DNA of 64,000 nucleotides from an uncultured delta proteobacterium (lineage in GTDB: Bacteria; Myxococcota_A; Polyangia; Polyangiales; Polyangiaceae): the NCBI GenBank assembly GCA_963782055.1, contig CAWAIF010000003.1, positions 1,344,001-1,408,000 of the forward strand, read 5' to 3'. Shown piece by piece: positions 1 to 64,000 of this stretch (position 1 is the stretch's first letter; the number at the start of each line of letters is the position of its first letter). The notes below the pieces were generated by a model. The model ran no database searches. It was given only the letters and a program-made list of their open reading frames with translations, and was not told where the DNA came from. A program made the translations under genes and the position numbers.

Positions 1-248
1 GCCTTCGGCCGGACCTCAGGTTGCGTGCCCTTCGGGCCGTCGGCCGGCCTTCGGCCGGACCTCAGGTTGCGTGCCCTTCGGGCCGTCGGCCGGCCTTCGG
101 CCGGACCTCAGGTTGCGTGCCCTTCGGGCCGTCGGCCGGCCTTCGGCCGGACCTCAGGTTGCGTGCCCTTCGGGCCGTCGGCCGGCCTTCGGCCGGACCT
201 CAGGTTGCGTGCCCTTCGGGCCGTCGGCCGGCCTTCGGCCGGACCTCA
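1..248. repeat. Tandem array of a 46-bp palindromic (REP-like) unit, ~5.4 copies, running off the left window edge
   Basis: GCCTTCGGCCGGACCTCAGGTTGCGTGCCCTTCGGGCCGTCGGCCG repeats exactly at 1, 47, 93, 139 and 185, partial at 231; no spacers. Confidence 0.95.
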
Positions 249-342
249 GCCGCGCCGGGTGGGGCTGTCCCGGGTGTCCCCCGGAGGTGTCCGGGGACAG
301 TTGACGGCGGCGCGATACCACGCAAAGTAGCTGCCTTCGCGC

Positions 343-358
343 TGGCACATCGGGTGCA
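343..358 (+). promoter_or_regulatory. Putative sigma54 (-24/-12) promoter of ssb
   Basis: TGGCACATCGGGTGCA = GG-N10-GC with TGGCAC, about 30 bp upstream of the ssb ATG. Confidence 0.6.
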
Positions 359-386
359 GTGCCTGGGGAACGAGGAGATTACGACG

Positions 387-854
387 ATGGCCGAAGGCTT
401 GAACAAGGTGTTGCTGTTCGGAAACCTGGGCGCGGACCCGGAGCTGCGCGTCACCCCGAGCGGCCAGGCGGTGCTCAAGCTGCGTCTCGCCACGACGGAG
501 AGCTACGTCGACAAGAGCAACACCCGGCAGGAGCGCACCGAGTGGCACTCCATCACCATCTGGGGCAAGCGCGGTGAGGCGCTCGCCAAGATCCTCGGCA
601 AGGGCGACCGCGTGTTCATCGAGGGCTCGCTCCGCACCTCGAGCTACGAGAAGAACGGCGAGAAGCGCTACCGCACCGAGATTGTGGCGAGCAACATCAT
701 CCTCGGTGGCGGCGGCCGCCGCGGCGGCGCCGAGCGCTCGGAGGAAGCGCCCCGCTCCTACGGCCGCTCTGCCCCGGCCGCTCAGCCGGTGGACGCCGGC
801 GGTGGCGCGGACGACTTCGTCGACGCCGGCGGCGACGACGAGATCCCCTTCTGA
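387..854 (+). CDS. ssb: Single-stranded DNA-binding protein
   Basis: LNKVLLFGNLGADPELR...TEWH...GDRVFIEGSLRT OB-fold, Gly-rich linker, DDEIPF tail; GAGGAG RBS. Confidence 0.97.
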   Translation: MAEGLNKVLLFGNLGADPELRVTPSGQAVLKLRLATTESYVDKSNTRQERTEWHSITIWGKRGEALAKILGKGDRVFIEGSLRTSSYEKNGEKRYRTEIVASNIILGGGGRRGGAERSEEAPRSYGRSAPAAQPVDAGGGADDFVDAGGDDEIPF

Positions 855-862
855 GCTCGGCG

Positions 863-1636
863 GTGCTCTCCACCCTGGGCGCGGAGGCCCTCGCACGGTC
901 GGTGCGAGAGCGCGCCGCCGCGCTGGAGCGTCCCGTCGCCGCGTTTGACGCCGACGGCACGCTCTGGTCGGGCGACGTGGGGGAAGACCTCTTCTTCTCC
1001 GCGCTCGAGCGGGCCGACGTGCGCGCGCCGGCCGCGACCGCCCTGCGGGAGGTGGCGCGCGCCCACTCGCTACCTGACGCGGGCGGCGGCGTCGCGGTGG
1101 CGCGCGGCCTGTGGGAGGCCTACCTGCGCGGCGCCTTCGCCGAGCAGGCCGTGTGCGAGATGATGACCTGGCTCTTCGCCGGCTGGTCGGAGGGGGAGAT
1201 GGACGCCTTCGCCGCCACCGTCGTGGCCGCGGCGAGCTTGCCTTCGCGCGGGCAGGGCGAGGTGCTCTCGGTGCTCGCCGCCGCGCGCGAGGCGGGCGTG
1301 GAGTGCTTCGTGGTGAGCGCGTCGCCGCTGCCCATCGTTCGCGTCGGGGCGGCGCTGCTCGGGTTCGACGCGTCGCACGTGCTGGCCGGCATCCCGGCGC
1401 GCGCGGCGGGTGTCCTTCAGGCGGACGTGGAGCGCCCCTTCCCCTACGGCGCGGGCAAGGTGGCGGCCCTGCGCGGCCGTGTGGGGGAGCGGCCGCTCGC
1501 CGCCGCCTTCGGCGACAGCCCCTCGGACGCGGACATGCTGCGGCAGGCGCGTGTCCCCGTCGCGGTCCGGCCGAAGCCCAGGCTCCGGGCGATGGGCGCG
1601 GAGGTGCGCGGCCTGGTGGAGCTCTCGCCCAAGTAG
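863..1636 (+). CDS. HAD-superfamily hydrolase
   Basis: AFDADGTLW (motif I), VVSAS (II), K...FGDSPSDADML (III/IV). Confidence 0.85.
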   Translation: MLSTLGAEALARSVRERAAALERPVAAFDADGTLWSGDVGEDLFFSALERADVRAPAATALREVARAHSLPDAGGGVAVARGLWEAYLRGAFAEQAVCEMMTWLFAGWSEGEMDAFAATVVAAASLPSRGQGEVLSVLAAAREAGVECFVVSASPLPIVRVGAALLGFDASHVLAGIPARAAGVLQADVERPFPYGAGKVAALRGRVGERPLAAAFGDSPSDADMLRQARVPVAVRPKPRLRAMGAEVRGLVELSPK

Positions 1637-1866
1637 ATGAGCGTTCGCGACTCGCGAACGCGAACCAAGCGCGGGAGCTGGCGAGTTCTCAGGTCGGGAA
1701 CCCCGACGCATAGCGGATGGCCCGCGTGCGAGGGGCTCCTGCCAGATTCACAAGCAGCTCGCCCCCTGTCCCCCCCGGCCCCCCTTCCTGTCCCCGGACA
1801 CCAGACGTCGAAGTGCAAGGATCCTTTCACTTCGACGTCTGTGCGGGAATCCGTGAGGAGGGGGGG

Positions 1867-1882
1867 TGGCATGGGGGGTGCT
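1867..1882 (+). promoter_or_regulatory. Putative sigma54 promoter of MarR-like gene, copy 1
   Basis: TGGCATGGGGGGTGCT (GG-N10-GC); identical in copy 2 at 33618-33633 with the same 14-nt offset to the ATG. Confidence 0.6.
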
Positions 1883-1894
1883 TGGGGGGCGGGG

Positions 1895-2491
1895 ATGGAT
1901 CCTGTGTTCTTCACGATCAAGCGGGCGTACTACGCGACGCTCCGGCTCACGCGGCGGGCGCTTCGGGCGATGGGGTTGACGGCGGCGCGGTTCGACGTGC
2001 TCGACGCGCTGTACCGGCTGGGGACGGGGTGCGCGCACTTCCAGAGCGACCTCCGGCGCGGGCTCGGCGTGGCCCGATCCACCATCAGCGAGATGATGCG
2101 GTCGCTCGAGAAGGTCGGGCTCGTGACGCGGCGGCGTGACGGGCGCGACGTCATCGTCGCGCTCAGCGTCGAGGGGCGGCGGCGGATCCGGCGCGCGTAC
2201 TACGGGCTCGTGCTCGTGGGGCACGTGGGGCACGCGCTGGACGGCGCGCTTGCGCCGGGCGAGCGGCGCTGGCCCGATCCGCGGCGCTGCGCCAGCGCGC
2301 GCAGACACCTCGAGGCGCTCTGCATGCGCATCCGGCTCGGGTTCGGCGACGGGGCGACGCTGGACCGGCACACCGAGTATGGGTTCTGGGTTCTGCGGGA
2401 CCACGACCGCGCCCGCCACGCCAACGCTCGGCGGGAGCAGCGCCAGCGCGAGCTCGATCGCGCCTACGCGCTCGCCCCGCCGAGGACGTGA
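1895..2491 (+). CDS. MarR-family winged-helix protein (copy 1)
   Basis: GLTAARFDVLDAL...QSDLRRGLGVARSTISEMMRSLEKVGLVTRRRDGRD...LSVEGRR; close paralog at 33646-34242. Confidence 0.85.
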   Translation: MDPVFFTIKRAYYATLRLTRRALRAMGLTAARFDVLDALYRLGTGCAHFQSDLRRGLGVARSTISEMMRSLEKVGLVTRRRDGRDVIVALSVEGRRRIRRAYYGLVLVGHVGHALDGALAPGERRWPDPRRCASARRHLEALCMRIRLGFGDGATLDRHTEYGFWVLRDHDRARHANARREQRQRELDRAYALAPPRT

Positions 2492-2502
2492 CTAGGTCTC
2501 TC

Positions 2503-2964
2503 TCAGTTGCAGAGCGGGCAGCCCACCGGGCAGGTCGGCCCGGGCTCGCACTTGGGCGGGCCGGAGGGGCCCGGACCCTGGATCTCGCAGCACACGTCGC
2601 CGCCGGCGCACGCGGGTTTGCACGTCGGCGCCTGACACTTGCCGTTGAGGCACATGGAGGTCTTGCCCTCGCACTTGGTGCCGCAGCCGCCGCAGTTGAG
2701 CGGATCGTTCTGCTCGTTGATGCAGGCGTCGCCGCAGCAGGCGAGGCCAGGCGCGCAGGCGCCCGCGTCGCACGGGCCGCCGCCGCTGTCGGCGCCGGAG
2801 TCGGTGCCGCCGCCGGAGTCGGGGGTCCCGCCGTCGACGCCGCCGGAGTCCGTACCGCCGCCGGAGTCCAGCGACGCGTCGGGGCCTGCGTCCAGGTCGG
2901 TGCTGGTGGAGCCGCTGCAGGCGGCGAGGAGCAGGGCGGACGAGAGGAGAAGCAAGCGGTTCAT
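2503..2964 (-). CDS. Cys-rich lipoprotein
   Basis: MNRLLLLSSALLLAAC lipobox, DSG-rich linker, NDPLNCGGCG Cys-rich C-terminus. Confidence 0.8.
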   Translation of the reverse strand: MNRLLLLSSALLLAACSGSTSTDLDAGPDASLDSGGGTDSGGVDGGTPDSGGGTDSGADSGGGPCDAGACAPGLACCGDACINEQNDPLNCGGCGTKCEGKTSMCLNGKCQAPTCKPACAGGDVCCEIQGPGPSGPPKCEPGPTCPVGCPLCN

Positions 2965-3132
2965 GGCCTCCAGTCTAGCCCTCCGTGGCCCGATCGTCAG
3001 CCGCGATGACCAGCGTCGGCGCAACGGCGAAGCGGCGTGATCAGGAGCTCCCCATTTCAATCGCCGCACCGCTTCGTCATCGACGACGTCACACCTGCGC
3101 CACCGGGTACATCGTTGCGTGGCCGCCGGAGA

Positions 3133-3582
3133 TCAGCGCGAGGCGGTCTCGATCGGGTCGGGCAGGGGTACCGCCATCTCCCCGCGCACCTCGGCCTCGT
3201 AGCGAAGCGCGACGGCGGTGCGCGCGCAACGACCGGTGGCGTACGCCCACACCGGGTGCCCCGGGCAGACGTCGATCGCCCGCCGGAGGATCTTCACCGC
3301 GAGCCGGGTCTGCCCGCGCGCGTCTCGCCGCGGCGTGCGCGCGCACGGCGTCTGGTAGGCGCCACACGACCGGCCGTGATCACCCACGGCGTGCGGGTGG
3401 TACGCGCTCTCGTGCGCGGCGAGCACGTCGAGCAGCGCGGCGTAGAGCTGCGGCGCCTCGGTCTCGGCGGCGACCTCGGCGATCACGCGCGCGGCGCCGA
3501 GGGGCCGCGGGATGGGGAAGCCGTGGCCGTCGTGGAGCAAGGGCAGCGCGAGAAGCCATGCGAGAAGCTGTGCGGACGTCAT
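3133..3582 (-). CDS. Putative lytic-transglycosylase-like (SLT/lysozyme fold) exported protein
   Basis: Hydrophobic N-terminus; AHESAYHPHAVGDHGRSCGAYQ resembles the SLT ES...G..Q motifs. Confidence 0.55.
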   Translation of the reverse strand: MTSAQLLAWLLALPLLHDGHGFPIPRPLGAARVIAEVAAETEAPQLYAALLDVLAAHESAYHPHAVGDHGRSCGAYQTPCARTPRRDARGQTRLAVKILRRAIDVCPGHPVWAYATGRCARTAVALRYEAEVRGEMAVPLPDPIETASR

Positions 3583-3694
3583 GAGTCGGCCTCCGTGGTG
3601 GCGAGGCCGGGGGACGTGGGGCCCGGGTCCCGATTTGGAAAGGGGGAGCGCCCCGCGCCGCAGAAGGTGCGCTCGTCGACCCCGGCTCCCCGCG

Positions 3695-4045
3695 CTACTC
3701 CGCGGCCGCCGCCTTCCGCGCTCGCTGCTTCGGGTCGCGCGTCGTGCGCGTCGCTCTGCGCTTGAGGTTGGACGTCGGCTTGGCGCGGTTGGCGCTCGCG
3801 CGGGTGGACTTGCGTGACGGCTTACCCGTCGCCGAGTTCTCCAGCGCGTAGGCCGCCTTGCCCGCGGCGTGCTCCGACCGATTACGCTTGGCCGTGCCCT
3901 TCGGGCCGACCTTGCGCGCCGACGCGCTCACGCCCGGGAGGGACGTGTCCACCGGCTTGTCGCGCCGGGGTGCCTTCGGCTTCTTGGGCTTGCCGGGGCC
4001 GGACCGCTCGGCCCGGTAACGAGACTTCTCGGCTTTTGTCGACAT
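3695..4045 (-). CDS. Small highly basic (Lys/Arg-rich) hypothetical protein
   Basis: 116-aa K/R-rich ORF downstream of the sigma factor, plausible codon usage. Confidence 0.7.
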   Translation of the reverse strand: MSTKAEKSRYRAERSGPGKPKKPKAPRRDKPVDTSLPGVSASARKVGPKGTAKRNRSEHAAGKAAYALENSATGKPSRKSTRASANRAKPTSNLKRRATRTTRDPKQRARKAAAAE

Positions 4046-4111
4046 GGCGATCTGCCTTTCGTGTGCGTCTAAGGTCTCCATGCCCACGGCCATGGTCAAG
4101 GCCGAGCCAGA

Positions 4112-5290
4112 TCAAATCGCGACGTCGGGCCGGAACGACTGCTCCTCGCACCGCTCGCGCAACTTGCGCAGCGCGGCGGCCTCGATCTGCCGCACGCGCT
4201 CACGGCTGAGCGACAGCACCGTGCCGATCTCCTCCAGCGTGTGCTCGGAGGAGCCCTCCAGGCCGAAGCGCATGCCGAGCACGCGGCGCTCGCGGGCGTC
4301 GAGGGTGGTGAGCAGGTCTCGCGCGCTCCTTCGCATGCGCGCGGAGGCGACCTCGTCGTCGGGCATCGGCGTCGTGTCGTTGGCGACGATGTCGCCGAGG
4401 CTCTTCTCGCCGTCGAACATCGTCGGGGCGTCCAGGCTCGCCGGCTCGCGGGCGAGGCCCAGCACCAGCTCCACCTTGGCGATGGGAAGGCCGCTCTTGT
4501 GCGCGAGCTGCGCCGGCGTCGGTTCCTCCCCGAGCTCCTGGCGCAGGCGGCCGCGCGCGCGCAGCACCTTGATGCGGCTCTCGACGATGTGCACCGGCAC
4601 GCGGATCGTCGGGGCGCGGTCGGCGATGGCGCGCTGCATGGCCTGCTTGATCCACCACGACGCGTAGGTGCTCAGCCGGTGACCCGTGCGGTAGTCGTAC
4701 TTGTCGACGGCGCGCATGAGGCCCACGTTGCCCTCCTGAACCAGGTCGAGGAACGCCAGGTGATCGCTGCGGTAGCCGCGCGCGAAGGACACGACCAGCC
4801 GCAGGTTGCTCTCGATGAGCTCGTTCTTCGCGCGCTGCACGCTGCGCTTGGCGGCGCTCACGCGGGCGATGACCGAGGTGTTCCCCGCGAGGCGCACGGC
4901 CTCCTCCATCCTCTCCACGACGTCGGGGTGGAGCCGCAGCGCGACAAGGCGCCGGAGGAGGTCCTCGCGGCTGCGGCGGGCGGCGAGGGTCCGCACGAGT
5001 CGCGTGCGCTGCGTCCTCGCCGCCTCACGGCTCTGCTCGACGTTGCGGAGCACCATCCCCAGCGTGAGCCGGCCGGCGCAGAGATCGGCGCGCATCTCGG
5101 CGAGGACGCACGCAGCCTCGTCGGTCTCCAGGAGCGCCTCGAGGATGGCGCGCTCGCTGTCCTCGATGTCCCGCGCGATGCGCACTTCTTCCTCGCGCGT
5201 CAGCACCGGTTTGCGCAGACCGCCGAGGTAGAGCGTCCGCGCGTGTGCTCGCGGCGAGCTCGGCCTGTTTTGTTGGGCTCGGGTGTTCAA
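4112..5290 (-). CDS. Sigma-70 family (RpoD/RpoS-like) alternative sigma factor; start uncertain
   Basis: NLRLVVSFARGY, DLVQEGNVGLMRAVDKYD...STYASWWIKQAM (region 2), HTLEEIG..LSLSRERVRQIE (region 4); no region 1.1; in-frame TTG at 5290 used. Confidence 0.9.
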   Translation of the reverse strand: MNTRAQQNRPSSPRAHARTLYLGGLRKPVLTREEEVRIARDIEDSERAILEALLETDEAACVLAEMRADLCAGRLTLGMVLRNVEQSREAARTQRTRLVRTLAARRSREDLLRRLVALRLHPDVVERMEEAVRLAGNTSVIARVSAAKRSVQRAKNELIESNLRLVVSFARGYRSDHLAFLDLVQEGNVGLMRAVDKYDYRTGHRLSTYASWWIKQAMQRAIADRAPTIRVPVHIVESRIKVLRARGRLRQELGEEPTPAQLAHKSGLPIAKVELVLGLAREPASLDAPTMFDGEKSLGDIVANDTTPMPDDEVASARMRRSARDLLTTLDARERRVLGMRFGLEGSSEHTLEEIGTVLSLSRERVRQIEAAALRKLRERCEEQSFRPDVAI

Positions 5291-5420
5291 TGAAGGGCTG
5301 CTCGGGGCTGGCCGCGCGGGCGGTCGCCGGTCCCGGCGCTTCTTCGCGACGCCGGGGGCTGACGGGTTCGCCCGACACGGTAAGCATCCCTCGCACTTCG
5401 TGCCAGCCGTCGGGTACGCG

Positions 5421-5915
5421 CTACGCGAGCGCCGCGCGCCCCACCCGCCTCGTCCGTGGCCGCATGGGGCGTCGCGCGACGTCCGCGACCACCTGCGGGC
5501 GCGCCAGCTTGCCCTCGATGGCGTCGGCGAGCACGCGCAGCGCGTCGGTCGTCGTGAAGACACCGAGCACGTCGCCGTGATCCACGACCACGGCCGAGCC
5601 GATCTTCTTCGCCACCATGCTCCGCGCCACCTTGGTCACCAGGGCGTCGGACGTGACGGCGTACGGCTTCGCGGTCATCACGTCCTGCACGCTCCGCCGC
5701 TCGCGAGGTGCGGACTTCTCCGGGAGGAGGCGCGTGTCGCGCTCGGACACCACGCCCACCAGCTTGCCGCGGTCGTCGGTCACCGGGAGGTGCCGCACCC
5801 CGTACTCCTTCATCAGCCTGCGCGCGACGGTGACAGCCTGGTGGGTGAGGACGGTGCGCGGCACCAGCGTCATCACGTCGCCCACGATGGGCATGGTCCT
5901 GCTCGTTCTGTTCAT
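5421..5915 (-). CDS. CBS-domain pair protein
   Basis: VGDVMT...VRHLPVTD..KLVGVVSERD...VQDVMT...KIGSAVVV...GVFTTTD; GGAG RBS. Confidence 0.9.
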   Translation of the reverse strand: MNRTSRTMPIVGDVMTLVPRTVLTHQAVTVARRLMKEYGVRHLPVTDDRGKLVGVVSERDTRLLPEKSAPRERRSVQDVMTAKPYAVTSDALVTKVARSMVAKKIGSAVVVDHGDVLGVFTTTDALRVLADAIEGKLARPQVVADVARRPMRPRTRRVGRAALA

Positions 5916-5939
5916 GACGTTCTCCTGCGCGCCCTGCGT

Positions 5940-5955
5940 TGCCAGGCTCGTGCCA
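5940..5955 (-). promoter_or_regulatory. Putative sigma54 promoter upstream of the CBS-sigma70 cluster
   Basis: Minus strand reads TGGCACGAGCCTGGCA (TGGCACG, GG-N10-GC). Confidence 0.6.
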
Positions 5956-6084
5956 CCCACGTGCGGCGCGCCGGCACCCGCGCCACGTCGCCCCCTGGCT
6001 CCGCATCGACTGCGCACTCCCGGCAAGGGCTGCGTGACGTTTGGCTAGCACCGTGTCGGCGAAAACTGCGATATGACCGTCGGC

Positions 6085-7713
6085 ATGAGACGTCTCCTCC
6101 ATGCCCTGCTCCCGGTGGCGGTGATCGCGGCGAGCTGCGCGCCGCCCCCGGCGCCCGTGACGGCCGTCGCGGTGCCGCAGCCCGCCGCCGCCGCGTGCTC
6201 CGGCGCGCCCGAGGACGATGAGCCGCTGATCGTGGACTGGCGCGCCGACAAGCGAGCGGACCTGGAGGCCCAGCTCGCGAAGGGGCCCGTCGTCGTCGTT
6301 CACTACGACTGCGGGGGTCTGCGCGTCTTGCCGGACTGCACGGTCGACGGGACATACGCCTTCCTGGGCATCACCGAGAAGGAGCAGACCCTGCAGTTTG
6401 CGACACCGGACGAGGTTCGCGTCAACCTGCCCATCGGTGGTGCCGCGCTCGCGTCCCGTCTCACGCCGACGTTGCGGCGCGGCGGCGAGCTGGAGGTCGC
6501 CATGGCGCTCGTCGGCAAGCGTGTCAGCTCGCGCGCCTCGGTATCCCGTGCGGACCTCCACGGGGCATGTGACGGAGCGACGCACTTCGTGCGGAGCGCC
6601 ACGCTGGGCGCCTTCGCGATGGCCGCCTCCCCCGCGGCATCCACCGGCGTCGGCTCCGTCTTCGAGAGGAAGGACGCGATGGGTCGCGACGGGTCCGTCG
6701 CGGCGTGCCGCGCCTCCGCCGGCGACACCCCGCCGACCGCGTGCGCGGCCCCGCTGCGGCTGGACCTTCGGGTCATCGGGACCGGCAAGGCGGCGGCGTC
6801 GTCGCGGGAGGAAGGGGGTCGGGGGCGATGCCCGAAGGGGATGGTGCTGCTCGACGGCGGCGCCTGCGCCTCCTCCGGCAGGCGGGCGCCACACGTCTGC
6901 TACATCGACGATCCCGCCGACTGCGACGCCCAGTGCAACGCTGGCTCCATGTCGAGCTGCGCGCTGCTCGGGCGCAGCTACATGATGGGCCGCGGCGTGC
7001 CGCGCGACTTCGCCCGCGCCAAGCGGCTGCTCACCAAGGCGTGCGACGGCGGCTCCGCCCCCGGGTGCGGGAGACTCGGCGAGATCGCGCTGAGCGAGCA
7101 CGACGCGCCGACCGCGTCACGCCTGCTCGTCAAGGCGTGCCGCGCCGGCTGGGCGACCGCGTGTGCGTCGCTCGGCCACCTCCGGGTGATGGCCAACGCC
7201 CTCCCGGCGCCGGAGCTCTTCCAGCGGGCGTGCCTTGGCGGCGACGCGGAGGGGTGCGCGTCGCTGGGCCAGCTCCAGGAGAAGGGGCTCGGCGTTCCCG
7301 CGAACCCGACCATGGCCGTTCACGACTACCAGCTCGCGTGTGACGGGGCCTCGGGTATGGGGTGCGCGAACCTCGCCGCCATGGTCGACGAGGGTCGAGG
7401 CACGCCCGCCGACCCCGCGCGGGCCATCGCGATCCTCCGCGCTGCGTGCGACAAGAACCTCTCTCCGGCGTGCACGGCGCTGAGCGTCCGCTACTTCCAG
7501 GGCCACGGCGTACCGAAGGATGTCGCGAAGGGCGCCATGTTGCTCCAGAAGGCATGCGAGGGGACCGAGCGCATGCAGTGTTTCGTGCTGGCCATGCGCT
7601 ACCAGGCCGGCACCGGCGTCCCGAAGGACGCCGACAAGGCGACACGCTACTTCACGATGGCCTGCGACGCAGGCCTCGAGTTCGCGTGCAAGCAGGTCCA
7701 GAAGGGGCACTGA
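6085..7713 (+). CDS. Lipoprotein with Cys-containing Sel1-like repeats
   Basis: Lipobox IAASC; repeated G.GVP.D..KA..L..KAC.G...C units. Confidence 0.85.
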   Translation: MRRLLHALLPVAVIAASCAPPPAPVTAVAVPQPAAAACSGAPEDDEPLIVDWRADKRADLEAQLAKGPVVVVHYDCGGLRVLPDCTVDGTYAFLGITEKEQTLQFATPDEVRVNLPIGGAALASRLTPTLRRGGELEVAMALVGKRVSSRASVSRADLHGACDGATHFVRSATLGAFAMAASPAASTGVGSVFERKDAMGRDGSVAACRASAGDTPPTACAAPLRLDLRVIGTGKAAASSREEGGRGRCPKGMVLLDGGACASSGRRAPHVCYIDDPADCDAQCNAGSMSSCALLGRSYMMGRGVPRDFARAKRLLTKACDGGSAPGCGRLGEIALSEHDAPTASRLLVKACRAGWATACASLGHLRVMANALPAPELFQRACLGGDAEGCASLGQLQEKGLGVPANPTMAVHDYQLACDGASGMGCANLAAMVDEGRGTPADPARAIAILRAACDKNLSPACTALSVRYFQGHGVPKDVAKGAMLLQKACEGTERMQCFVLAMRYQAGTGVPKDADKATRYFTMACDAGLEFACKQVQKGH

Positions 7714-7907
7714 GGCCCGGCCGCAGGCCGGCCGACGGCCCGAAGGGCACGCAGACTGAGGCCCGGCCGCAGGCCGGCCGACGGCCCGAAGGGCACGCAG
7801 ACTGAGGCCCGGCCGCAGGCCGGCCGACAGCCCGAAGGGCGCGTAGACTGAGGTCCGGCCGCAGGCCGGCCGACAGCCCGAAGGGCACGTACACTGAGGT
7901 CCGGCCG
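7709..7907. repeat. Tandem array of the 46-bp unit (~4.3 copies), reverse-complement orientation to the array at 1-248
   Basis: ACTGAGGCCCGGCCGCAGGCCGGCCGACGGCCCGAAGGGCACGCAG with minor variants at 7709, 7755, 7801 and 7847, partial at 7893. Confidence 0.95.
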
Positions 7908-7970
7908 AGACGGCGGCGCTTGAGCCCGGGCACCCGGCGTCGTACCGTCTACCGCCGAGGAGAGCACTGG

Positions 7971-9464
7971 ATGGCCGCGCCCGTCCGGCCGGGGGACGTC
8001 GTCCTCGGCAAGTACAGAATCGAGTCGCCGCTCGGCGCCGGCGGCATGGGCGTGGTCATGCGCGCGATGCACCTGCAGCTCCACCAGCCGGTGGCGCTCA
8101 AGTTCCTCGTGGTGCGCACCCCGCTGGAGGCCGAGGTCGCCATCGAGCGCTTCCTGCGCGAGGCGCGAGCGACCTTCCGGCTGCGGAGCGAGCACACCGT
8201 CCGGGTGATGGACGTGGGCACGCTGCTCACCGGCGAACCCTTCATCGTCATGGAGCTGCTGGAGGGCAAGGACCTCAAGGACCTCCTCGCCGCCGAGGGC
8301 CCGCTCGACCCGCGCGTCGCCGCCGACTACATGGCGCAGGTCTGCGACTCGCTGGCCGAGGCCCACGCGATCGGCATCGTCCATCGCGATCTCAAGTCGC
8401 GGAATCTCTTTCTCACGCACCGTGTCGACGGCACCCCGTGCATCAAGGTGCTCGACTTCGGCCTCTCCAAGGTGGCAGACGAAGCGGAGGGAGAGGATGG
8501 CCCGCTCACCCGCCCGGACCAGGCCATGGGCTCGCCGCGGTACATGGCCCCGGAGCAGTGGCAGTCGGCGGCGACGGTGGACGCGCGCGCTGACGTGTAC
8601 GGCGCCGGGGTCGTTCTCTACGAGCTGCTGACGGGCCAGCTCCCCCTCGCGGGCCTCCCGCTGGGCGAGCTGATTCGCCGCCTCATGGCCGGGGCCATCC
8701 CGTCGCCGAAGGAGCTGCGCCCGGACCTTTCCGACGAGCTCGCGCGCGTGGTGCTCAAGGCGATGCGCCCGCACCCGGAGGAGCGCTACGCGTCGGCGGC
8801 TCACCTGGGGGAGGCGCTGCGCAGCGCGTTCCCCGTCGCCGCCGCGCGTCCGCGGCCCCCGCGGATGAGCTTCGCCAGGACGGCGCCCACCGCGGTGGTG
8901 GATCAGGAGGCGCTCCTGGCGCGGGCCCAGCTCTCCGCGGCCCTGGGCTCGAGCGGGGCGGACGCGCCGCCGCCCACCACCGACCCGGCCCCCACACCGC
9001 TGATGGTGCCGTCGCCGTACGCCCACGACGGCCCGGATGTCCCCCCGTCGGTCCACGCCACCAGCCCCCTCGCCGCTTCGGTTCCGACACCGGAGCAGCG
9101 CCAGTCGTGGCAGCCCGATGGCTTCGACGACCCGAACATGGCGACCAAGGTGAGCCGCGTCCAGATCCCCGAGCACGTCGCACAGATGGCGCAGCGGCCC
9201 GTCCATCAAGGCGCCGGCACGCTGGTCAGCCAGCAGGGGCCGCCGCCTGCCGTGGAACGCGCGTCGCATCCGATGGCGTATGCCGCGCCCGCGCAGCGCG
9301 GGACGCCGGTCCCGCAGCGCAGCACGTACGCCCCTCAGCGCCCGCTGTCGCCCCCGACGCCCCCGCGCCGCTCGACCACGCGCGTGGTGTTCTGGGTCGC
9401 GCTCGTCGTGGCCTGCTTCGCGCTGGGTGGCGCCGCGGCGCTCGCGCTGCGCTACCTCGGATGA
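7971..9464 (+). CDS. Ser/Thr protein kinase (Hanks type) with C-terminal TM helix
   Basis: LGAGGMGVV, VALK, HRDLKSRN, DFG, YMAPEQ; Pro-rich linker, TM helix. Confidence 0.95.
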   Translation: MAAPVRPGDVVLGKYRIESPLGAGGMGVVMRAMHLQLHQPVALKFLVVRTPLEAEVAIERFLREARATFRLRSEHTVRVMDVGTLLTGEPFIVMELLEGKDLKDLLAAEGPLDPRVAADYMAQVCDSLAEAHAIGIVHRDLKSRNLFLTHRVDGTPCIKVLDFGLSKVADEAEGEDGPLTRPDQAMGSPRYMAPEQWQSAATVDARADVYGAGVVLYELLTGQLPLAGLPLGELIRRLMAGAIPSPKELRPDLSDELARVVLKAMRPHPEERYASAAHLGEALRSAFPVAAARPRPPRMSFARTAPTAVVDQEALLARAQLSAALGSSGADAPPPTTDPAPTPLMVPSPYAHDGPDVPPSVHATSPLAASVPTPEQRQSWQPDGFDDPNMATKVSRVQIPEHVAQMAQRPVHQGAGTLVSQQGPPPAVERASHPMAYAAPAQRGTPVPQRSTYAPQRPLSPPTPPRRSTTRVVFWVALVVACFALGGAAALALRYLG

Positions 9465-9495
9465 CCCCACGCGGCCCTTACGGTATAGAGGGCCG

Positions 9496-10635
<1,140 letters not shown>

Positions 10636-10662
10636 CCCAAACCCGCCGAGGGACGAGACGAG

Positions 10663-11379
10663 ATGAAGGTTCGATTGCTTGCACTCTGCACGATTCTGCT
10701 CGCGGCCTGCGGGGGCGAGGAGCCCGTGGCCAAGCCGCCCCCGCCCGCGCCCACCGTCGCGCCCGCCGACACCGGCCCGAAGCTCGTCGCGACGCAGGAG
10801 CTCGGGTCCATCGACGAGGACAAGACCAACGCGACCTTCAACAGCCTGAACGGGTCCGCCTTCCAGAAGTGCCTCAACGAGGGTGCCAAGCGCCTGGACT
10901 TCCTCGGCGGCGAGGCGAAGTTCTTCGTGCGCATCGGCGCCGACGGCCACGCCAAGTACAGCTACTTCGAGGACTCGACGCTCGGCGATCACGACACCGA
11001 GCAGTGCATGCTCGACGCCATCGACCAGGCGCAGTGGCCAGTCCCCGTCGGCGGCGAGGCCGAGGCGCGCTACACGACCAACTTCGAGCCCCCGGGCGAC
11101 GCGCGGCCTCCCGCGGACTGGGACTCCGACCGCATCGCCGAGGCGCTGGGCAAGCACAAGGAGGACATCGGCAAGTGCACCTCCGGCGTGGACGCCAAGT
11201 TCACCGTCACCGCCTACGTCAAGCCGGCTGGCAAGAAGGCCGGCAAGGTGATGGCCGTCGGCGTCGCCACCAGCAACAAGAAGGGCATCCCGCAGATCCA
11301 GTGCGTGGCGGACGCCATCAAGGGGATGAAGGTGCCGAGCCCGGGCAGCTACTGGGCGAAGGTGACCTTCTCGCTGTAG
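10663..11379 (+). CDS. Lipoprotein, probable AgmX/PglI (TonB-C-like) domains
   Basis: Lipobox LLAAC; FQKCL...STLGD..TEQCML....QWP.P.GG pattern. Confidence 0.6.
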   Translation: MKVRLLALCTILLAACGGEEPVAKPPPPAPTVAPADTGPKLVATQELGSIDEDKTNATFNSLNGSAFQKCLNEGAKRLDFLGGEAKFFVRIGADGHAKYSYFEDSTLGDHDTEQCMLDAIDQAQWPVPVGGEAEARYTTNFEPPGDARPPADWDSDRIAEALGKHKEDIGKCTSGVDAKFTVTAYVKPAGKKAGKVMAVGVATSNKKGIPQIQCVADAIKGMKVPSPGSYWAKVTFSL

Positions 11380-11383
11380 AGCC

Positions 11384-12532
<1,149 letters not shown>

Positions 12533-12625
12533 ACACCCGCCGCCCCGCCCCGAAGAACGCGGTTTTTCGGGGCCCCACCCCACGCGGCGCTCGAGGATCA
12601 ACAACGCCGATTCAGGCGCGCTCCC

Positions 12626-13174
12626 TCAGCGCAGCTCGAACTCGGGGCAGTCGGCGCGGATCGCGCCCGTGCCCGGGTCGAGCAGCCACGCCATGCACAG
12701 GCGCCTCGGGACGCGGATGCGCTCGACGGGCCGGTAGGTGCCGAAGACCACGTCCCACAGCGGGGAGGTCACGCCGTGGTTGTAGCGGGCGTCGGCGAAG
12801 TGGTGCGCGAAGTGGTGCCGGCGCGCCCACCGGCCGTACGGCCCGAAGCCGCGGTGCGTGTGCTCCCGGCGGTGCAGCACCTCGTAGGCGACGTAGAAGC
12901 CGATGAGGCCGACGGCGAAGGCCACGCCGCGCGGGCCGCCCGCCACCGCCACCGCGGGCCACGCCACCACGGCGAGCGCGACGAGCGCGACGATCCCCTT
13001 CTTCCACGTGGGGGCGAAGTAGTCGCCCTCGGTGTGGTGGCGCACGTGCTCGGAGGCGAAGGGGTTGGGCCGCAGCCGCCGGTGATGGCCGAGGAAGCGG
13101 TGGATGAAGTACTCGAGCAGCGTCCACGCGAGGACGCCGAGCAGGGCGGACGTGACGAGGGATGCGATCATCAT
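12626..13174 (-). CDS. Fatty acid hydroxylase / sterol desaturase family membrane protein
   Basis: His boxes EYFIHRFLGH, HVRHH, YEVLHRREH, HFAHH; GVTSPLWDVVFGT. Confidence 0.88.
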   Translation of the reverse strand: MMIASLVTSALLGVLAWTLLEYFIHRFLGHHRRLRPNPFASEHVRHHTEGDYFAPTWKKGIVALVALAVVAWPAVAVAGGPRGVAFAVGLIGFYVAYEVLHRREHTHRGFGPYGRWARRHHFAHHFADARYNHGVTSPLWDVVFGTYRPVERIRVPRRLCMAWLLDPGTGAIRADCPEFELR

Positions 13175-13887
13175 TCGGGCTCTCCGAAGTGCCTGGACCG
13201 CGCGACGGGCGCGGCGACGTTCATGGCCGCCTCCACGGCGGCCTCCTGCGCGCCCCACCCGCAGAGCAGGGCTCGGGTGCCGCGCACGGCGAGGCGCTCG
13301 ACGTCGAGCACCTCCGGCGCGAGGCGTGACTGCTTGTGGAGCTGCAGCACGCCCTGCAGCAGCGCGAAGACGCACACCGTCCGCTCGGCGACGTCTCCCG
13401 GCTGCAGGAGCGCAGCGCGCTCGGCGTCGTGAAGGGCATCGGCGAGGGGCTGCAGCGTCGCGATCACCACGCGGGCGACCGGCTCGGCGTCGGTGGCCTC
13501 GCGCAGCAGCACGCGCGACTCCGCCATGGTCATCGCCAGCAGCGCGAAGCGATGCGGGCGCAGCCGGGCGAAGGCGCGGTAGCCGTGCACCAGCGCGAAC
13601 ACGTGTGCGAGCGGGCCAGCGCCGTCGGGCAGCAGCGCGCGGGCCTGCAGCAGGAAGCCGTGGACCTCGCCCAGGATGCGGGCCACCAGCGCGGACAGGA
13701 GCGCGTCCTTGGAGTCGAAGTACCGGTAGAGGGCGCCCGGCGTGTAGTCCACCGCCTCCGCCAGCCGCGTCATCGTCAGGGCGCCCAGGCCATCGGATGC
13801 GACCATGGCGAGGGCGGTCTCCAGGATGCGCTGGAGGTTGGCCGCCCGCCGCCGCGCGCGCGGGCTCTTCACCAAGTCGTGAGGCAT
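13171..13887 (-). CDS. TetR/AcrR-family regulator
   Basis: ILETALAMV...LTMTRLAEAVDYTPGALYRYFDSKDALL. Confidence 0.92.
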   Translation of the reverse strand: MPHDLVKSPRARRRAANLQRILETALAMVASDGLGALTMTRLAEAVDYTPGALYRYFDSKDALLSALVARILGEVHGFLLQARALLPDGAGPLAHVFALVHGYRAFARLRPHRFALLAMTMAESRVLLREATDAEPVARVVIATLQPLADALHDAERAALLQPGDVAERTVCVFALLQGVLQLHKQSRLAPEVLDVERLAVRGTRALLCGWGAQEAAVEAAMNVAAPVARSRHFGEPE

Positions 13888-14105
13888 GAGCAATTAGTAA
13901 ACGACGTTCACTGGTTGGTCAAGCCCGATCGCGCCCTGGCCCGCCCCCACCCCTTCCCCCACGTTTTCCGCCTCCCCGCGCCATTGTCAGCACCCTTGCA
14001 ATCCGACGCCTGGCAGCCGGACTGGAGGAAGGCCCCTCCCCGGCGTCCCCTTGCGGACCTGACGCGCCGCGTTATAATGCGGCGCGTCAACCAAGGAGGA
14101 TCTCA

Positions 14106-14537
14106 ATGTCCGCCATCGCCATGCTCCAGGAAACCGGCCGCCACCTCAGCAGGGAGCGCCAGGCCCTCGTCGGCCGCACTCGCGCGGCAGGCGCCGCCTT
14201 CCTCGGCGAGACCCGCGCCGCCGGTCGAGACTTCGCCCGCGTGGCCCAGCACGAGGTGCGGCGCTGGCGTCGCTTCGCCCAGGTCCGCGCCGGCCACGCC
14301 ACCGAGCAGCTGCTGCCGCGATCCATCGAGCGCCAGGTGCTCGCCCGCGTCGACGGGGGCCTGCGCTCTCTCGAGCGGCAGGTGAGCCGCCGCCTGCACG
14401 CGCTCCAGCCGCGCCCGGCGAAGGCCGCCAAGCTCGCCAAGCCCGCCGCGCCCCGCCGCACGACAAAGGCGGCGCTCCGCAAGAGCAAGAAGGCGCGCGC
14501 CAACGGCGCCGCCACGCTCGCCGGCGCCCGCGCCTGA
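14106..14537 (+). CDS. Hypothetical basic protein with Lys/Ala-rich tail
   Basis: TATAAT near 14073 and AAGGAGG RBS; helical N-terminal part, histone-like tail. Confidence 0.7.
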   Translation: MSAIAMLQETGRHLSRERQALVGRTRAAGAAFLGETRAAGRDFARVAQHEVRRWRRFAQVRAGHATEQLLPRSIERQVLARVDGGLRSLERQVSRRLHALQPRPAKAAKLAKPAAPRRTTKAALRKSKKARANGAATLAGARA

Positions 14538-14555
14538 GCCGGCACGCCGGCGCCG

Positions 14556-15626
14556 TCAGCGCACGAGATCACGCGTGACGTCGGCGAGGGTCGGGCAACC
14601 GGCCAGCGTCATCGCCAGGTCGAGCTCCTCGCGCAGCGTCTCCAGCACGAAGCGCACCCCCGCCTCGCCGTCGTAGGCGAGCCCCCACAGCACCGGTCTG
14701 CCGACCAGCACCGCCCGCGCGCCGAGCGCGACGGCCTTGAGCACGTCGGTGCCGCGCCGCACGCCGCCGTCCATCCACACCTCGAGCTCCGGCACCGCGG
14801 CGGCGACCGGCCCGAGCACGTCGATGGTCGCCGGCGACGTGTCGAGCTGGCGTCCCCCGTGGTTGGAGACCACCACCGCCGCTGCCCCGGCGTCCCGCGC
14901 GCGCCGCGCGTCGTCGGGCCGGACGACGCCCTTGATGACGAGCGGCAGCCTGGTGAGGGACCGCAGCCACGCGATGTCCTTCCACGAGAGCGAGGCGTCG
15001 ATCAGGGAGGCGAAGTACGCGGCGAGCCCGGAGTCCTCGGCCTGCACCAGGTCGCCGCACCCCGCCGGCACCAGGTTCTTGACGGAGAGCCCCTCCGGGA
15101 GCTGAAAGCGGTTGCGGACGTCGCGTTCGCGCCGGCCGAGCTTCGGCGCGTCCACGGTGAGCACCAGCGCCTTCGCGCCCGCCGCCTCGACGCGCCGCAC
15201 GAGCCCCTCGGTGATGCCGCGGTCCTTGTAGACGTAGAGCTGGAAGAAGACCGGGCCGGCGCTCGCCGCGCACACCTCCTCCACATCGGTGTTGGAGAGG
15301 GAGCTCAGGATCATCGCCGTCTTCGCCCCCGCCGCGGCGCGCGCGGTGGCCACCTCGCCATCGGCGTGGGCCATCTTGTGGAAGGCGGTGGGCGCCACCA
15401 GCACCGGCATGGACACCTCGTGCCCGAGCACCCGCGTGCCGAGCGCGCGCGTCGCCACGTCGACCAGCACGCGGTAGTGCACGCGCAGCCGCTCGAAGGC
15501 GGCGCGGTTCTCCCGCAGGGTGATCTCGTCGTGCGCGCCGCTGGCGTAGTAGTCGTACGCGTGCGCGTGGAGCCGCTCGCGCGCCAGCGCCTCCAGCTCC
15601 AGCAGGTTCAGCGGCGGCTCGCTCAT
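14556..15626 (-). CDS. FMN-dependent alpha-hydroxy acid oxidase/dehydrogenase
   Basis: YDYYASGAHDE, FFQLY, LVLTVDAP, SNHGGRQLD, DGGVRRGTDVLKA. Confidence 0.95.
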   Translation of the reverse strand: MSEPPLNLLELEALARERLHAHAYDYYASGAHDEITLRENRAAFERLRVHYRVLVDVATRALGTRVLGHEVSMPVLVAPTAFHKMAHADGEVATARAAAGAKTAMILSSLSNTDVEEVCAASAGPVFFQLYVYKDRGITEGLVRRVEAAGAKALVLTVDAPKLGRRERDVRNRFQLPEGLSVKNLVPAGCGDLVQAEDSGLAAYFASLIDASLSWKDIAWLRSLTRLPLVIKGVVRPDDARRARDAGAAAVVVSNHGGRQLDTSPATIDVLGPVAAAVPELEVWMDGGVRRGTDVLKAVALGARAVLVGRPVLWGLAYDGEAGVRFVLETLREELDLAMTLAGCPTLADVTRDLVR

Positions 15627-17287
15627 CACGCCAGCGGGTCGATCGCGATGGGCGGCCGCGGCACGCTCGCCGCGCCGATGCGCTCCAGGTGCGCGCAGGC
15701 GGCCAGCACCGTCGCTTCGTCCCACGCGTCGCCGAGGAGCTGCAGGCCGATGGGGAGGCCCGAGGCGTCGACGCCGACGGGCGCGGAGCACGCGGGCAGG
15801 CCGGTGAGGTTGCCCAGGAAGGCGTAGCGGCAGAGCCCGGCGAGCGCCTGCGCGTCCAAGAAGCCGCTCTCGAACTGCGCGTCCGTCACGTGCGGCGCCG
15901 TCGTCGCCGTCGTCGGCAGGGCGATCAGGTCCACCTCACCCATCGCCCGCGCCATCGTGTTGCGGAGCCCAGCGCGCAGGCGCATCGCGTCGGCGAGCTC
16001 CACCGCCCCGAGCTCGCCCACCACCGCCATCGTGATCTGCAGGTCGGGCGACATGTCGTCGGCGTGCTCCAGCCACTCCTGGCGCAGCTCCGCGCGCGTC
16101 TCGATGGAGATGGCCAGGTAGCCGACGGCGGGCGCGTGCGCGAGCGCGCCGAGCTCCAGCGTCTTGAGCACCGCGCCCTCTGCCTCCAGGGCGCGCAGCG
16201 CATCCTGCCCGGCGCGGACCACCTCCGGGCTGGCGTCGGCCCACTCCTTCTCCGGGACGCCGATGACCAGGCCGGCGACCCCGCGGCCGAGCGCGCGCAC
16301 CAGCGAGCCAGCCGGCACCTGGGGCGCCCCGTTCGTCTCCGGGTCGCGCGGGTCCGGGGCGCCGATGACCTCCAGGCAGCGCGCGAGATCCAGCGTGGAG
16401 CTCGCCAGCGGGCCCAGGTGCGCGACCGACCCGCCGAACATGTCCCCCGCGCGGCTGACGCGCCCCCACGTCGGCTTGATGCCGAAGACGCCGTTGAGCG
16501 CGGACGGGATGCGGATGGACCCGCCGCCGTCGGCTCCGATGGCGAAGGGCACGAGCCCCGTCGCGACCGCCACCCCGCTGCCTGTCGACGACCCGCCCGC
16601 CACGTGATCGGCGTGGTGCGGGTTGCGAGGCATCTTGCGGTGCGGGTTGAAGCCGAGCGGCGTCATCCCGTACTCGGTCATTGGCGTGGTGCCCACGATG
16701 ACGGCGCCGGCGTCGCGCAGCCGCCGCACGATGGTCGCGTCCTCCGGCTGCGGGGTGCCGTCGACGAAGCTGGTGCCCCCGCGCGCCGGCAGCCCGCGCA
16801 CGTGCGTCTGCTCCTTGATCGCGACGCACACGCCGTCGAGCGGGCCTCTCGGCGCGCCGACGCGGTAGCGGTCCCCGGCGGCGTCGGCCTCGCCGCGCGC
16901 GCTGTCCTCCGCGTAGTCGCAGATCACCGCCATGGTGGGCGTGCGGTTCTCCAGCGCGCGGGCGGCCTCCAGCACGCGCTCCACCACCGCCTCCGGCGTG
17001 CGGCGACGCGCCTCGTACGCCGCGACGTACTCCGCGCTGCTGCGCACGTGGCTCGCGCCCTTCGGCAGCGGGAGGCGAGCGTCCTGCGCCTTGCGCGGGG
17101 GCCGGCCCTGGAGCGCGCGGTTGTGCAGCGGGTAGGCCCCGCGCCACGACTCCGGCAGCGCGGCGAGCGCGTTGATGCCCAGCTCGGCGCGCAGCGCCAC
17201 CTCCATGGCCGAGCTGCCCGCGCGTGTCCGCGCGAGCCGCGCGAGCGAGCGAAGCCAAGACCCAAAGATCCGCGGCGTAGAAATCAA
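15626..17287 (-). CDS. Amidase-signature family amidase
   Basis: GPLDGVCVAIKE, GGSSTGS, IGADGGGSIRIPS; TTG start behind AAGGAGGAG; stop overlaps the oxidase start. Confidence 0.92.
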   Translation of the reverse strand: MISTPRIFGSWLRSLARLARTRAGSSAMEVALRAELGINALAALPESWRGAYPLHNRALQGRPPRKAQDARLPLPKGASHVRSSAEYVAAYEARRRTPEAVVERVLEAARALENRTPTMAVICDYAEDSARGEADAAGDRYRVGAPRGPLDGVCVAIKEQTHVRGLPARGGTSFVDGTPQPEDATIVRRLRDAGAVIVGTTPMTEYGMTPLGFNPHRKMPRNPHHADHVAGGSSTGSGVAVATGLVPFAIGADGGGSIRIPSALNGVFGIKPTWGRVSRAGDMFGGSVAHLGPLASSTLDLARCLEVIGAPDPRDPETNGAPQVPAGSLVRALGRGVAGLVIGVPEKEWADASPEVVRAGQDALRALEAEGAVLKTLELGALAHAPAVGYLAISIETRAELRQEWLEHADDMSPDLQITMAVVGELGAVELADAMRLRAGLRNTMARAMGEVDLIALPTTATTAPHVTDAQFESGFLDAQALAGLCRYAFLGNLTGLPACSAPVGVDASGLPIGLQLLGDAWDEATVLAACAHLERIGAASVPRPPIAIDPLA

Positions 17288-17479
17288 GCGCTCCTCCTTC
17301 TGCCTGCGGCGCGAAAGACGAGCGAACATCCTAGATGAGGCGTTCGCGATTCGCGAACGCGAATCAAGGGGGTAGCCTCCGAATTCACCTCGGCGGCGTG
17401 GAGTTCCGTCACGTCCGCCGGTGACGCGGCCCGGGCCCGCGTTGCTCTCGCCTGCCGCGTCTGACACAATCCATCCCAC

Positions 17480-18484
17480 ATGCAGCTCACGCTGGGCCAG
17501 CGCTTGCGCCTCTCGCGCGGCGCGCTCGTCTTCGCGGCGGTGGATCGCGCCGCGCACGCCCTCGCCAAGGTCCGCTACGCGATGCCCGACGCCTCGCCGG
17601 AGCGCCACCATGTCGTGGTGCACCGCAACGTCCCCTACCGCGAGGGCGGCGACCACCACAACAGCCTGGACGTCTACATCCCCACGCGGGCGCGCAAGCC
17701 CTTGCCGGTGGTGATGTACGTGCACGGCGGCGCCTTCGCCATGCTCTCCAAGGAGACGCACCGCGTGATGGCGCTGGCGATCGCGCGGCGCGGCTACCTC
17801 CTCTTCAACATCAACTATCGCCAGGGGCTGCGTCACACCTTCCCCACGCCCCTCGAGGACGCGGCGGAGGCGCTGCTCTGGGTCGCGAAGAACGCCGCGC
17901 GCTTCGGCGGCGACCCCACACGCATCGCGCTTGCGGGGGAGTCGGCGGGCGGCAACCTCGTCACCGCGCTGGCGGTCATGGCCACCGAGCCGCGGCCGGA
18001 GCCCTTCGCGAGGCGCGTGTATGATGCAAATATCTCGCTGCGCGCCGTCGTCTCGACCTACCCCTTCCTCGACCTGGGCGACACGCGCCGCTACCAGGAG
18101 CACCCCCGCCTCTCCTTCTGGTACAAGGCGGCGCTCTTCGACGCCGCCTCCGCGTACCTCGGGCACCGCGTCTTCCACGCCGAGCACGCCGAGCTGGCGA
18201 GCCCGCTGCGCATCCTGGAGAACGGCTTCTCCCCCGCGCGGCCGGTGCCGCCCTTCTTCATCTCCTGCGGCTCTCGCGACCCCTTCCTCCCGCAGTGCCG
18301 CCGCCTGAAGGAGGCCCTGGACCGCATGGGCGTAGACGCCGAGCTCTTCGTCGCGCCCGGCGAGATCCACGCCTTCGACGCGATGGTGTGGCGCAAGCCC
18401 GCGCGCGACAAGTGGCGGGCCACCCACGCCTTCCTCGCGCGCCATCTGGAGCACGTGCCGCTGGAGCGCCCCCGCCGCGGCTGA
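17480..18484 (+). CDS. Alpha/beta hydrolase (HSL-like esterase)
   Basis: HGGAF oxyanion motif, GESAGG nucleophile elbow, D and HAF catalytic residues. Confidence 0.92.
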   Translation: MQLTLGQRLRLSRGALVFAAVDRAAHALAKVRYAMPDASPERHHVVVHRNVPYREGGDHHNSLDVYIPTRARKPLPVVMYVHGGAFAMLSKETHRVMALAIARRGYLLFNINYRQGLRHTFPTPLEDAAEALLWVAKNAARFGGDPTRIALAGESAGGNLVTALAVMATEPRPEPFARRVYDANISLRAVVSTYPFLDLGDTRRYQEHPRLSFWYKAALFDAASAYLGHRVFHAEHAELASPLRILENGFSPARPVPPFFISCGSRDPFLPQCRRLKEALDRMGVDAELFVAPGEIHAFDAMVWRKPARDKWRATHAFLARHLEHVPLERPRRG

Positions 18485-18543
18485 CACGACCGCCGTCGGG
18501 CGCACCTATTGCGGGCTGCGCGGCCCCGTGGCAAATCTGCGCC

Positions 18544-18927
18544 GTGTCCACCGCACTCACCGACGGCATCAAGGTCTCCGTCCAGTCGCAGTACGTCGCC
18601 GAGCAGTCGTCGCCCCGCGCCCAGCGCTACGTCTTCGCCTACACCGTGCGCATCGAGAACGAGGGCGCCAAGCCCGCGCAGCTTCGCAGCCGCCACTGGG
18701 TCATCACCGATGGCAGCGGCCGGGTGGAAGAGGTGAGGGGGCCTGGCGTCGTGGGCCAGCAGCCTTACCTTCACCCTGGAGAGCACTTCGAATATACGAG
18801 CGGGTGCGTGCTCACGACGCCCCGCGGCCAGATGCGCGGCACTTACCAGATGCACCGCCCCGACGGCTCCACCTTCGACGCGGCCATCGCCGCCTTCGAC
18901 CTCCTCCTGCCGTACTCCCTCAACTGA
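18544..18927 (+). CDS. apaG: ApaG protein
   Basis: YVFAYTVRIEN...QLRSRHWVITD...EVRGPGVVGQQP...FEYTSG. Confidence 0.95.
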   Translation: MSTALTDGIKVSVQSQYVAEQSSPRAQRYVFAYTVRIENEGAKPAQLRSRHWVITDGSGRVEEVRGPGVVGQQPYLHPGEHFEYTSGCVLTTPRGQMRGTYQMHRPDGSTFDAAIAAFDLLLPYSLN

Positions 18928-18937
18928 TGGTGCTGTC

Positions 18938-19255
18938 ATGGACGAGCCCACCTACCAGAAGCTGGCTGACTCCACGTTCGCGACGATCGAGGACCTCTTC
19001 AAGGAGGTCGACGCCGACGACGTCGACTGCGAGCGAGCCGGAGACGTGCTGACGCTCACCTTCAAGGATGGGCAGAAGTGCATCATCAACACGCAGCGAC
19101 CCACGCGGCAGATCTGGGTCGCCGCGGGCGCGCGCGCCTGGCACTTCTCCTACGACACCAAGGAGGAGCGCTGGTACGACGACAAGGACGAGGCGCACGA
19201 GCTGTTCACCACGGTCAAGACGATCGTGAGCGACCAGGCGCACCTGTCCGTCTAG
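18938..19255 (+). CDS. cyaY: Frataxin CyaY
   Basis: Acidic N-terminal helix, VLTLTF...IINTQRPTRQIWVA..AWHF. Confidence 0.92.
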   Translation: MDEPTYQKLADSTFATIEDLFKEVDADDVDCERAGDVLTLTFKDGQKCIINTQRPTRQIWVAAGARAWHFSYDTKEERWYDDKDEAHELFTTVKTIVSDQAHLSV

Positions 19256-19259
19256 CCGG

Positions 19260-19652
19260 ATGTCCCTTTACGACGACATCGGCGGCGAGGAGGGCCTCCG
19301 CCGCGTGCTGCGTACTCTCTACGATCGCCTCTTCGACGACATGATGGTCGGCTTCCTGTTCGCCGGGAAGGACAAGGAGAAGCTGATCGAGCACCAGCTC
19401 TGGTTCACCGCGCGCTTCCTCGGCGGGCCGAGCCGCTACGCCGGCCGCTCGCTGCCCGACGCGCACGCGCACCTGCCGATCCTGCGTGGCCACTTCGACC
19501 GGCGGCACCACCTGCTGCGGCAGGCGCTGGAGGAGCACCACGTCCCCGCGCACGTCGCGGCGGAGTGGCTGCGCGTGGACCAGTCGCTCGCGCACGCGGT
19601 CATCAAGTCCGGCGCGGGGGCGCGGGAGCAGGCGCGCAAGGCGACCGACTGA
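19260..19652 (+). CDS. Truncated (2/2) hemoglobin, group I-like
   Basis: SLYDDIGGEEG...YDRLFDD....FLF...FLGGP.RYAGRSL..AHAHL.I...HFD. Confidence 0.88.
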   Translation: MSLYDDIGGEEGLRRVLRTLYDRLFDDMMVGFLFAGKDKEKLIEHQLWFTARFLGGPSRYAGRSLPDAHAHLPILRGHFDRRHHLLRQALEEHHVPAHVAAEWLRVDQSLAHAVIKSGAGAREQARKATD

Positions 19653-19752
19653 CGAGGCGCCTCGCCGCGCATGCAGTGCGAGACGCGCGATCCGTGCGTG
19701 GCGCGTGGCGGACGATCGTCCGATTCCGCGGGCGCCACTGCTCGAGCCATGG

Positions 19753-19768
19753 CGGCACGGTGCTTGCT
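19753..19768 (+). promoter_or_regulatory. Putative sigma54 promoter
   Basis: CGGCACGGTGCTTGCT (GGCACG-N4-TTGC), upstream of the ORF at 19895. Confidence 0.55.
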
Positions 19769-19894
19769 CCGATCACGATCCGCCAGAGTGTTCGTTGCCC
19801 CCCGCGCCGATGACGCGACGAGGGCCAACGTCGAGCACGCCATGTGGGCGTTGCCGCGGTGTCGAGCCGTGTCGACGCGGAAAGGAGCGTCGTC

Positions 19895-20467
19895 ATGCCC
19901 TCCAAGAGATTTGCGATCGCGTCGGTGGGCATCGCCCTCGTCGCGGCGACCGCCGCATACAGAAATTGCGCGTCGACGGGCGACGAGGTCGGCACGACCA
20001 GCATCACCGCCGCCAGCATTCCGCCTCCCGGCTCCTGCCCAGCTGACGTGGCGGGCACCACAGTGACCACCACCGCCAGCGACGGCGCCGTGGCGCTCGA
20101 CTTCGCGACGAGCGGAGACGTGGCCGCGCTGCGCGTGCGCGTGCGCGGCATGTCCGAGCTGAACAACCGGAACCCCGGCGAGATGCGCCTGGCCGCCGGC
20201 AACCTCGGCGGCGTGGTGACGCTGCCCCAGGCGTCGGCGTCGGTGGAAGATCGTCCGGACGGGGCGCGTCTCATCGTGCGTCCGGCGGACCCCGCGCAGC
20301 TCGGCGTGCTCCAGCGCGATGCGCCGGAGTGGGCCGACCGGCTGGCGAGCGGGCAGTGCCCCTCGCTGGGACCGCGCCCCGTTCAGGCAGCGCCGCGGAT
20401 GGCTCCGCAGGAGGTGCCGGTGAACCACGACATCCTCACCCCGCCGCCCTTCACGCCCGCGCGCTGA
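19895..20467 (+). CDS. Exported hypothetical protein
   Basis: AAGGAG RBS, signal-peptide-like N-terminus. Confidence 0.7.
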   Translation: MPSKRFAIASVGIALVAATAAYRNCASTGDEVGTTSITAASIPPPGSCPADVAGTTVTTTASDGAVALDFATSGDVAALRVRVRGMSELNNRNPGEMRLAAGNLGGVVTLPQASASVEDRPDGARLIVRPADPAQLGVLQRDAPEWADRLASGQCPSLGPRPVQAAPRMAPQEVPVNHDILTPPPFTPAR

Positions 20468-20530
20468 TCGCCGCGCGACCGGCGGGGGGACGCGCCTCCC
20501 GTTGCGCTCGCCTCTGGTACAACCGTTTCC

Positions 20531-21838
20531 ATGGGCTGCTGGCACTACTACCTCCCGGAGGAAGGCAAGGAGGCGGCCTTCTCCATCGACGCCTCGCGCA
20601 TCGTCTTCGGGCGAGGCGCGGTGCGGGAGGTGGGCGAGCACGCGCGCGCGCTCGGCTGCGCCCGCGTGGCGCTCTTCACCGACCCCCGCGTCGGCGGCAT
20701 GGAGCACGTGCGCCGCGCGCGCGAGTCGTTGCAGAATGCACGTATCGACGTGGCGCTCTACGACGCCGTCCACGTCGAGCCCACCGACGCCTCCTTCCGC
20801 GAGGCCGCGCGCTTCGCCGCGGACGGTCGCTTCGACGGCTACGTCTCGGTGGGCGGCGGGTCGGTCATGGACACGTGCAAGGCTGCCGCGCTCTACGCGA
20901 CCTACCCCGCGGACTTCCTCGACTACGTCAATCGCCCGGTGGGCGCTGGCAAGCCGGTGCCCGGCCCGCTGCCGCCGCACGTCGCGTGTCCGACGACGTG
21001 CGGGACGGGCAGCGAGACCACCGGCATCGCCATCTGCGACGTGCTCGACCTGAAGGCGAAGACCGGCATCGCCTCCGCGCGCCTGCGCCCGTCGCTCGCG
21101 CTCGTCGACCCCGACGCCACGGGCAGCCTCCCGTCGCAGGTCGTCGCCGCGAGCGGCTACGACGTCCTCTGCCACGCGCTGGAGTCCTTCACCGCGCGCC
21201 CCTTCACCGCCCGCGACCCCGCCTCGCCGCCGGGCGCCCGGCCGATGAGCCAGGGCGCCAACCCGTGGAGCGACGTGGGCAGTCGTGAGGCGCTGCGCCT
21301 GGCCGGCGCCTACCTGGTGCGCGCAGTGCGCGATCCGGCCGACGCCGAGGCGCGGGAGAAGCTCATGTGGGCGGCCACGCTCGCCGGCGTCGCCTTCGGC
21401 AACGCGGGGGTGCACCTGCCGCACGGCATGGCCTACGCCGTCGCCGGCCTGGTGCGCGACTTCCGCATGCCCGGCTACCCCGACGCCGAGCCGATGGTGC
21501 CGCACGGCGTCTCGGTCGTGGTGAGCGCGCCGAGCGTCTTCCGCTTCACCGCGCCGGCGTGCCCGGATCGCCACCTGGAGGCGGCCGCCATCCTGGGCGC
21601 CGATGTGCGCGGCGCGACGCCGGAGGACGCCGGCGAGGTGCTCGCCTCCGCGCTGGCGAAGGCGATGCAGGACACCGGCATCCCCAACGGCCTCGGCGCG
21701 GTGGGCTACGCGGACGGGGACGTGGGCGCGCTCACCCGCGGCACCCTCGTGCAGCAGCGTCTGCTGAGTAACGCCCCGCGCGCGGTGGGCGAGGCCGAGT
21801 TCGGCGATCTCTTCCGCGGCGCGATGCGCTACTGGTGA
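20531..21838 (+). CDS. Hydroxyacid-oxoacid transhydrogenase (Fe-ADH family)
   Basis: [56 protein letters not shown]. Confidence 0.9.
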
Positions 21839-21842
21839 CGCC

Positions 21843-22286
21843 ATGCCCGACAAGCCCGCGCCGCCGGCGGACACGCGCGCCGACTACCCGCACCTGCTCC
21901 GCGTGCCGACGCGCTGGATGGACAACGACGTCTACGGCCACGTAAACAACGTCGTGTACTACGCGTACTTCGACACCGTCATCAACCGCTGGCTCGTCGG
22001 CGAGGGCGGGCTGGACGTCGCGCGTGACCCGGTGATCGGCGTGTGCGTCGAGTCGCAGTGTCGCTACCTCCGGTCGGTCGCGTTCCCGGAGGACGTCGAC
22101 GCGGGCCTGCGGGTGGTCACCCTGGGCACGAGCAGCGTGCGCTACGAGATCGGCATCTTCCGCGCGGACACAGAGGACCTGTGCGCGGCCGGCTCCTTCG
22201 TCCACGTGTTCGTCGACCGCGCGACGCGCAAGCCGTCACCCATCCCGGCGGGTGTGCGGGCCGCGCTGGCGCGGATCGCCCGCTGA
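21843..22286 (+). CDS. Acyl-CoA thioesterase (4HBT/YbgC-like)
   Basis: [22 protein letters not shown]. Confidence 0.92.
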
Positions 22287-23609
22287 TCAGGGGACGGACA
22301 CGGCGATGTAGCCGCCGCTGCCGGTGGTCCCAGCGGCCCCGCCGCCGGCGGCAGGAGCCTGGTAGTAAGCGTGGTTGGTGTTCGGCGCGATGGTGCCGTT
22401 GCCCGTGGCGGTGGACCCGCCGGTGCCGGTCGGGTCGACGTACCCGCCGCCGCCACCACCGCCCTTGCCGCCTGGGCACCCCAGCGCGCCGGGCGACCCG
22501 GCACCTCCGCCGTAGAACCCGCCGCCGCCACCGCCGCCGGTGTAGCCACCGGTGCCGCCGCCAGGCATTCCGCCCGGGGTCAGCTTGGGGTTCCAGCTGC
22601 CTCCCTGGAGCTGCGTTCCGGCGGGCGCGGTGTTGCACGCGGTGCCGCCCTTGCCGCCCGCGGTCGTCGTGCCCCCCTTGCCGCCTCCCGTGCCGACGCC
22701 GTCTTCGCCAGCCGCCCCGCTTCCGGCCCCGCCCGCCGTGCCGGCGGCGCTCTGGCCTTGCTGGAAGGAGTAGTAGCCGCCGCCTCCTCCGCCACCGCCG
22801 CCGGCGACGATCAGGTACGGCGTGCCGCCGTCGGTGGTGGGGGTGACCCCGGCGTCCAGCAGGTCTCCGCGCGCCACCGCGGAGTAGCCGCCGCCACCGC
22901 CGCCGCGCCCCTGCGTGTTGTTGTTCAGACCGCCGGTGCCGCCGGTCGCGACGATGAGCGTCAGCGTCTCCCCCGGCGTGACCGGGAAGGTCGCCTCGGC
23001 GAAGCCGCCCGCCCCGCCCGCGGCGCCGGAGAGCTTGTTGTTGCTGGCCATGCCGCCGCCGCCGCCTCCCGCGCCCCACGCGGTGATGGTCGCGTTGTTC
23101 ACGTCGTCCGGCACGACGAAGGTCGTCGACGTGTCGGTCGCGAGCAGCAGGTGGCCGACGCGGATCGTCAGCGGTCGCGACGCCGTCAGCCCGGTGGGCG
23201 TGCTCTGCGCCGACACCGCGACCTGGAGCACCTGTCCGGGGGTGACCGTCTTGTCGGCGAAGACGTTGAGCGTGCCGGTGCTCGCGTTGCCCGGGATGAT
23301 CGCCGAGCCGCTGATGCCCGACGCGCCCGTCACGGTGATCGCGACCGCCTCGGAGAAGCCGTCCTTGCGCGCCAGCGTGATGGCGACCGGGCCGCTCGCG
23401 CCGGCGGGCTCCAGCACCAGCTGCCCCGGCGTGATGGTCATGTCGTAGCTCGGGTTGGTCGCCGCCTCGAAGGGCGCGTCGACGCACCCGCCGTCGGCGC
23501 AGGGGTCCTGCACCGCGAGGTCGCGGTCCTGCAGACCGGCGATGGCCTCGCACCCGACAGCCGCCGCCAGGGCGAGGGCGCCCACGAAAGCCATGCGAAG
23601 CGCGCGCAT
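22287..23609 (-). CDS. Glycine-rich lipoprotein
   Basis: Lipobox AVGC; AWGAGGGGG...GGAGGF...VTPGETLTLIV...LIVAGGGGG Gly-rich domain. Confidence 0.85.
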   Translation of the reverse strand: MRALRMAFVGALALAAAVGCEAIAGLQDRDLAVQDPCADGGCVDAPFEAATNPSYDMTITPGQLVLEPAGASGPVAITLARKDGFSEAVAITVTGASGISGSAIIPGNASTGTLNVFADKTVTPGQVLQVAVSAQSTPTGLTASRPLTIRVGHLLLATDTSTTFVVPDDVNNATITAWGAGGGGGGMASNNKLSGAAGGAGGFAEATFPVTPGETLTLIVATGGTGGLNNNTQGRGGGGGGYSAVARGDLLDAGVTPTTDGGTPYLIVAGGGGGGGGGYYSFQQGQSAAGTAGGAGSGAAGEDGVGTGGGKGGTTTAGGKGGTACNTAPAGTQLQGGSWNPKLTPGGMPGGGTGGYTGGGGGGGFYGGGAGSPGALGCPGGKGGGGGGGYVDPTGTGGSTATGNGTIAPNTNHAYYQAPAAGGGAAGTTGSGGYIAVSVP

Positions 23610-23610
23610 C

Positions 23611-24588
23611 CTAGAACCTCCCTCCGACGGTGATCCCCCCGCCGTTCCGCCCGATCGCCGGCGCGACGCCGAGCGAGCCGATCGTCGGCGTGACGTGGTG
23701 CTTGGCCGTCGCGACGAGGTACGCGCCCACCGCCGCCGCGGCCACGCCGACGGGGATGAGCACGTCGCTCAGCACCGCGAAGGTGTGCGCGGAGGAGTTC
23801 TTGTCCAGCGCGTCCTGCGTGGGACACGGCCCGCCGGGGCACGCGTCGTTCACCTCGCCGGCGAGGGAGAGCGTCATCACGCCGAAGACGATCCCGGCGC
23901 CGAGCACGGCGGCGCCCCCGCCGACGGCGACCCAGCCGCCGATGAGCTTGGGCTGGGAGGTCTCGTAGTGCGGCTGCTCCGCCGGCGGCGGCGTCGTCAC
24001 CTTGGGCGTCGGGGGAGGGGGCGGCGGCGCGGCGTCCTCGAGCGCGGGCATCGCCACGTCCTTGGTCTCGCCGGGGTCCACGTGAAAGTGCGTGGTGGAG
24101 GTCTTCTTCTTCGGCGCGGAGACCTCGAGGGTGTGGTCGCCCGGGTCGATGGCGAAGGACGTGCCCAGCACCGCGGCGTCGAGCGTCTTGCCGTCCAGCT
24201 TCATCGTCGTGCCGACGTCCGCCGCGCCGGTGATGGTGGTGTGCGGGAGCTGCGGCTCGATCGCCGCGACGCGCTCCTTCGCGATGGCGAGGCGCTTGCG
24301 GTCGTGCGTCGCCAGCCGCGCCAGCTCCTTGTACTCGCCCCACGCGCTGGCGATCTTGCCCTGCAGCTCGTAGCAGTGGGCGAGGTTGAGGCGCGTGCCG
24401 AGCGTGGGCGAGAGGCGCAGGCTCTCGGCGAACTTGGGACACGCCTCGTCGAACTTGCCGGCGTCGACGAGGTGGCGGGCGTCGTCGAAGAGGCCCTCGG
24501 CGATGGCGGTGTTGTCTCCCTGGGCGCGCGCCACGCCGCCGGCGCAGACGAGGGCGGCGAGGATGGGGAGGGCGAGGTGCGCCTTCAT
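23611..24588 (-). CDS. TPR + PEGA-like domain membrane protein
   Basis: AEGLFDDAR...ACPKFAES..L.PTLGT.LNLA.CYE..GK.ASAW; IDPGDHTLEVSAP; two C-terminal TM segments. Confidence 0.85.
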   Translation of the reverse strand: MKAHLALPILAALVCAGGVARAQGDNTAIAEGLFDDARHLVDAGKFDEACPKFAESLRLSPTLGTRLNLAHCYELQGKIASAWGEYKELARLATHDRKRLAIAKERVAAIEPQLPHTTITGAADVGTTMKLDGKTLDAAVLGTSFAIDPGDHTLEVSAPKKKTSTTHFHVDPGETKDVAMPALEDAAPPPPPPTPKVTTPPPAEQPHYETSQPKLIGGWVAVGGGAAVLGAGIVFGVMTLSLAGEVNDACPGGPCPTQDALDKNSSAHTFAVLSDVLIPVGVAAAAVGAYLVATAKHHVTPTIGSLGVAPAIGRNGGGITVGGRF

Positions 24589-26066
24589 CGCGCCCAGGGG
24601 TCCTCGTTCTTGTCCGCGGGCCGCGCCGTCGCCGTCGCCCTCGCGGTCGCCGGCGGGGGCGCGGTCAGGTCCATCGTCGCGGTGGCGGTGACCGTCGGCG
24701 CGGCCGTGGCGCTCGCGGTCGCGCTCGGCGCTTCGGCGCTGGCGGACGCGCTCGCCGTCGTGTCGGCCTTCGCGGTGGTCGCCTGGTTCGCGGCTGTCGT
24801 CGCGGTGGTGGTGGTCGGCGCGGGTGGTGTCGCGACGGCTGGCGCCTGGGTCACGACGGGCGCCTCATGGCGCGCCTGCCACACGCGGAAGCTCACGAAG
24901 CCGACGGCCGCCACGGCGAAGACCGCCAGCAGGCCCACCCAGAAGGAGAGGAGCGAGCGCGGCGGCGGCTCCGCCTCGATCCCCGGCTCCCTGCCAGGGA
25001 GCGAGGCCGCGCTGGGGTAGGAGCTCGTGCCGGCCACGGAGCCTGCCCCGGGGAAGGAGCTGGTGCCGGGCAACGAACCCGCGGGCGGCGGGAGACTCGG
25101 CGCGGAGGCGAACCCGGGCGCCGGCGCCGGCTGCACGCCGGAGTGTGACTGCGTCGCCGGCGCGAGCGTGGCGTTCATGGAGATGGACGCGGGCAGGGGC
25201 AGACCGAGCGCCTCCGCCAGCGCCTCCACCTGCTCGCCGGCCGTGGCCCAGCGTCTCGCCGGATCGCGATGGCACGAGCGCAGGAACCACGCGTCGAACC
25301 CGGGTACCGCCGCGAGACGGGGGTTCTGCGTGCTGGGCGGTGGCATCGGGTCGTTGAGGATCATCGACATCAGCTCGCCGGTCGTCGCCGACGGCCAGTA
25401 GCTGGCCCCCGCCAGAAACCGGTACGCGAGCATGCCCAGCGCCCACACGTCCGTCTGCGGCCCCACGGGGTGGTTGCGCACCTGCTCGGGCGCCATGAAG
25501 TACGGCGTGCCGAGGAGCGTGCCGGCCTGCGTCGCCTCGGCGTCCTGCATGTCGTCGCGGATCTTGGCGACGCCGAAGTCCAGCAGCTTGACGACCTCGA
25601 TGCCGTCGTCGCGGCTGTGCAGGAAGATGTTCTCCGGCTTGATGTCGCGGTGGACGATGCCGGCGGCGTGGGCGCGATCCAGCGCGCGGCCCACCTGCCA
25701 CAAGATCCCCAGCGCCTGCTCAGGAGTGAAGGCGCCCAGCCGGCGCATGCGCCGCCGGCTGTCCTCTCCCTCCAGCAGCTCCATCACCAGGAAGGGCACG
25801 CCGCCGAGCTCCGGCGACATGTCGGCGTCGATGATGCGCACCACGTGCTCGCTCTTGATCTTCGCCGCGGCGCGGGCCTCCCGGCGGAAGCGCTCCACGA
25901 TCTCCGGGCTGTCACCGAACATGCGGTGGAGCACCTTGAGCGCGAGCTGATCGCCGGTGTGGATGTGCTCCACCAGCATCACCGCGCCCATGCCCCCTCG
26001 GCCGATCTCCCCGATGACGCGGTAGCGCCCGGCCACGACCATCTCTGCGGTGGATGGCCCCATCAT
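24585..26066 (-). CDS. Ser/Thr protein kinase with TM helix
   Basis: IGRGGMGAV, LALK, HRDIKPEN, DFG, FMAPEQ; ends EDPWAR. Confidence 0.95.
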   Translation of the reverse strand: MMGPSTAEMVVAGRYRVIGEIGRGGMGAVMLVEHIHTGDQLALKVLHRMFGDSPEIVERFRREARAAAKIKSEHVVRIIDADMSPELGGVPFLVMELLEGEDSRRRMRRLGAFTPEQALGILWQVGRALDRAHAAGIVHRDIKPENIFLHSRDDGIEVVKLLDFGVAKIRDDMQDAEATQAGTLLGTPYFMAPEQVRNHPVGPQTDVWALGMLAYRFLAGASYWPSATTGELMSMILNDPMPPPSTQNPRLAAVPGFDAWFLRSCHRDPARRWATAGEQVEALAEALGLPLPASISMNATLAPATQSHSGVQPAPAPGFASAPSLPPPAGSLPGTSSFPGAGSVAGTSSYPSAASLPGREPGIEAEPPPRSLLSFWVGLLAVFAVAAVGFVSFRVWQARHEAPVVTQAPAVATPPAPTTTTATTAANQATTAKADTTASASASAEAPSATASATAAPTVTATATMDLTAPPPATARATATARPADKNEDPWAR

Positions 26067-26122
26067 CGACGCCCGAGCCTACCACACGAGCCGCTCGGCA
26101 AAGTCTCACCCTTGCGTGAGGC

Positions 26123-26169
26123 TTGACACCCCTCGACACCCATACTACCAACCCTTACGTAAGCGTAAG
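26123..26169 (+). promoter_or_regulatory. Putative sigma70 promoter and palindromic MerR-type operator
   Basis: TTGACA (26123)-17 nt-TACCAA; inverted repeat CTTACG-TAAG-CGTAAG at 26154-26169 just before the ATG. Confidence 0.6.
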
Positions 26170-26171
26170 AC

Positions 26172-26711
26172 ATGTCCGAGATCGTCCGCCTCCCCATCGC
26201 CACCGACCCCTCCACGGGAGAGGTGCGCCCGGAAGAGGTGATGCAAGTGGGCGATCTGGCGCGGGAAACGGGCAAGACCGTCCGTGCCATCCACCTCTAC
26301 GACGAGCTGGGCCTGCTCCAACCGCTGGGTCGCTCCAAGGGTCGCTACCGGCTCTACGGGCCCGACGCCCTCCTTCGCATTCGCTGGATCGGCAAGCTCC
26401 AGGACATGGGCTTCAGCCTCACCGACATCCAGACCGTCGTGCGCGACTGGGAGGCCTCCGGCTCCGCCCCCCGCGCGATGACGAAGATGCGTGAGGTCTA
26501 CAAGAACAAGCTGGAGGAGACGCGCAAGCACCTCCGCCGCCTCGCCCAGCTCGAGCGCGAGCTGCAGGCGAGCCTCCACTACCTGGACACGTGCGAGGTG
26601 TGCGAGCCGGACCGCCTGCTCACCGCGTGCAACGCGTGCGACCACCACGACTGCGAGCACTCGGTGCCCGAGCTGGTGGCCGGCTTCCGCGCGAATCCCG
26701 AGAGGATGTGA
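26172..26711 (+). CDS. MerR-family regulator with Cys-rich C-terminus
   Basis: [26 protein letters not shown]...GRYRLY...GFSLTDI; C-terminus [23 protein letters not shown]. Confidence 0.92.
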
Positions 26712-26747
26712 ATGAGCTCACATCCCTCTCAGGACAGGTCTCAGGGC

Positions 26748-26791
26748 CGGCACGCGCCGCCCCTCCCCACCCAAGTGAATTGGGCGGGGCC
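26748..26791 (+). repeat. 44-bp hairpin repeat, copy before iscS
   Basis: CGGCACGCGCCGCCCCTCCCCACCCAAGTGAATTGGGCGGGGCC; near-identical to 28054-28097. Confidence 0.85.
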
Positions 26792-26806
26792 ACTCTGAGG
26801 ACATCC

Positions 26807-28030
26807 ATGGCCGTCAAGCTTCCCATCTTCATGGACAACCACTCGACCACGCCGGTGGACCCGCGCGTGCTCGAGGAGATGCTGCCGTACTTCACCGAGA
26901 AGTTCGGCAACGCGGCGAGCCGCAGCCACGTCTTCGGCTGGGTGGCGGAGGAAGCGGTCGGCCACGCGCGCGAGCGCATCGCCCAGCTCATCGGCGCGTC
27001 GAGCGAGAAGGAGATCGTCTTCACCTCCGGCGCGACGGAGTCGGACAACCTGGCGCTCAAGGGTGTGGCCGAGTTCTACAAGGACAAGGGCGACCACATC
27101 ATCACGACGGTGACCGAGCACAAGGCCATCCTGGACACGTGCAAGCGCCTGGAGAAGGAGGGCTTCCAGGTCACCTACCTGGGCGTGGACAAGACCGGCC
27201 GGGTCGACCCGGACGACGTGAAGAAGGCCATCACCGACAAGACCATCCTGGTCAGCATCATGCTCGCCAACAACGAGATCGGCACGGTGCAGCCGCTCGA
27301 GGCCATCGGCAAGATCACCCGCGAGAAGGGCGTGCTGCTCCACTCCGACGCGGTGCAGGGCGTCGGCAAGGTGGACTTCGACGTCCAGAAGATGAACGTG
27401 GACCTCGCCTCCATCACCGCCCACAAGATGTACGGGCCGAAGGGCGTCGGCGCGCTGTACGTGCGGCGCAGCAAGCCGCGCGTGCGCGTCGTCGCGCAGA
27501 TGGACGGCGGCGGTCACGAGCGCGGCATGCGCTCCGGCACCCTCAACGTCCCCGGGATCGTCGGCTTCGGCAAGGCGGCGGAGATCATGCGCACCGAGGG
27601 CAAGGAGGAGAACGCCCGCATCCTCGCCCTGCGCGAGCGCCTCCGCGCGAAGTTCATGGACAGCCTGGAAGAGGTGTACGTCAACGGATCGATGGAGCAC
27701 CGCCACCCCGGCAACCTCAACGTCTCCTTCAACTTCGTCGAGGGCGAGGCCATGATGATGGCCATCAAGGACGTGGCGGTCAGCTCCGGCTCGGCGTGCA
27801 CCTCCGCCAGCCTGGAGCCGAGCTACGTGCTCCGCGCCCTCGGCGCTTCGGACGAGCTGGCGCACTCCAGCATTCGCTTCGGCCTCGGCCGCTTCAACAC
27901 GCAGGAAGAGGTCGACTACGTGGCCGACCTCGTCATCGGCAAGGTGAAGCACCTGCGCGACATGTCCCCCCTCTGGGAGATGCACAAGGAAGGCATCGAC
28001 CTCAAATCCGTCCAGTGGGCCGCTCATTGA
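26807..28030 (+). CDS. iscS: Cysteine desulfurase IscS
   Basis: [62 protein letters not shown]. Confidence 0.97.
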
Positions 28031-28053
28031 GCCCCTACCTGTTGTCACAGGGG

Positions 28054-28097
28054 CGGCACGCGCCGCCCCTCCCCGCCCAAGTGAATCGGGCGGGGCC
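28054..28097 (+). repeat. 44-bp hairpin repeat, copy after iscS
   Basis: CGGCACGCGCCGCCCCTCCCCGCCCAAGTGAATCGGGCGGGGCC. Confidence 0.85.
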
Positions 28098-28180
28098 CCT
28101 CCCCACGCGGGCCCTCCGCTACGCGTCGGGCATCTCAACCTGGTGATGTCTTCAACGAGTTCGAGAGGAGAACGAACGTC

Positions 28181-28576
28181 ATGGCGTACAGCGACAAGGT
28201 CATCGACCACGCCGAGAACCCGCGCAACGTGGGCACCCTCGACAAGAACGACCCTACCGTGGGCACTGGGCTCGTCGGCGCACCCGCGTGCGGCGACGTC
28301 ATGCGCCTGCAGATCAAGGTCAACGACCAGGGCGTCATCGAGGACGCCAAGTTCAAGACCTTCGGCTGCGGCTCGGCCATCGCCAGCTCGTCTCTCGCCA
28401 CCGAGTGGATCAAGGGCAAGAGCATCGACGAGGCGGAGAAGATCAAGAACGTCGACATCGTCACCGAGCTCAACCTGCCGCCGGTGAAGATCCACTGCTC
28501 GGTGCTGGCGGAGGACGCCATCAAGAGCGCCATCGCCGATTTCCGCGCGAAGAAGCAGGCGCGCGCAGCCAAGTGA
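28181..28576 (+). CDS. iscU: Fe-S scaffold IscU
   Basis: MAYSDKVIDH.ENPRNVG, GAPACGDVM, FKTFGCGSAIASSS, LPPVKIHCS. Confidence 0.98.
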   Translation: MAYSDKVIDHAENPRNVGTLDKNDPTVGTGLVGAPACGDVMRLQIKVNDQGVIEDAKFKTFGCGSAIASSSLATEWIKGKSIDEAEKIKNVDIVTELNLPPVKIHCSVLAEDAIKSAIADFRAKKQARAAK

Positions 28577-28619
28577 CCGGGGCGCGCGCCGCGCCGTCGC
28601 GCGACGCGTGCACAACGCC

Positions 28620-29015
28620 ATGAACACCCAGACTCCCAGCAAGACGACTGAAGCCGAGACCCCGGCGCGCGCGGCGATCACCGTGACGCCCAAGGCGGTC
28701 GAGGCCATCAAGAAGCAGGTGCACAAGCGCGGCGTGCCGGAGACGTCGCTGCGTCTCGGCATCCGTGGCGGCGGCTGCTCCGGCTTCTCCTACGTCATCG
28801 AGTTCCACGACGGCGCCCCGCGCGCGAAGGACCGCGTCTTCGACTACACCGCGGAGGACGGCACCCCGGTGCGCGTGGTGGTGGACCCGAAGAGCCTGAT
28901 CTACCTCGCCGGCACCGAGCTCGACTGGGAGCAGACGCTCATGTCGCAGGGCTTCAAGTTCAAGAACCCGAACGAGAAGACGAGCTGCGGCTGCGGGCAC
29001 AGCTTCACCGTCTAA
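28620..29015 (+). CDS. iscA: A-type Fe-S carrier IscA
   Basis: GGGCSGFSY, VDPKSLIYL.GTELD, FKNPN...SCGCGHSF. Confidence 0.93.
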   Translation: MNTQTPSKTTEAETPARAAITVTPKAVEAIKKQVHKRGVPETSLRLGIRGGGCSGFSYVIEFHDGAPRAKDRVFDYTAEDGTPVRVVVDPKSLIYLAGTELDWEQTLMSQGFKFKNPNEKTSCGCGHSFTV

Positions 29016-29215
29016 CTCCACTGCTGGAGACCTCATCCCATGATTCGCCATGTCCTCTCGGTCGAACCGCGGCAGCGGGACGACAGCGGCGAGGCCGCCG
29101 GAGTGTGTTTCGCCGGTGGCGACGGCCGCGAGGTTTGCCCGCCGGGGCTTCTCGCTGCCGCTCCTCGAGCGCGAGCGACGAGCAAGGTCGCGACAACCTT
29201 CCGGCAGTAGGACCA

Positions 29216-29740
29216 GTGGACCCCTTCGCCACCCTCGGCATCCCGCGCCGGTTCGACCTGGACCTCGGCGCGGTGGAGAAGACGCACCGCGAGCTCTCGC
29301 GCGCGCTTCACCCGGACCGCTACGCCGGCGCCTCGGCGAGCGAGCGGCGCGCCGCGCTCACCAAGGCGGCGGACGTCAACGAGGCGTGGCGCACGGTGCG
29401 CGATCCGGTGCGGCGCGCCGGGGCGCTCTTCGCCCTCGCCGGCGCCGCCGTGGGCGAGGACCGGGAGCCGAAGCCCGCGCCCGACTTCCTGATGGAGGTC
29501 ATGGAGCAGCGCGAGGCCCTGGCGGAGGCGAAGGCGGCGCGGGACGCCGCCCGCGTGCGGGCTCTGGCGCAGGACATCGAGGCCCGCGCGGCCGACGCGG
29601 AGCGACGCCTGGGGGCGGCGCTGGTGCCGGGTGCGCAGGCGGAATCATTGACCAGTCAACTCCCCGTCCTCGGCGAGCTGCGCTTCTACAAGCGCTTCCT
29701 CGAGGAGGTCGCCGTCATCGAAGAGGAGCTCGAGGCCTGA
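29216..29740 (+). CDS. hscB: Co-chaperone HscB
   Basis: J-domain [30 protein letters not shown]. Confidence 0.92.
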
Positions 29741-29741
29741 G

Positions 29742-31691
29742 ATGTTGTTCGAGATCTTCGACCCCAAGGCCGCGCCCAAGCCGGTCGGCATCGACCTGGG
29801 CACCACCAACTCGGTGGTGGCCTGCGTGCGCAACGAGAAGCCGCAGCCCATCGCCGACTGCAACGGGGAGATCCTGGTACCCAGCGTGGTCTCGTACGCG
29901 GAGGAGACGCCCGTCGTCGGCACGCGCGCGCAGGGCCTGGCGCTGGAGCACCCCCGCGAGACGATCGTCAGCGTGAAGCGCTTCATGGGGCGCGGCGCGG
30001 ACGATCCGGAGACGCGACGGCTCGGCCCCTACGAGTTCGCCGACGCCGCGCCGGGCGGGCCCAACGTGGTGCGCTTCAAGGTGAAGGGCCACGAGCTCAC
30101 GCCCGTCGAGGTGAGCGCCGACATCCTGCGCGAGCTCAAGCAGCGCGCGGAGGACGAGCTCGGGCGCATCGGCGGCGCGGTCATCACGGTGCCGGCGTAC
30201 TTCGACGACGCGCAGCGGCAGGCCACCAAGGACGCCGCGCGCCTCGCCGGCCTGGAGGTGCTGCGCCTGCTCAACGAGCCCACCGCGGCGGCGCTCGCCT
30301 ACGGCCTGCAGACGAAGCAAAACGGCCACTTCGTCGTCTACGATCTGGGCGGCGGCACCTTCGACGTCACCGTGCTCCTGCTGGAGGACGGCGTCTTCCA
30401 GGTGAAGTCCACCGGCGGCGACAGCGCCCTCGGCGGCGACGACATGGACCGCGCGATCGCCAATGAGGTGCTGGAGCAGCTCGGGTGGCTCTCGGCGGAC
30501 AAGGCCAAGGCGCACGCCCTCACGCGGCACCCGAAGCTCACCCCCGGCGTGGTGCGCCTGGTGCTGGACAAGGCGCGCGCGATGAAGCACCTGCTCACGA
30601 CCAAGGACGCGGTCTCCGGCGAGGTGCCGCTCCCCGACGGGGGATCGCGCGTCGCGCGATTGACGCGCCTGCGCTTCGACGAGCTGGTGCTCCCCCTGCT
30701 CGAGCGCACGGGCGCGGCGTGCAAGCGCGCCCTGCGCGACGCCGGCTTCAAGCCCGGCGATCTGGACGGCGTCATCCTGGTGGGCGGCGCGACGCGCGTG
30801 CCCGCGGTGCGCGCGTACGTGAAGAAGCTCTTCGGCAAGGACCCGCTGGCCGACATCGATCCGGACCAGGTGGTGGCGCTGGGCGCCGCGGTGCAGGCGG
30901 ACCTGCTGGCGGGGCAGGGGAACCCCGAGGACGTGCTCCTGCTCGACGTCATCCCGCTCTCGCTGGGCATCGAGGTGGGCGGCGGCGTGGTGGACAAGAT
31001 CCTCCCGCGCAACACCACCATCCCGACGGCCGCGCGCTCCACCTACACCACGCAGCAGGACAGGCAGACGGGCTTCGAGATCCACGTGCTGCAGGGCGAG
31101 CGGGAGATGGCCTCCGACTGCCGCAGCCTGGCGCGCTTCACCCTCAAGGGGATCCCGCCCATGCCTGCGGGCCTGGCGCGGCTGGAGGTGACCTTCCGCG
31201 TCGACGCCGACGGCCTGCTCTCCGTCCACGCCAAGGAGACGACCACCGGCGTGGAGCAGACGGTGCACGTGACGCCGAGCTACGGCCTGGACGACGCGAC
31301 GGTGGAGAAGATGCTCCTCGACGCGCTGGACCACGGCGAGGACGATCTGCGGGCGCGGCGGCTCGCGGAGGGTCGCGTGGAGGCGGGGCGCATCCTGCTG
31401 GCGACGGGCAAGGCGCTGGAGGCGGATCCGGATCTGCTCCAGCCCGGGGAGCGCGAGCGCGTCGCGGCGGCGATGAAGGCGCTGGAGCAGGCGTGCGCGG
31501 GAGACGACCCGCGCAAGGTCACCGCGCGCATCGACGAGCTGGACATGGCGACGAAGGAGTTCGCGGGGCGGCGGATGAACCGGGCGATCGCCCGCGCCAT
31601 CGAGGGCAAGAAGGTGGACCAGCTGGACGAGGAAGTGGCGCACGCGAAGGGCATCGAGCGCGCCCACGAGCAACCGGATCTCGGGAGCTGA
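29742..31691 (+). CDS. hscA: Hsp70 chaperone HscA
   Basis: [48 protein letters not shown]; isc operon context. Confidence 0.95.
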
Positions 31692-31692
31692 C

Positions 31693-32043
31693 ATGCCGAA
31701 GGTGATCTTCCGCGGGTACGCCGAGGTGGAGGTGCCGGTGGGGACGTCCATCCTGCAGGCGGCGCAGAAGGTGGAGGCGCCGGAGGGCTACGCGTGTGGA
31801 GGCGTGTGCGCCTGCTCCACGTGCCACGTCTACGTGCACGAGGGCCAGGAGCTCCTGAGCGAGGCGGAGGACGAGGAGCTGGACATCCTGGACAAGGCCT
31901 TCGACGTGCGCGCCAGCTCGCGCCTGGGGTGTCAGTCGAAGATCGAGGCGGACGGGGTCGTGGAGGTGGAGATCACCCGCGAGAGCCTGGAGGCCTACGA
32001 GAACGAGCACCCCGAGGCGCGGGGCAAGTACACGAAGCGCTGA
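31693..32043 (+). CDS. fdx: ISC [2Fe-2S] ferredoxin
   Basis: ACGGVCACSTCHVYV...SRLGCQ. Confidence 0.95.
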   Translation: MPKVIFRGYAEVEVPVGTSILQAAQKVEAPEGYACGGVCACSTCHVYVHEGQELLSEAEDEELDILDKAFDVRASSRLGCQSKIEADGVVEVEITRESLEAYENEHPEARGKYTKR

Positions 32044-32114
32044 CGCCGCCGGCGCCCTCCGGGCGGCGGGGCACCTTGACGCGCAGCGGCGGAAGAGCTG
32101 TATTCACTCCTGGG

Positions 32115-33482
32115 ATGAGGGCTCGATCCGTCTTTCTTGTCGCCGCGCTCGGCGCGGGCTCGCTGGGGCTCGCCTCGCCGGCGCTCGCCGGCGCGCCCAG
32201 CGTGGCGAGCATGTGCTCGCCGGTGAACGTCACGTGCGAGCGGGCGACGCTCGCCGCCAGCAAGTCGGACAAGGCGCCGTACGACTTCGACTGGGACACG
32301 GGGTGGGTGCCCGCCAACTCCCCCATCCAGGTGCGCTTCGCGCTGAAGGTGCACAACCGCACCCAGGTGAACCTGGGCGGCACCCTGGACTCCACCTGGC
32401 CGGACCCCATCACCCTGACGCCGAAGGGGACGATGCAGACGGGCCTCATCGCCATCGACGACGGCCTGGAGGTCGTGGCGCAGGGCAAGTTCACGGTCAC
32501 CGTCCTGGGCAAGACCTACTCCTGGACCGGCAACCTGCCCGGCCTGCCGAACGTCGAGCTGCTGGCGAAGGGCTCGGAGAAGTTCGACCCGTGGGCGTAC
32601 AAGGAGGCGGGCAATCCGCCGACGGTGAGCGCCGACTCGCCGACGACGAAGCTCGCGCAGGTCGACCTCACCAAGATCATCGTGAACATCCCCGGCATCT
32701 CCGGCGGCTTCGAGCTGGACGGCTCGGCGACATATTCGGCCTGGTACGACACGCTGCGCCTCGCCTTCGACGAGGTGAACGGCGTCTCCCCCATCCCGGA
32801 GGTGGACTACGTCGACCCGTCCACGCGCCTGCTCATCACCCACGCGCCGTCCTTCGACACCAGCGTCTTCATCCACGGCGAGGTCACGCACCAGGTGACG
32901 GTGCACCTCATCCCCGCCTTCTACTTCAGCATCCTGGGCAAGGACTTCACCCTGCCGCTGGCCAACCTGCCGGTGGCGCTCCCGGCGTCCGCGCCGCAGC
33001 CGTGGGACTTCGACCCGCTGCCGGTGCACGTGCCGCTGCCGGAGATCCAGGTGAAGCAGCCGGAGGTGGACCTGGGCGACATCCCGGTCAACGTGGCGAC
33101 CTCCACGCTGCTGCCGGTCGACGACATCGGGGAGGAGCAGCTGGTGGTGGACGCCTCGACGCAGGCGCCCGTGGCCTTCATCGACACGACGCACTTCACC
33201 GTGGCGCCCGCGCAGACCGGGTCGGTCAAGGTGGCCATCACGCCGGCGGCGGCGGGCCCGATCGACGCGCTCATCGTCGTGGCGACCAACGATCCGCTGC
33301 AGCCGGAGACCGGGATCCACATCAAGGCAAACGCGGTGGCCGGGATGGGCACCCCCATCAACGAGGAAGGCGGCTGCGGCTGCCACGCGGCGGGCGAGGC
33401 GCCCGGTGGCACGGGAGCGGGCCTGTTCGGCCTGGCGCTCGGCCTCGCCCTCGTCATCCGCCGCCGGCTCCCCCCCTCCTGA
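32115..33482 (+). CDS. Secreted protein with MYXO-CTERM sorting signal
   Basis: Signal peptide; C-terminus GGCGCHAAG...LFGLALGLALVIRRR. Confidence 0.85.
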   Translation: MRARSVFLVAALGAGSLGLASPALAGAPSVASMCSPVNVTCERATLAASKSDKAPYDFDWDTGWVPANSPIQVRFALKVHNRTQVNLGGTLDSTWPDPITLTPKGTMQTGLIAIDDGLEVVAQGKFTVTVLGKTYSWTGNLPGLPNVELLAKGSEKFDPWAYKEAGNPPTVSADSPTTKLAQVDLTKIIVNIPGISGGFELDGSATYSAWYDTLRLAFDEVNGVSPIPEVDYVDPSTRLLITHAPSFDTSVFIHGEVTHQVTVHLIPAFYFSILGKDFTLPLANLPVALPASAPQPWDFDPLPVHVPLPEIQVKQPEVDLGDIPVNVATSTLLPVDDIGEEQLVVDASTQAPVAFIDTTHFTVAPAQTGSVKVAITPAAAGPIDALIVVATNDPLQPETGIHIKANAVAGMGTPINEEGGCGCHAAGEAPGGTGAGLFGLALGLALVIRRRLPPS

Positions 33483-33617
33483 CCTTTCCGGAGCAGCCGC
33501 GGCAGCTCGCGCCCCCTGTCCCCCCTGTCCCCCTCTCCCGTCCCCGGACACCAAACGTCGGATTGCAAGGACCCTCGCGCTTCGACGTTTCCGCGGAGTT
33601 CTGCGAGGAGGGGGGGG

Positions 33618-33633
33618 TGGCATGGGGGGTGCT
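33618..33633 (+). promoter_or_regulatory. Putative sigma54 promoter of MarR-like gene, copy 2
   Basis: TGGCATGGGGGGTGCT, identical to 1867-1882. Confidence 0.6.
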
Positions 33634-33645
33634 TGGGGTGGGGGG

Positions 33646-34242
33646 ATGGACCCTGTGTTCTTCACCATCAAGCGGGCCTATTACGCGACGCTCAAGCTGA
33701 CACGGCGGGCGCTGGGGGCGATGGGGCTCACGGCGGCGCGCTTCGACCTGCTGGACGCGCTCTACAAGCTCGGGAATCGCACCATTCACCTTCAGAGTCA
33801 GCTCCGGCGCGGGCTGGGCGTTGCACGCTCGACCATCAGCGAGATGATGCGGTCACTCGAGCGGCTGGGCCTGGTCACGCGGCGGCGGGATGGACGCGAC
33901 TGCATCGTCGCGCTCACGGCCGAGGGGCGTCGCCGCGTACGCCGCGCTCACTACGGGCTGGTGCTCGTCGGGCATGTCGGCTTCGCGCTGGACGGCGCGC
34001 TCGCGCCGGGGGAGCGCCGCTGGCCCGGCGCCCGCGCCTGCAGGCGCGCTCGCAGGCACCTGGAGGCGCTCTGCATGCGCATTCGACGCGGCTTCGGCGA
34101 CGAGGCGACGCTGGACAGGCTCACCGAGTACGGGTTCTGGGTGCTGCGAGCCAACGACCGCGCGCGCCGCGCGCAGGCTCGCTCCCAGCAGCGCGAGCGT
34201 CAGCTCGACGAGGCGTACGCGCTCATGGCGCCACCAAGCTGA
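33646..34242 (+). CDS. MarR-family winged-helix protein (copy 2)
   Basis: MDPVFFTIKRAYYATLKLTRR...; collinear paralog of 1895-2491. Confidence 0.85.
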   Translation: MDPVFFTIKRAYYATLKLTRRALGAMGLTAARFDLLDALYKLGNRTIHLQSQLRRGLGVARSTISEMMRSLERLGLVTRRRDGRDCIVALTAEGRRRVRRAHYGLVLVGHVGFALDGALAPGERRWPGARACRRARRHLEALCMRIRRGFGDEATLDRLTEYGFWVLRANDRARRAQARSQQRERQLDEAYALMAPPS

Positions 34243-34294
34243 GCGACGCGGGCCCGACTGGCGCGTACGAGACGGATATGTCTCGATAGTCAGT

Positions 34295-34915
34295 ATGAAC
34301 TGCTTGCTTGCTCGGTGTCGTGAGGGCCTGCCGCCACCCTGGATCCCCACCGCGTTGCTCGCGTTGGCGCGTCTCCTCGCCGGCCTGCTGCTCGTCGCAT
34401 CTCTCGCCGGTTGCACGACCAGCGTCACGCGCGTGACCACGGTCGCTCCTCGCGGTGCGGCCGACTACGAGCCGCGCGGCCGGGTCATCGCCGTCAACGG
34501 CGCTCCAGTCGACAACGGCATCGTCTCCCGCGAAGGCCGCACCTACGTCCTGCAGACGTCGAACGCGCGTGCCGTCCTCCGCGACACCGACAGGGTCACT
34601 GTCCAGCTCGTGTACGGCGACGGTGACGAGGTGCCGGGCGAGGGCGTCGTGCACGTGTCGGCGCATCCCGCCCTGATCCTGGGCGGCACGCTCGTGATGG
34701 GTGCAGGAGTCGGCCTGCTGGCGCTGGGCGCGGTCGTCTGGAAGGACGGCCCCTTCGGACCCCTCGCGGCGCTCTCCCCGCTGCTGATCGGTGGCTGCGC
34801 CGTCGCCGGCGGCCTCGCCATGCTCGTGGTGGGCTATGTGGTCAACGCGCACATCGTCAGGTCGCCCACAGCCTTCGTCCCGGACGACATGTCCTCCGTC
34901 GCCATCCACTTCTGA
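34295..34915 (+). CDS. Hypothetical membrane (lipo)protein; start uncertain
   Basis: LLLVASLAGC lipobox, two C-terminal TM segments. Confidence 0.65.
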   Translation: MNCLLARCREGLPPPWIPTALLALARLLAGLLLVASLAGCTTSVTRVTTVAPRGAADYEPRGRVIAVNGAPVDNGIVSREGRTYVLQTSNARAVLRDTDRVTVQLVYGDGDEVPGEGVVHVSAHPALILGGTLVMGAGVGLLALGAVVWKDGPFGPLAALSPLLIGGCAVAGGLAMLVVGYVVNAHIVRSPTAFVPDDMSSVAIHF

Positions 34916-35001
34916 CGCGTCTTGCGCCCTCGCGCCCGCGCCCGCCGCCCCGCGCGCGCCCGCCCGGCCGGAGGATCCACGCGGATCGGCGGTGGCACGC
35001 T

Positions 35002-35266
35002 TCACCCGGCCGCACGACGTGTGCCGGACGAAGGAAGATCACCGTGCGTGATCGCGGCGTGGAGTACGACGGGGTCCAGATCCGCTCCGTTCGGCCACAC
35101 CACCGTCCCCAGCTCCGGGTCTACCCGCACGCGCGCGAAGTACGCCGGATCGCGCAGCGGTTCGAAGACGCCCTCGAACGCGAGCCCCGACGCATCGTAG
35201 ATGCCGCGGGAGCCGTCGTCGAACTCGAGGCTCCAGCGCGACGACGGCGATCACATCCGGCACCAT
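35002..35266 (-). pseudogene. Frameshifted DUF2442-like antitoxin
   Basis: MVPDVIAVVALE shifts frame near 35230 into LEFDDGSRGIYD...GVFEPLRDPAYFARVRVDPELGTVVWPNGADLDP. Confidence 0.75.
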
Positions 35267-35270
35267 CGCA

Positions 35271-35474
35271 TCACTCCAGCGGCCCGATGGGCTCGAGCGG
35301 CTGCAAGGCACGGGCTCGATCCCAGTCGGCGGCGAGCTCGCCGCGATGCGACGAGGCCCATTCGAGGACGAGCCCGAGCGCGCGGGACGGCAGCGCTCCG
35401 GCGAGCACGGTGAAGGTGTCGATCGCGATGATCGCCCTGTGGTCACCGTAGCGCGCGTGGAGATGGGCGCGCAC
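35271..35474 (-). pseudogene. 5'-truncated DUF4160-like toxin
   Basis: HLHARYG...LAGALPSRALGLVLEWA..H..EL..DW...PLEPI.PL; the usual N-terminus is missing and it abuts the glyA stop. Confidence 0.75.
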
Positions 35475-35480
35475 CCCCGC

Positions 35481-36761
35481 TCAGACCCGCAGCCCCGGTG
35501 CGGGATACTTCCCGCACAGCTCCTTCACCTCGCCGGCCACCTTCGCGACGACAGCCTCGTCCGCCGGCGCCGCCACGACCCGGTCGATCCACTCCGCCAG
35601 CTTGACCATCACGTCCTTGCCCATGCCGCGCGTCGTGACGGCGGGCGTCCCGAGGCGCAGGCCGGACGGGTCGAACGGCTTGCGCGGATCGAAGGGGATG
35701 CTGTTGTAGTTGAGCACCACCCCCGCGCGGTCCAGCGCCTGCGCCGCCACCTTGCCGGGCACGCCCTTGCTCGTCAGGTCCAGCAGCAAGAGGTGGTTGT
35801 CGGTCCCGCCGGTGATGAGGCTGAAGCCGCGCCCCGCCAGCGCCTCCCCCAGCGCCCTGGCGTTCTCCACCACCTTCTTTGCATACTGCACGAAGTCCGG
35901 GCGCGCGGCCTCGCCCGCGGCGACCGCGATGGCGGCCGTCGTGTGGTTGTGCGGCCCGCCCTGCAGCCCGGGGAAGACGGCGCGGTCGATCGCCGACGCG
36001 TGCTCCTTCTTGCACAGGATCATCCCGCCGCGCGGGCCGCGGAAGGTCTTGTGCGTCGTCGACGTCACCACGTCGGCGATGCCGACCGGCGAGGGGTGCG
36101 CCCCGCCGACCACCAGCCCGGAGATGTGCGCGATGTCCGCGGCGAGGATCGCCCCCACCTCGTCGGCGATCTCCCGGAACGCCGCGAAGTCCAGCGTGCG
36201 CGGGTACGCCGTCGTCCCGCACCAGATGAGCTTCGGCTTGTGCTCGCGCGCCAGCGCCCGCACCTCGTCCAGGTCGATGCGGTGGTCCGACCGCTTCACG
36301 CCGTAGGGCACGCTCTTGAAGAACTTGCCGGTGATGGAGACGCTGTGCCCGTGCGTCAGGTGGCCGCCCGCGGGCAGCCCCAGGCCCATGATCGTCTCCC
36401 CCGGCTTCACGAAGGCCAGGTACACCGCGAGGTTCGCCGGGCTGCCGGAGTAGGGCTGCACGTTGACGTGCAGATCCTCCTCGCCGGAGCCGACGGCGCG
36501 CGTCTTCGCGAAGAGCGACTTCACCCGCGCGATGGCGAGCTCCTCCACCTCGTCGATGACCGCCTGCCCCTCGTAGTAGCGCTTGTGGGCGTAGCCCTCC
36601 GAGTACTTGTTGGTGAGGCAGGAGCCGGTCGCCTCCATCACCGCGCGCGAGGCGTAATTCTCGCTGGCGATGAGGCGCAGCGAGTCGTGCTCGCGGCGGT
36701 TCTCCTCTGCGATGAGCTTGGCGACGGCGGGATCGGATTCCTGGAGCGACGGCTCGGACAT
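35481..36761 (-). CDS. glyA: Serine hydroxymethyltransferase
   Basis: LIASENY, NKYSEGY, NVQPYSGSPAN, GGHLTHG, TSTTHKTFRGPRGG, SGLRLGTPAVTTRG. Confidence 0.98.
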   Translation of the reverse strand: MSEPSLQESDPAVAKLIAEENRREHDSLRLIASENYASRAVMEATGSCLTNKYSEGYAHKRYYEGQAVIDEVEELAIARVKSLFAKTRAVGSGEEDLHVNVQPYSGSPANLAVYLAFVKPGETIMGLGLPAGGHLTHGHSVSITGKFFKSVPYGVKRSDHRIDLDEVRALAREHKPKLIWCGTTAYPRTLDFAAFREIADEVGAILAADIAHISGLVVGGAHPSPVGIADVVTSTTHKTFRGPRGGMILCKKEHASAIDRAVFPGLQGGPHNHTTAAIAVAAGEAARPDFVQYAKKVVENARALGEALAGRGFSLITGGTDNHLLLLDLTSKGVPGKVAAQALDRAGVVLNYNSIPFDPRKPFDPSGLRLGTPAVTTRGMGKDVMVKLAEWIDRVVAAPADEAVVAKVAGEVKELCGKYPAPGLRV

Positions 36762-36813
36762 GCGCGGGAGCTTACACCAGGAAGGGCGCCTCGCCCGGTG
36801 GTAGAATACGCGT

Positions 36814-37050
36814 GTGCAACAGGACGCAGAGCGGCGCCGCAGGGCGGAAGCACGACGGGGACAGGCGGTCCTGCGCAGGAGCACGCTCCACGAGCCGGCG
36901 CAGGATCTCTCGCCCGTCCGCGGCGAGGCGGCGCTGTCGCTCGTCACGCGGCTCACCGCGGAGAGCTACGCGGAGGCCGGGCTGGAGGTCCCGCGCTACG
37001 CGCGCGTCGAGACCCCGTACCGGTTCGTGCCGCGCGAGCGCCGCCGGTGA
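36814..37050 (+). CDS. Small hypothetical protein, putative partner of the downstream nucleotidyltransferase
   Basis: 78 aa; GTGA overlap with the next gene. Confidence 0.65.
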   Translation: MQQDAERRRRAEARRGQAVLRRSTLHEPAQDLSPVRGEAALSLVTRLTAESYAEAGLEVPRYARVETPYRFVPRERRR

Positions 37051-37517
37051 TCGATCTCCCCGCCGACTTCCGCGACCTGCTGATCGAGCTGGCTGACGCC
37101 GGCGCGGACTTCGTCGTCCTGGGCGGACACGCGGTCGCCTTCCACGGTCACCCTCGCGCGACGAAGGATCTGGACGTCCTGGTGAGGCCGACCCCGGAGA
37201 ACGCCGCGCGCGTCTACGGCGCGCTCGCGGCGTTCGGCGCGCCGCTGGCGAGCTTCGAGGTGGGCGCCGAGGACTTCACGACATACGACGGCGTGCTGCA
37301 GATTGGCCTGCCGCCCCGGCGGATCGACATCCTCAATCGCGCTGACGGCATCACCTTCGACCAGGCGATCGCCCACGCCGGGTCGTTCACCGTGGAGGGT
37401 CGGAAGATCCCGGTGATCGGTCGAGACGCCCTGCTGCAGAACAAGCGGGCGGCCGGCCGCACGCAGGATCTCGCGGACGTCGAGGCACTGGAGCGCGTCT
37501 CCCGCGAGGGAGGCTGA
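37047..37517 (+). CDS. Minimal nucleotidyltransferase-fold protein (DUF6036-like)
   Basis: FVVLGGHAVAFHGHPRATKDLDVLV...RIDIL...NKRAAGRTQDLADVEAL. Confidence 0.82.
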   Translation: MIDLPADFRDLLIELADAGADFVVLGGHAVAFHGHPRATKDLDVLVRPTPENAARVYGALAAFGAPLASFEVGAEDFTTYDGVLQIGLPPRRIDILNRADGITFDQAIAHAGSFTVEGRKIPVIGRDALLQNKRAAGRTQDLADVEALERVSREGG

Positions 37518-37520
37518 GCC

Positions 37521-38774
37521 TCACCGGGTCTTCGGCGGCGCGTGCCCCGCGGGCTTCTTCCCCGCCGGCTTCTTCGCGTCCTTGGCGCCCTTCGCGTCCT
37601 TCGCCTCGGCCGGCTTCGGGGGCTTCTTCGGGTCGGTCACGTCCAGCGTCACGGCGACGGTGCCCTTGTCGCTGTCGAGCTGCGTCTCCGGGACCACCTG
37701 CATGTCGTCGCGGCCCTTGTCGTGGTGCAGCTTCTGGATCCTGGCGATGTCCTCCATCACCTTCTTGCGGGAGAAGACCTCCTTCGGCTTGCCGGTGAGG
37801 AGCTTCTGGTAGGCGGCCTTCCCCGCGAGCAGATCGCCCTTCACGCCGTAGTGGCTCACCTTGAAGATGGGGCCCTCCTTGACGTCGAAGACGATGGACT
37901 CCTTGTCCCCGCTGCGCTCCACCTTCTGGTGCACCTCCGAGACGAGCATCCCGCGGTCGTACATGAGCGCCTGGATCTGCACCGTCGCGCGGTCCAGGCG
38001 ATCCTGGTCGATGACCATGCCGGGCGCGTTGACCTTGCCGCCTTCGGTGTCGACCAGGGCGCGTAGGTCGTCCTCCTTCAGGTTGGTGAGGCCTGTGAAG
38101 GCGACCTTGTCGATGGTCACGCGCGGCCCCTCCTTCAGGGAGGCGCACACGTCCATCTCCCCTGGCGCGCCCTCGACCGAGCCCATGTCGAGCGTCGCGT
38201 CCAGGTAGCCCTTCGACCGCAGGTCGGACAGCAGGGCGGCCTTGCCGGAGACGAGGTCGATCGGGTTGTAGGGCCGGCCGGCGGCGACATGCAGCGCCTT
38301 GCCCAGGTCGGCGTCGTTCATGCCGGCGTCGCCGTGGACCACCACCTCGCCGAGCTGCGGCCGCGGGTGCAGCACGAACTGCAGCGCCAGCCCCTGCGGC
38401 GTGCTGTGCGCGGCGAGCTGCACGTCGTCCACGCCGCCCAGGGCGTACAGGCGGCGGATCGTCTGCTGCGCCTTGTGCAGGTCGAAGGTGTCGCCGGGCT
38501 TGAGGCCCACCACCGACTTCGCCTTCTCCGGGGAGCTGGCGCCTGTCACCGCGACGCTCGCCACCACGCCGGCGGGGATGGCGGTGTCGGCGTGCGCGGC
38601 GAAGGTGGCGGGCGCCGCGAGATCGTGCTTCTCACAGGCGGCGGCGCGGCGCTCCTGGGGCGAGGCGGCGGGGCGCAGCAGCAGCGGCGGCCCGGAGGAG
38701 GTGGTGGCGGGCTTCGGCTCGGGACCGCAGGCGAACAGGACGCCGAGCGCGAGCGCCGCGGCGACGCGCTTCAC
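37521..38774 (-). CDS. POTRA-repeat lipoprotein without a beta-barrel
   Basis: Lipobox LFAC; repeated POTRA-like units (KGYLDA, LKEGPRVTIDKVAFTG, VKEGPIFKV); Lys/Pro tail. Confidence 0.8.
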   Translation of the reverse strand: MKRVAAALALGVLFACGPEPKPATTSSGPPLLLRPAASPQERRAAACEKHDLAAPATFAAHADTAIPAGVVASVAVTGASSPEKAKSVVGLKPGDTFDLHKAQQTIRRLYALGGVDDVQLAAHSTPQGLALQFVLHPRPQLGEVVVHGDAGMNDADLGKALHVAAGRPYNPIDLVSGKAALLSDLRSKGYLDATLDMGSVEGAPGEMDVCASLKEGPRVTIDKVAFTGLTNLKEDDLRALVDTEGGKVNAPGMVIDQDRLDRATVQIQALMYDRGMLVSEVHQKVERSGDKESIVFDVKEGPIFKVSHYGVKGDLLAGKAAYQKLLTGKPKEVFSRKKVMEDIARIQKLHHDKGRDDMQVVPETQLDSDKGTVAVTLDVTDPKKPPKPAEAKDAKGAKDAKKPAGKKPAGHAPPKTR

Positions 38775-39421
38775 ATCCCCTCCAGTCGGATCTCGACGTA
38801 CGTCGAGCCGCGCAGCTTGGTGAGCATGTCGGTGCGGACCTTGTCGGCGCGCTCGTTGGCGATCTGGTTCATCAAGAGCGGGCGCGCCTCGTCGAAGGAC
38901 TTCATCTTCGAGGGGTCCTTGGAGTGCTTCTTGATGTCCTCATAGCGCTGGCGCAGCTCACCCTCGCCGATCTGCAGGGAGGTCTGCGCCTTGAGGATGA
39001 TGAGCTTGCCCTCCACGAACTGGTGGCGCACCTCCGCGCGGAAGTCCGCCTCCGTCATGCCCTGGCCCTTCGCCGCGGAGAGCACCTTCTGCACGGTCAC
39101 CCCGTTCTGCTGGGCGAGGCGCTCGATGCCGGCGGTCACCTCGGCGTCGGTCACCTCGATGTGGAGGCGGGCGGCCTCGTCGTCCTCCAGGGTCTCGTCC
39201 ACCAGGCGCTCGCAGATCTCGTGCATCAGCGCGGCCTCCGCCTTGGGACGATCCGCCGCGGGCTGCGCGGCGACGGCCTTCAGGAAGGGGTGCGCGTGGA
39301 CGCGGACCTCGCTCTCGAGGATGACGTGATCGCCGACGACGGCGGCGATGCGATCGAAGGGCTGCGCCGACGAGACGTCGGCGAGCGCCAGGCCGGAGAG
39401 TAGTATGGGCAGGGCAAACAC
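38771..39421 (-). CDS. SurA N-terminal-domain chaperone
   Basis: DRIAAVVGDHVILESEV...LVDETL...IEVTDAEV..GIERLAQQNG; no parvulin domain evident. Confidence 0.82.
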   Translation of the reverse strand: MFALPILLSGLALADVSSAQPFDRIAAVVGDHVILESEVRVHAHPFLKAVAAQPAADRPKAEAALMHEICERLVDETLEDDEAARLHIEVTDAEVTAGIERLAQQNGVTVQKVLSAAKGQGMTEADFRAEVRHQFVEGKLIILKAQTSLQIGEGELRQRYEDIKKHSKDPSKMKSFDEARPLLMNQIANERADKVRTDMLTKLRGSTYVEIRLEGM

Positions 39422-39481
39422 GCGCGCAGCCTAGTGCGCGGCGAGAGGTCGGACCACAACAAATTCGGTGAAGGAAGTGCC

Positions 39482-40195
39482 ATGCGATACGAGCTCTACT
39501 ACTGGCCGGGCATCCCGGGGCGCGGCGAGTTCATCCGGCTGGCGCTGGAAGAGGCGGGGGCGGACTGGGTGGACGTGGTGCGCGAGAAGGGCATGCCGGC
39601 GATGTTCCGGATGATGGACGGGGCGCGCGTCAAGCACCCGTCCTTCGCGCCGCCCTTCCTGCGCGCCGGCAAGCTCGTCGTCGGGCAGACGGCGAACGTC
39701 CTCTTCTACCTCGGCGGAAAGCTCGGGCTCGCGCCCGCCGGCGAGGAGGGGCGCCTGTGGACGCACCAGCTCCAGCTCACCCTGGTCGACTTCGTGGACG
39801 AGGTGCACGACACGCACCACCCGGTCGCGCTCAACCTGGTCTACGAGGAGCAGAAGAAGGAGGCGAAGCGGCGGGCGGAGCAGTTCCGCAAGGCGCGGGC
39901 GCCCAAGTTTCTCGGCTGGTTCGAGCGCGTCCTCGGGAGCCACGGCCGGCGCGGGAACTACCTGCTCGGGGCGCGCATGACCTACGCGGACCTCTCCCTG
40001 TTCCAGATGGTGGAGGGTCTTCGCTACGCCTTCCCGCGCGCGATGAAGCGGCTGGAGAAGAAGCACCCGCGCGTGGTCGCGGTGCACGATCGCGTCGCCG
40101 CGCGCCCGCGCGTCCGGGCGTATCTCGCGTCGGAGATGCGCATGCCGTTCAACGAGCAGGGGATCTTCCGGAGGTATCCGGAACTGGATGGGTGA
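39482..40195 (+). CDS. Glutathione S-transferase
   Basis: YELYYWPGIPGRGEFIRLALE, FAPPFL, QTANVL, TYADLSLFQ. Confidence 0.92.
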   Translation: MRYELYYWPGIPGRGEFIRLALEEAGADWVDVVREKGMPAMFRMMDGARVKHPSFAPPFLRAGKLVVGQTANVLFYLGGKLGLAPAGEEGRLWTHQLQLTLVDFVDEVHDTHHPVALNLVYEEQKKEAKRRAEQFRKARAPKFLGWFERVLGSHGRRGNYLLGARMTYADLSLFQMVEGLRYAFPRAMKRLEKKHPRVVAVHDRVAARPRVRAYLASEMRMPFNEQGIFRRYPELDG

Positions 40196-40262
40196 GCGGG
40201 AGCTCGCTTCGCTCGCTCGGGCGGGGAGGATGGTCTGGGCGCTGGTGGCGGGGTGTGGACGG
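40191..40262 (-). repeat. Partial, inverted solo copy of the terminal repeat of the DUF559 element
   Basis: Reverse complement reads GTCCACACCCCGCCACCAGCGCCCAGACCATCCTCCCCGCCCGAGCGAGCGAAGCGAGC, matching the copies at 52521, 55931 and 59468. Confidence 0.85.
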
Positions 40263-40327
40263 AAGCGTACGGGCTCGGCCGCAGGAGGCGCGCGAGAACG
40301 GTAGGTGCCTTGATGGGGGCGTCAGGG

Positions 40328-40550
40328 TCAGACGTCCGCGTCGCGGACGTCGCCGGACTCCACGAGCGACTCCAGGCGCTCCAGCGCCTCGGCCCAGCCC
40401 TCCGTCGCCATCTTGCGCTCGCGCAGGACCGCGGCGCTCGCGGCGAGCTCGGGCGGCAGCACGCGCTGGCGCACCGTCATCTCCGTCCGCCCGTCGCGCT
40501 GGACGAAGGTGACGCTCGTGCGGATGAAGGCGTCGCGGGGGAAGTCCGGG
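40328..40550 (-). pseudogene. C-terminal remnant of an SRPBCC/AHSA1-family gene
   Basis: IRTSVTFVQRDGRTEMTVRQ...MATEGWAEALERLESLV with no N-terminal half or start. Confidence 0.6.
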
Positions 40551-40641
40551 CCTCTGGACGGGCGAGCCGCTCCCCGGGTGGCCCACGACGGCGCGACCAG
40601 GCGGCGACGGGCATGCGGCACCAGGAGGCGCCGCGCCGGGG

Positions 40642-41160
40642 CTACCCGCAGAGCGCCTGGATGGTCTCTTCGAAGTCCGGGAACTCCTTCTTCGCCGCGG
40701 CAATCGCTTCCTTCGCCGTCTTCCTGGCCGCCTTCGCGTGCTTCATCGCGAACTTCTCGAAGTCCGGCGTCGGCTTGCGGGCTTCGCCCTCGTACGAGAT
40801 GGCCTGGTAGGGGCCGACGCCGGCCGCGAGCACCCACAGGTAGTCGGCGAAGTTGCGCGCCACGACGCCGAGCTCGCCCTCGGAGCCGAAGAAGACGATG
40901 GGCTGCTCGAGTAGGTCGGCGCCGGGTCGCACGAGCCAGAAGGCCGCGTACCCGCCGGTCCCGTCCATGCCGAAGACGCGGTACTCGGCGCCGGTCAGCT
41001 CGGCGTTGCCGGTCCACGCCTTGATCCAGTCGGCGTTGTCCTCTGCCGACTGGAACTCCTCGTACGGCTCGAAGTCGATGCCCTCGCCGTCGGCGTAGTC
41101 GAAGTGGAGCTCGTGGAGCTCGGAGAGCACGGGCGGAAGGGTCCTGTCGAAGTCGGTCAT
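40642..41160 (-). CDS. SMI1/KNR4 (SUKH)-like immunity-type protein
   Basis: IDFEPY...WIKAWTGN...YRVFGMDGTGGYAAFWL...PIVFFGSEGELGVVARNFADYLWVL. Confidence 0.75.
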   Translation of the reverse strand: MTDFDRTLPPVLSELHELHFDYADGEGIDFEPYEEFQSAEDNADWIKAWTGNAELTGAEYRVFGMDGTGGYAAFWLVRPGADLLEQPIVFFGSEGELGVVARNFADYLWVLAAGVGPYQAISYEGEARKPTPDFEKFAMKHAKAARKTAKEAIAAAKKEFPDFEETIQALCG

Positions 41161-41364
41161 CGTGGGGCGGGACACTACCATCCGGACCGTCGCACGGTCC
41201 GTCCTGTGCGCCCTGCGCCTGGGGTGCAGCACCTCGCCGGTGGTGGGAGGGGTGAAGCCGGCTTCGCACCGCGATCGGCCTTGCGCGCCGACGTGGGGTC
41301 ACGCGATAGGAGCGCGCGGTTCACACCCGACCGCGAGGTGCGCCCTTTCTCCAGCGATCGCGCG

Positions 41365-41380
41365 TGGCCCAGCGCTTGCG
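41365..41380 (+). promoter_or_regulatory. Putative sigma54 promoter
   Basis: TGGCCCAGCGCTTGCG (GG-N10-GC, TTGC); ATG 15 nt after the -12 C. Confidence 0.5.
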
Positions 41381-41393
41381 ATGCGCTGCCGCC

Positions 41394-42485
41394 ATGCAGG
41401 TTCGCTTCGTGCTCACGGCTTGCCTCCTCCTCGGCTGCGCGTACACCGGTCACGACTCGCTCGCGGCCAACGGAGAGGACGGCGCCCTGTTCTTCTCCGG
41501 CGCGACCGCGCCGGACGTGGGCGTGGTGCCCCTCGGGACGTCGCGCACGATCCAGGTGGACCGCCTGCCGGGCGGCGACGTCACCTGCTACGCGCCGGGC
41601 ATGGCCGGCGGTCACCCGGATCTCCTGTCCCCCACCACGTGCAACGCCCCGCCCGACTACCCCATCGTCCTCGACTCTGCGAGCTGCGACGCCGACGCGT
41701 GCGACGTCACCTCCACGATCGAACGAGGCCACCTCACGCTCCACGTGTCGGGCAAGTCGGCCGGCGCCACCAAGCTCCACGTGGTGGTCCACGGAACGAG
41801 CGACGGCGCGGTGCACTCCGACTCGGTCGCGATCGCCTTCGCCCCCGCTGGCCGCATCGAGCTCCAGGCGTCGCCCTACGATCTCGCGCCCCTGCGCGCG
41901 CCCGTCCTGCCGGGCGTGTCCTTCTCCCCCCCGGCTGCGACCGTGCTCGACGCGGCCGGCCACGCGATGAGCGTCGACCCCCACGCGCTGACGTATTCGG
42001 TCGACGGGGACGCCTTCACGGCGAAACAGGACGGCACGCTCGTCGCCGGCCAGCCCGGGCACACCACGCTAGAGTGGCAGATCCCCGGGGCGATCTCGCG
42101 CAAGGTCAATCTCGAGGTGGTCAGTCCGAGCGACGTCACCTCGCTCGAGGTGTCCCCTTCCCCGTGGCATGGCTACCAGTCAGCCGTCGATTTCGACGCG
42201 CCCGTCCCGAGCGGCGGCGCGCCGCTCTCCTCGATCGAAACCTCGTCAGCGACTGTCGGGCTCACCTTCGCGACGCGCGCGGTGCTGCTCGATGGCCGTC
42301 GCGCGCTGCCCTTCCTCGACGCGACCACCGTCACGCCGTCGTCGCTGGGGCTCGACGTCAGACCCGAGATGTTCGAGGCGTGGGACTTCACGATCTGGTC
42401 GGCGCCCGCCGCCGGGCAAGGCACGCTCGAAGTGCGCGCGGACGGGCTCGTCGCCGATCTGCCGCTCTCCGTGTCGGCCCCCTGA
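41394..42485 (+). CDS. Beta-rich (Ig-like) lipoprotein, hypothetical
   Basis: MQVRFVLTACLLLGC lipobox. Confidence 0.75.
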   Translation: MQVRFVLTACLLLGCAYTGHDSLAANGEDGALFFSGATAPDVGVVPLGTSRTIQVDRLPGGDVTCYAPGMAGGHPDLLSPTTCNAPPDYPIVLDSASCDADACDVTSTIERGHLTLHVSGKSAGATKLHVVVHGTSDGAVHSDSVAIAFAPAGRIELQASPYDLAPLRAPVLPGVSFSPPAATVLDAAGHAMSVDPHALTYSVDGDAFTAKQDGTLVAGQPGHTTLEWQIPGAISRKVNLEVVSPSDVTSLEVSPSPWHGYQSAVDFDAPVPSGGAPLSSIETSSATVGLTFATRAVLLDGRRALPFLDATTVTPSSLGLDVRPEMFEAWDFTIWSAPAAGQGTLEVRADGLVADLPLSVSAP

Positions 42486-42543
42486 TCGCCCGGGCCTGGA
42501 GAGCCCGGGTCCACGCGGAGCTGGTGCCGGCGATCGTCTTCCC

Positions 42544-45500
42544 TCAGGGCGCGGTCCGGTCGGCCTGGCGGGGTGGGGAGTGCTTCACGAGCTGCGCGAG
42601 CTCGGCGACGAGGCGGTCGGCATCGACGGGCTTGGAGAGGTACGACTGGAAGCCCGCCTCGAACGCCCGTTGCCGATCTTCCGCGCCCGCGAGCGCGGTG
42701 AGGGCCAGCGCCGGCACGTGCCCGCCGCGCTCCGGCCCCAGCCCGCGGATCCGACCGAGGAGGGTGTAGCCGTCCTCGCCCGGCATGGCGATGTCGCAGA
42801 CGAGAAGCTGGGGATCGAACGCGGCGTGGACGGCCAGCGCCTCCTCGGCCGACGCCGCCGACCGGACCTGCGCTCCGCTCGCCTGCAACGCGTCGGTCAG
42901 CGCCTCGCGCGTCCCGGCGTCGTCCTCGACGACGAGGACGCGCACCCCTCCGATGCCGTCGGCGGGCGGCTCGCTCGCGGGGGCGGGCGCCACTCCCTTC
43001 GAGGACGCGCGCGCGTCGGCCTCCGCCATCAGCGGAAGCAGCACGGTGAAGGTCGTGCCCCGGCCTCTCCCCTCGCTCTCGACCTGGACGCTGCCGCGGT
43101 GGGCCTCCACGAGATAGCGCACGATCGCCAGGCCCAGACCGAGCCCGCCGTGTGCGCGCGTCTGCAGGCGATCCTCCTGCGTGAAGCGATCGAAGATGTG
43201 GGTCAGGAAGGCGCGCTCGATGCCGATGCCGGTGTCGCTCACGCGGATCCGCGCGCGTCGCTCGACGGAGTCCACGGTCACCACCACGCGGCCCCCCTCG
43301 GGCGTGAACTTGATGGCGTTGTTCAGCAGGTTCAAGACGACCTGCTCCAGCCGCTGAGGGTCGGCGGCGACCCGCGCGACCGGCGCGTCCAGCCGGAGCT
43401 CGACGGCGACGCGGGCGCTCTCGGCGGTGGCGCCGACCGCGTCCGCGGCCGCGCGGACGATGGACGCCACGTCGACGGGCTGCATCACGATCTTCAGCTT
43501 GCCCGTCACGATGCGGGAGACGTCGAGCAGGTCGTCGACGAGCTGCGCCTGCGCCTTCGTGGCGCGCTCGATGGCCACCGCCGCCTTCCGGAGCCTGGGT
43601 TCCTCCACGGGCCCGCGCTGCAGGAGCTGGGACTGCAGGAGCAACGTCGACAGCGGGGTCCGCAGCTCGTGAGAGAGCGTCGCGAGGAAGATGTCCTTCG
43701 CCCGGTTCGCCTGCTCCGCGCTGGCCTTGGCGGACTCGGCGTCCGCGAGCAGCTGCGCCCGCTCCGCCTCGGCGCGCCGGCGGTCGGTGACGTCCTCGAC
43801 GGCAAGCACGAGCATGCGCCGTCCGGCGGGCGTCGGGATCGCACGACCGGAGAGCCACAAGGAGCGAAGACCCACGCCGGGGATGTCCACCTCCGCGTCC
43901 ACGCGCTCGAAGCTCACGTCGCCGTCCGGCGCCCCGCCCAGCACCGCCCGGAGCGCGGGGACGTCCAGGGCTCCCCCCATCGATTCGTAGAGCCCGCGGC
44001 CCTCCGACGCCTTGCCGGAGCCGCCGTAGCGCTCGTCGAACGCCTCGTTGGCCGAGAGGATCCGGAGCGCCGGATCGAGCACCAGGACGGGCGTCGGAAG
44101 CGCCTCCACGACCGCCCTCGCGTAATCGCGAGCCCACTCGGCCGCGCCGAGCGCGCGCTTGAGGACGTCGACGTCGACCACCGACAGAACGGCGCCGTCC
44201 ACCCTCTTGTCCACGGTGGTGTACGGCCGGATCTGGAGCCTGTACCAGCGCCCGTCCCGCCCCTCGACCTCCTCCTCGTGCATCGTCACCGTCTCGATGA
44301 CCGCGGCGATCTTCGTGTCCAGGTCGTTCATCAGGAGGTTCGGCCTGATGTCGTCCATCACGCGTCCGACGTCGGTGGCGAGCACGTTGAGGATGGGGCG
44401 AGCGTTGGGCGTGAATCGGCGGATGCGCCGGTGCGAGTCCACGATGACCATGGGGATCTCGGAGGCGCCCAGGACGTTCACCAGGTCGCCGTTCACCGCG
44501 TCCAGCTCCAGGTTGCGGGTCTGCAGCTCCTCGTTGAGGGTGCTCAGCTCTTCGTTCGTCGACTGCAGCTCCTCCTTCGCCGTCTGCAGCTCCTCGTTCA
44601 GGCTCTGGAGCTCCTCGTTCGTGGACACGAGCTCCTCGTTGGCCGACATCAGCTCTTCGTTGGTGTGCTCGTGCTCCTCGATGATGGAGCGCAGATACTC
44701 CTTGTTCGTCCTGAGCTCCTCCTCAAGCCGCTCGACGCGGCGGGTCTCGGCCGCGGTGGGCCGCGGCTCCCGCGCGCCGGAGCCTCGCGGAGCCGGCTCC
44801 TCCGGCGGAGGGTGCGCCTCCTCGAACAGGACGACGAAGGCGCGGCCTTGCGACGCCGGGGCCTGGGCGACCGGGATCACGACGACGTTGCACAGCCGCG
44901 TCGACCCGTTCTGTCCCACGCGGACGTCCGGCCGGCGGACGACGGTGTTGTCCTTCACGGCCGTCTTGATGGCGATTCGCAGATCGGGCATCAGCCCGGG
45001 ACGCGCCATCATGAGGAGATCGTGCTGCGGCTGGCCGGGCGGCGCCTCCAGGTACGGCCCCGTACGCCCGCGGAAGTGCAGGATCTCCATCCGCTCGTTG
45101 ACGACGACGCCTGCCGGCGCGTAGCGGTCGAGCATGAGGCTCTCCGCGCGCCTCACCACCTCCGCGACGGGGGCCAAGCGCGCGCGCGTCTCGCCGCGCC
45201 GGGACGCCGTCGGCGCGACGTCTCGCGCCGGGGCGAGCCGCAAGGTGCTCTTGACCGCGGTCCGGGCGAAGATCTTGTGCTGCTTGTCCGAGGGCGCGAA
45301 CAGGTGCAACCCGTCCACGACGTTCTCCGCGTGACCCAGCAGGAGGAAGCCCGGCTCGTTCAGCGCGAAGTGGAAGGAGGCCAGGACGCGCTGCTGCAGC
45401 TCCTGCCCGAAGTAGATGAGGACGTTGCGGCAGCTCACCAGGTCGATCCTGGAGAAGGGCGGGTCGCGCGCCAGATCGTGCTTCACGAAGGCGCAGCGTT

Positions 45501-46740
45501 CGCGAACGGCCTTGTCGATACGGTACCCGCCACTCTCCACGTTGAAGAAGCGCGCGAGCCGCTCCGCCCCGACGTCGCGCACGGTGGCGTCGCGGTAGAA
45601 GCCGGCCCGCGCCTGCTCGACGGCCTTCTCGCTGATGTCGGTGCCGAAGAGCTGGACCGGGACGTCGTTGGCGCCCTGCTCCCGCAGGAACTCGAGCACC
45701 GACATCATGATCGAGTAGGCCTCCTCGCCGGTGGAGCAGCCGGCAGACCAGATGCGAATGGTGCCGCCGTCCCGCTTGCGCTTCAGGATCTCCGGCAGGG
45801 CGTGCTCCTTCAGCTTCTCGAGCGCCGCGCCGTCCCGGAAGAAGGACGTCACGTGGATGAGGATGTCGTCGAAGAGCGCCTGCGCCTCGGCGCGATCGTC
45901 CCGGACCACGCGCACGTAGTCGTCGAGGGTCGCGAGCCGGTGCACCGCCATCCGCCGCGCCACGCGCCGCCGCACGCTGGACAGCTTGTACTCCGCGAAG
46001 TCCACGCCCACCGCGCTCCGCAGCAAGAGCAGGACCTTCCGCAGCTCCGTGTCGTCGTCGGGGCTGGAGAGCACCGCGTCGTCCCGGGAGCGGATGAAGG
46101 GGTGCCGCCCAATCCGCATCAGCTCGTCGGCGAGCTCCGGGATGGGGAGGACGAAATCGACGGCGCCCGTCTTGACCGCGGCCTCCGGCATGCCGCTGAA
46201 CTTCGCCGACTCCGGCGCCTGGGCGAAGGTGACGCCGTCCTCCGCCTTGATGGCGCGCAGACCTTCGGCGCCGTCGGCCCCCGTCCCGGACAGGACGATG
46301 CCGATGGCCTGGCTTCCACGATCCTTGGCCAGGGCCTCGAAGAAGAAGTCGATCGGGAGATGAGGCCAGCGCGTCGGCGATGGGCGGGGCAGGAGCGCGA
46401 GCGCCCCGTGGAGAATGCCGAGGTCGGCGTCCGGCGGGATGACGTAGACGTGGTCGGGCGAGACGATCATCCCGTCCCGCGCTTCCTCCACCGGGAGCTT
46501 GGTCGATCGGGAGATCGCCTCGCTGAGGTAGCTCGCGTGGGTCGGGTCGAGGTGCTGCACCAGCACGAACGCCATGCCGCTGTTCAGCGGGACACGGCGG
46601 AGAAGGTCGATGAAGGCTTCCATGCCGCCGGCAGACGCGCCGACCGCCACGACGGGGCACGGCGTCGGGCGAGACGAAGGCGCCGGCGCGAGTGTGAGCG
46701 ACGACGACGGCGTCGGCGGGCTCTTGCTCTTCTTCTTCAT
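42544..46740 (-). CDS. CheB-CheR-PAS-histidine kinase-REC hybrid
   Basis: VGASAGG/QHLDP/LSGTGADG (CheB); VTSFFRD, WSAGCSTGEEAYS, SCRNVLIY (CheR); NEELQS heptads; SHELRTPL, NLLNNAIKFT, GLGLGL; CDIAMPGEDGY (REC). Confidence 0.95.
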   Translation of the reverse strand: MKKKSKSPPTPSSSLTLAPAPSSRPTPCPVVAVGASAGGMEAFIDLLRRVPLNSGMAFVLVQHLDPTHASYLSEAISRSTKLPVEEARDGMIVSPDHVYVIPPDADLGILHGALALLPRPSPTRWPHLPIDFFFEALAKDRGSQAIGIVLSGTGADGAEGLRAIKAEDGVTFAQAPESAKFSGMPEAAVKTGAVDFVLPIPELADELMRIGRHPFIRSRDDAVLSSPDDDTELRKVLLLLRSAVGVDFAEYKLSSVRRRVARRMAVHRLATLDDYVRVVRDDRAEAQALFDDILIHVTSFFRDGAALEKLKEHALPEILKRKRDGGTIRIWSAGCSTGEEAYSIMMSVLEFLREQGANDVPVQLFGTDISEKAVEQARAGFYRDATVRDVGAERLARFFNVESGGYRIDKAVRERCAFVKHDLARDPPFSRIDLVSCRNVLIYFGQELQQRVLASFHFALNEPGFLLLGHAENVVDGLHLFAPSDKQHKIFARTAVKSTLRLAPARDVAPTASRRGETRARLAPVAEVVRRAESLMLDRYAPAGVVVNERMEILHFRGRTGPYLEAPPGQPQHDLLMMARPGLMPDLRIAIKTAVKDNTVVRRPDVRVGQNGSTRLCNVVVIPVAQAPASQGRAFVVLFEEAHPPPEEPAPRGSGAREPRPTAAETRRVERLEEELRTNKEYLRSIIEEHEHTNEELMSANEELVSTNEELQSLNEELQTAKEELQSTNEELSTLNEELQTRNLELDAVNGDLVNVLGASEIPMVIVDSHRRIRRFTPNARPILNVLATDVGRVMDDIRPNLLMNDLDTKIAAVIETVTMHEEEVEGRDGRWYRLQIRPYTTVDKRVDGAVLSVVDVDVLKRALGAAEWARDYARAVVEALPTPVLVLDPALRILSANEAFDERYGGSGKASEGRGLYESMGGALDVPALRAVLGGAPDGDVSFERVDAEVDIPGVGLRSLWLSGRAIPTPAGRRMLVLAVEDVTDRRRAEAERAQLLADAESAKASAEQANRAKDIFLATLSHELRTPLSTLLLQSQLLQRGPVEEPRLRKAAVAIERATKAQAQLVDDLLDVSRIVTGKLKIVMQPVDVASIVRAAADAVGATAESARVAVELRLDAPVARVAADPQRLEQVVLNLLNNAIKFTPEGGRVVVTVDSVERRARIRVSDTGIGIERAFLTHIFDRFTQEDRLQTRAHGGLGLGLAIVRYLVEAHRGSVQVESEGRGRGTTFTVLLPLMAEADARASSKGVAPAPASEPPADGIGGVRVLVVEDDAGTREALTDALQASGAQVRSAASAEEALAVHAAFDPQLLVCDIAMPGEDGYTLLGRIRGLGPERGGHVPALALTALAGAEDRQRAFEAGFQSYLSKPVDADRLVAELAQLVKHSPPRQADRTAP

Positions 46741-46774
46741 GTTCACGCTTCCCCGGCGGCCGGCGCCCGCGCGT

Positions 46775-47173
46775 TCATGTGGCTGTCGCGCGCGCGACCT
46801 CGCGGATGACGAGATCCATCTCGACCGGCTTGGCCAGCACGCGCTCGAATCCGGAGGCCTCCGCCCGTGAGAGGTCCTCCGGCTCCGACCAGCCGGACAG
46901 CGCGAGAAGTCGCGTGCCGGCGAGGGACGGGTCCTCGCGAACCGCGCGGGCGATCTGGTGCCCATCGAGACGCGGCAGCGAGATGTCGCAGAGGACGAGG
47001 TCCGGGTGCGTCGCCCGGATGAGCGCCAGCCCGGCCACGCCGTCGGTAGCCACCGACACATCGTAGCCTTCATGCTCGAGGATGTCCTTGAGCACGTCGG
47101 CCATGTCGGCCGCGTCCTCGACGATGACGACGTGTCGTCTTCGATGGCTTTCGTTTGTGGCTTCGCCGCGCAT
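46775..47173 (-). CDS. Single-domain response regulator
   Basis: VVIVED, PDLVLCDISLPRLDG, ALSGW, LAKP; AGGAGG RBS. Confidence 0.92.
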   Translation of the reverse strand: MRGEATNESHRRRHVVIVEDAADMADVLKDILEHEGYDVSVATDGVAGLALIRATHPDLVLCDISLPRLDGHQIARAVREDPSLAGTRLLALSGWSEPEDLSRAEASGFERVLAKPVEMDLVIREVARATAT

Positions 47174-47383
47174 GGTACCTCCTGGTGCGGCATTCCACCC
47201 GACTCGGTCACGATGACGCCCAGCACAAGATAAACACGACGACCACTGTTCGCCGGGAATTCATCGGTGGAAGCGCTCCCCCGCACCGTTTGCAGGGACA
47301 CCCATCCGGCTGCGTGGTCGCCCGACGGATGACCTTCTTGCGCGGCCACGACGCCACGCCGGCTCTCGTGATAGACCCGCGGC

Positions 47384-48220
47384 ATGAGGCCCGGACGAGG
47401 CAGTCGTACGGCGGTGATGGTGTGCCAGGCGCGCGCCTTCGCCCAGCGCACGCGCACCGTCGCCGGCTTCGACGACCCGACCGCCTTCGCGCTGCTGCCG
47501 GACGACGCGCGGCGAGAGCTCGAGCGGCACCTCGCCGGCGGCGCGCCCCGCCGCTTCTCGTACCAGAGCCTCGTGAAGCGCAGCGCGATGATGGTCGCGC
47601 GCACCGTCGCGATCGACGAGGTGGTCCGCGAGGCGGCGGCGCCGCAGGTCGTCATCCTCGGGGCGGGCCTCGACGGCCGGGCGTGGCGCATGCCCGAGCT
47701 GCGGGACGCCGTCGTCTTCGAGGTCGACCACCCCGACTCCCAGCGGGACAAGAGGGCGCGGCTCGGCGGGCTCGACGCGACGGCGCGCGAGGTCCGCTTC
47801 GTCGCGGTGGACTTCTCCCGCGACAATCTCGACGCCGCGCTCCAGGCCGCGGGCCACGACCGATCACGCCCCACCACCTGGATATGGGAGGGCGTCGTCA
47901 TGTACCTCGCCCTGCCGGACATCGAGCGCACCCTCGCGGTGGTGCAGCGCCGGTCGGCGGCGGGATCGCGGATCACGGTGCTCTATCACTGCCGCGGCTG
48001 GATCCTGCTCCTGGTGGCGCCGCTCGTCCGCCTCCTCGGAGAGCCGCTGCGATCCATCTTCGAGCCGGCGCAGATGCGCGAGCTGCTCGCGCGCTTCGGC
48101 GGCGAGGTCGTGCGGGACGAAGCCATCCCGGCGATCGCCAGGCGCATCTCGGCGGACCTGGAGAAGGACACGAAGGTCATGGGCCACCTGCGGCTCGTGA
48201 CCGCGACCATCGGCGGGTGA
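47384..48220 (+). CDS. Class I SAM-dependent methyltransferase (LCM/TIGR00027-like)
   Basis: ARTVAID, QVVILGAGLDGRAWR, VFEVDHP, WIWEGVVMYL. Confidence 0.9.
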   Translation: MRPGRGSRTAVMVCQARAFAQRTRTVAGFDDPTAFALLPDDARRELERHLAGGAPRRFSYQSLVKRSAMMVARTVAIDEVVREAAAPQVVILGAGLDGRAWRMPELRDAVVFEVDHPDSQRDKRARLGGLDATAREVRFVAVDFSRDNLDAALQAAGHDRSRPTTWIWEGVVMYLALPDIERTLAVVQRRSAAGSRITVLYHCRGWILLLVAPLVRLLGEPLRSIFEPAQMRELLARFGGEVVRDEAIPAIARRISADLEKDTKVMGHLRLVTATIGG

Positions 48221-48228
48221 CCGTGCCG

Positions 48229-48765
48229 TCAGCCGTCGAGGTCGTCGAGCTCGTGCTCGTCCACCGCCGACCACGGCCGGCCGTGCGCCAGGTCGACGAG
48301 GAGTCGCCTGACGGTGGGTCGCCCCGGCCGTGCGGCGATGCGTTCGATGTGACCGGCGGACGCCTCGAAGGCCTTCAAGACGGCCGGCGCGACCGCCGCG
48401 TTCTTCTCGTACGTCGTGCACTCCGCGATGGTGATCAACCCGCAGAGCAGGCGCGGCTCGGACCTGAAAGGCGGATCGGCCGCGAGCGCGCACAGAAAGG
48501 GGACGGCGTAGGCCGTCGCCTCGTAGAGATCGCCCTGGTGATGCAGCGTCCCCATGACGCCGTGGAACGCCTCGTCCTGCGAGTCCTCGTCCGGCTCCGC
48601 GAACGCCCGGAGGATCGCGGCGGCGTCGTCGAGGGGCACCAGGTACTTCGCGTACGTCCCCGGCTCCGCGCCGCTGTACGCGTTGCCGAGCGTGCGCCAC
48701 GGGACCTTCGCGAGATCTTCGAGGGCGCTCACGCCGGAGGCGGAGGGAACGACGAGCGGGACCAT
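48229..48765 (-). CDS. Hypothetical protein
   Basis: VPWRTLGNAY...LHHQGDLYEATAYAVPFL; plausible codon usage. Confidence 0.65.
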   Translation of the reverse strand: MVPLVVPSASGVSALEDLAKVPWRTLGNAYSGAEPGTYAKYLVPLDDAAAILRAFAEPDEDSQDEAFHGVMGTLHHQGDLYEATAYAVPFLCALAADPPFRSEPRLLCGLITIAECTTYEKNAAVAPAVLKAFEASAGHIERIAARPGRPTVRRLLVDLAHGRPWSAVDEHELDDLDG

Positions 48766-49165
48766 CGAGGGCGAGCGTAGCGCGATCGGAGGTCGCCGAG
48801 CTCGTCTCGGTCGCGAACGATCACATCGTGCCCGGCGTGCCCAGTGGCCATCGCGTCCGCCTGCCGCTGCCCCTGCCCGAGCGCGTGGTGCTGCCCGGGC
48901 TGGACTGACTCATTCGTCAGCGGCGCCAGCTCCATAGACGTGCGCGATCACGGCTCCGTCACCGGAGCGACAGGGGCGGACAACTACGTCGAGAATGATG
49001 TTGCCTTGCCGGAAGTCGTTTCCCCATCGGCGACCACCAGCCCGACATCGGAACCTCGCACCAGACCGATGATGCCCGCTCTCGAGACCGATCGCGGCAG
49101 GGTTTGTCACGCGTTCGAGCGGGGAGATCACCAGCCACGGACAACCACACCAATGGTGTAGGGAC

Positions 49166-49573
49166 ATGCACCTCCGATCGGTCCTCCTCGTCGCCGCGCT
49201 GCTCGTCGCCTGCAGCGACCAGGCCGCGCCGGATCAGGGAGACGCGGCGGCAGACGCGAGCGCGGGGGGCTGCTGCGCTCCCTCCCCGGGGCCCGACTGC
49301 TGCATGGACTACGGGGGATACAGCTCGGACGGGCGATGCGGCGAGACTTGCGACGGCATGCCGCTGCCGAGCGATCCGGGATGGAAGCTGGTCAAGGACG
49401 GGCACGGTTGCGATGTGTGGACCAACCCGAGGGGCACCATCGTCGGCGACGGGTGCGGTTCGCTTCCCCCGCCGCCAGATGCCGGTGGGGACGCCGGAGC
49501 GGACGCCGCCGCCGACGCCGGAGCGGACGCCGCCGCCGATGCCGCGGCCACGCTCGACGCATCCTCCGACTAG
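49166..49573 (+). CDS. Small Cys-rich lipoprotein
   Basis: LLVAC lipobox, Cys-rich core, DAGA tail. Confidence 0.75.
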   Translation: MHLRSVLLVAALLVACSDQAAPDQGDAAADASAGGCCAPSPGPDCCMDYGGYSSDGRCGETCDGMPLPSDPGWKLVKDGHGCDVWTNPRGTIVGDGCGSLPPPPDAGGDAGADAAADAGADAAADAAATLDASSD

Positions 49574-49658
49574 AACGGCGTGGCGACACGCCTCTCCGGC
49601 GCCCGGCGGCGACCGACTTGCTCTCCGGCTACAAGCAGGACGGCGCCGACCGGGAGGT

Positions 49659-50186
49659 TCAGAGCCCGAACCCCACCTCCTCGAGCCACCTGACGAACCG
49701 CGCCCGGACCCCGGGCACGTCGTCGAAGTACCGCGCGAGCCACTCCCCGCGTCCCGCGAATCGCGAGCCCTCCGCCGCGTCGACATACTGAGCGAACATC
49801 CGCGCGTGGTCTCTCGCGATGCCGGATCGCTCCGCCATCAGCGCCTCGAGGAACCTGGTGAACGCCTCTCGATGCACGGCGCCGCGGTACGCTCGGCTGA
49901 AGAACTTGCGCCCGGTGCGCTGCGCGCGGTGCCCGAGCTTCTCGTGGACGCGCGCGCCGAGGGAGAGCGGCCGCCACTTGAGCACGCGCTTGCGTCGGAC
50001 GGCATCGACCGCGCCCTCGTCCTCGGCGGTGAGCGCCCGCTTGACGCGTCGGCGGAAGCTCCGCTGCGCGATCGCCTCGCGCTTCGGCCAGCTGGCGCGG
50101 AAGGCGTGCGGGTATTCCGCGTAGGTCGGGAAGTCCCGCTCGTAGGCGAGCTTCTTCTTCTCGGGAGGGCTCCGCCGGCGCCGCAT
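49659..50186 (-). CDS. Basic hypothetical protein
   Basis: RRSPPEKKKLAYERD... ORF with ATG start. Confidence 0.6.
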   Translation of the reverse strand: MRRRRSPPEKKKLAYERDFPTYAEYPHAFRASWPKREAIAQRSFRRRVKRALTAEDEGAVDAVRRKRVLKWRPLSLGARVHEKLGHRAQRTGRKFFSRAYRGAVHREAFTRFLEALMAERSGIARDHARMFAQYVDAAEGSRFAGRGEWLARYFDDVPGVRARFVRWLEEVGFGL

Positions 50187-50199
50187 GCGTGCACGGACG

Positions 50200-50485
50200 T
50201 TTGTGTCTCGGATTCCTGAAGCACGCCGCCGTGGCCGCAGCCGCGGCCGCGAGCTGGCGTCGAAGAAGACGCGCGACCCGATCGCGATCCTCCGGGAGCA
50301 CCCGGCGGGCTGTAGTCGTCGCGAACCCAGACGCGTGCCGCCGAAGCCGCGGAGATCCTCCCATGCCCATGCTCCAGCCCGACGTCGCCCCTGTCGATGG
50401 CATGCGCGAGCCAGCGCACGAGGCGGTAGCCCTTCTCGTGCAGCTCAACGGCGCGGGAGACCTCATCGCGGGAAAACGTGGCCCC
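50200..50485 (-). pseudogene. Possible degraded gene remnant
   Basis: Protein-like FSRDEVSRAVELHEKGYRLVRWLAHAIDRG...ARVWVRDDY, apparently continuing in another frame as RVLPEDRDRVARLL. Confidence 0.35.
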
Positions 50486-50608
50486 TCGGACGGAGCCGCA
50501 CGCGCTTGGCTGACATCCGCGCCGGCGCTGTGGAGGTGACGTCGAGGTTTCGATCGGAGGGTGAAGACCGCGGGTGACAGGACTGCAGTGACGCGGCCAT
50601 GGATAGGC

Positions 50609-51121
50609 ATGGTCATCGCTACACGCCTCTCGGCCGCGGCGGCGCTGCTGGTCCCGATGCTCCTGGCGTGCGGGGGCGAGGCTGCGGGTGATGGAGACGG
50701 GGGCGACGACGCGACGGCCGACGCGCCGCTCGCCGACGGCGGGCGGGGCGATGGTGGCGATTCGGGTGCCGACGCCCCCGCCGACGCCGGGGACGAGAGC
50801 GCGACGGCGATCTCGCTGCACCTGAAGTGTGCGGAGGGCGATCAGTGTGAAGGCGGCGTCTGTTGCGCGACGCTCGCCTTCGGTGGCGACTGCGTGCTCG
50901 ACGAGATCTCGCCCGCCTGCACCCCATCGAGCGGGTGCCCCACCACGCTCCAGCCTTTCTGCGGCGGCGACGAGACCGTGCAGCTCTGCGACAGCAACGC
51001 GGACTGCACCGAGCCGGGCTACGACAGGTGCTGCACCTTCCAGATCACCGGCCACGCCAGCTCGCTGACGCTGTGCGCGAGCCAGCAGATGGTCCAATCC
51101 GCGGACGCGTCGTGCCCCTGA
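50609..51121 (+). CDS. Cys-rich lipoprotein
   Basis: MLLAC lipobox, DAG linker, Cys-rich C-terminal domain. Confidence 0.78.
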   Translation: MVIATRLSAAAALLVPMLLACGGEAAGDGDGGDDATADAPLADGGRGDGGDSGADAPADAGDESATAISLHLKCAEGDQCEGGVCCATLAFGGDCVLDEISPACTPSSGCPTTLQPFCGGDETVQLCDSNADCTEPGYDRCCTFQITGHASSLTLCASQQMVQSADASCP

Positions 51122-51297
51122 GCCACGCGCAGGCTTGCAGCGTACGGACGGCGCTCGGGGGCTGCTTCCATCAGGGAAGCCCCGCCACGTCCACCGGCAC
51201 GTGGCTCTCCTTGGTCGTCCCGAAGAGCAACGGGGTGGTCGCGCTCCCGGCGAACGGAGGTGCGCACGGGTGATGAAGCGACAACACACGGTGTGCG

Positions 51298-51342
51298 GAA
51301 ACGCGCGGTCCTCTGGACGGGGGGGCCGCGCGTTTTCGTTTT
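51298..51342 (+). terminator. Rho-independent terminator-like hairpin
   Basis: GAAACGCGCGGTCCTC-loop-GGGGGCCGCGCGTTTT followed by CGTTTT. Confidence 0.65.
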
Positions 51343-51464
51343 GTGGTTCCGATGGACTGAGATGGCGACAGAATCTCAGCCGGTTCCGTGGACACCCCGA
51401 GAGGCCCGAAGATGCGCCAATCGTTCGACCGGTCCACGAGACCGGGGGAGGATCAGTCGTCCTG

Positions 51465-51896
51465 ATGCGCAACAATCACCACCCATCCCCGTCGAAGCCG
51501 CCCCTCGGCGCCGCCCTCCCCCGCGCAGCCTGCTGCGTATTCCTGCTTGCCTGCAGCACGGCGCCCGCCTCCCCCGACGCCGACGCGAGCACCGACGCCG
51601 CCGCCTGCCCCGACGCCAGGCCCGGCTGCTACTGGCTCCACTGCGGCGATCCCTTCGTCCCGGGTCTCACCTGCGTGGACGGCGCCTGGGTGTGCGACCG
51701 GGGAGCCACCGATCCGTCGCAGGGCTGCCCCTGTCCCGTCGTGGGACCCGACCCGCCGCCATATTGCTACAACTGCGACGGAGGCCGGGTAGGGGAGTGG
51801 TCCTGCAACAGCGCGACGCGCGCGTGGGAGTGCGCGGACGGCGGCTACACCACCCGCGACGCGCCCGCCTGCACCGCCGACGCCGGCGCCGACTGA
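51465..51896 (+). CDS. Cys/Trp-rich lipoprotein
   Basis: GGGAGG RBS; VFLLAC lipobox; repeated C..G.W.C units. Confidence 0.72.
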   Translation: MRNNHHPSPSKPPLGAALPRAACCVFLLACSTAPASPDADASTDAAACPDARPGCYWLHCGDPFVPGLTCVDGAWVCDRGATDPSQGCPCPVVGPDPPPYCYNCDGGRVGEWSCNSATRAWECADGGYTTRDAPACTADAGAD

Positions 51897-51911
51897 CGCG
51901 CGCGGGTCCGG

Positions 51912-52649
51912 CTCACCTCCCGCCCCTGAGCGCCGCGCGCACCATCCCCGCCGCACGCTTCGCGTTCTCCTCCACCACCTCCGCCTCGATCCGCAGCACC
52001 CGGAACCCCAGCGCCTCGATCACCGCCTGCCGCGCCGCATCCGCCTCCGCATGCCCCGGCTCCCGGTGCACCCCGCCGTCCACCTCCACCACCAGCCGCT
52101 CGCTCAGCGCGACGAAGTCCACGATGTAGCTCCCCGCCAGCACATGCTGCCGCCTGAACTTCACCCCGCCGCACCGTCGCCCCCGCAGCTCCCGCCACAG
52201 CATCGCCTCCGATCGCGTCGCCTCCTCCCGCCGCATCCGCCGCGCGTGGTGATGAAGGAAGAAGAGAGAGGGAGCTTCGTGCGGTGCCATGCCCTCCCCA
52301 CAGCGACAGAAGCGTGACAGCCGCAGTGAAGCCACCCGCGATCCCAAGGAAGGCTGGCGCGCTTCTTTCGCTCCCAGGGCGTGGCACCGCACGAAGCTCC
52401 CTCGCACGCTCCTGCGCAACCTCGAGGGGAGGCACACCGCGGGGGGAGGGCCCCGTTCCCTAGTGTTCGCCGTCGGGGAGAGCGGGCACGCGCACGGGCA
52501 TGGCCCCATCATCGTCGATAGCCCGCCTACCAGCGCCCAGACCATCCTCCCCGCCCGAGCGAGCGCGAGCGAGCGATGGGCAAGGGGAGGAGCCGCGCGC
52601 GGACCGCTCACCCGCTGCGCGTGAGCGGGAGCACGCGGCAGGCGGGGCC
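51912..52649 (-). mobile_element. Repeated ~740-bp DUF559 nuclease + structured leader unit, copy 1 (mobility inferred)
   Basis: Collinear near-identical copy at 58853-59592 with different flanks. Confidence 0.65.
51913..52290 (-). CDS. DUF559 / Vsr-like PD-(D/E)xK endonuclease (copy 1)
   Basis: ARRMRR..TRSEAMLWRELR...KFRRQHV..YIVDF.....LVVEVDGGVH......D..R...IEALGFRVLRI. Confidence 0.9.
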   Translation of the reverse strand: MAPHEAPSLFFLHHHARRMRREEATRSEAMLWRELRGRRCGGVKFRRQHVLAGSYIVDFVALSERLVVEVDGGVHREPGHAEADAARQAVIEALGFRVLRIEAEVVEENAKRAAGMVRAALRGGR

Positions 52650-53203
52650 TACCCCACCACCCTCCCCACCAGAAGCGCCAGCATCCGCTCCAGCTCCCCC
52701 GCGCTCCCCGCAGCCGCGCCGAGCCCGTCCGCCGACCGGTCGAGCAGCGTGGCGATGCGCGGCGCGAGCCGGCCGCCGACGTGACGGCAGCGAGCGAGGT
52801 GCTTCTGCAGAGAGGCGACGTACAGGGCGTGGGCCGACTCGCTCTCCTTGCCGCCGACGGCGTTCATGGCCTCGAGCAGCTCCGCGGCGTGGCGCGAGCT
52901 GTGGACGAGCGCGTACATCTCCAGGTGCTTGCTGGCGAGCGAGGCGAGCACCGCCGCCTCCGGCGACCGCGCCCGGCCCGCGGCGGCCTCCGCCCGCGCG
53001 TGCATGGCCTCTCCCAGCGTGGTGATGACGGCGGCGAAGACCGCCTCCTTGTTCGGGAAGTGGGCGTACGCCGTGGCCTTGGCGACACTGGCCTCCGCCG
53101 CGATGGCCTCCATCGAGGTGTGGCGGAAGCCGTACGCACTGAAGAGGCGTGCGGCCGCGTCCAGCAGCGCCACGCGCGTCTTGTTCGGCCTCACGGGCTT
53201 CAT
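52649..53203 (-). CDS. TetR/AcrR-family regulator
   Basis: LLDAAARLFSAYGFRHTSMEAIAAEASVAKATAYAHFPNKEAVF. Confidence 0.92.
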   Translation of the reverse strand: MKPVRPNKTRVALLDAAARLFSAYGFRHTSMEAIAAEASVAKATAYAHFPNKEAVFAAVITTLGEAMHARAEAAAGRARSPEAAVLASLASKHLEMYALVHSSRHAAELLEAMNAVGGKESESAHALYVASLQKHLARCRHVGGRLAPRIATLLDRSADGLGAAAGSAGELERMLALLVGRVVG

Positions 53204-53258
53204 CGAAGACCTTCGAGATTAGCGCCGTTCGGCGCGCCCGGGATCGCCGTCCGACGTA

Positions 53259-53287
53259 TTGAACGATCCAGGTACATATCGTATGGT
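53259..53287 (+). promoter_or_regulatory. Putative sigma70 promoter of the SDR gene (leaderless)
   Basis: TTGAAC-17 nt-TATGGT, ATG 6 nt downstream. Confidence 0.6.
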
Positions 53288-53293
53288 CCGTCC

Positions 53294-54145
53294 ATGCCCG
53301 TTTCACGCGCCGTTCTCATCACCGGGTGCTCCTCCGGCCTCGGCAAGGCCACCGCCATCCAGCTCGCGAAGAAGGGGTGGACCGTCTACGCCACCGCCCG
53401 CAAGACGGCGGACCTGGCGGAGGCGGAGGCGGCGGGCTGCCGGCTGCTCGCCCTCGACGTGACCGACGAGGCGTCGATGAAGGCCGCGGTCGCCGCCGTC
53501 GAGGTCGAGCACGGCGCCGTCGGCGTGCTCGTCAACAACGCGGGCTACTCCCAGTCGGGCGCCTTCGAGAGCGTGCCGATGGACCGCGTGCGCCGGCAGT
53601 TCGAGACCAACGTCTTCGGCCTGGTGCGCCTCACCCAGCTCGTGCTCCCCGGCATGCGCAAGCAGCGCTGGGGGCGCGTCGTGAACCTGAGCTCCATGGG
53701 CGGCAAGCTCGTCTTCCCGGGCGGCGGCTTCTACCACGCGACCAAGTACGCGGTCGAAGCGCTCAGCGACGCGCTGCGCTTCGAGGTCCGCGGCTTCGGG
53801 ATCGACGTGATCGTCATCGAGCCCGGGCTCATCAAGAGCGGCTTCGCCGAGGCGGCGGCCGCGGCGATGAAGGGCGACGGCGAGGTGGCGGAGGCCTACG
53901 CAGACTTCGACGCAGCGGTGGCGCGCTCGACGAAGGAGGTCTACGAGAAGGGCCCCCTCGCCAAACTGGCGGGCGTGCCGGAGGACGTCGCCCGGACCAT
54001 CGGCAAGGCGCTCGCGGCCAGGCGGCCGAAGACGCGATACACCGTGTCCCTCTCGGCGAAGGTGTTCCTCACGCAGCGCGCGCTGATGAGTGACCGCGCG
54101 TGGGACTGGATGATGCGCCAGTCCATGCCCTCCCCAGGCGCGTGA
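53294..54145 (+). CDS. Short-chain dehydrogenase/reductase
   Basis: TGCSSGLG, LVNNAG, YHATK. Confidence 0.95.
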   Translation: MPVSRAVLITGCSSGLGKATAIQLAKKGWTVYATARKTADLAEAEAAGCRLLALDVTDEASMKAAVAAVEVEHGAVGVLVNNAGYSQSGAFESVPMDRVRRQFETNVFGLVRLTQLVLPGMRKQRWGRVVNLSSMGGKLVFPGGGFYHATKYAVEALSDALRFEVRGFGIDVIVIEPGLIKSGFAEAAAAAMKGDGEVAEAYADFDAAVARSTKEVYEKGPLAKLAGVPEDVARTIGKALAARRPKTRYTVSLSAKVFLTQRALMSDRAWDWMMRQSMPSPGA

Positions 54146-54153
54146 CGCCCTAC

Positions 54154-54381
54154 TCAGTACGTCCCCTGGAACATGAAGCCGCCGTGGCACGCGGGCGTAC
54201 TGGCGCCGGCGTCCAGCGGCTCGCAGTCGTAATGGACCACGTCGGGCGTGCTGCAGTCCGCGCCGGAGCTGCTGCACGAGAGGACCGCCATCGCCCCCGC
54301 CGACAGGACGAGAGCCCCGGCCACGACGGCGCAGCGACAGGCGACGGACAGCGCTCCACGCGCGCCGCGACCGAAGGACAT
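54154..54381 (-). CDS. Short, possibly 3'-truncated lipoprotein
   Basis: AMAVLSC lipobox-like sequence, three further Cys, abrupt end. Confidence 0.4.
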   Translation of the reverse strand: MSFGRGARGALSVACRCAVVAGALVLSAGAMAVLSCSSSGADCSTPDVVHYDCEPLDAGASTPACHGGFMFQGTY

Positions 54382-54519
54382 TCGTGCCCTCACGAGGGGG
54401 ATACGGAAAGCGTAGCCCGGGAGCGTGCACTCGGTCCGGAAACAAACTGCGAGCCCGCGAACGCCACAAAGCCTCATTCAACCTTCTCGCTCGTGCCGAC
54501 CCCTGCCGCCCCGCATCCG

Positions 54520-54964
54520 CCTCTGGATGCCCCATGCGCATGTCGACGGGCGCCGAGGGGACGTAGATCCGGACGCTGCGCGGCAGGCTCAGCACCGCGA
54601 CGCGAGCACCGCCGCGAGCTCGGCGATGTAGCTCGGATCCCGGCCAACGCGCGCGAGCGCGCCGCGAACCGCGATCTCGATCACGTCGTCGACCGACTCG
54701 ACGCGGCCCGACGGGTCGCGAACATGGACGGGCACGAGCTGCACCGCTCCCCGCTTGGTCGCCTTGTCACACCGTAGTTGCCAGCACCACCACCCGAGCG
54801 TCGCTCGCCGAATGCCGTGCCGCCGTGCGACCTCGTCGATCGAGCCCACGCGACCGACCTCGCGAACCAGTTGCTCCCACTCCGCTCGTGAACGACGCGC
54901 TGCCATCACGGCAGACTCCACGATCACCTCGACACCCGCGAGACGTCCATCGGCGGACGGTTAC
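54520..54964 (-). mobile_element. IS66-family remnant (left end, tnpA, start of tnpB)
   Basis: Minus strand begins GTAACCGTCC at 54964 (IS66 GTAA end); tnpA-like ORF; overlapping MLSLPRSVRIYVPSAPVDMRMG (TnpB N-terminus), then similarity is lost; no tnpC. Confidence 0.8.
54589..54906 (-). CDS. tnpA: IS66 accessory protein TnpA
   Basis: AEWEQLVRE...SIDEVARRHGIRRATLGWW...LVPVHV...IEI. Confidence 0.75.
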   Translation of the reverse strand: MAARRSRAEWEQLVREVGRVGSIDEVARRHGIRRATLGWWCWQLRCDKATKRGAVQLVPVHVRDPSGRVESVDDVIEIAVRGALARVGRDPSYIAELAAVLASRC

Positions 54965-55026
54965 GCCGCAGGCGATACGCAAACCGCGAGCAGCGCGCCG
55001 CGCGCGAGGTGGCCGCATTTGGAGAC

Positions 55027-55485
55027 TCATCCCTCGCCACCTGGACGTCTTGCTATCCGCCAGTCCCGCAAAAGCTCCTCCGGGTTGTCGCCCTCGGCCC
55101 GCTCGTAGAAGTCGCGAATCTCGATCGGAAACTTACGAACGAGTCCCTGGCGCCAAATCGCCATGAACCTTCGGACCTCCACCATGCTCGCAGTCGCATC
55201 ACTATAGTCAAGTAGCGCACCAACGAGCGCATTGGATACATCCGCATTCCGAGGCCGCAGCTCCACAGCGCGGCGCGCCGCTTCCACAGCCTCTCCGGTG
55301 CGCCCCAGATCGCTTAGCAGCTCATACAGAACGAGCCATCCGGCCGCACTGGCAGGATCCAGTGCCAGCGCTCGCTGAAAGGCAGCAACAGCCTCCCCGC
55401 GCTCGCCCCGCTCACGGAGCTCGAACGCCTCCTTGAATGCCGCCTCACGCTCGCCCTCATCAGGACCCCTTGTCTCCTGCGGCAC
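55027..55485 (-). CDS. TPR-repeat protein (lower GC)
   Basis: EAVAAFQRALALDPAS...LGRTGEAVEAARRAVELRPRN; AAGGAGG RBS. Confidence 0.78.
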   Translation of the reverse strand: MPQETRGPDEGEREAAFKEAFELRERGERGEAVAAFQRALALDPASAAGWLVLYELLSDLGRTGEAVEAARRAVELRPRNADVSNALVGALLDYSDATASMVEVRRFMAIWRQGLVRKFPIEIRDFYERAEGDNPEELLRDWRIARRPGGEG

Positions 55486-55649
55486 GTGGCCCTCCTTGCC
55501 GAGTCAGCGGCAACCGTAGCATGCACTACTCCCTCACTCATCATCCAAGTCACCCGAGCTTCGTATGCCGCGTCGGCCGTTCTTCAGCTGCTGGAGCATA
55601 GGAAACGCTAGCGCGAGCGGGCGCGAAAGTTTGCGGAAGCGATCTTACG

Positions 55650-55879
55650 CGAAGTCGTGCGGTTTGCTCTCCGCGGACGATGCGCTTCGTGAGGTCGACA
55701 ACTTGATTGCAACTCTCCGAAGGGGTGCACTCCCACCGCGCCTCGATCTTGAAATCCTCTTCGCGTCCACGGGGCCGATCCAGGAGGTGAGCCTGAGCAG
55801 CGGATGGGCGCAGCCGTTTCTCGCGCTCGCGAGTCGCTTCGATGCCGCAATGGCGGAGGTCTACAGGTCGGCGTCCTGA
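55650..55879 (+). pseudogene. Probable 5'-truncated hypothetical gene
   Basis: Protein-like ADDALREVDNLIATL...LFASTGPIQEVSLSSGWAQPFLALASRFD preceded by sequence that does not look coding. Confidence 0.45.
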
Positions 55880-55930
55880 GGTCGGCGGACCCCACTCGCG
55901 GGAGAGCCCCAGTCCCCTTCGTCCTCCTCC

Positions 55931-56064
55931 GTCCACAGCCCGCCACCACCGCCCAGACCATCCTCCCCGCCCGAGCGAGCGCGAGCGAGCGATGGGCCGG
56001 GGGAGGAGCCGCGCGCGGACCGCTCACGCGCTGCGCGTTAGCGGGAGCACGCGGCAGGAGGGGC
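55931..56064. repeat. Solo copy of the terminal double-hairpin repeat of the DUF559 element
   Basis: GCCCAGACCATCCTCCCCGCCCGAGCGAGCGCGAGCGAGCGATGGGC...GGACCGCTCACGCGCTGCGCGTTAGCGGGAGCACGCGGCAGG matches 52521-52649 and 59468-59592. Confidence 0.9.
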
Positions 56065-56082
56065 GTATCATCATCTCCCCCC

Positions 56083-56838
56083 GTGTCCGCCCCTCTCCGC
56101 CCGCGCCTCCAAGTCATCGCCCTCGCCCCCCTCCTGTCCGCATGCGCCGGAACCCACGCCGCCCCCCACCCGGCCGCGCCTCCCCCCCGCCCGACCTCCG
56201 CCCAATCCGCGCCGCCCCCCGCGCCCGCGCCGGGCCATACGGAGCAGATGCCCCCCGCCTCCGCCGACGCCCACTCCGTCGGCTGCATCGGCTGGAACCC
56301 CCCCGCCCGCCGCGCCGTCTGCATCACCGGCGAGTCCTCCATCCAGCAAGGCGACAATCTGGTCGTCGAGGAGCTCGGCGGGGACGCCACCTTCGACTGG
56401 TTGAAGACCCCGGGCCAGTCCTTCGACGCCGCCCCGAGCCCCGCCGCGGTGACCCGCCTGCGCGCGCTCCTCGCGGCCGGCGCCTACACCGCGCTCCCCG
56501 CCGGCCGCACCCTCGCGCCGGGCGAGGCGATCCCCTGGCCCGGCACGCACCTCGTCTTCCGCTACGCCCGCCAGTCGCGTCCGGACGTGGAGACGGACGA
56601 GGGCTCGTGGAGCGACGTCACCGATCGCATCGAGATCGACTGCGGCGCCGGCAAGCGCACCCTGTTCGAGCGAGAGATCCAGGGCGCCGGCGACGGGCCG
56701 GCGATCCTGCGCGGCGCGGCGCAGCAGCACCTGGTGCTCGTCGAGTGGGCGCCCACCTGGGCGCTGGAGGGCGACTCCGGCGGCGCGGTGCAGGCGACGC
56801 TCATCGACACCGCCGCCGAGCGCTGCGCCGATCCCTGA
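56083..56838 (+). CDS. Hypothetical lipoprotein
   Basis: LLSAC lipobox, Pro-rich linker. Confidence 0.7.
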   Translation: MSAPLRPRLQVIALAPLLSACAGTHAAPHPAAPPPRPTSAQSAPPPAPAPGHTEQMPPASADAHSVGCIGWNPPARRAVCITGESSIQQGDNLVVEELGGDATFDWLKTPGQSFDAAPSPAAVTRLRALLAAGAYTALPAGRTLAPGEAIPWPGTHLVFRYARQSRPDVETDEGSWSDVTDRIEIDCGAGKRTLFEREIQGAGDGPAILRGAAQQHLVLVEWAPTWALEGDSGGAVQATLIDTAAERCADP

Positions 56839-56863
56839 CCGCCCGCCGCCCGCCGCCGGCCCG

Positions 56864-57346
56864 CTACTTCGAAGACGAAGGCGCCGCCGGCGCCCCCGCG
56901 AGCACCCCGCACGTCCGCACGCGCTTCACCTCCGTCTGCGTCCCGTAGGGGATGAACGTCCCGAGCACGAACACCGAATCGGCGAAGTGCCTGAGCGACT
57001 CCTGGTCCCGGAAGGCGACGCGCACCCCGCACTCGTGCTTGGGCCCCACCACCGCCGGCACGGTGAAGGTCGGATCGATCGATTGATAGAAGTGCCCCGC
57101 CCAGAACACGTCGCACTCGCCGATCGACACCGACTCGACGCCCGGCAGCCGCTCCAGCGCCTCCTTGGCGCGGTCGAACCCCTTCCGCGCGTCTGCCGCC
57201 GCCGAGGCGTCGTCGCAGGTCACGCCGGTGATCGCCAGGGATGGATGCGCGCTGCTGACCGGGGATGCAGGCGCGACGGCCGGCGGCGCCGGTGACCCAC
57301 ACGCGACGACGACGACCGAGGCCGTCGCCAGGAGTCCTCTGTGCAT
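56864..57346 (-). CDS. Hypothetical lipoprotein
   Basis: VVVAC lipobox. Confidence 0.7.
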   Translation of the reverse strand: MHRGLLATASVVVVACGSPAPPAVAPASPVSSAHPSLAITGVTCDDASAAADARKGFDRAKEALERLPGVESVSIGECDVFWAGHFYQSIDPTFTVPAVVGPKHECGVRVAFRDQESLRHFADSVFVLGTFIPYGTQTEVKRVRTCGVLAGAPAAPSSSK

Positions 57347-57577
57347 GATCGACTCCATATGGAGTCCTGCGCGCGACGTCAAAGGTGGCGCGCCGCGCAC
57401 TCGTCGTCGGCAGGGTGAAGGTGCCGCCGCCCCCTGCCTGCGGAACCGCCCCGCCCCTTAGTGGTCACCCCGCCCCCACCCGGTCCGATCCAGGACCATG
57501 ACGCCACTGTCTTGCTCTGCGGACCGCACGCCGCACCGATCGCCGCGGCACCCGCAAGAAACCGCCACCATCCCTCC

Positions 57578-57593
57578 CGGCACGGCCCTTGCG
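57578..57593 (+). promoter_or_regulatory. Putative sigma54 promoter
   Basis: CGGCACGGCCCTTGCG (GGCACG-N4-TTGC); ATG 15 nt after the -12 C. Confidence 0.55.
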
Positions 57594-57606
57594 ATGGGTA
57601 GCCACC

Positions 57607-58173
57607 ATGCGCTCCCTCCCTCTCGCCGGCTTCCTCGCCTTCGTCGTCTCCGCCACCGCCTTCGCCGCCGGCTGCGGCTGCGATCCGGGCAACAACGGAT
57701 ATCGCGCGCCCCTCGGCTTCCAGCCCTCCAGCGTCGAGGCCTTCCGCACGCCGGCGCGCTGCGGCGCGGCCAACCCGGACGCGGCGCCGGGCGACGTGCT
57801 CTCCCTCGAGCTCGTCGGCGCGACGGACGTCGCCCCGCCGTACACCGCGATGGACCTGGACGTGACGCGCAGCGCGCCGCAGGGACAGGCGGTGCCGCTG
57901 GTGGTGAGCCAGACCTCCCAGGGCACCGTCACGGCGAAGTCGACCGACGGCTCCATCCAGTTCACCTTCACCGTGGGATCGAACGCGGGCGAGATCGACT
58001 CCGCGGCGCTCGCCTCGGTGGTCGTGACCCTCGACACGATCCCGACGGCCGACGGCGAGCCCCTCGCCGCCGAGCTCCACCTCCGCTTCGACGACGGCAG
58101 CGTGCTCGATCAGTCCTACAGCGCTCCGGTGCACACCCCGCTCTTTCGCTGCGTCGCGAGCCCGACGCAGTGA
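57607..58173 (+). CDS. Hypothetical lipoprotein
   Basis: Signal peptide ending AAGC. Confidence 0.72.
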   Translation: MRSLPLAGFLAFVVSATAFAAGCGCDPGNNGYRAPLGFQPSSVEAFRTPARCGAANPDAAPGDVLSLELVGATDVAPPYTAMDLDVTRSAPQGQAVPLVVSQTSQGTVTAKSTDGSIQFTFTVGSNAGEIDSAALASVVVTLDTIPTADGEPLAAELHLRFDDGSVLDQSYSAPVHTPLFRCVASPTQ

Positions 58174-58190
58174 GCTAGACTCGGATCGCC

Positions 58191-58607
58191 ATGCTGCGGC
58201 GCGCGCTTCCCCTTCTCCTCCTGCTCGGCACCGCGTGCGGCCCGAGCACGCCGGAGGGGCAAGAGGAGGTGCTGTTGCCCTTTCCGGATGACGGCGGGGT
58301 GACGTGGGACGCGTGGGTCGGCCCCTTCGTCCGCGACTACTGCGTCCAGTGCCACGAGCCCAGCGCGCCCTGCGGCGGCAACGGGTGCCACGCGGCGGGC
58401 AATCCCGCGCTGTTCGACCTGCACGACAAGCAGGTGGCGGTCACCCTCTCGCAGACCATCCGGTGCGGCATCGCCACGACGCAGGATCCGAGCTGGAACT
58501 GCAGCGTGTCGGCGAAGAAGTTCCCGGTCGAGAACGGCGGCAACCCGCTCCCCACCGACGAGCAGCGCGCGCTGGTGGTCGGCTGGGTCGACGCCGGCTG
58601 CCCCTGA
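58191..58607 (+). CDS. Lipoprotein c-type cytochrome-like protein
   Basis: LGTAC lipobox; VTW...V.PFV..YCVQCH heme motif, second C..GCH; PTDEQRALVVGWVDAGCP. Confidence 0.7.
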   Translation: MLRRALPLLLLLGTACGPSTPEGQEEVLLPFPDDGGVTWDAWVGPFVRDYCVQCHEPSAPCGGNGCHAAGNPALFDLHDKQVAVTLSQTIRCGIATTQDPSWNCSVSAKKFPVENGGNPLPTDEQRALVVGWVDAGCP

Positions 58608-58852
58608 CGGGCGCGTTGCTGCGGCCAGATCGCGTCGGTCGTCCCGGCGCCAGCCTCCCCTTGTGAGCGCGCACCCTACCGCCTCCCCGCCGAGAGGCCC
58701 GACCCCGTACGCGGAGGCATGGGTTCGCCTTCGACGTCGCCGGCTCATACGACGGCTCTCGTTCGGGGTGGTGGGGGACGAACTGGACGGTGATGGCGAT
58801 CGGGATGGGCCCGACCCAGAGTTGGAGCCCTTGATGGCGCCGCAGGCGCCGC

Positions 58853-59592
58853 CTCACCTCTCGCCCCTGAGCGCCGCGCGCACCATCCCCACCGCCCGCT
58901 TCGCGTTCCCCTCCACCACCTCCGCCTCGATCCGCAGCACCCGGAACCCCAGCGCCTCGATCACCGCCTGCCGCGCCGCATCCGCCTCCGCATGCCCCGG
59001 CTCCCGGTGCACCCCGCCGTCCACCTCCACCACCAGCCGCTCGCTCAGCGCGACGAAGTCCACGATGTAGCTCCCCGCCAGCACATGCTGCCGCCTGAAT
59101 TTCGCGCCGCCGCACCGCCGCTCCCGCAGCTCCCGCCACAGCATCGCCTCCGACCGCGTCGCCTCCTCCCGCCGCATCCGCCGCGCATGGTGATGGAGGA
59201 AGAAGAGAGAGGGAGCTTCGTGCGGTGCCATGCCCTCCCCACAGCGACAGAAGCGTGACAGCCGCAGTGAAGCCACCCGCGATCCCAAGGAAGGCTGGCG
59301 CGCTTCTTTCGCTCCCAGGGCGTGGCACCGCACGAAGCTCCCTCGCACGTTCCTGCGCAACCTCGAGGGGAGGGACACCGCGGGGGGGGAGGGCCCTGTT
59401 CCCTACTGTTCGCCGTCGGGGGAGAGCCGGCACGGGCACGCGCGCGAACCCATCATCGTCGATAGTTCGCCACCAGCGCGCCGACCATCCTCCCCGCCCG
59501 AGCGAGCGAAGCGAGCGATGGGCAAGGGGAGGAGCCGCGCGCGGACCGCTCACGCGCTGCGCGTGAGCGGGAGCACGCGGCAGGAGGGGCCC
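58853..59592 (-). mobile_element. Repeated ~740-bp DUF559 nuclease + structured leader unit, copy 2 (mobility inferred)
   Basis: Collinear with 51912-52649. Confidence 0.65.
58854..59231 (-). CDS. DUF559 / Vsr-like endonuclease (copy 2)
   Basis: 125 aa, 5 substitutions relative to copy 1. Confidence 0.9.
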   Translation of the reverse strand: MAPHEAPSLFFLHHHARRMRREEATRSEAMLWRELRERRCGGAKFRRQHVLAGSYIVDFVALSERLVVEVDGGVHREPGHAEADAARQAVIEALGFRVLRIEAEVVEGNAKRAVGMVRAALRGER

Positions 59593-59598
59593 ATCCCC

Positions 59599-60297
59599 TC
59601 AAGGCCCCGAATAAAACACCACCCGCGCCCCGAGCACGAGCGCGTGCCGGTCAATCGACCGAGCCCCCACATAGTTGTATTCTACATCCGGCCCCAGCGC
59701 GAGATGCACGTGCTTCCCCCGCAGCACGTTCCACTCGTAGAACGCGCCCACCCCGAGGAAGGACTGCACCCCGCTCGCCCCCGGGTACGGACCCCGGCTC
59801 GCCTCGAGCTGCGCCTGTCCGATCCCGAACGCCGCCATGAACCCCAGATCGCGCAGCCACGGCGCCACGTAGAAGAGCGGAAACGCCTCCACCCGGAAGC
59901 CGAAGGCGGTGCTCATCGACGACCAGTCCCCGTTCTGGAGGAGGCCGCTCCCGCCCCAGATGCCGACGCTGAAGACATCCGCCAGCGCGGCCTCGATGAA
60001 GAGCGCGCCGGTGCCGCCGAACATGTTGCCGCCCGCGGCGTAGTACGCCGGATCGCCGATCTTGGAGGACTCGTTGGGGTAGCCGGACGCCGTGCCGAGG
60101 AGGAAGCCGCCGGTGATCCCCGCGACGAAGCCGCTGCGCCGCGTCGCAGGCGCCGCGGTGGGCTCCTCGTCGCCTTTCGAGGTGCGCGTGGCGGTGGGCG
60201 GAGGCGCGGGGGCGCGCGGGGTCTGGGGCGCCTGGGCCCGCGCCACGGCGGGTGCGAACGCGAGGGAGGCGGCGAGGAGCGCGGCAGGGCGACGCAC
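59599..60297 (-). CDS. Putative outer-membrane beta-barrel protein
   Basis: Signal peptide (ARA-Q), alternating beta strands, C-terminal LVLGARVVFY. Confidence 0.7.
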   Translation of the reverse strand: MRRPAALLAASLAFAPAVARAQAPQTPRAPAPPPTATRTSKGDEEPTAAPATRRSGFVAGITGGFLLGTASGYPNESSKIGDPAYYAAGGNMFGGTGALFIEAALADVFSVGIWGGSGLLQNGDWSSMSTAFGFRVEAFPLFYVAPWLRDLGFMAAFGIGQAQLEASRGPYPGASGVQSFLGVGAFYEWNVLRGKHVHLALGPDVEYNYVGARSIDRHALVLGARVVFYSGP

Positions 60298-60403
60298 GGC
60301 CTCGCTTCTAGCCCGAAACGGCCCCGGACGGAAACCCGCGGCGGGCCCGAAGTTGCGCCCCGCGCCGGCCAGGCGTAACTATCTCAGGGTCCGGAGGCAC
60401 CAA

Positions 60404-61495
60404 ATGGGCGACGAGCGCAAAGATTACGATCCGGCGGCGGGCGACATCACGCGCCGCAAGTTCATCGGCGGGGCGGCGGCGGCGACCGCGGCGGTCTCCC
60501 TGCTCGGCGGGGAGAAGAGCGCGCTCGCGGGGACGCACCTCCCCCCGGCCAAGCCCATGGCAGCCGCGCCACCCAAGGGCTTCGTCCCCTTCAGCGCCCC
60601 CGGCCACGTGGTGAAGGTGAGCAAGCCCGGCTCGCTGCAGCACAACCAGCTGTACCCCAAGCCGGACGACGCCAAGCTCATGCTGGAGCGCGCCCTCACC
60701 GAGCTGACGGGCAAGGCCTCGCTGGCGGAGGCGATCAAGCTCTTCGTGCACCCCGACGACAAGGTGTGCGTGAAGGTCAACGGCATCGCCAAGGCGAACA
60801 TGGCGACGAACAAGGAGCTGGTGCTCCCCTTCCTCGAGGGGATGATCGCGGCGGGCATCCCGGCGCGCAACATCACCGTGCTCGAGCAGTACTACGGCTT
60901 CCTCGCCGGGACCCGCATCACCGCGGCCAACGTGCCGGCGGGCGTCAACGTCGCGACCCACAACAACAAGGACGCGACGATGGACTTCCGGATGATCACC
61001 GGCACCGGCGTCCGGACGAAGTTCGTCCGCGTGCTGACGGAGTCGACGGCGCTCATCAACTTCGCCCTCATCAAGGATCACTCCATCTGCGGCTACACCG
61101 GCACCCTGAAGAACATGACGCACGGGTGCACCGTCAACCCGCAGGACTTCCACCTGCACCACGCCAGCCCGCAGATCGCCCTGCTCGCCGACCAGGACGT
61201 GCTCAAGAGCCGCCTCCGCCTGACGATCACCGACGCCTTCAAGGTGATGGCCCACGGCGGCCCGCTCGACAAGATGCCGCAGTACCGCAAGCCGTACGAG
61301 GCGGTCTTCACCTCCACCGACCCCGTCGCGATGGACACCATCGGCTGGGAGATCGTGGAGCAGGCGCGAAAGAAGTTCGGCCTGCGGACGCTGACGGAGG
61401 AGGGCCGCCCGCCGGCGTACATCAAGGCGGCAGGGGATTTGGGCCTGGGCGTCGCCGACCGGTCGAGGATCCGCCTGCAGGAAGTGGCGATCTAG
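60404..61495 (+). CDS. Tat-exported DUF362-family protein
   Basis: ITRRKFIG Tat motif; DKVCVKVN, IKDHSICGYTGTLKN, STDPVAMD, AGDLGLG. Confidence 0.85.
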   Translation: MGDERKDYDPAAGDITRRKFIGGAAAATAAVSLLGGEKSALAGTHLPPAKPMAAAPPKGFVPFSAPGHVVKVSKPGSLQHNQLYPKPDDAKLMLERALTELTGKASLAEAIKLFVHPDDKVCVKVNGIAKANMATNKELVLPFLEGMIAAGIPARNITVLEQYYGFLAGTRITAANVPAGVNVATHNNKDATMDFRMITGTGVRTKFVRVLTESTALINFALIKDHSICGYTGTLKNMTHGCTVNPQDFHLHHASPQIALLADQDVLKSRLRLTITDAFKVMAHGGPLDKMPQYRKPYEAVFTSTDPVAMDTIGWEIVEQARKKFGLRTLTEEGRPPAYIKAAGDLGLGVADRSRIRLQEVAI

Positions 61496-61556
61496 CTCGG
61501 CCGCACCGGGCGCTCGGGATCGACCGACCCACCCGGGTTTGTTGTACAATTCCAGC

Positions 61557-62462
61557 GTGCCCCGGGAGACCGACGAAGACACGGTGAGCATCACGCCGAT
61601 CCGTGCCGAGCCCGGCCCGCGCAGCTCACGGCCCGGCGCGGGCGAGGCGTGCCTCGTCATCATCTACGGTCAGGACCTCGGGCGCCGCATCCCGCTCGCG
61701 GGGGGGCCCTTCGTCATCGGCCGGTCCTCCAAGTCGGACTTCTGCCTGGACCAGGACTCGGTGAGCCGCCACCACGCGCGCATCGTCCGCACGCACGACG
61801 GCATCTACACCGTCTCCGACCTGGGCTCCACCAACGGCACCTACGTCAACGACACCCCCGTGAGCGAGCGCGTCCTGTCCGACGGCGATCAGATCAAGAT
61901 CGGGCGGAGCATCCTCAAGTTCATGGCGGGCGACAACATCGAGGCCAGCTACCACGAGGAGATCTACCGCCTGATGACGGTGGACGGCCTCACGCAGCTC
62001 TTCAACCGCCGCTACTTCAACGAGACCCTGGAGCGGGAGATCAACCGCTCCCGCCGCTACACCCGGGCGCTGTCGCTGGTGCTCTTCGACATCGACTACT
62101 TCAAGAAGATCAACGACGAGTTCGGCCACGTGGCGGGGGACGCGCTCCTGCGCCAGCTCGCGGTGGTGATCAAGCCGCGCCTGCGCCGGGAGGACGTGCT
62201 CGCGCGCGTGGGCGGCGAGGAGTTCGCGCTGCTGCTGCCGGAGGTGGCCCTGGATGGCGCGGCGACCACCGCGGAGAAGGTGCGCGAGACGGTGGAGTCG
62301 TCGTCGTTCGTCTTCGACGACGCGGTGATGCCGTGCACGGTGAGCCTGGGCATCGCGGAGTGGGACGGGGATCGGATGGCGGCGCCGAAGGATCTGTACG
62401 GCAAGGCGGACGAGGCGCTGTACCGCGCGAAGCAGGGGGGAAGAAACCGCGTGGAGCGCTGA
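61557..62462 (+). CDS. FHA-GGDEF diguanylate cyclase
   Basis: IGRS...SVSRHHA...DLGSTNGTYVN (FHA); DGLTQLFNRR, DIDYFKKIND, RRED I-site, GGEEF. Confidence 0.95.
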   Translation: MPRETDEDTVSITPIRAEPGPRSSRPGAGEACLVIIYGQDLGRRIPLAGGPFVIGRSSKSDFCLDQDSVSRHHARIVRTHDGIYTVSDLGSTNGTYVNDTPVSERVLSDGDQIKIGRSILKFMAGDNIEASYHEEIYRLMTVDGLTQLFNRRYFNETLEREINRSRRYTRALSLVLFDIDYFKKINDEFGHVAGDALLRQLAVVIKPRLRREDVLARVGGEEFALLLPEVALDGAATTAEKVRETVESSSFVFDDAVMPCTVSLGIAEWDGDRMAAPKDLYGKADEALYRAKQGGRNRVER

Positions 62463-62505
62463 GCGGCCACGCGCACCGCGCCCGCGCTCGCTCCCGCCCC
62501 CGCGC

Positions 62506-64000
62506 TCACGCCCGCCCTCGCGCCCGCCGCCTCCGCCGGACCAGCCACAGCGCCGACAGCGCCACCATCGCCAGCGATCCCCCTGGACCCCGCGCCCGCC
62601 TCCCCACCGTGCACGCGCAGCCGCCCCCCGCCGACAGCAGCTCCGTCCCGCCGTCCATCGCCGCACCGCCATCGTCGCCGCCGTCCGCCGCCCCCGCGTC
62701 CGGCTGCGACGCCGGCGGGCAGACGACGTCGTCGTCCACCAGCGCGGTGAAGGGCAGGTTGGTGATGCCGGCGAACCCGACGTTGTCCAGCTCCCACCCG
62801 AAGTCTCCGCTCGCGTCGTCGGTGCCCACGCGGAAGCGCACGCGCACCGTCTTGCCCGCGAGCTTGGTTCCCATGTCGACCTTCACCGTGTCGCGCTTCG
62901 GCCACGAGGCGTTCTGCGCGACGTAGCCCATGCGCTTGGCGAGCACGTTCTTCGCCTGGCCGGTGGGATCGCCGATCGTCCCGCCGTAGCCGGGGTCGCC
63001 GTACTGGCTGACGTCCTCCCAGTGGGCGCCGTCGTCGGTGGAGATCTCCACCACCCCGCCGTCCCAGTAGACCTCGCCGTTGCCCGGATCGCTCGCCTCG
63101 AACTGGTGCCGCTCGTCGAAGGTGAGGACGAAGGGATCCGTGGTGCTCACCTGCAGCGGCGGGGAGACGAGGGCGGTGTCGGAGGGGGAGCCGTGGTCCT
63201 GGCCGCGCCACGCGTGATCCCCCGCGGTGACCTCCTGCCGCGACCAGATCTGGTCGGGAGGGGTGCCGTCGTCCGCGGTGCCGTCCGGCTTCCACGTCGA
63301 GGTGTCCGCCTCCACGTCGTCGGTCGCCGCGGCGTCGGGCACCGCGCGGAAGTCGACGAGGGCCGCGGGATCGATGCTCGCGTTGGGATCGCAGCTCGCG
63401 GTCGGGGCGAGGTCCACGTGGAACGCCGCCACCTGCTTGCCCGGGAACGCAGGGTCCAGCGCGACCTGGACGGCGACCGTCCCCATGGCGAAGGGATCGA
63501 TGGTGATGGTGCTCTCCGGCCCGTTCGGGAACTGGACGCCGCTGGTGGTGGTGCTCACCGTCACCTTCCCCGACCACGCGCTGGTGCCGCCGTTCATGAA
63601 CTTCAGGGTGAGGAGGCCGGTCTCGCCGCGGTCCAGGTTGCCGTCGGCGTTGCAGGCGTGGACGCTGTCGTCGAGGTGGCTGGAGACCAGGTTGACCACC
63701 GAGGAGATGGAGAAGTCCTCGGTGACGCCCTTCAGGTCCGTCGAGTCGCGCGGCGGGGAGAGCGCGCACGTGCCCGCGCCCCGGCGCGCGAACGCCTGCG
63801 CGAGGAGCTGGCCGTCCTTCGGATCGGCGGCGAAGGCGGCGGCGAGGATGCCGTCGCGCTGCTCGGTGTAGGTCGGGTCCACCGGCGCCATCATCATGCC
63901 GCCCACGACGTAGTCGGACATCCGCCGGCGCGCCTGATCGAAGGTGTACGGCGGATTGGCGGCCTTGCTCCGCTGGAGCATCGCCACGAAGCCCTCGAAC
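62506..64000 (-). CDS. C-terminal part of a MYXO-CTERM protein, probably an M36 metallopeptidase (begins beyond the window)
   Basis: AQAFARRGAG, WDGGVVEISTD, VRFRVGTD..GW.LDN; GGCAC...LWLVRRRR tail; catalytic motif lies outside the window. Confidence 0.75.
   Translation of the reverse strand, partial: FEGFVAMLQRSKAANPPYTFDQARRRMSDYVVGGMMMAPVDPTYTEQRDGILAAAFAADPKDGQLLAQAFARRGAGTCALSPPRDSTDLKGVTEDFSISSVVNLVSSHLDDSVHACNADGNLDRGETGLLTLKFMNGGTSAWSGKVTVSTTTSGVQFPNGPESTITIDPFAMGTVAVQVALDPAFPGKQVAAFHVDLAPTASCDPNASIDPAALVDFRAVPDAAATDDVEADTSTWKPDGTADDGTPPDQIWSRQEVTAGDHAWRGQDHGSPSDTALVSPPLQVSTTDPFVLTFDERHQFEASDPGNGEVYWDGGVVEISTDDGAHWEDVSQYGDPGYGGTIGDPTGQAKNVLAKRMGYVAQNASWPKRDTVKVDMGTKLAGKTVRVRFRVGTDDASGDFGWELDNVGFAGITNLPFTALVDDDVVCPPASQPDAGAADGGDDGGAAMDGGTELLSAGGGCACTVGRRARGPGGSLAMVALSALWLVRRRRRARGRA

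Follow-up and report, generated by a model that had tools for sequence, protein, structure and literature searches.

A multi-copy family of DUF559 nuclease genes with triplex-type ends, and its possible spread through a folded single strand

The window analysed here (a stretch of 64,000 nucleotides from an uncultured delta proteobacterium of the Polyangiaceae) contains two closely similar units, each made up of a small nuclease gene of the DUF559 family and a structured non-coding part. The question raised by this locus is how such units spread, and what part the nuclease plays in it. We lean towards the explanation that they belong to a multi-copy family which spreads without a transposase, by folding of the antisense strand, nicking by DUF559 and copying by host repair.

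The window units and their family

The two units (approximately 51908–52650 and 58849–59593; features in Table 1) are collinear and 94.9% identical across 751 bases, with unrelated flanks, which bears out an earlier note, made from the sequence alone, that described two collinear copies of about 740 bp with different flanks. Each contains a minus-strand ORF of 125 aa that matches PF04480 in a Pfam scan (E 8e-29 and 1e-28; 100 bits vs a cut-off of 20.6), and the two proteins are 96% identical, so that both the assignment to DUF559 and the five amino acid differences that had been counted are confirmed. Likewise, both copies lie directly behind the stop codon of a co-oriented gene (outer boundary 0 and 8 nt past it), and a Pfam scan of the 15 neighbouring ORFs found, as had been claimed, no intact transposase, recombinase or reverse transcriptase. 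A weak HTH_Tnp_1 remnant (54589–54927, E 0.0012, below the cut-off) is located between the copies. The solo ends noted nearby are also present, both gene-less and one of them truncated and inverted; the latter faces three ends on its right, with a variable region between. The reported absence of terminal inverted repeats holds for the two window copies, but not for many other members of the family, which are bracketed by two inverted ends.

Table 1. Features of the two units and of nearby ends, in window coordinates
Feature	Position	Strand	Remarks
Truncated end, inverted	40202–40271	-	Directly after co-oriented stop
DUF559 (Vsr-like) nuclease gene, copy 1	51913–52290	-	125 aa; PF04480 match
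Rod hairpin, copy 1	52268–52403	+	Conserved mismatches (T·G, G·A) in inner stem, read on + strand
Rod arms, copy 1	52268–52290; 52381–52403		First ~8 codons (antisense); complement
Variable linker, rod to end module, copy 1	52404–52545	not assigned	
End module, copy 1	52546–52648	+	6/7 canonical triads (variant); long hairpins in both loops
Tracts of end module, copy 1	52546–52552; 52584–52590; from 52641		Pyrimidine; purine; mirror third strand
Host TetR gene, 3' end	52649–52890	-	C-poor skew, from four-fold site counts
Gene-less end plus linker	55880–56064 (end ~55935–56064)	+	Adjoins start region of divergent gene
Tracts of gene-less end	55962; 56000; 56057		
DUF559 nuclease gene, copy 2	58854–59231	-	125 aa; PF04480 match
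Rod hairpin, copy 2	59209–59344	+	
End module, copy 2	59489–59590	+	Mirror repeat, 7/7 triads
Tracts of end module, copy 2	59489–59495; 59526–59532; from 59583		
Host gene 59599–60297, 3' end	59599–59840	-	C-poor skew

Where the earlier note spoke of two copies, the family proved to be far larger. The end module has 64 matches genome-wide, 18 leading into a DUF559 start and 46 others, and an end is located at most 420 nt upstream of all 18 placed starts; PF04480 itself has 16 matches in the genome. The same layout is found in 6/6 congeners, with 8–23 DUF559 matches per genome. This division into gene-linked and other ends supports the proposed family of autonomous and non-autonomous elements, whose parts are the nuclease gene, the rod hairpin and an end of triplex type. 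Empty alleles were sought in relatives and found: 17/17 usable congener insertion sites are empty in this genome, the congener elements sit between genes that are 1–10 bp apart here (four cases inspected), and the end at the copy 2 site is absent from 5/5 congeners. No target duplication was visible in six filled/empty comparisons, at an identity of approximately 75% between species that leaves exact junctions unreadable. A metagenome scan gave no close strain (best identity 54%), hence no strain-level empty allele, and a viral scan gave 59 distant relatives. The window copies are mutually closest and only 7 kb apart, as a local duplication without wider meaning would have them, but their flanks are unrelated rather than extended and shared, and dozens of dispersed copies and the empty alleles leave that reading with scarcely any credence; local copying may be the origin of this particular pair.

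The association of gene and end extends to other phyla. Among 70 non-Myxococcota DUF559 loci an outward-facing triplex was found upstream in 47, downstream in 52 and on both sides in 45, while distant windows, used as a control, gave two triplex matches. The earlier note had allowed that DUF559 homologues elsewhere might lack the structured region; the structure is conserved in them. In Escherichia coli, TM_ECO lies 170 nt after ycjD, whose product is a DUF559 protein 43% identical to that of the window, and ycjD has one triplex. The relative G036 has 62 TM-like hairpins (5 in the control) together with a marginal DUF559 match only. A loose end-pattern search of 41 genomes was above control in all six congeners and at noise level in most others, and so provides no test of co-occurrence. 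These distributions also bear on the suggestion that DUF559 does no more than ordinary very-short-patch repair and that the hairpins are unrelated repeats gathered nearby. The Caulobacter DUF559 protein VsrA has been proposed to act in T:G mismatch repair, without direct biochemical proof (PMC12907096), which lends this some support, but the tie of every placed start to an end, the outward polarity fixed in 45/70 distant loci, the copy number and a rod that overlaps and covaries with the coding sequence all oppose it. The fixed gene–end association largely refutes ordinary repair, and we consider it very improbable.

Another possibility concerns the mover. The outer boundary of the elements is fixed just past stop codons and the inner ends of gene-less copies are ragged. 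Ends cluster (25 neighbours within 15 kb vs a simulated mean of 7.4) and mostly face inward around variable regions (12 inward-facing pairs, 1 back-to-back). The genome contains 20 matches to IS91-type Y2 transposases and IS91-like remnants follow two copies, so that another enzyme could move the units; either these rolling-circle transposases or plain recombination between ends would then be responsible, with DUF559 a passenger, or else a domesticated nuclease directed against incoming single-stranded DNA, which it would cut at the repeats as SsnA of Neisseria does; SsnA lowers transformation at its repeats (PMC11893778). The C3 copies at 2.260 and 2.267 Mb have the pattern of rolling-circle capture, the end being bordered externally by a piece of a uvrA-like gene (424 and 320 nt) and the opposite side by an IS91-like remnant. 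There is one clean case of flank co-duplication (150 nt); an RHS pair is confounded by long paralogy and the uvrA-like cases by the IS91-like remnants. However, IS91 sequence is absent beside most copies, triplex–gene–triplex loci occur in many phyla, and the flanks inspected there show no further mobile gene. Nor would a tamed host function need 8–23 scattered copies per genome, of which about a third are broken. A mover other than DUF559 seems to us rather unlikely, though it retains some weight.

Folding of the non-coding part and the strand involved

The 406-nt non-coding stretch of the window unit has a fold z of -5.35, equalled by 0/100 shuffles. Its rod hairpin, which the earlier note had recognized, is present in both copies and is 91% paired, with 31/50 compensatory pairs (0/500 shuffles). 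The rod overlaps the coding sequence and covaries with the first codons: the far arm matches them at 20–24 of 24 positions in 42/58 listed start regions, the remainder being mostly mis-assigned starts or other lineages, and random starts reach at most 20/24. Changes in the rod are overwhelmingly two-sided (316 cells vs approximately 7 one-sided), i.e. almost no G·U intermediates occur on the mRNA strand, and the conserved mismatches, which on that strand are C·A and C·T, become T·G and G·A when the opposite strand is read. For the terminal double hairpin described previously, a better interpretation is a class II purine-motif triplex of BoxC/PIT/TM type whose two loops it represents. Seven of seven antiparallel triads are present in 43/53 of the genome's own ends and 31/33 congener ends, as against 4.7 across lineages and 4.4–5.0 in the parallel register, and the triplex tracts show mirror covariation. 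The DNA mini-hairpin motif GCGN(N)AGC (PMC13037366) caps the ends on the antisense strand in 52/58 cases and on the sense strand in one. Loop lengths in the window copies are approximately 31 and 50 nt, outside the TM_ECO consensus (3–6 nt, 3 nt).

The earlier note had suggested that the nuclease works with an RNA. Under this explanation the rod would hide the start codon and ribosome site of read-through transcripts, and guidance or regulation of the nuclease would fall to the structured RNA. It accords with the way in which the far arm follows the first codons across very different N-termini, with the location of elements directly behind co-oriented genes (39/56 anchors), with a promoter and terminator scan of 51800–52800 in which neither was found, in particular no sigma-70-type promoter, and with the structural likeness of DUF559 to RAP-type proteins. 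Nevertheless, the mirror covariation of the triplex, the antisense mini-hairpins and the scarcity of one-sided rod changes disfavour an RNA partner and point to single-stranded DNA. The antisense strand is also the one on which the conserved mismatches make sense, RNA does not form purine-motif triplexes according to PMC4666352, an Rfam search of the non-coding part gave no family above threshold (one chance-level match below it), and a variable guide segment was not seen. We judge an RNA function improbable, although the rod may have a second role, keeping the start codon of the mRNA masked. The features of the non-coding part suggest antisense-strand DNA in single-stranded form rather than a guide RNA, and we infer that its structures form in cells. 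Holder et al. reported no stable triplex in double-stranded DNA, nor any by in vivo footprinting.

If a single strand does fold in this way, DUF559 would have candidate cutting sites at the foot of the triplex and at the rod's conserved T·G and G·A mismatches. Residues E28, D58, H75 and D84 are invariant in 15 aligned family sequences, and the catalytic-type residues are intact. The fold matches 3hrl (the best Foldseek match), I-Bth0305I and Vsr; for the EDxHD homing endonuclease 3r3p, the profile comparison gave E 8e-5 and the structure comparison 2e-4. The fold also matches mitoribosomal and FASTKD4 RAP-module chains, which leaves room for an RNA substrate. Unlike Vsr, a single gene coupled to the cytosine methyltransferase Dcm, the nuclease gene is multi-copy, and a scan of 15 window ORFs showed no methyltransferase. 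Selection on the gene is only weakly purifying (median dN/dS 0.63, 44 pairs) and 6/17 copies are broken.

Loss of C in adjoining host genes

Host genes that abut an end have C at 17% of four-fold sites in their last 10 codons vs 48% in controls, a deficit that fades by approximately 80 codons (about 240 nt), and in 17/17 pairs C was lower than in the end-free orthologue. In the window, the last 30 codons of the TetR gene have C at 2 and G at 19 four-fold sites (gene body: C 30, G 34), and those of the gene at 59599–60297 have C 2 and G 15, where its five congener orthologues without an end have C 8–10 and G 6–8. The skew is seen for ends on both strands, in a chromosome with no clear skew of its own by which to assign replication direction; outside this lineage it is weak (0.13, first 50 nt only). 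Convergent transcription was rejected as a cause, there being no such skew in 2117 convergent control genes or 21 inner-side genes, and an intrinsic property of the host genes is ruled out by the paired orthologues. Nor is a simple ongoing C to G bias supported: within the gene, C-to-G changes are not in excess among the recent single ones. Most likely, the skew is a footprint left where the antisense strand is time and again exposed or synthesized anew, whether by a bias of that resynthesis or because selection favours a strand that is poor in G and folds badly. This one-sided loss of C is a new observation of the present work, and a literature search aimed at it found no description.

Related systems, proposed mechanism and significance

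REP/REPIN–RAYT and IS200/IS605 are hairpin-ended single-strand elements in which an autonomous gene is accompanied by many non-autonomous repeats at gene ends, and their movers are HUH Y1 transposases, which join strands. The present family shares this hairpin-ended, autonomous/non-autonomous plan, but has a hydrolytic nuclease fold, and the Y1 transposase PF01797 had 0 matches in the 97% complete genome (controls matched 6/14). OMEGA systems (TnpB/IscB) have a RuvC nuclease and a guide RNA; here the Pfam scan of the window ORFs gave no such domain and Rfam no match above threshold. The BoxC/PIT/TM_ECO repeats (PMC4666352) resemble the ends described here in their pyrimidine tract, complementary purine tract and mirror purine third strand, and are likewise intergenic, arranged in inverted pairs and tied to local instability; their loops are short, whereas here both take the form of long hairpins that carry DNA mini-hairpin caps. 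That report describes no mobility gene near TM_ECO, and its main text mentions neither ycjD nor DUF559 (PMC4666352); our literature search found no paper tying DUF559 to repeats of this type. NTS–ssnA–NTS, as far as the available text of PMC11893778 goes, is also a small single-domain nuclease with its own flanking hairpin repeats, many gene-less repeats and no transposase, which its authors suggest to be a domesticated mobile element. However, SsnA is a GIY-YIG nuclease, whereas Pfam and structure matches place the present one in the Vsr-like PD-(D/E)xK class; NTS repeats are 20–50-nt hairpins rather than triplexes, the same text describes no start-codon rod or flank skew, and cutting is proven for SsnA but predicted for DUF559. 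EDxHD homing endonucleases (I-Bth0305I, PMC3239194) and Vsr share the catalytic fold and the E-D-H-D residues, but the present protein is a 125-aa single domain without separate N-terminal DNA-binding repeats, and the family occupies many unrelated intergenic sites rather than one allele, and neither an intron nor an intein hosts it. Similarly short, structured intergenic repeats with unknown movers are the bacterial MITEs, among them Caulobacter CIR (PMC2229807). The present family differs in encoding its own protein, and its window copies lack terminal inverted repeats and a detectable target duplication, though other members are bracketed by two inverted ends.

Our current working hypothesis is that the strand antisense to the gene would fold once single-stranded, that DUF559 would nick this folded DNA, and that host repair enzymes would then copy the whole unit, or the end alone, to new gene boundaries. 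It supposes that DUF559 cuts the folded structures and that this cutting drives spread, so that the units would be mobilized by DUF559 itself. A more far-reaching form, in which such transposase-free elements are widespread and a 125-aa Vsr-like nickase recognizes its own triplex and mismatch hairpin in single-stranded DNA for host repair to copy, we regard as possible but doubtful.

DUF559 is a very common family without a defined substrate, and the bacterial triplex repeats (BoxC/PIT/TM), familiar since the 1990s, still pose the question of how they arose and spread. The family offers a concrete enzyme–substrate pair within reach of oligonucleotide assays, as do YcjD and TM_ECO in E. coli. 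If the more far-reaching form is true, DUF559 would be the long-missing mover of these repeats and would act as a single-strand nuclease specific for structure. The element would also be a local, one-sided and strand-specific rewriter of approximately 240 nt of the neighbouring gene. Such rewriting of synonymous sites is a large effect; it would be a measurable footprint of the element's action and would offer a way of finding old or lost insertions.

Distribution and placement of the DUF559 units

The earlier note had described two collinear units between different flanks, and this description holds: 751 bases align at 94.9% identity, the flanks are unrelated, and each unit carries a minus-strand DUF559 gene of 125 aa (Pfam scan), whose product has its nearest named relatives in Polyangiaceae records, so that the host is probably a myxobacterium belonging to this family. 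The genome (7.6 Mb, G+C 72%) contains 16 matches to PF04480 and 64 to a profile of the end module, the structured outer terminus of the unit; removal of two that were mis-anchored or spurious and six without an anchor left 56 anchored ends. All 18 DUF559 starts that could be placed have an end no more than 420 nt upstream. Eleven of the 17 coding copies examined are full length (ten fit the pattern and one missed it by a single residue) and six are broken, with a median dN/dS of 0.63 across 44 pairs of copies. Ends have a sharp outer boundary; in gene-less ends, which lack DUF559, the inner boundary is ragged. At 39 of the 56 anchored ends the stop codon of a co-oriented gene lies within 28 nt before the end, the spacer being 70% G and 23% A. 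Ends are clustered: 25 neighbour pairs lie less than 15 kb apart, where simulation gives 7.4 on average and 17 at most. These 25 comprise 12 facing, 12 tandem and one back-to-back pair. At least two of three facing pairs that lack DUF559 (see the table) contain an unrelated cargo gene. A variable region of the window, with few orthologous matches in the five congeners compared, lies between an inverted truncated end at 40.2 kb and three ends in tandem on its right. The differing orientation of a gene's neighbour in congeners points to an inversion breakpoint near copy 2.

Coordinates of the units and associated features (C3, contig of this genome; L, DUF559 loci from other genomes)
Feature	Location	Observation
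Copy 1	window ~51908–52650	
Copy 2	window ~58849–59593	
Tandem repeat of 46 nt, two arrays	window 1–295 and 7663–7938	opposite orientation, ~90% complementary, 7.5 kb apart
Insertion-sequence remnant	window 54500–54960	between the two copies; weak HTH_Tnp_1 match; presumably IS66-like
Gene near copy 2	window 59599–60297 (region 59599–62460)	divergent from neighbour here, co-oriented with it in congeners
Facing end pairs	C3 1154402–1155341, 5595708–5596854, 5668921–5669647	enclose 0.7–1.1 kb without DUF559
Compact classical TM-type triplex	C3 1436250–1436300	adjoins a truncated long end; both forms in one genome
Short GC-clamped palindromes	C3 2260030, 2267435, 4287409; L002, L003, L004, L007, L020, L071	AT-rich centres, often doubled; second, unrelated family directly past DUF559 stop
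Two distinct DUF559 subfamilies	L009, L013, L015, L016, L017 (congeners G004, G006)	tail to tail, overlapping at stop codons, end on each side
Long hairpin	L151 (E. coli) 3260–3305	over ycjD start region, resembling the rod

DUF559 matches occur in all six congeners (8–23 in each), and at least one was found in 24 of the 41 genomes searched. The order of end, linker, rod (a long hairpin overlapping the DUF559 start) and gene is kept in congeners; two of them frequently show a tail-to-tail fusion of the halves, and the resulting unit is bounded by an end on both sides. Empty alleles, which the earlier note proposed to look for, exist: in four of six inspected cases the two genes that border an element in a relative stand just 1–10 bp apart here, the gap being ~65–150 bp in the remaining two, and the gene beside copy 2 has no end-like sequence in any of five congeners; junction details and target duplications are unreadable because the species compared are ~75% identical in DNA.

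Structure of the end module, rod and nuclease

The end is a motif of triplex type. Its antisense strand, relative to the gene, comprises a pyrimidine tract, a hairpin, the complementary purine tract, a second hairpin and a mirror purine tract. Most ends have all seven of seven canonical antiparallel triads (43 of 53 own, 31 of 33 from congeners), the parallel register giving 4.4–5.0. The interrupting A of the tracts sits at a different position in each of two lineages and shifts in both strands, so that cross-lineage pairing falls to 4.7; this covariation rests on few evolutionary changes, since copies related by descent are not independent observations. On the antisense strand, GCGNAGC or GCGNNAGC caps the first loop in 52 of 58 own copies and in 13 of 19 from congeners; the other strand carries such a cap in one of each set. 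Such mini-hairpins are described as very stable as DNA and far less so as RNA (PMC13037366), and RNA as not forming purine-motif triplexes (PMC4666352).

Beyond the Myxococcota, 70 DUF559 loci (80 returned less 10 that were myxococcal or deltaproteobacterial) were examined for compact triplex motifs that point outward: 47 have them upstream, 52 downstream and 45 in both places, and control windows far from these loci gave two matches. In E. coli a TM_ECO motif of the same polarity lies 170 nt downstream of ycjD, whose product is 43% identical to the window protein. One relative (G036) has 62 TM-like hairpins against five control matches, and only a marginal DUF559 match, in a long open frame. 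At several loci (L075, L084, L088, L095 and L104, from Bacteroidota, and L085, L089, L091 and L093) a triplex–DUF559–triplex unit apparently lies inside a housekeeping gene, the flanks on either side reading as one continuous gene; these units are possibly in-frame insertions. The host gene in five loci is, from peptide motifs, presumably isoleucyl-tRNA synthetase-like.

One arm of the rod is formed by the first codons of the DUF559 gene and the other lies 102–124 nt upstream. The arms match at 20–24 of 24 positions in 42 of the 58 start regions listed, the maximum among 2000 random ATGs being 20. Across 41 aligned copies 91% of cells are paired and both partners vary in 31 of 50 pairs, values that are not approached by any shuffle or slid register; two-sided changes number 316 against ~7 one-sided, a ratio unlike that of typical RNA stems. 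The conserved mismatches of the rod read as C·A and C·T in the mRNA and hence as T·G and G·A in the antisense strand; in roughly one third of the copies the T·G position is normally paired and only G·A is retained. The T·G mismatch is of the Vsr substrate type (PMC3239194), making the rod a candidate cut site; in mRNA, it would also bury the start codon.

Residues E28, D58, H75 and D84 of the protein are invariant among 15 aligned sequences and, judged by position, appear to match the E-D-H-D type site of Vsr-like enzymes. The predicted structure is confident (pLDDT 85), and its matches include 3hrl, I-Bth0305I, several mitoribosomal chains, Vsr and the RAP module of FASTKD4.

Composition of host genes beyond the end

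Four-fold sites in the last 10 codons of the 39 genes that stop at an end module contain 17% C and 78% G, whereas those of controls contain 48% and 42% (p 1e-22; gene calls from a purpose-made codon model), composition being normal again at 81–100 codons; 29 of the 39 have no more than 25% C over the last 30 codons, versus 322 of 5875 controls. The skew is present in all eight four-fold codon families, NNY codons shift to T (32% versus 10% over the last 10 codons), and A becomes rare in NNR codons (2 of 202). It was seen neither in convergent control genes nor in genes on the inner side of ends. Where the host gene is oppositely oriented the skew follows the element's strand (C:G 196:84 versus ~1.17, a noisier figure because gene starts are approximate), and it accompanies gene-less and full ends alike (C 22% and 15%). 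Congener genes beside an end have 19% C versus 56% in their end-free orthologs here, with lower values in 17 of 17 usable pairs (eight homolog pairs with low identity or unaligned ends were left out, as were ends without a co-oriented frame or homolog).

Some findings speak against a simple reading of the skew: among 17 ends that no co-oriented stop precedes, three lack it in the first 100 nt, and it is weak in other phyla; the DUF559 genes of this genome are evenly G-rich and those of congeners are not; and recent single changes inside the DUF559 gene had no bias to G. A duplication of one end took in 150 nt of the adjoining outer flank, so copying can extend past the end. The genome encodes the error-prone DnaE2, which nothing ties to the skew; in Caulobacter, such enzymes are responsible for G:C to C:G changes (PMC3901139).

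A proposed mechanism and its relation to known systems

It is very probable that these units form a mobile family with a DNA structure tied to DUF559; the remainder of the mechanism we infer. With modest confidence we favour a transposase-free element, which would act as folded single-stranded DNA, be nicked by its own DUF559 nuclease and be copied by host repair. As the main rival we consider movement by IS91-type enzymes, of which the genome has 20 matches; DUF559 would then play a role like that of SsnA. The layout of the DUF559 element works like that of NTS-ssnA and REP-RAYT, although it is a member of neither. Among the papers listed by a literature search on DUF559, no title or abstract is about repeats or mobility of such kind. 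Neither a connection of DUF559/YcjD with triplex repeats nor the skew came up in the literature searched, which takes in a minority of subscription papers; the supplement of PMC4666352, which gives the genes on either side of TM_ECO, may include ycjD. Apparently undescribed in the literature searched, the DUF559-triplex element is real and widespread.
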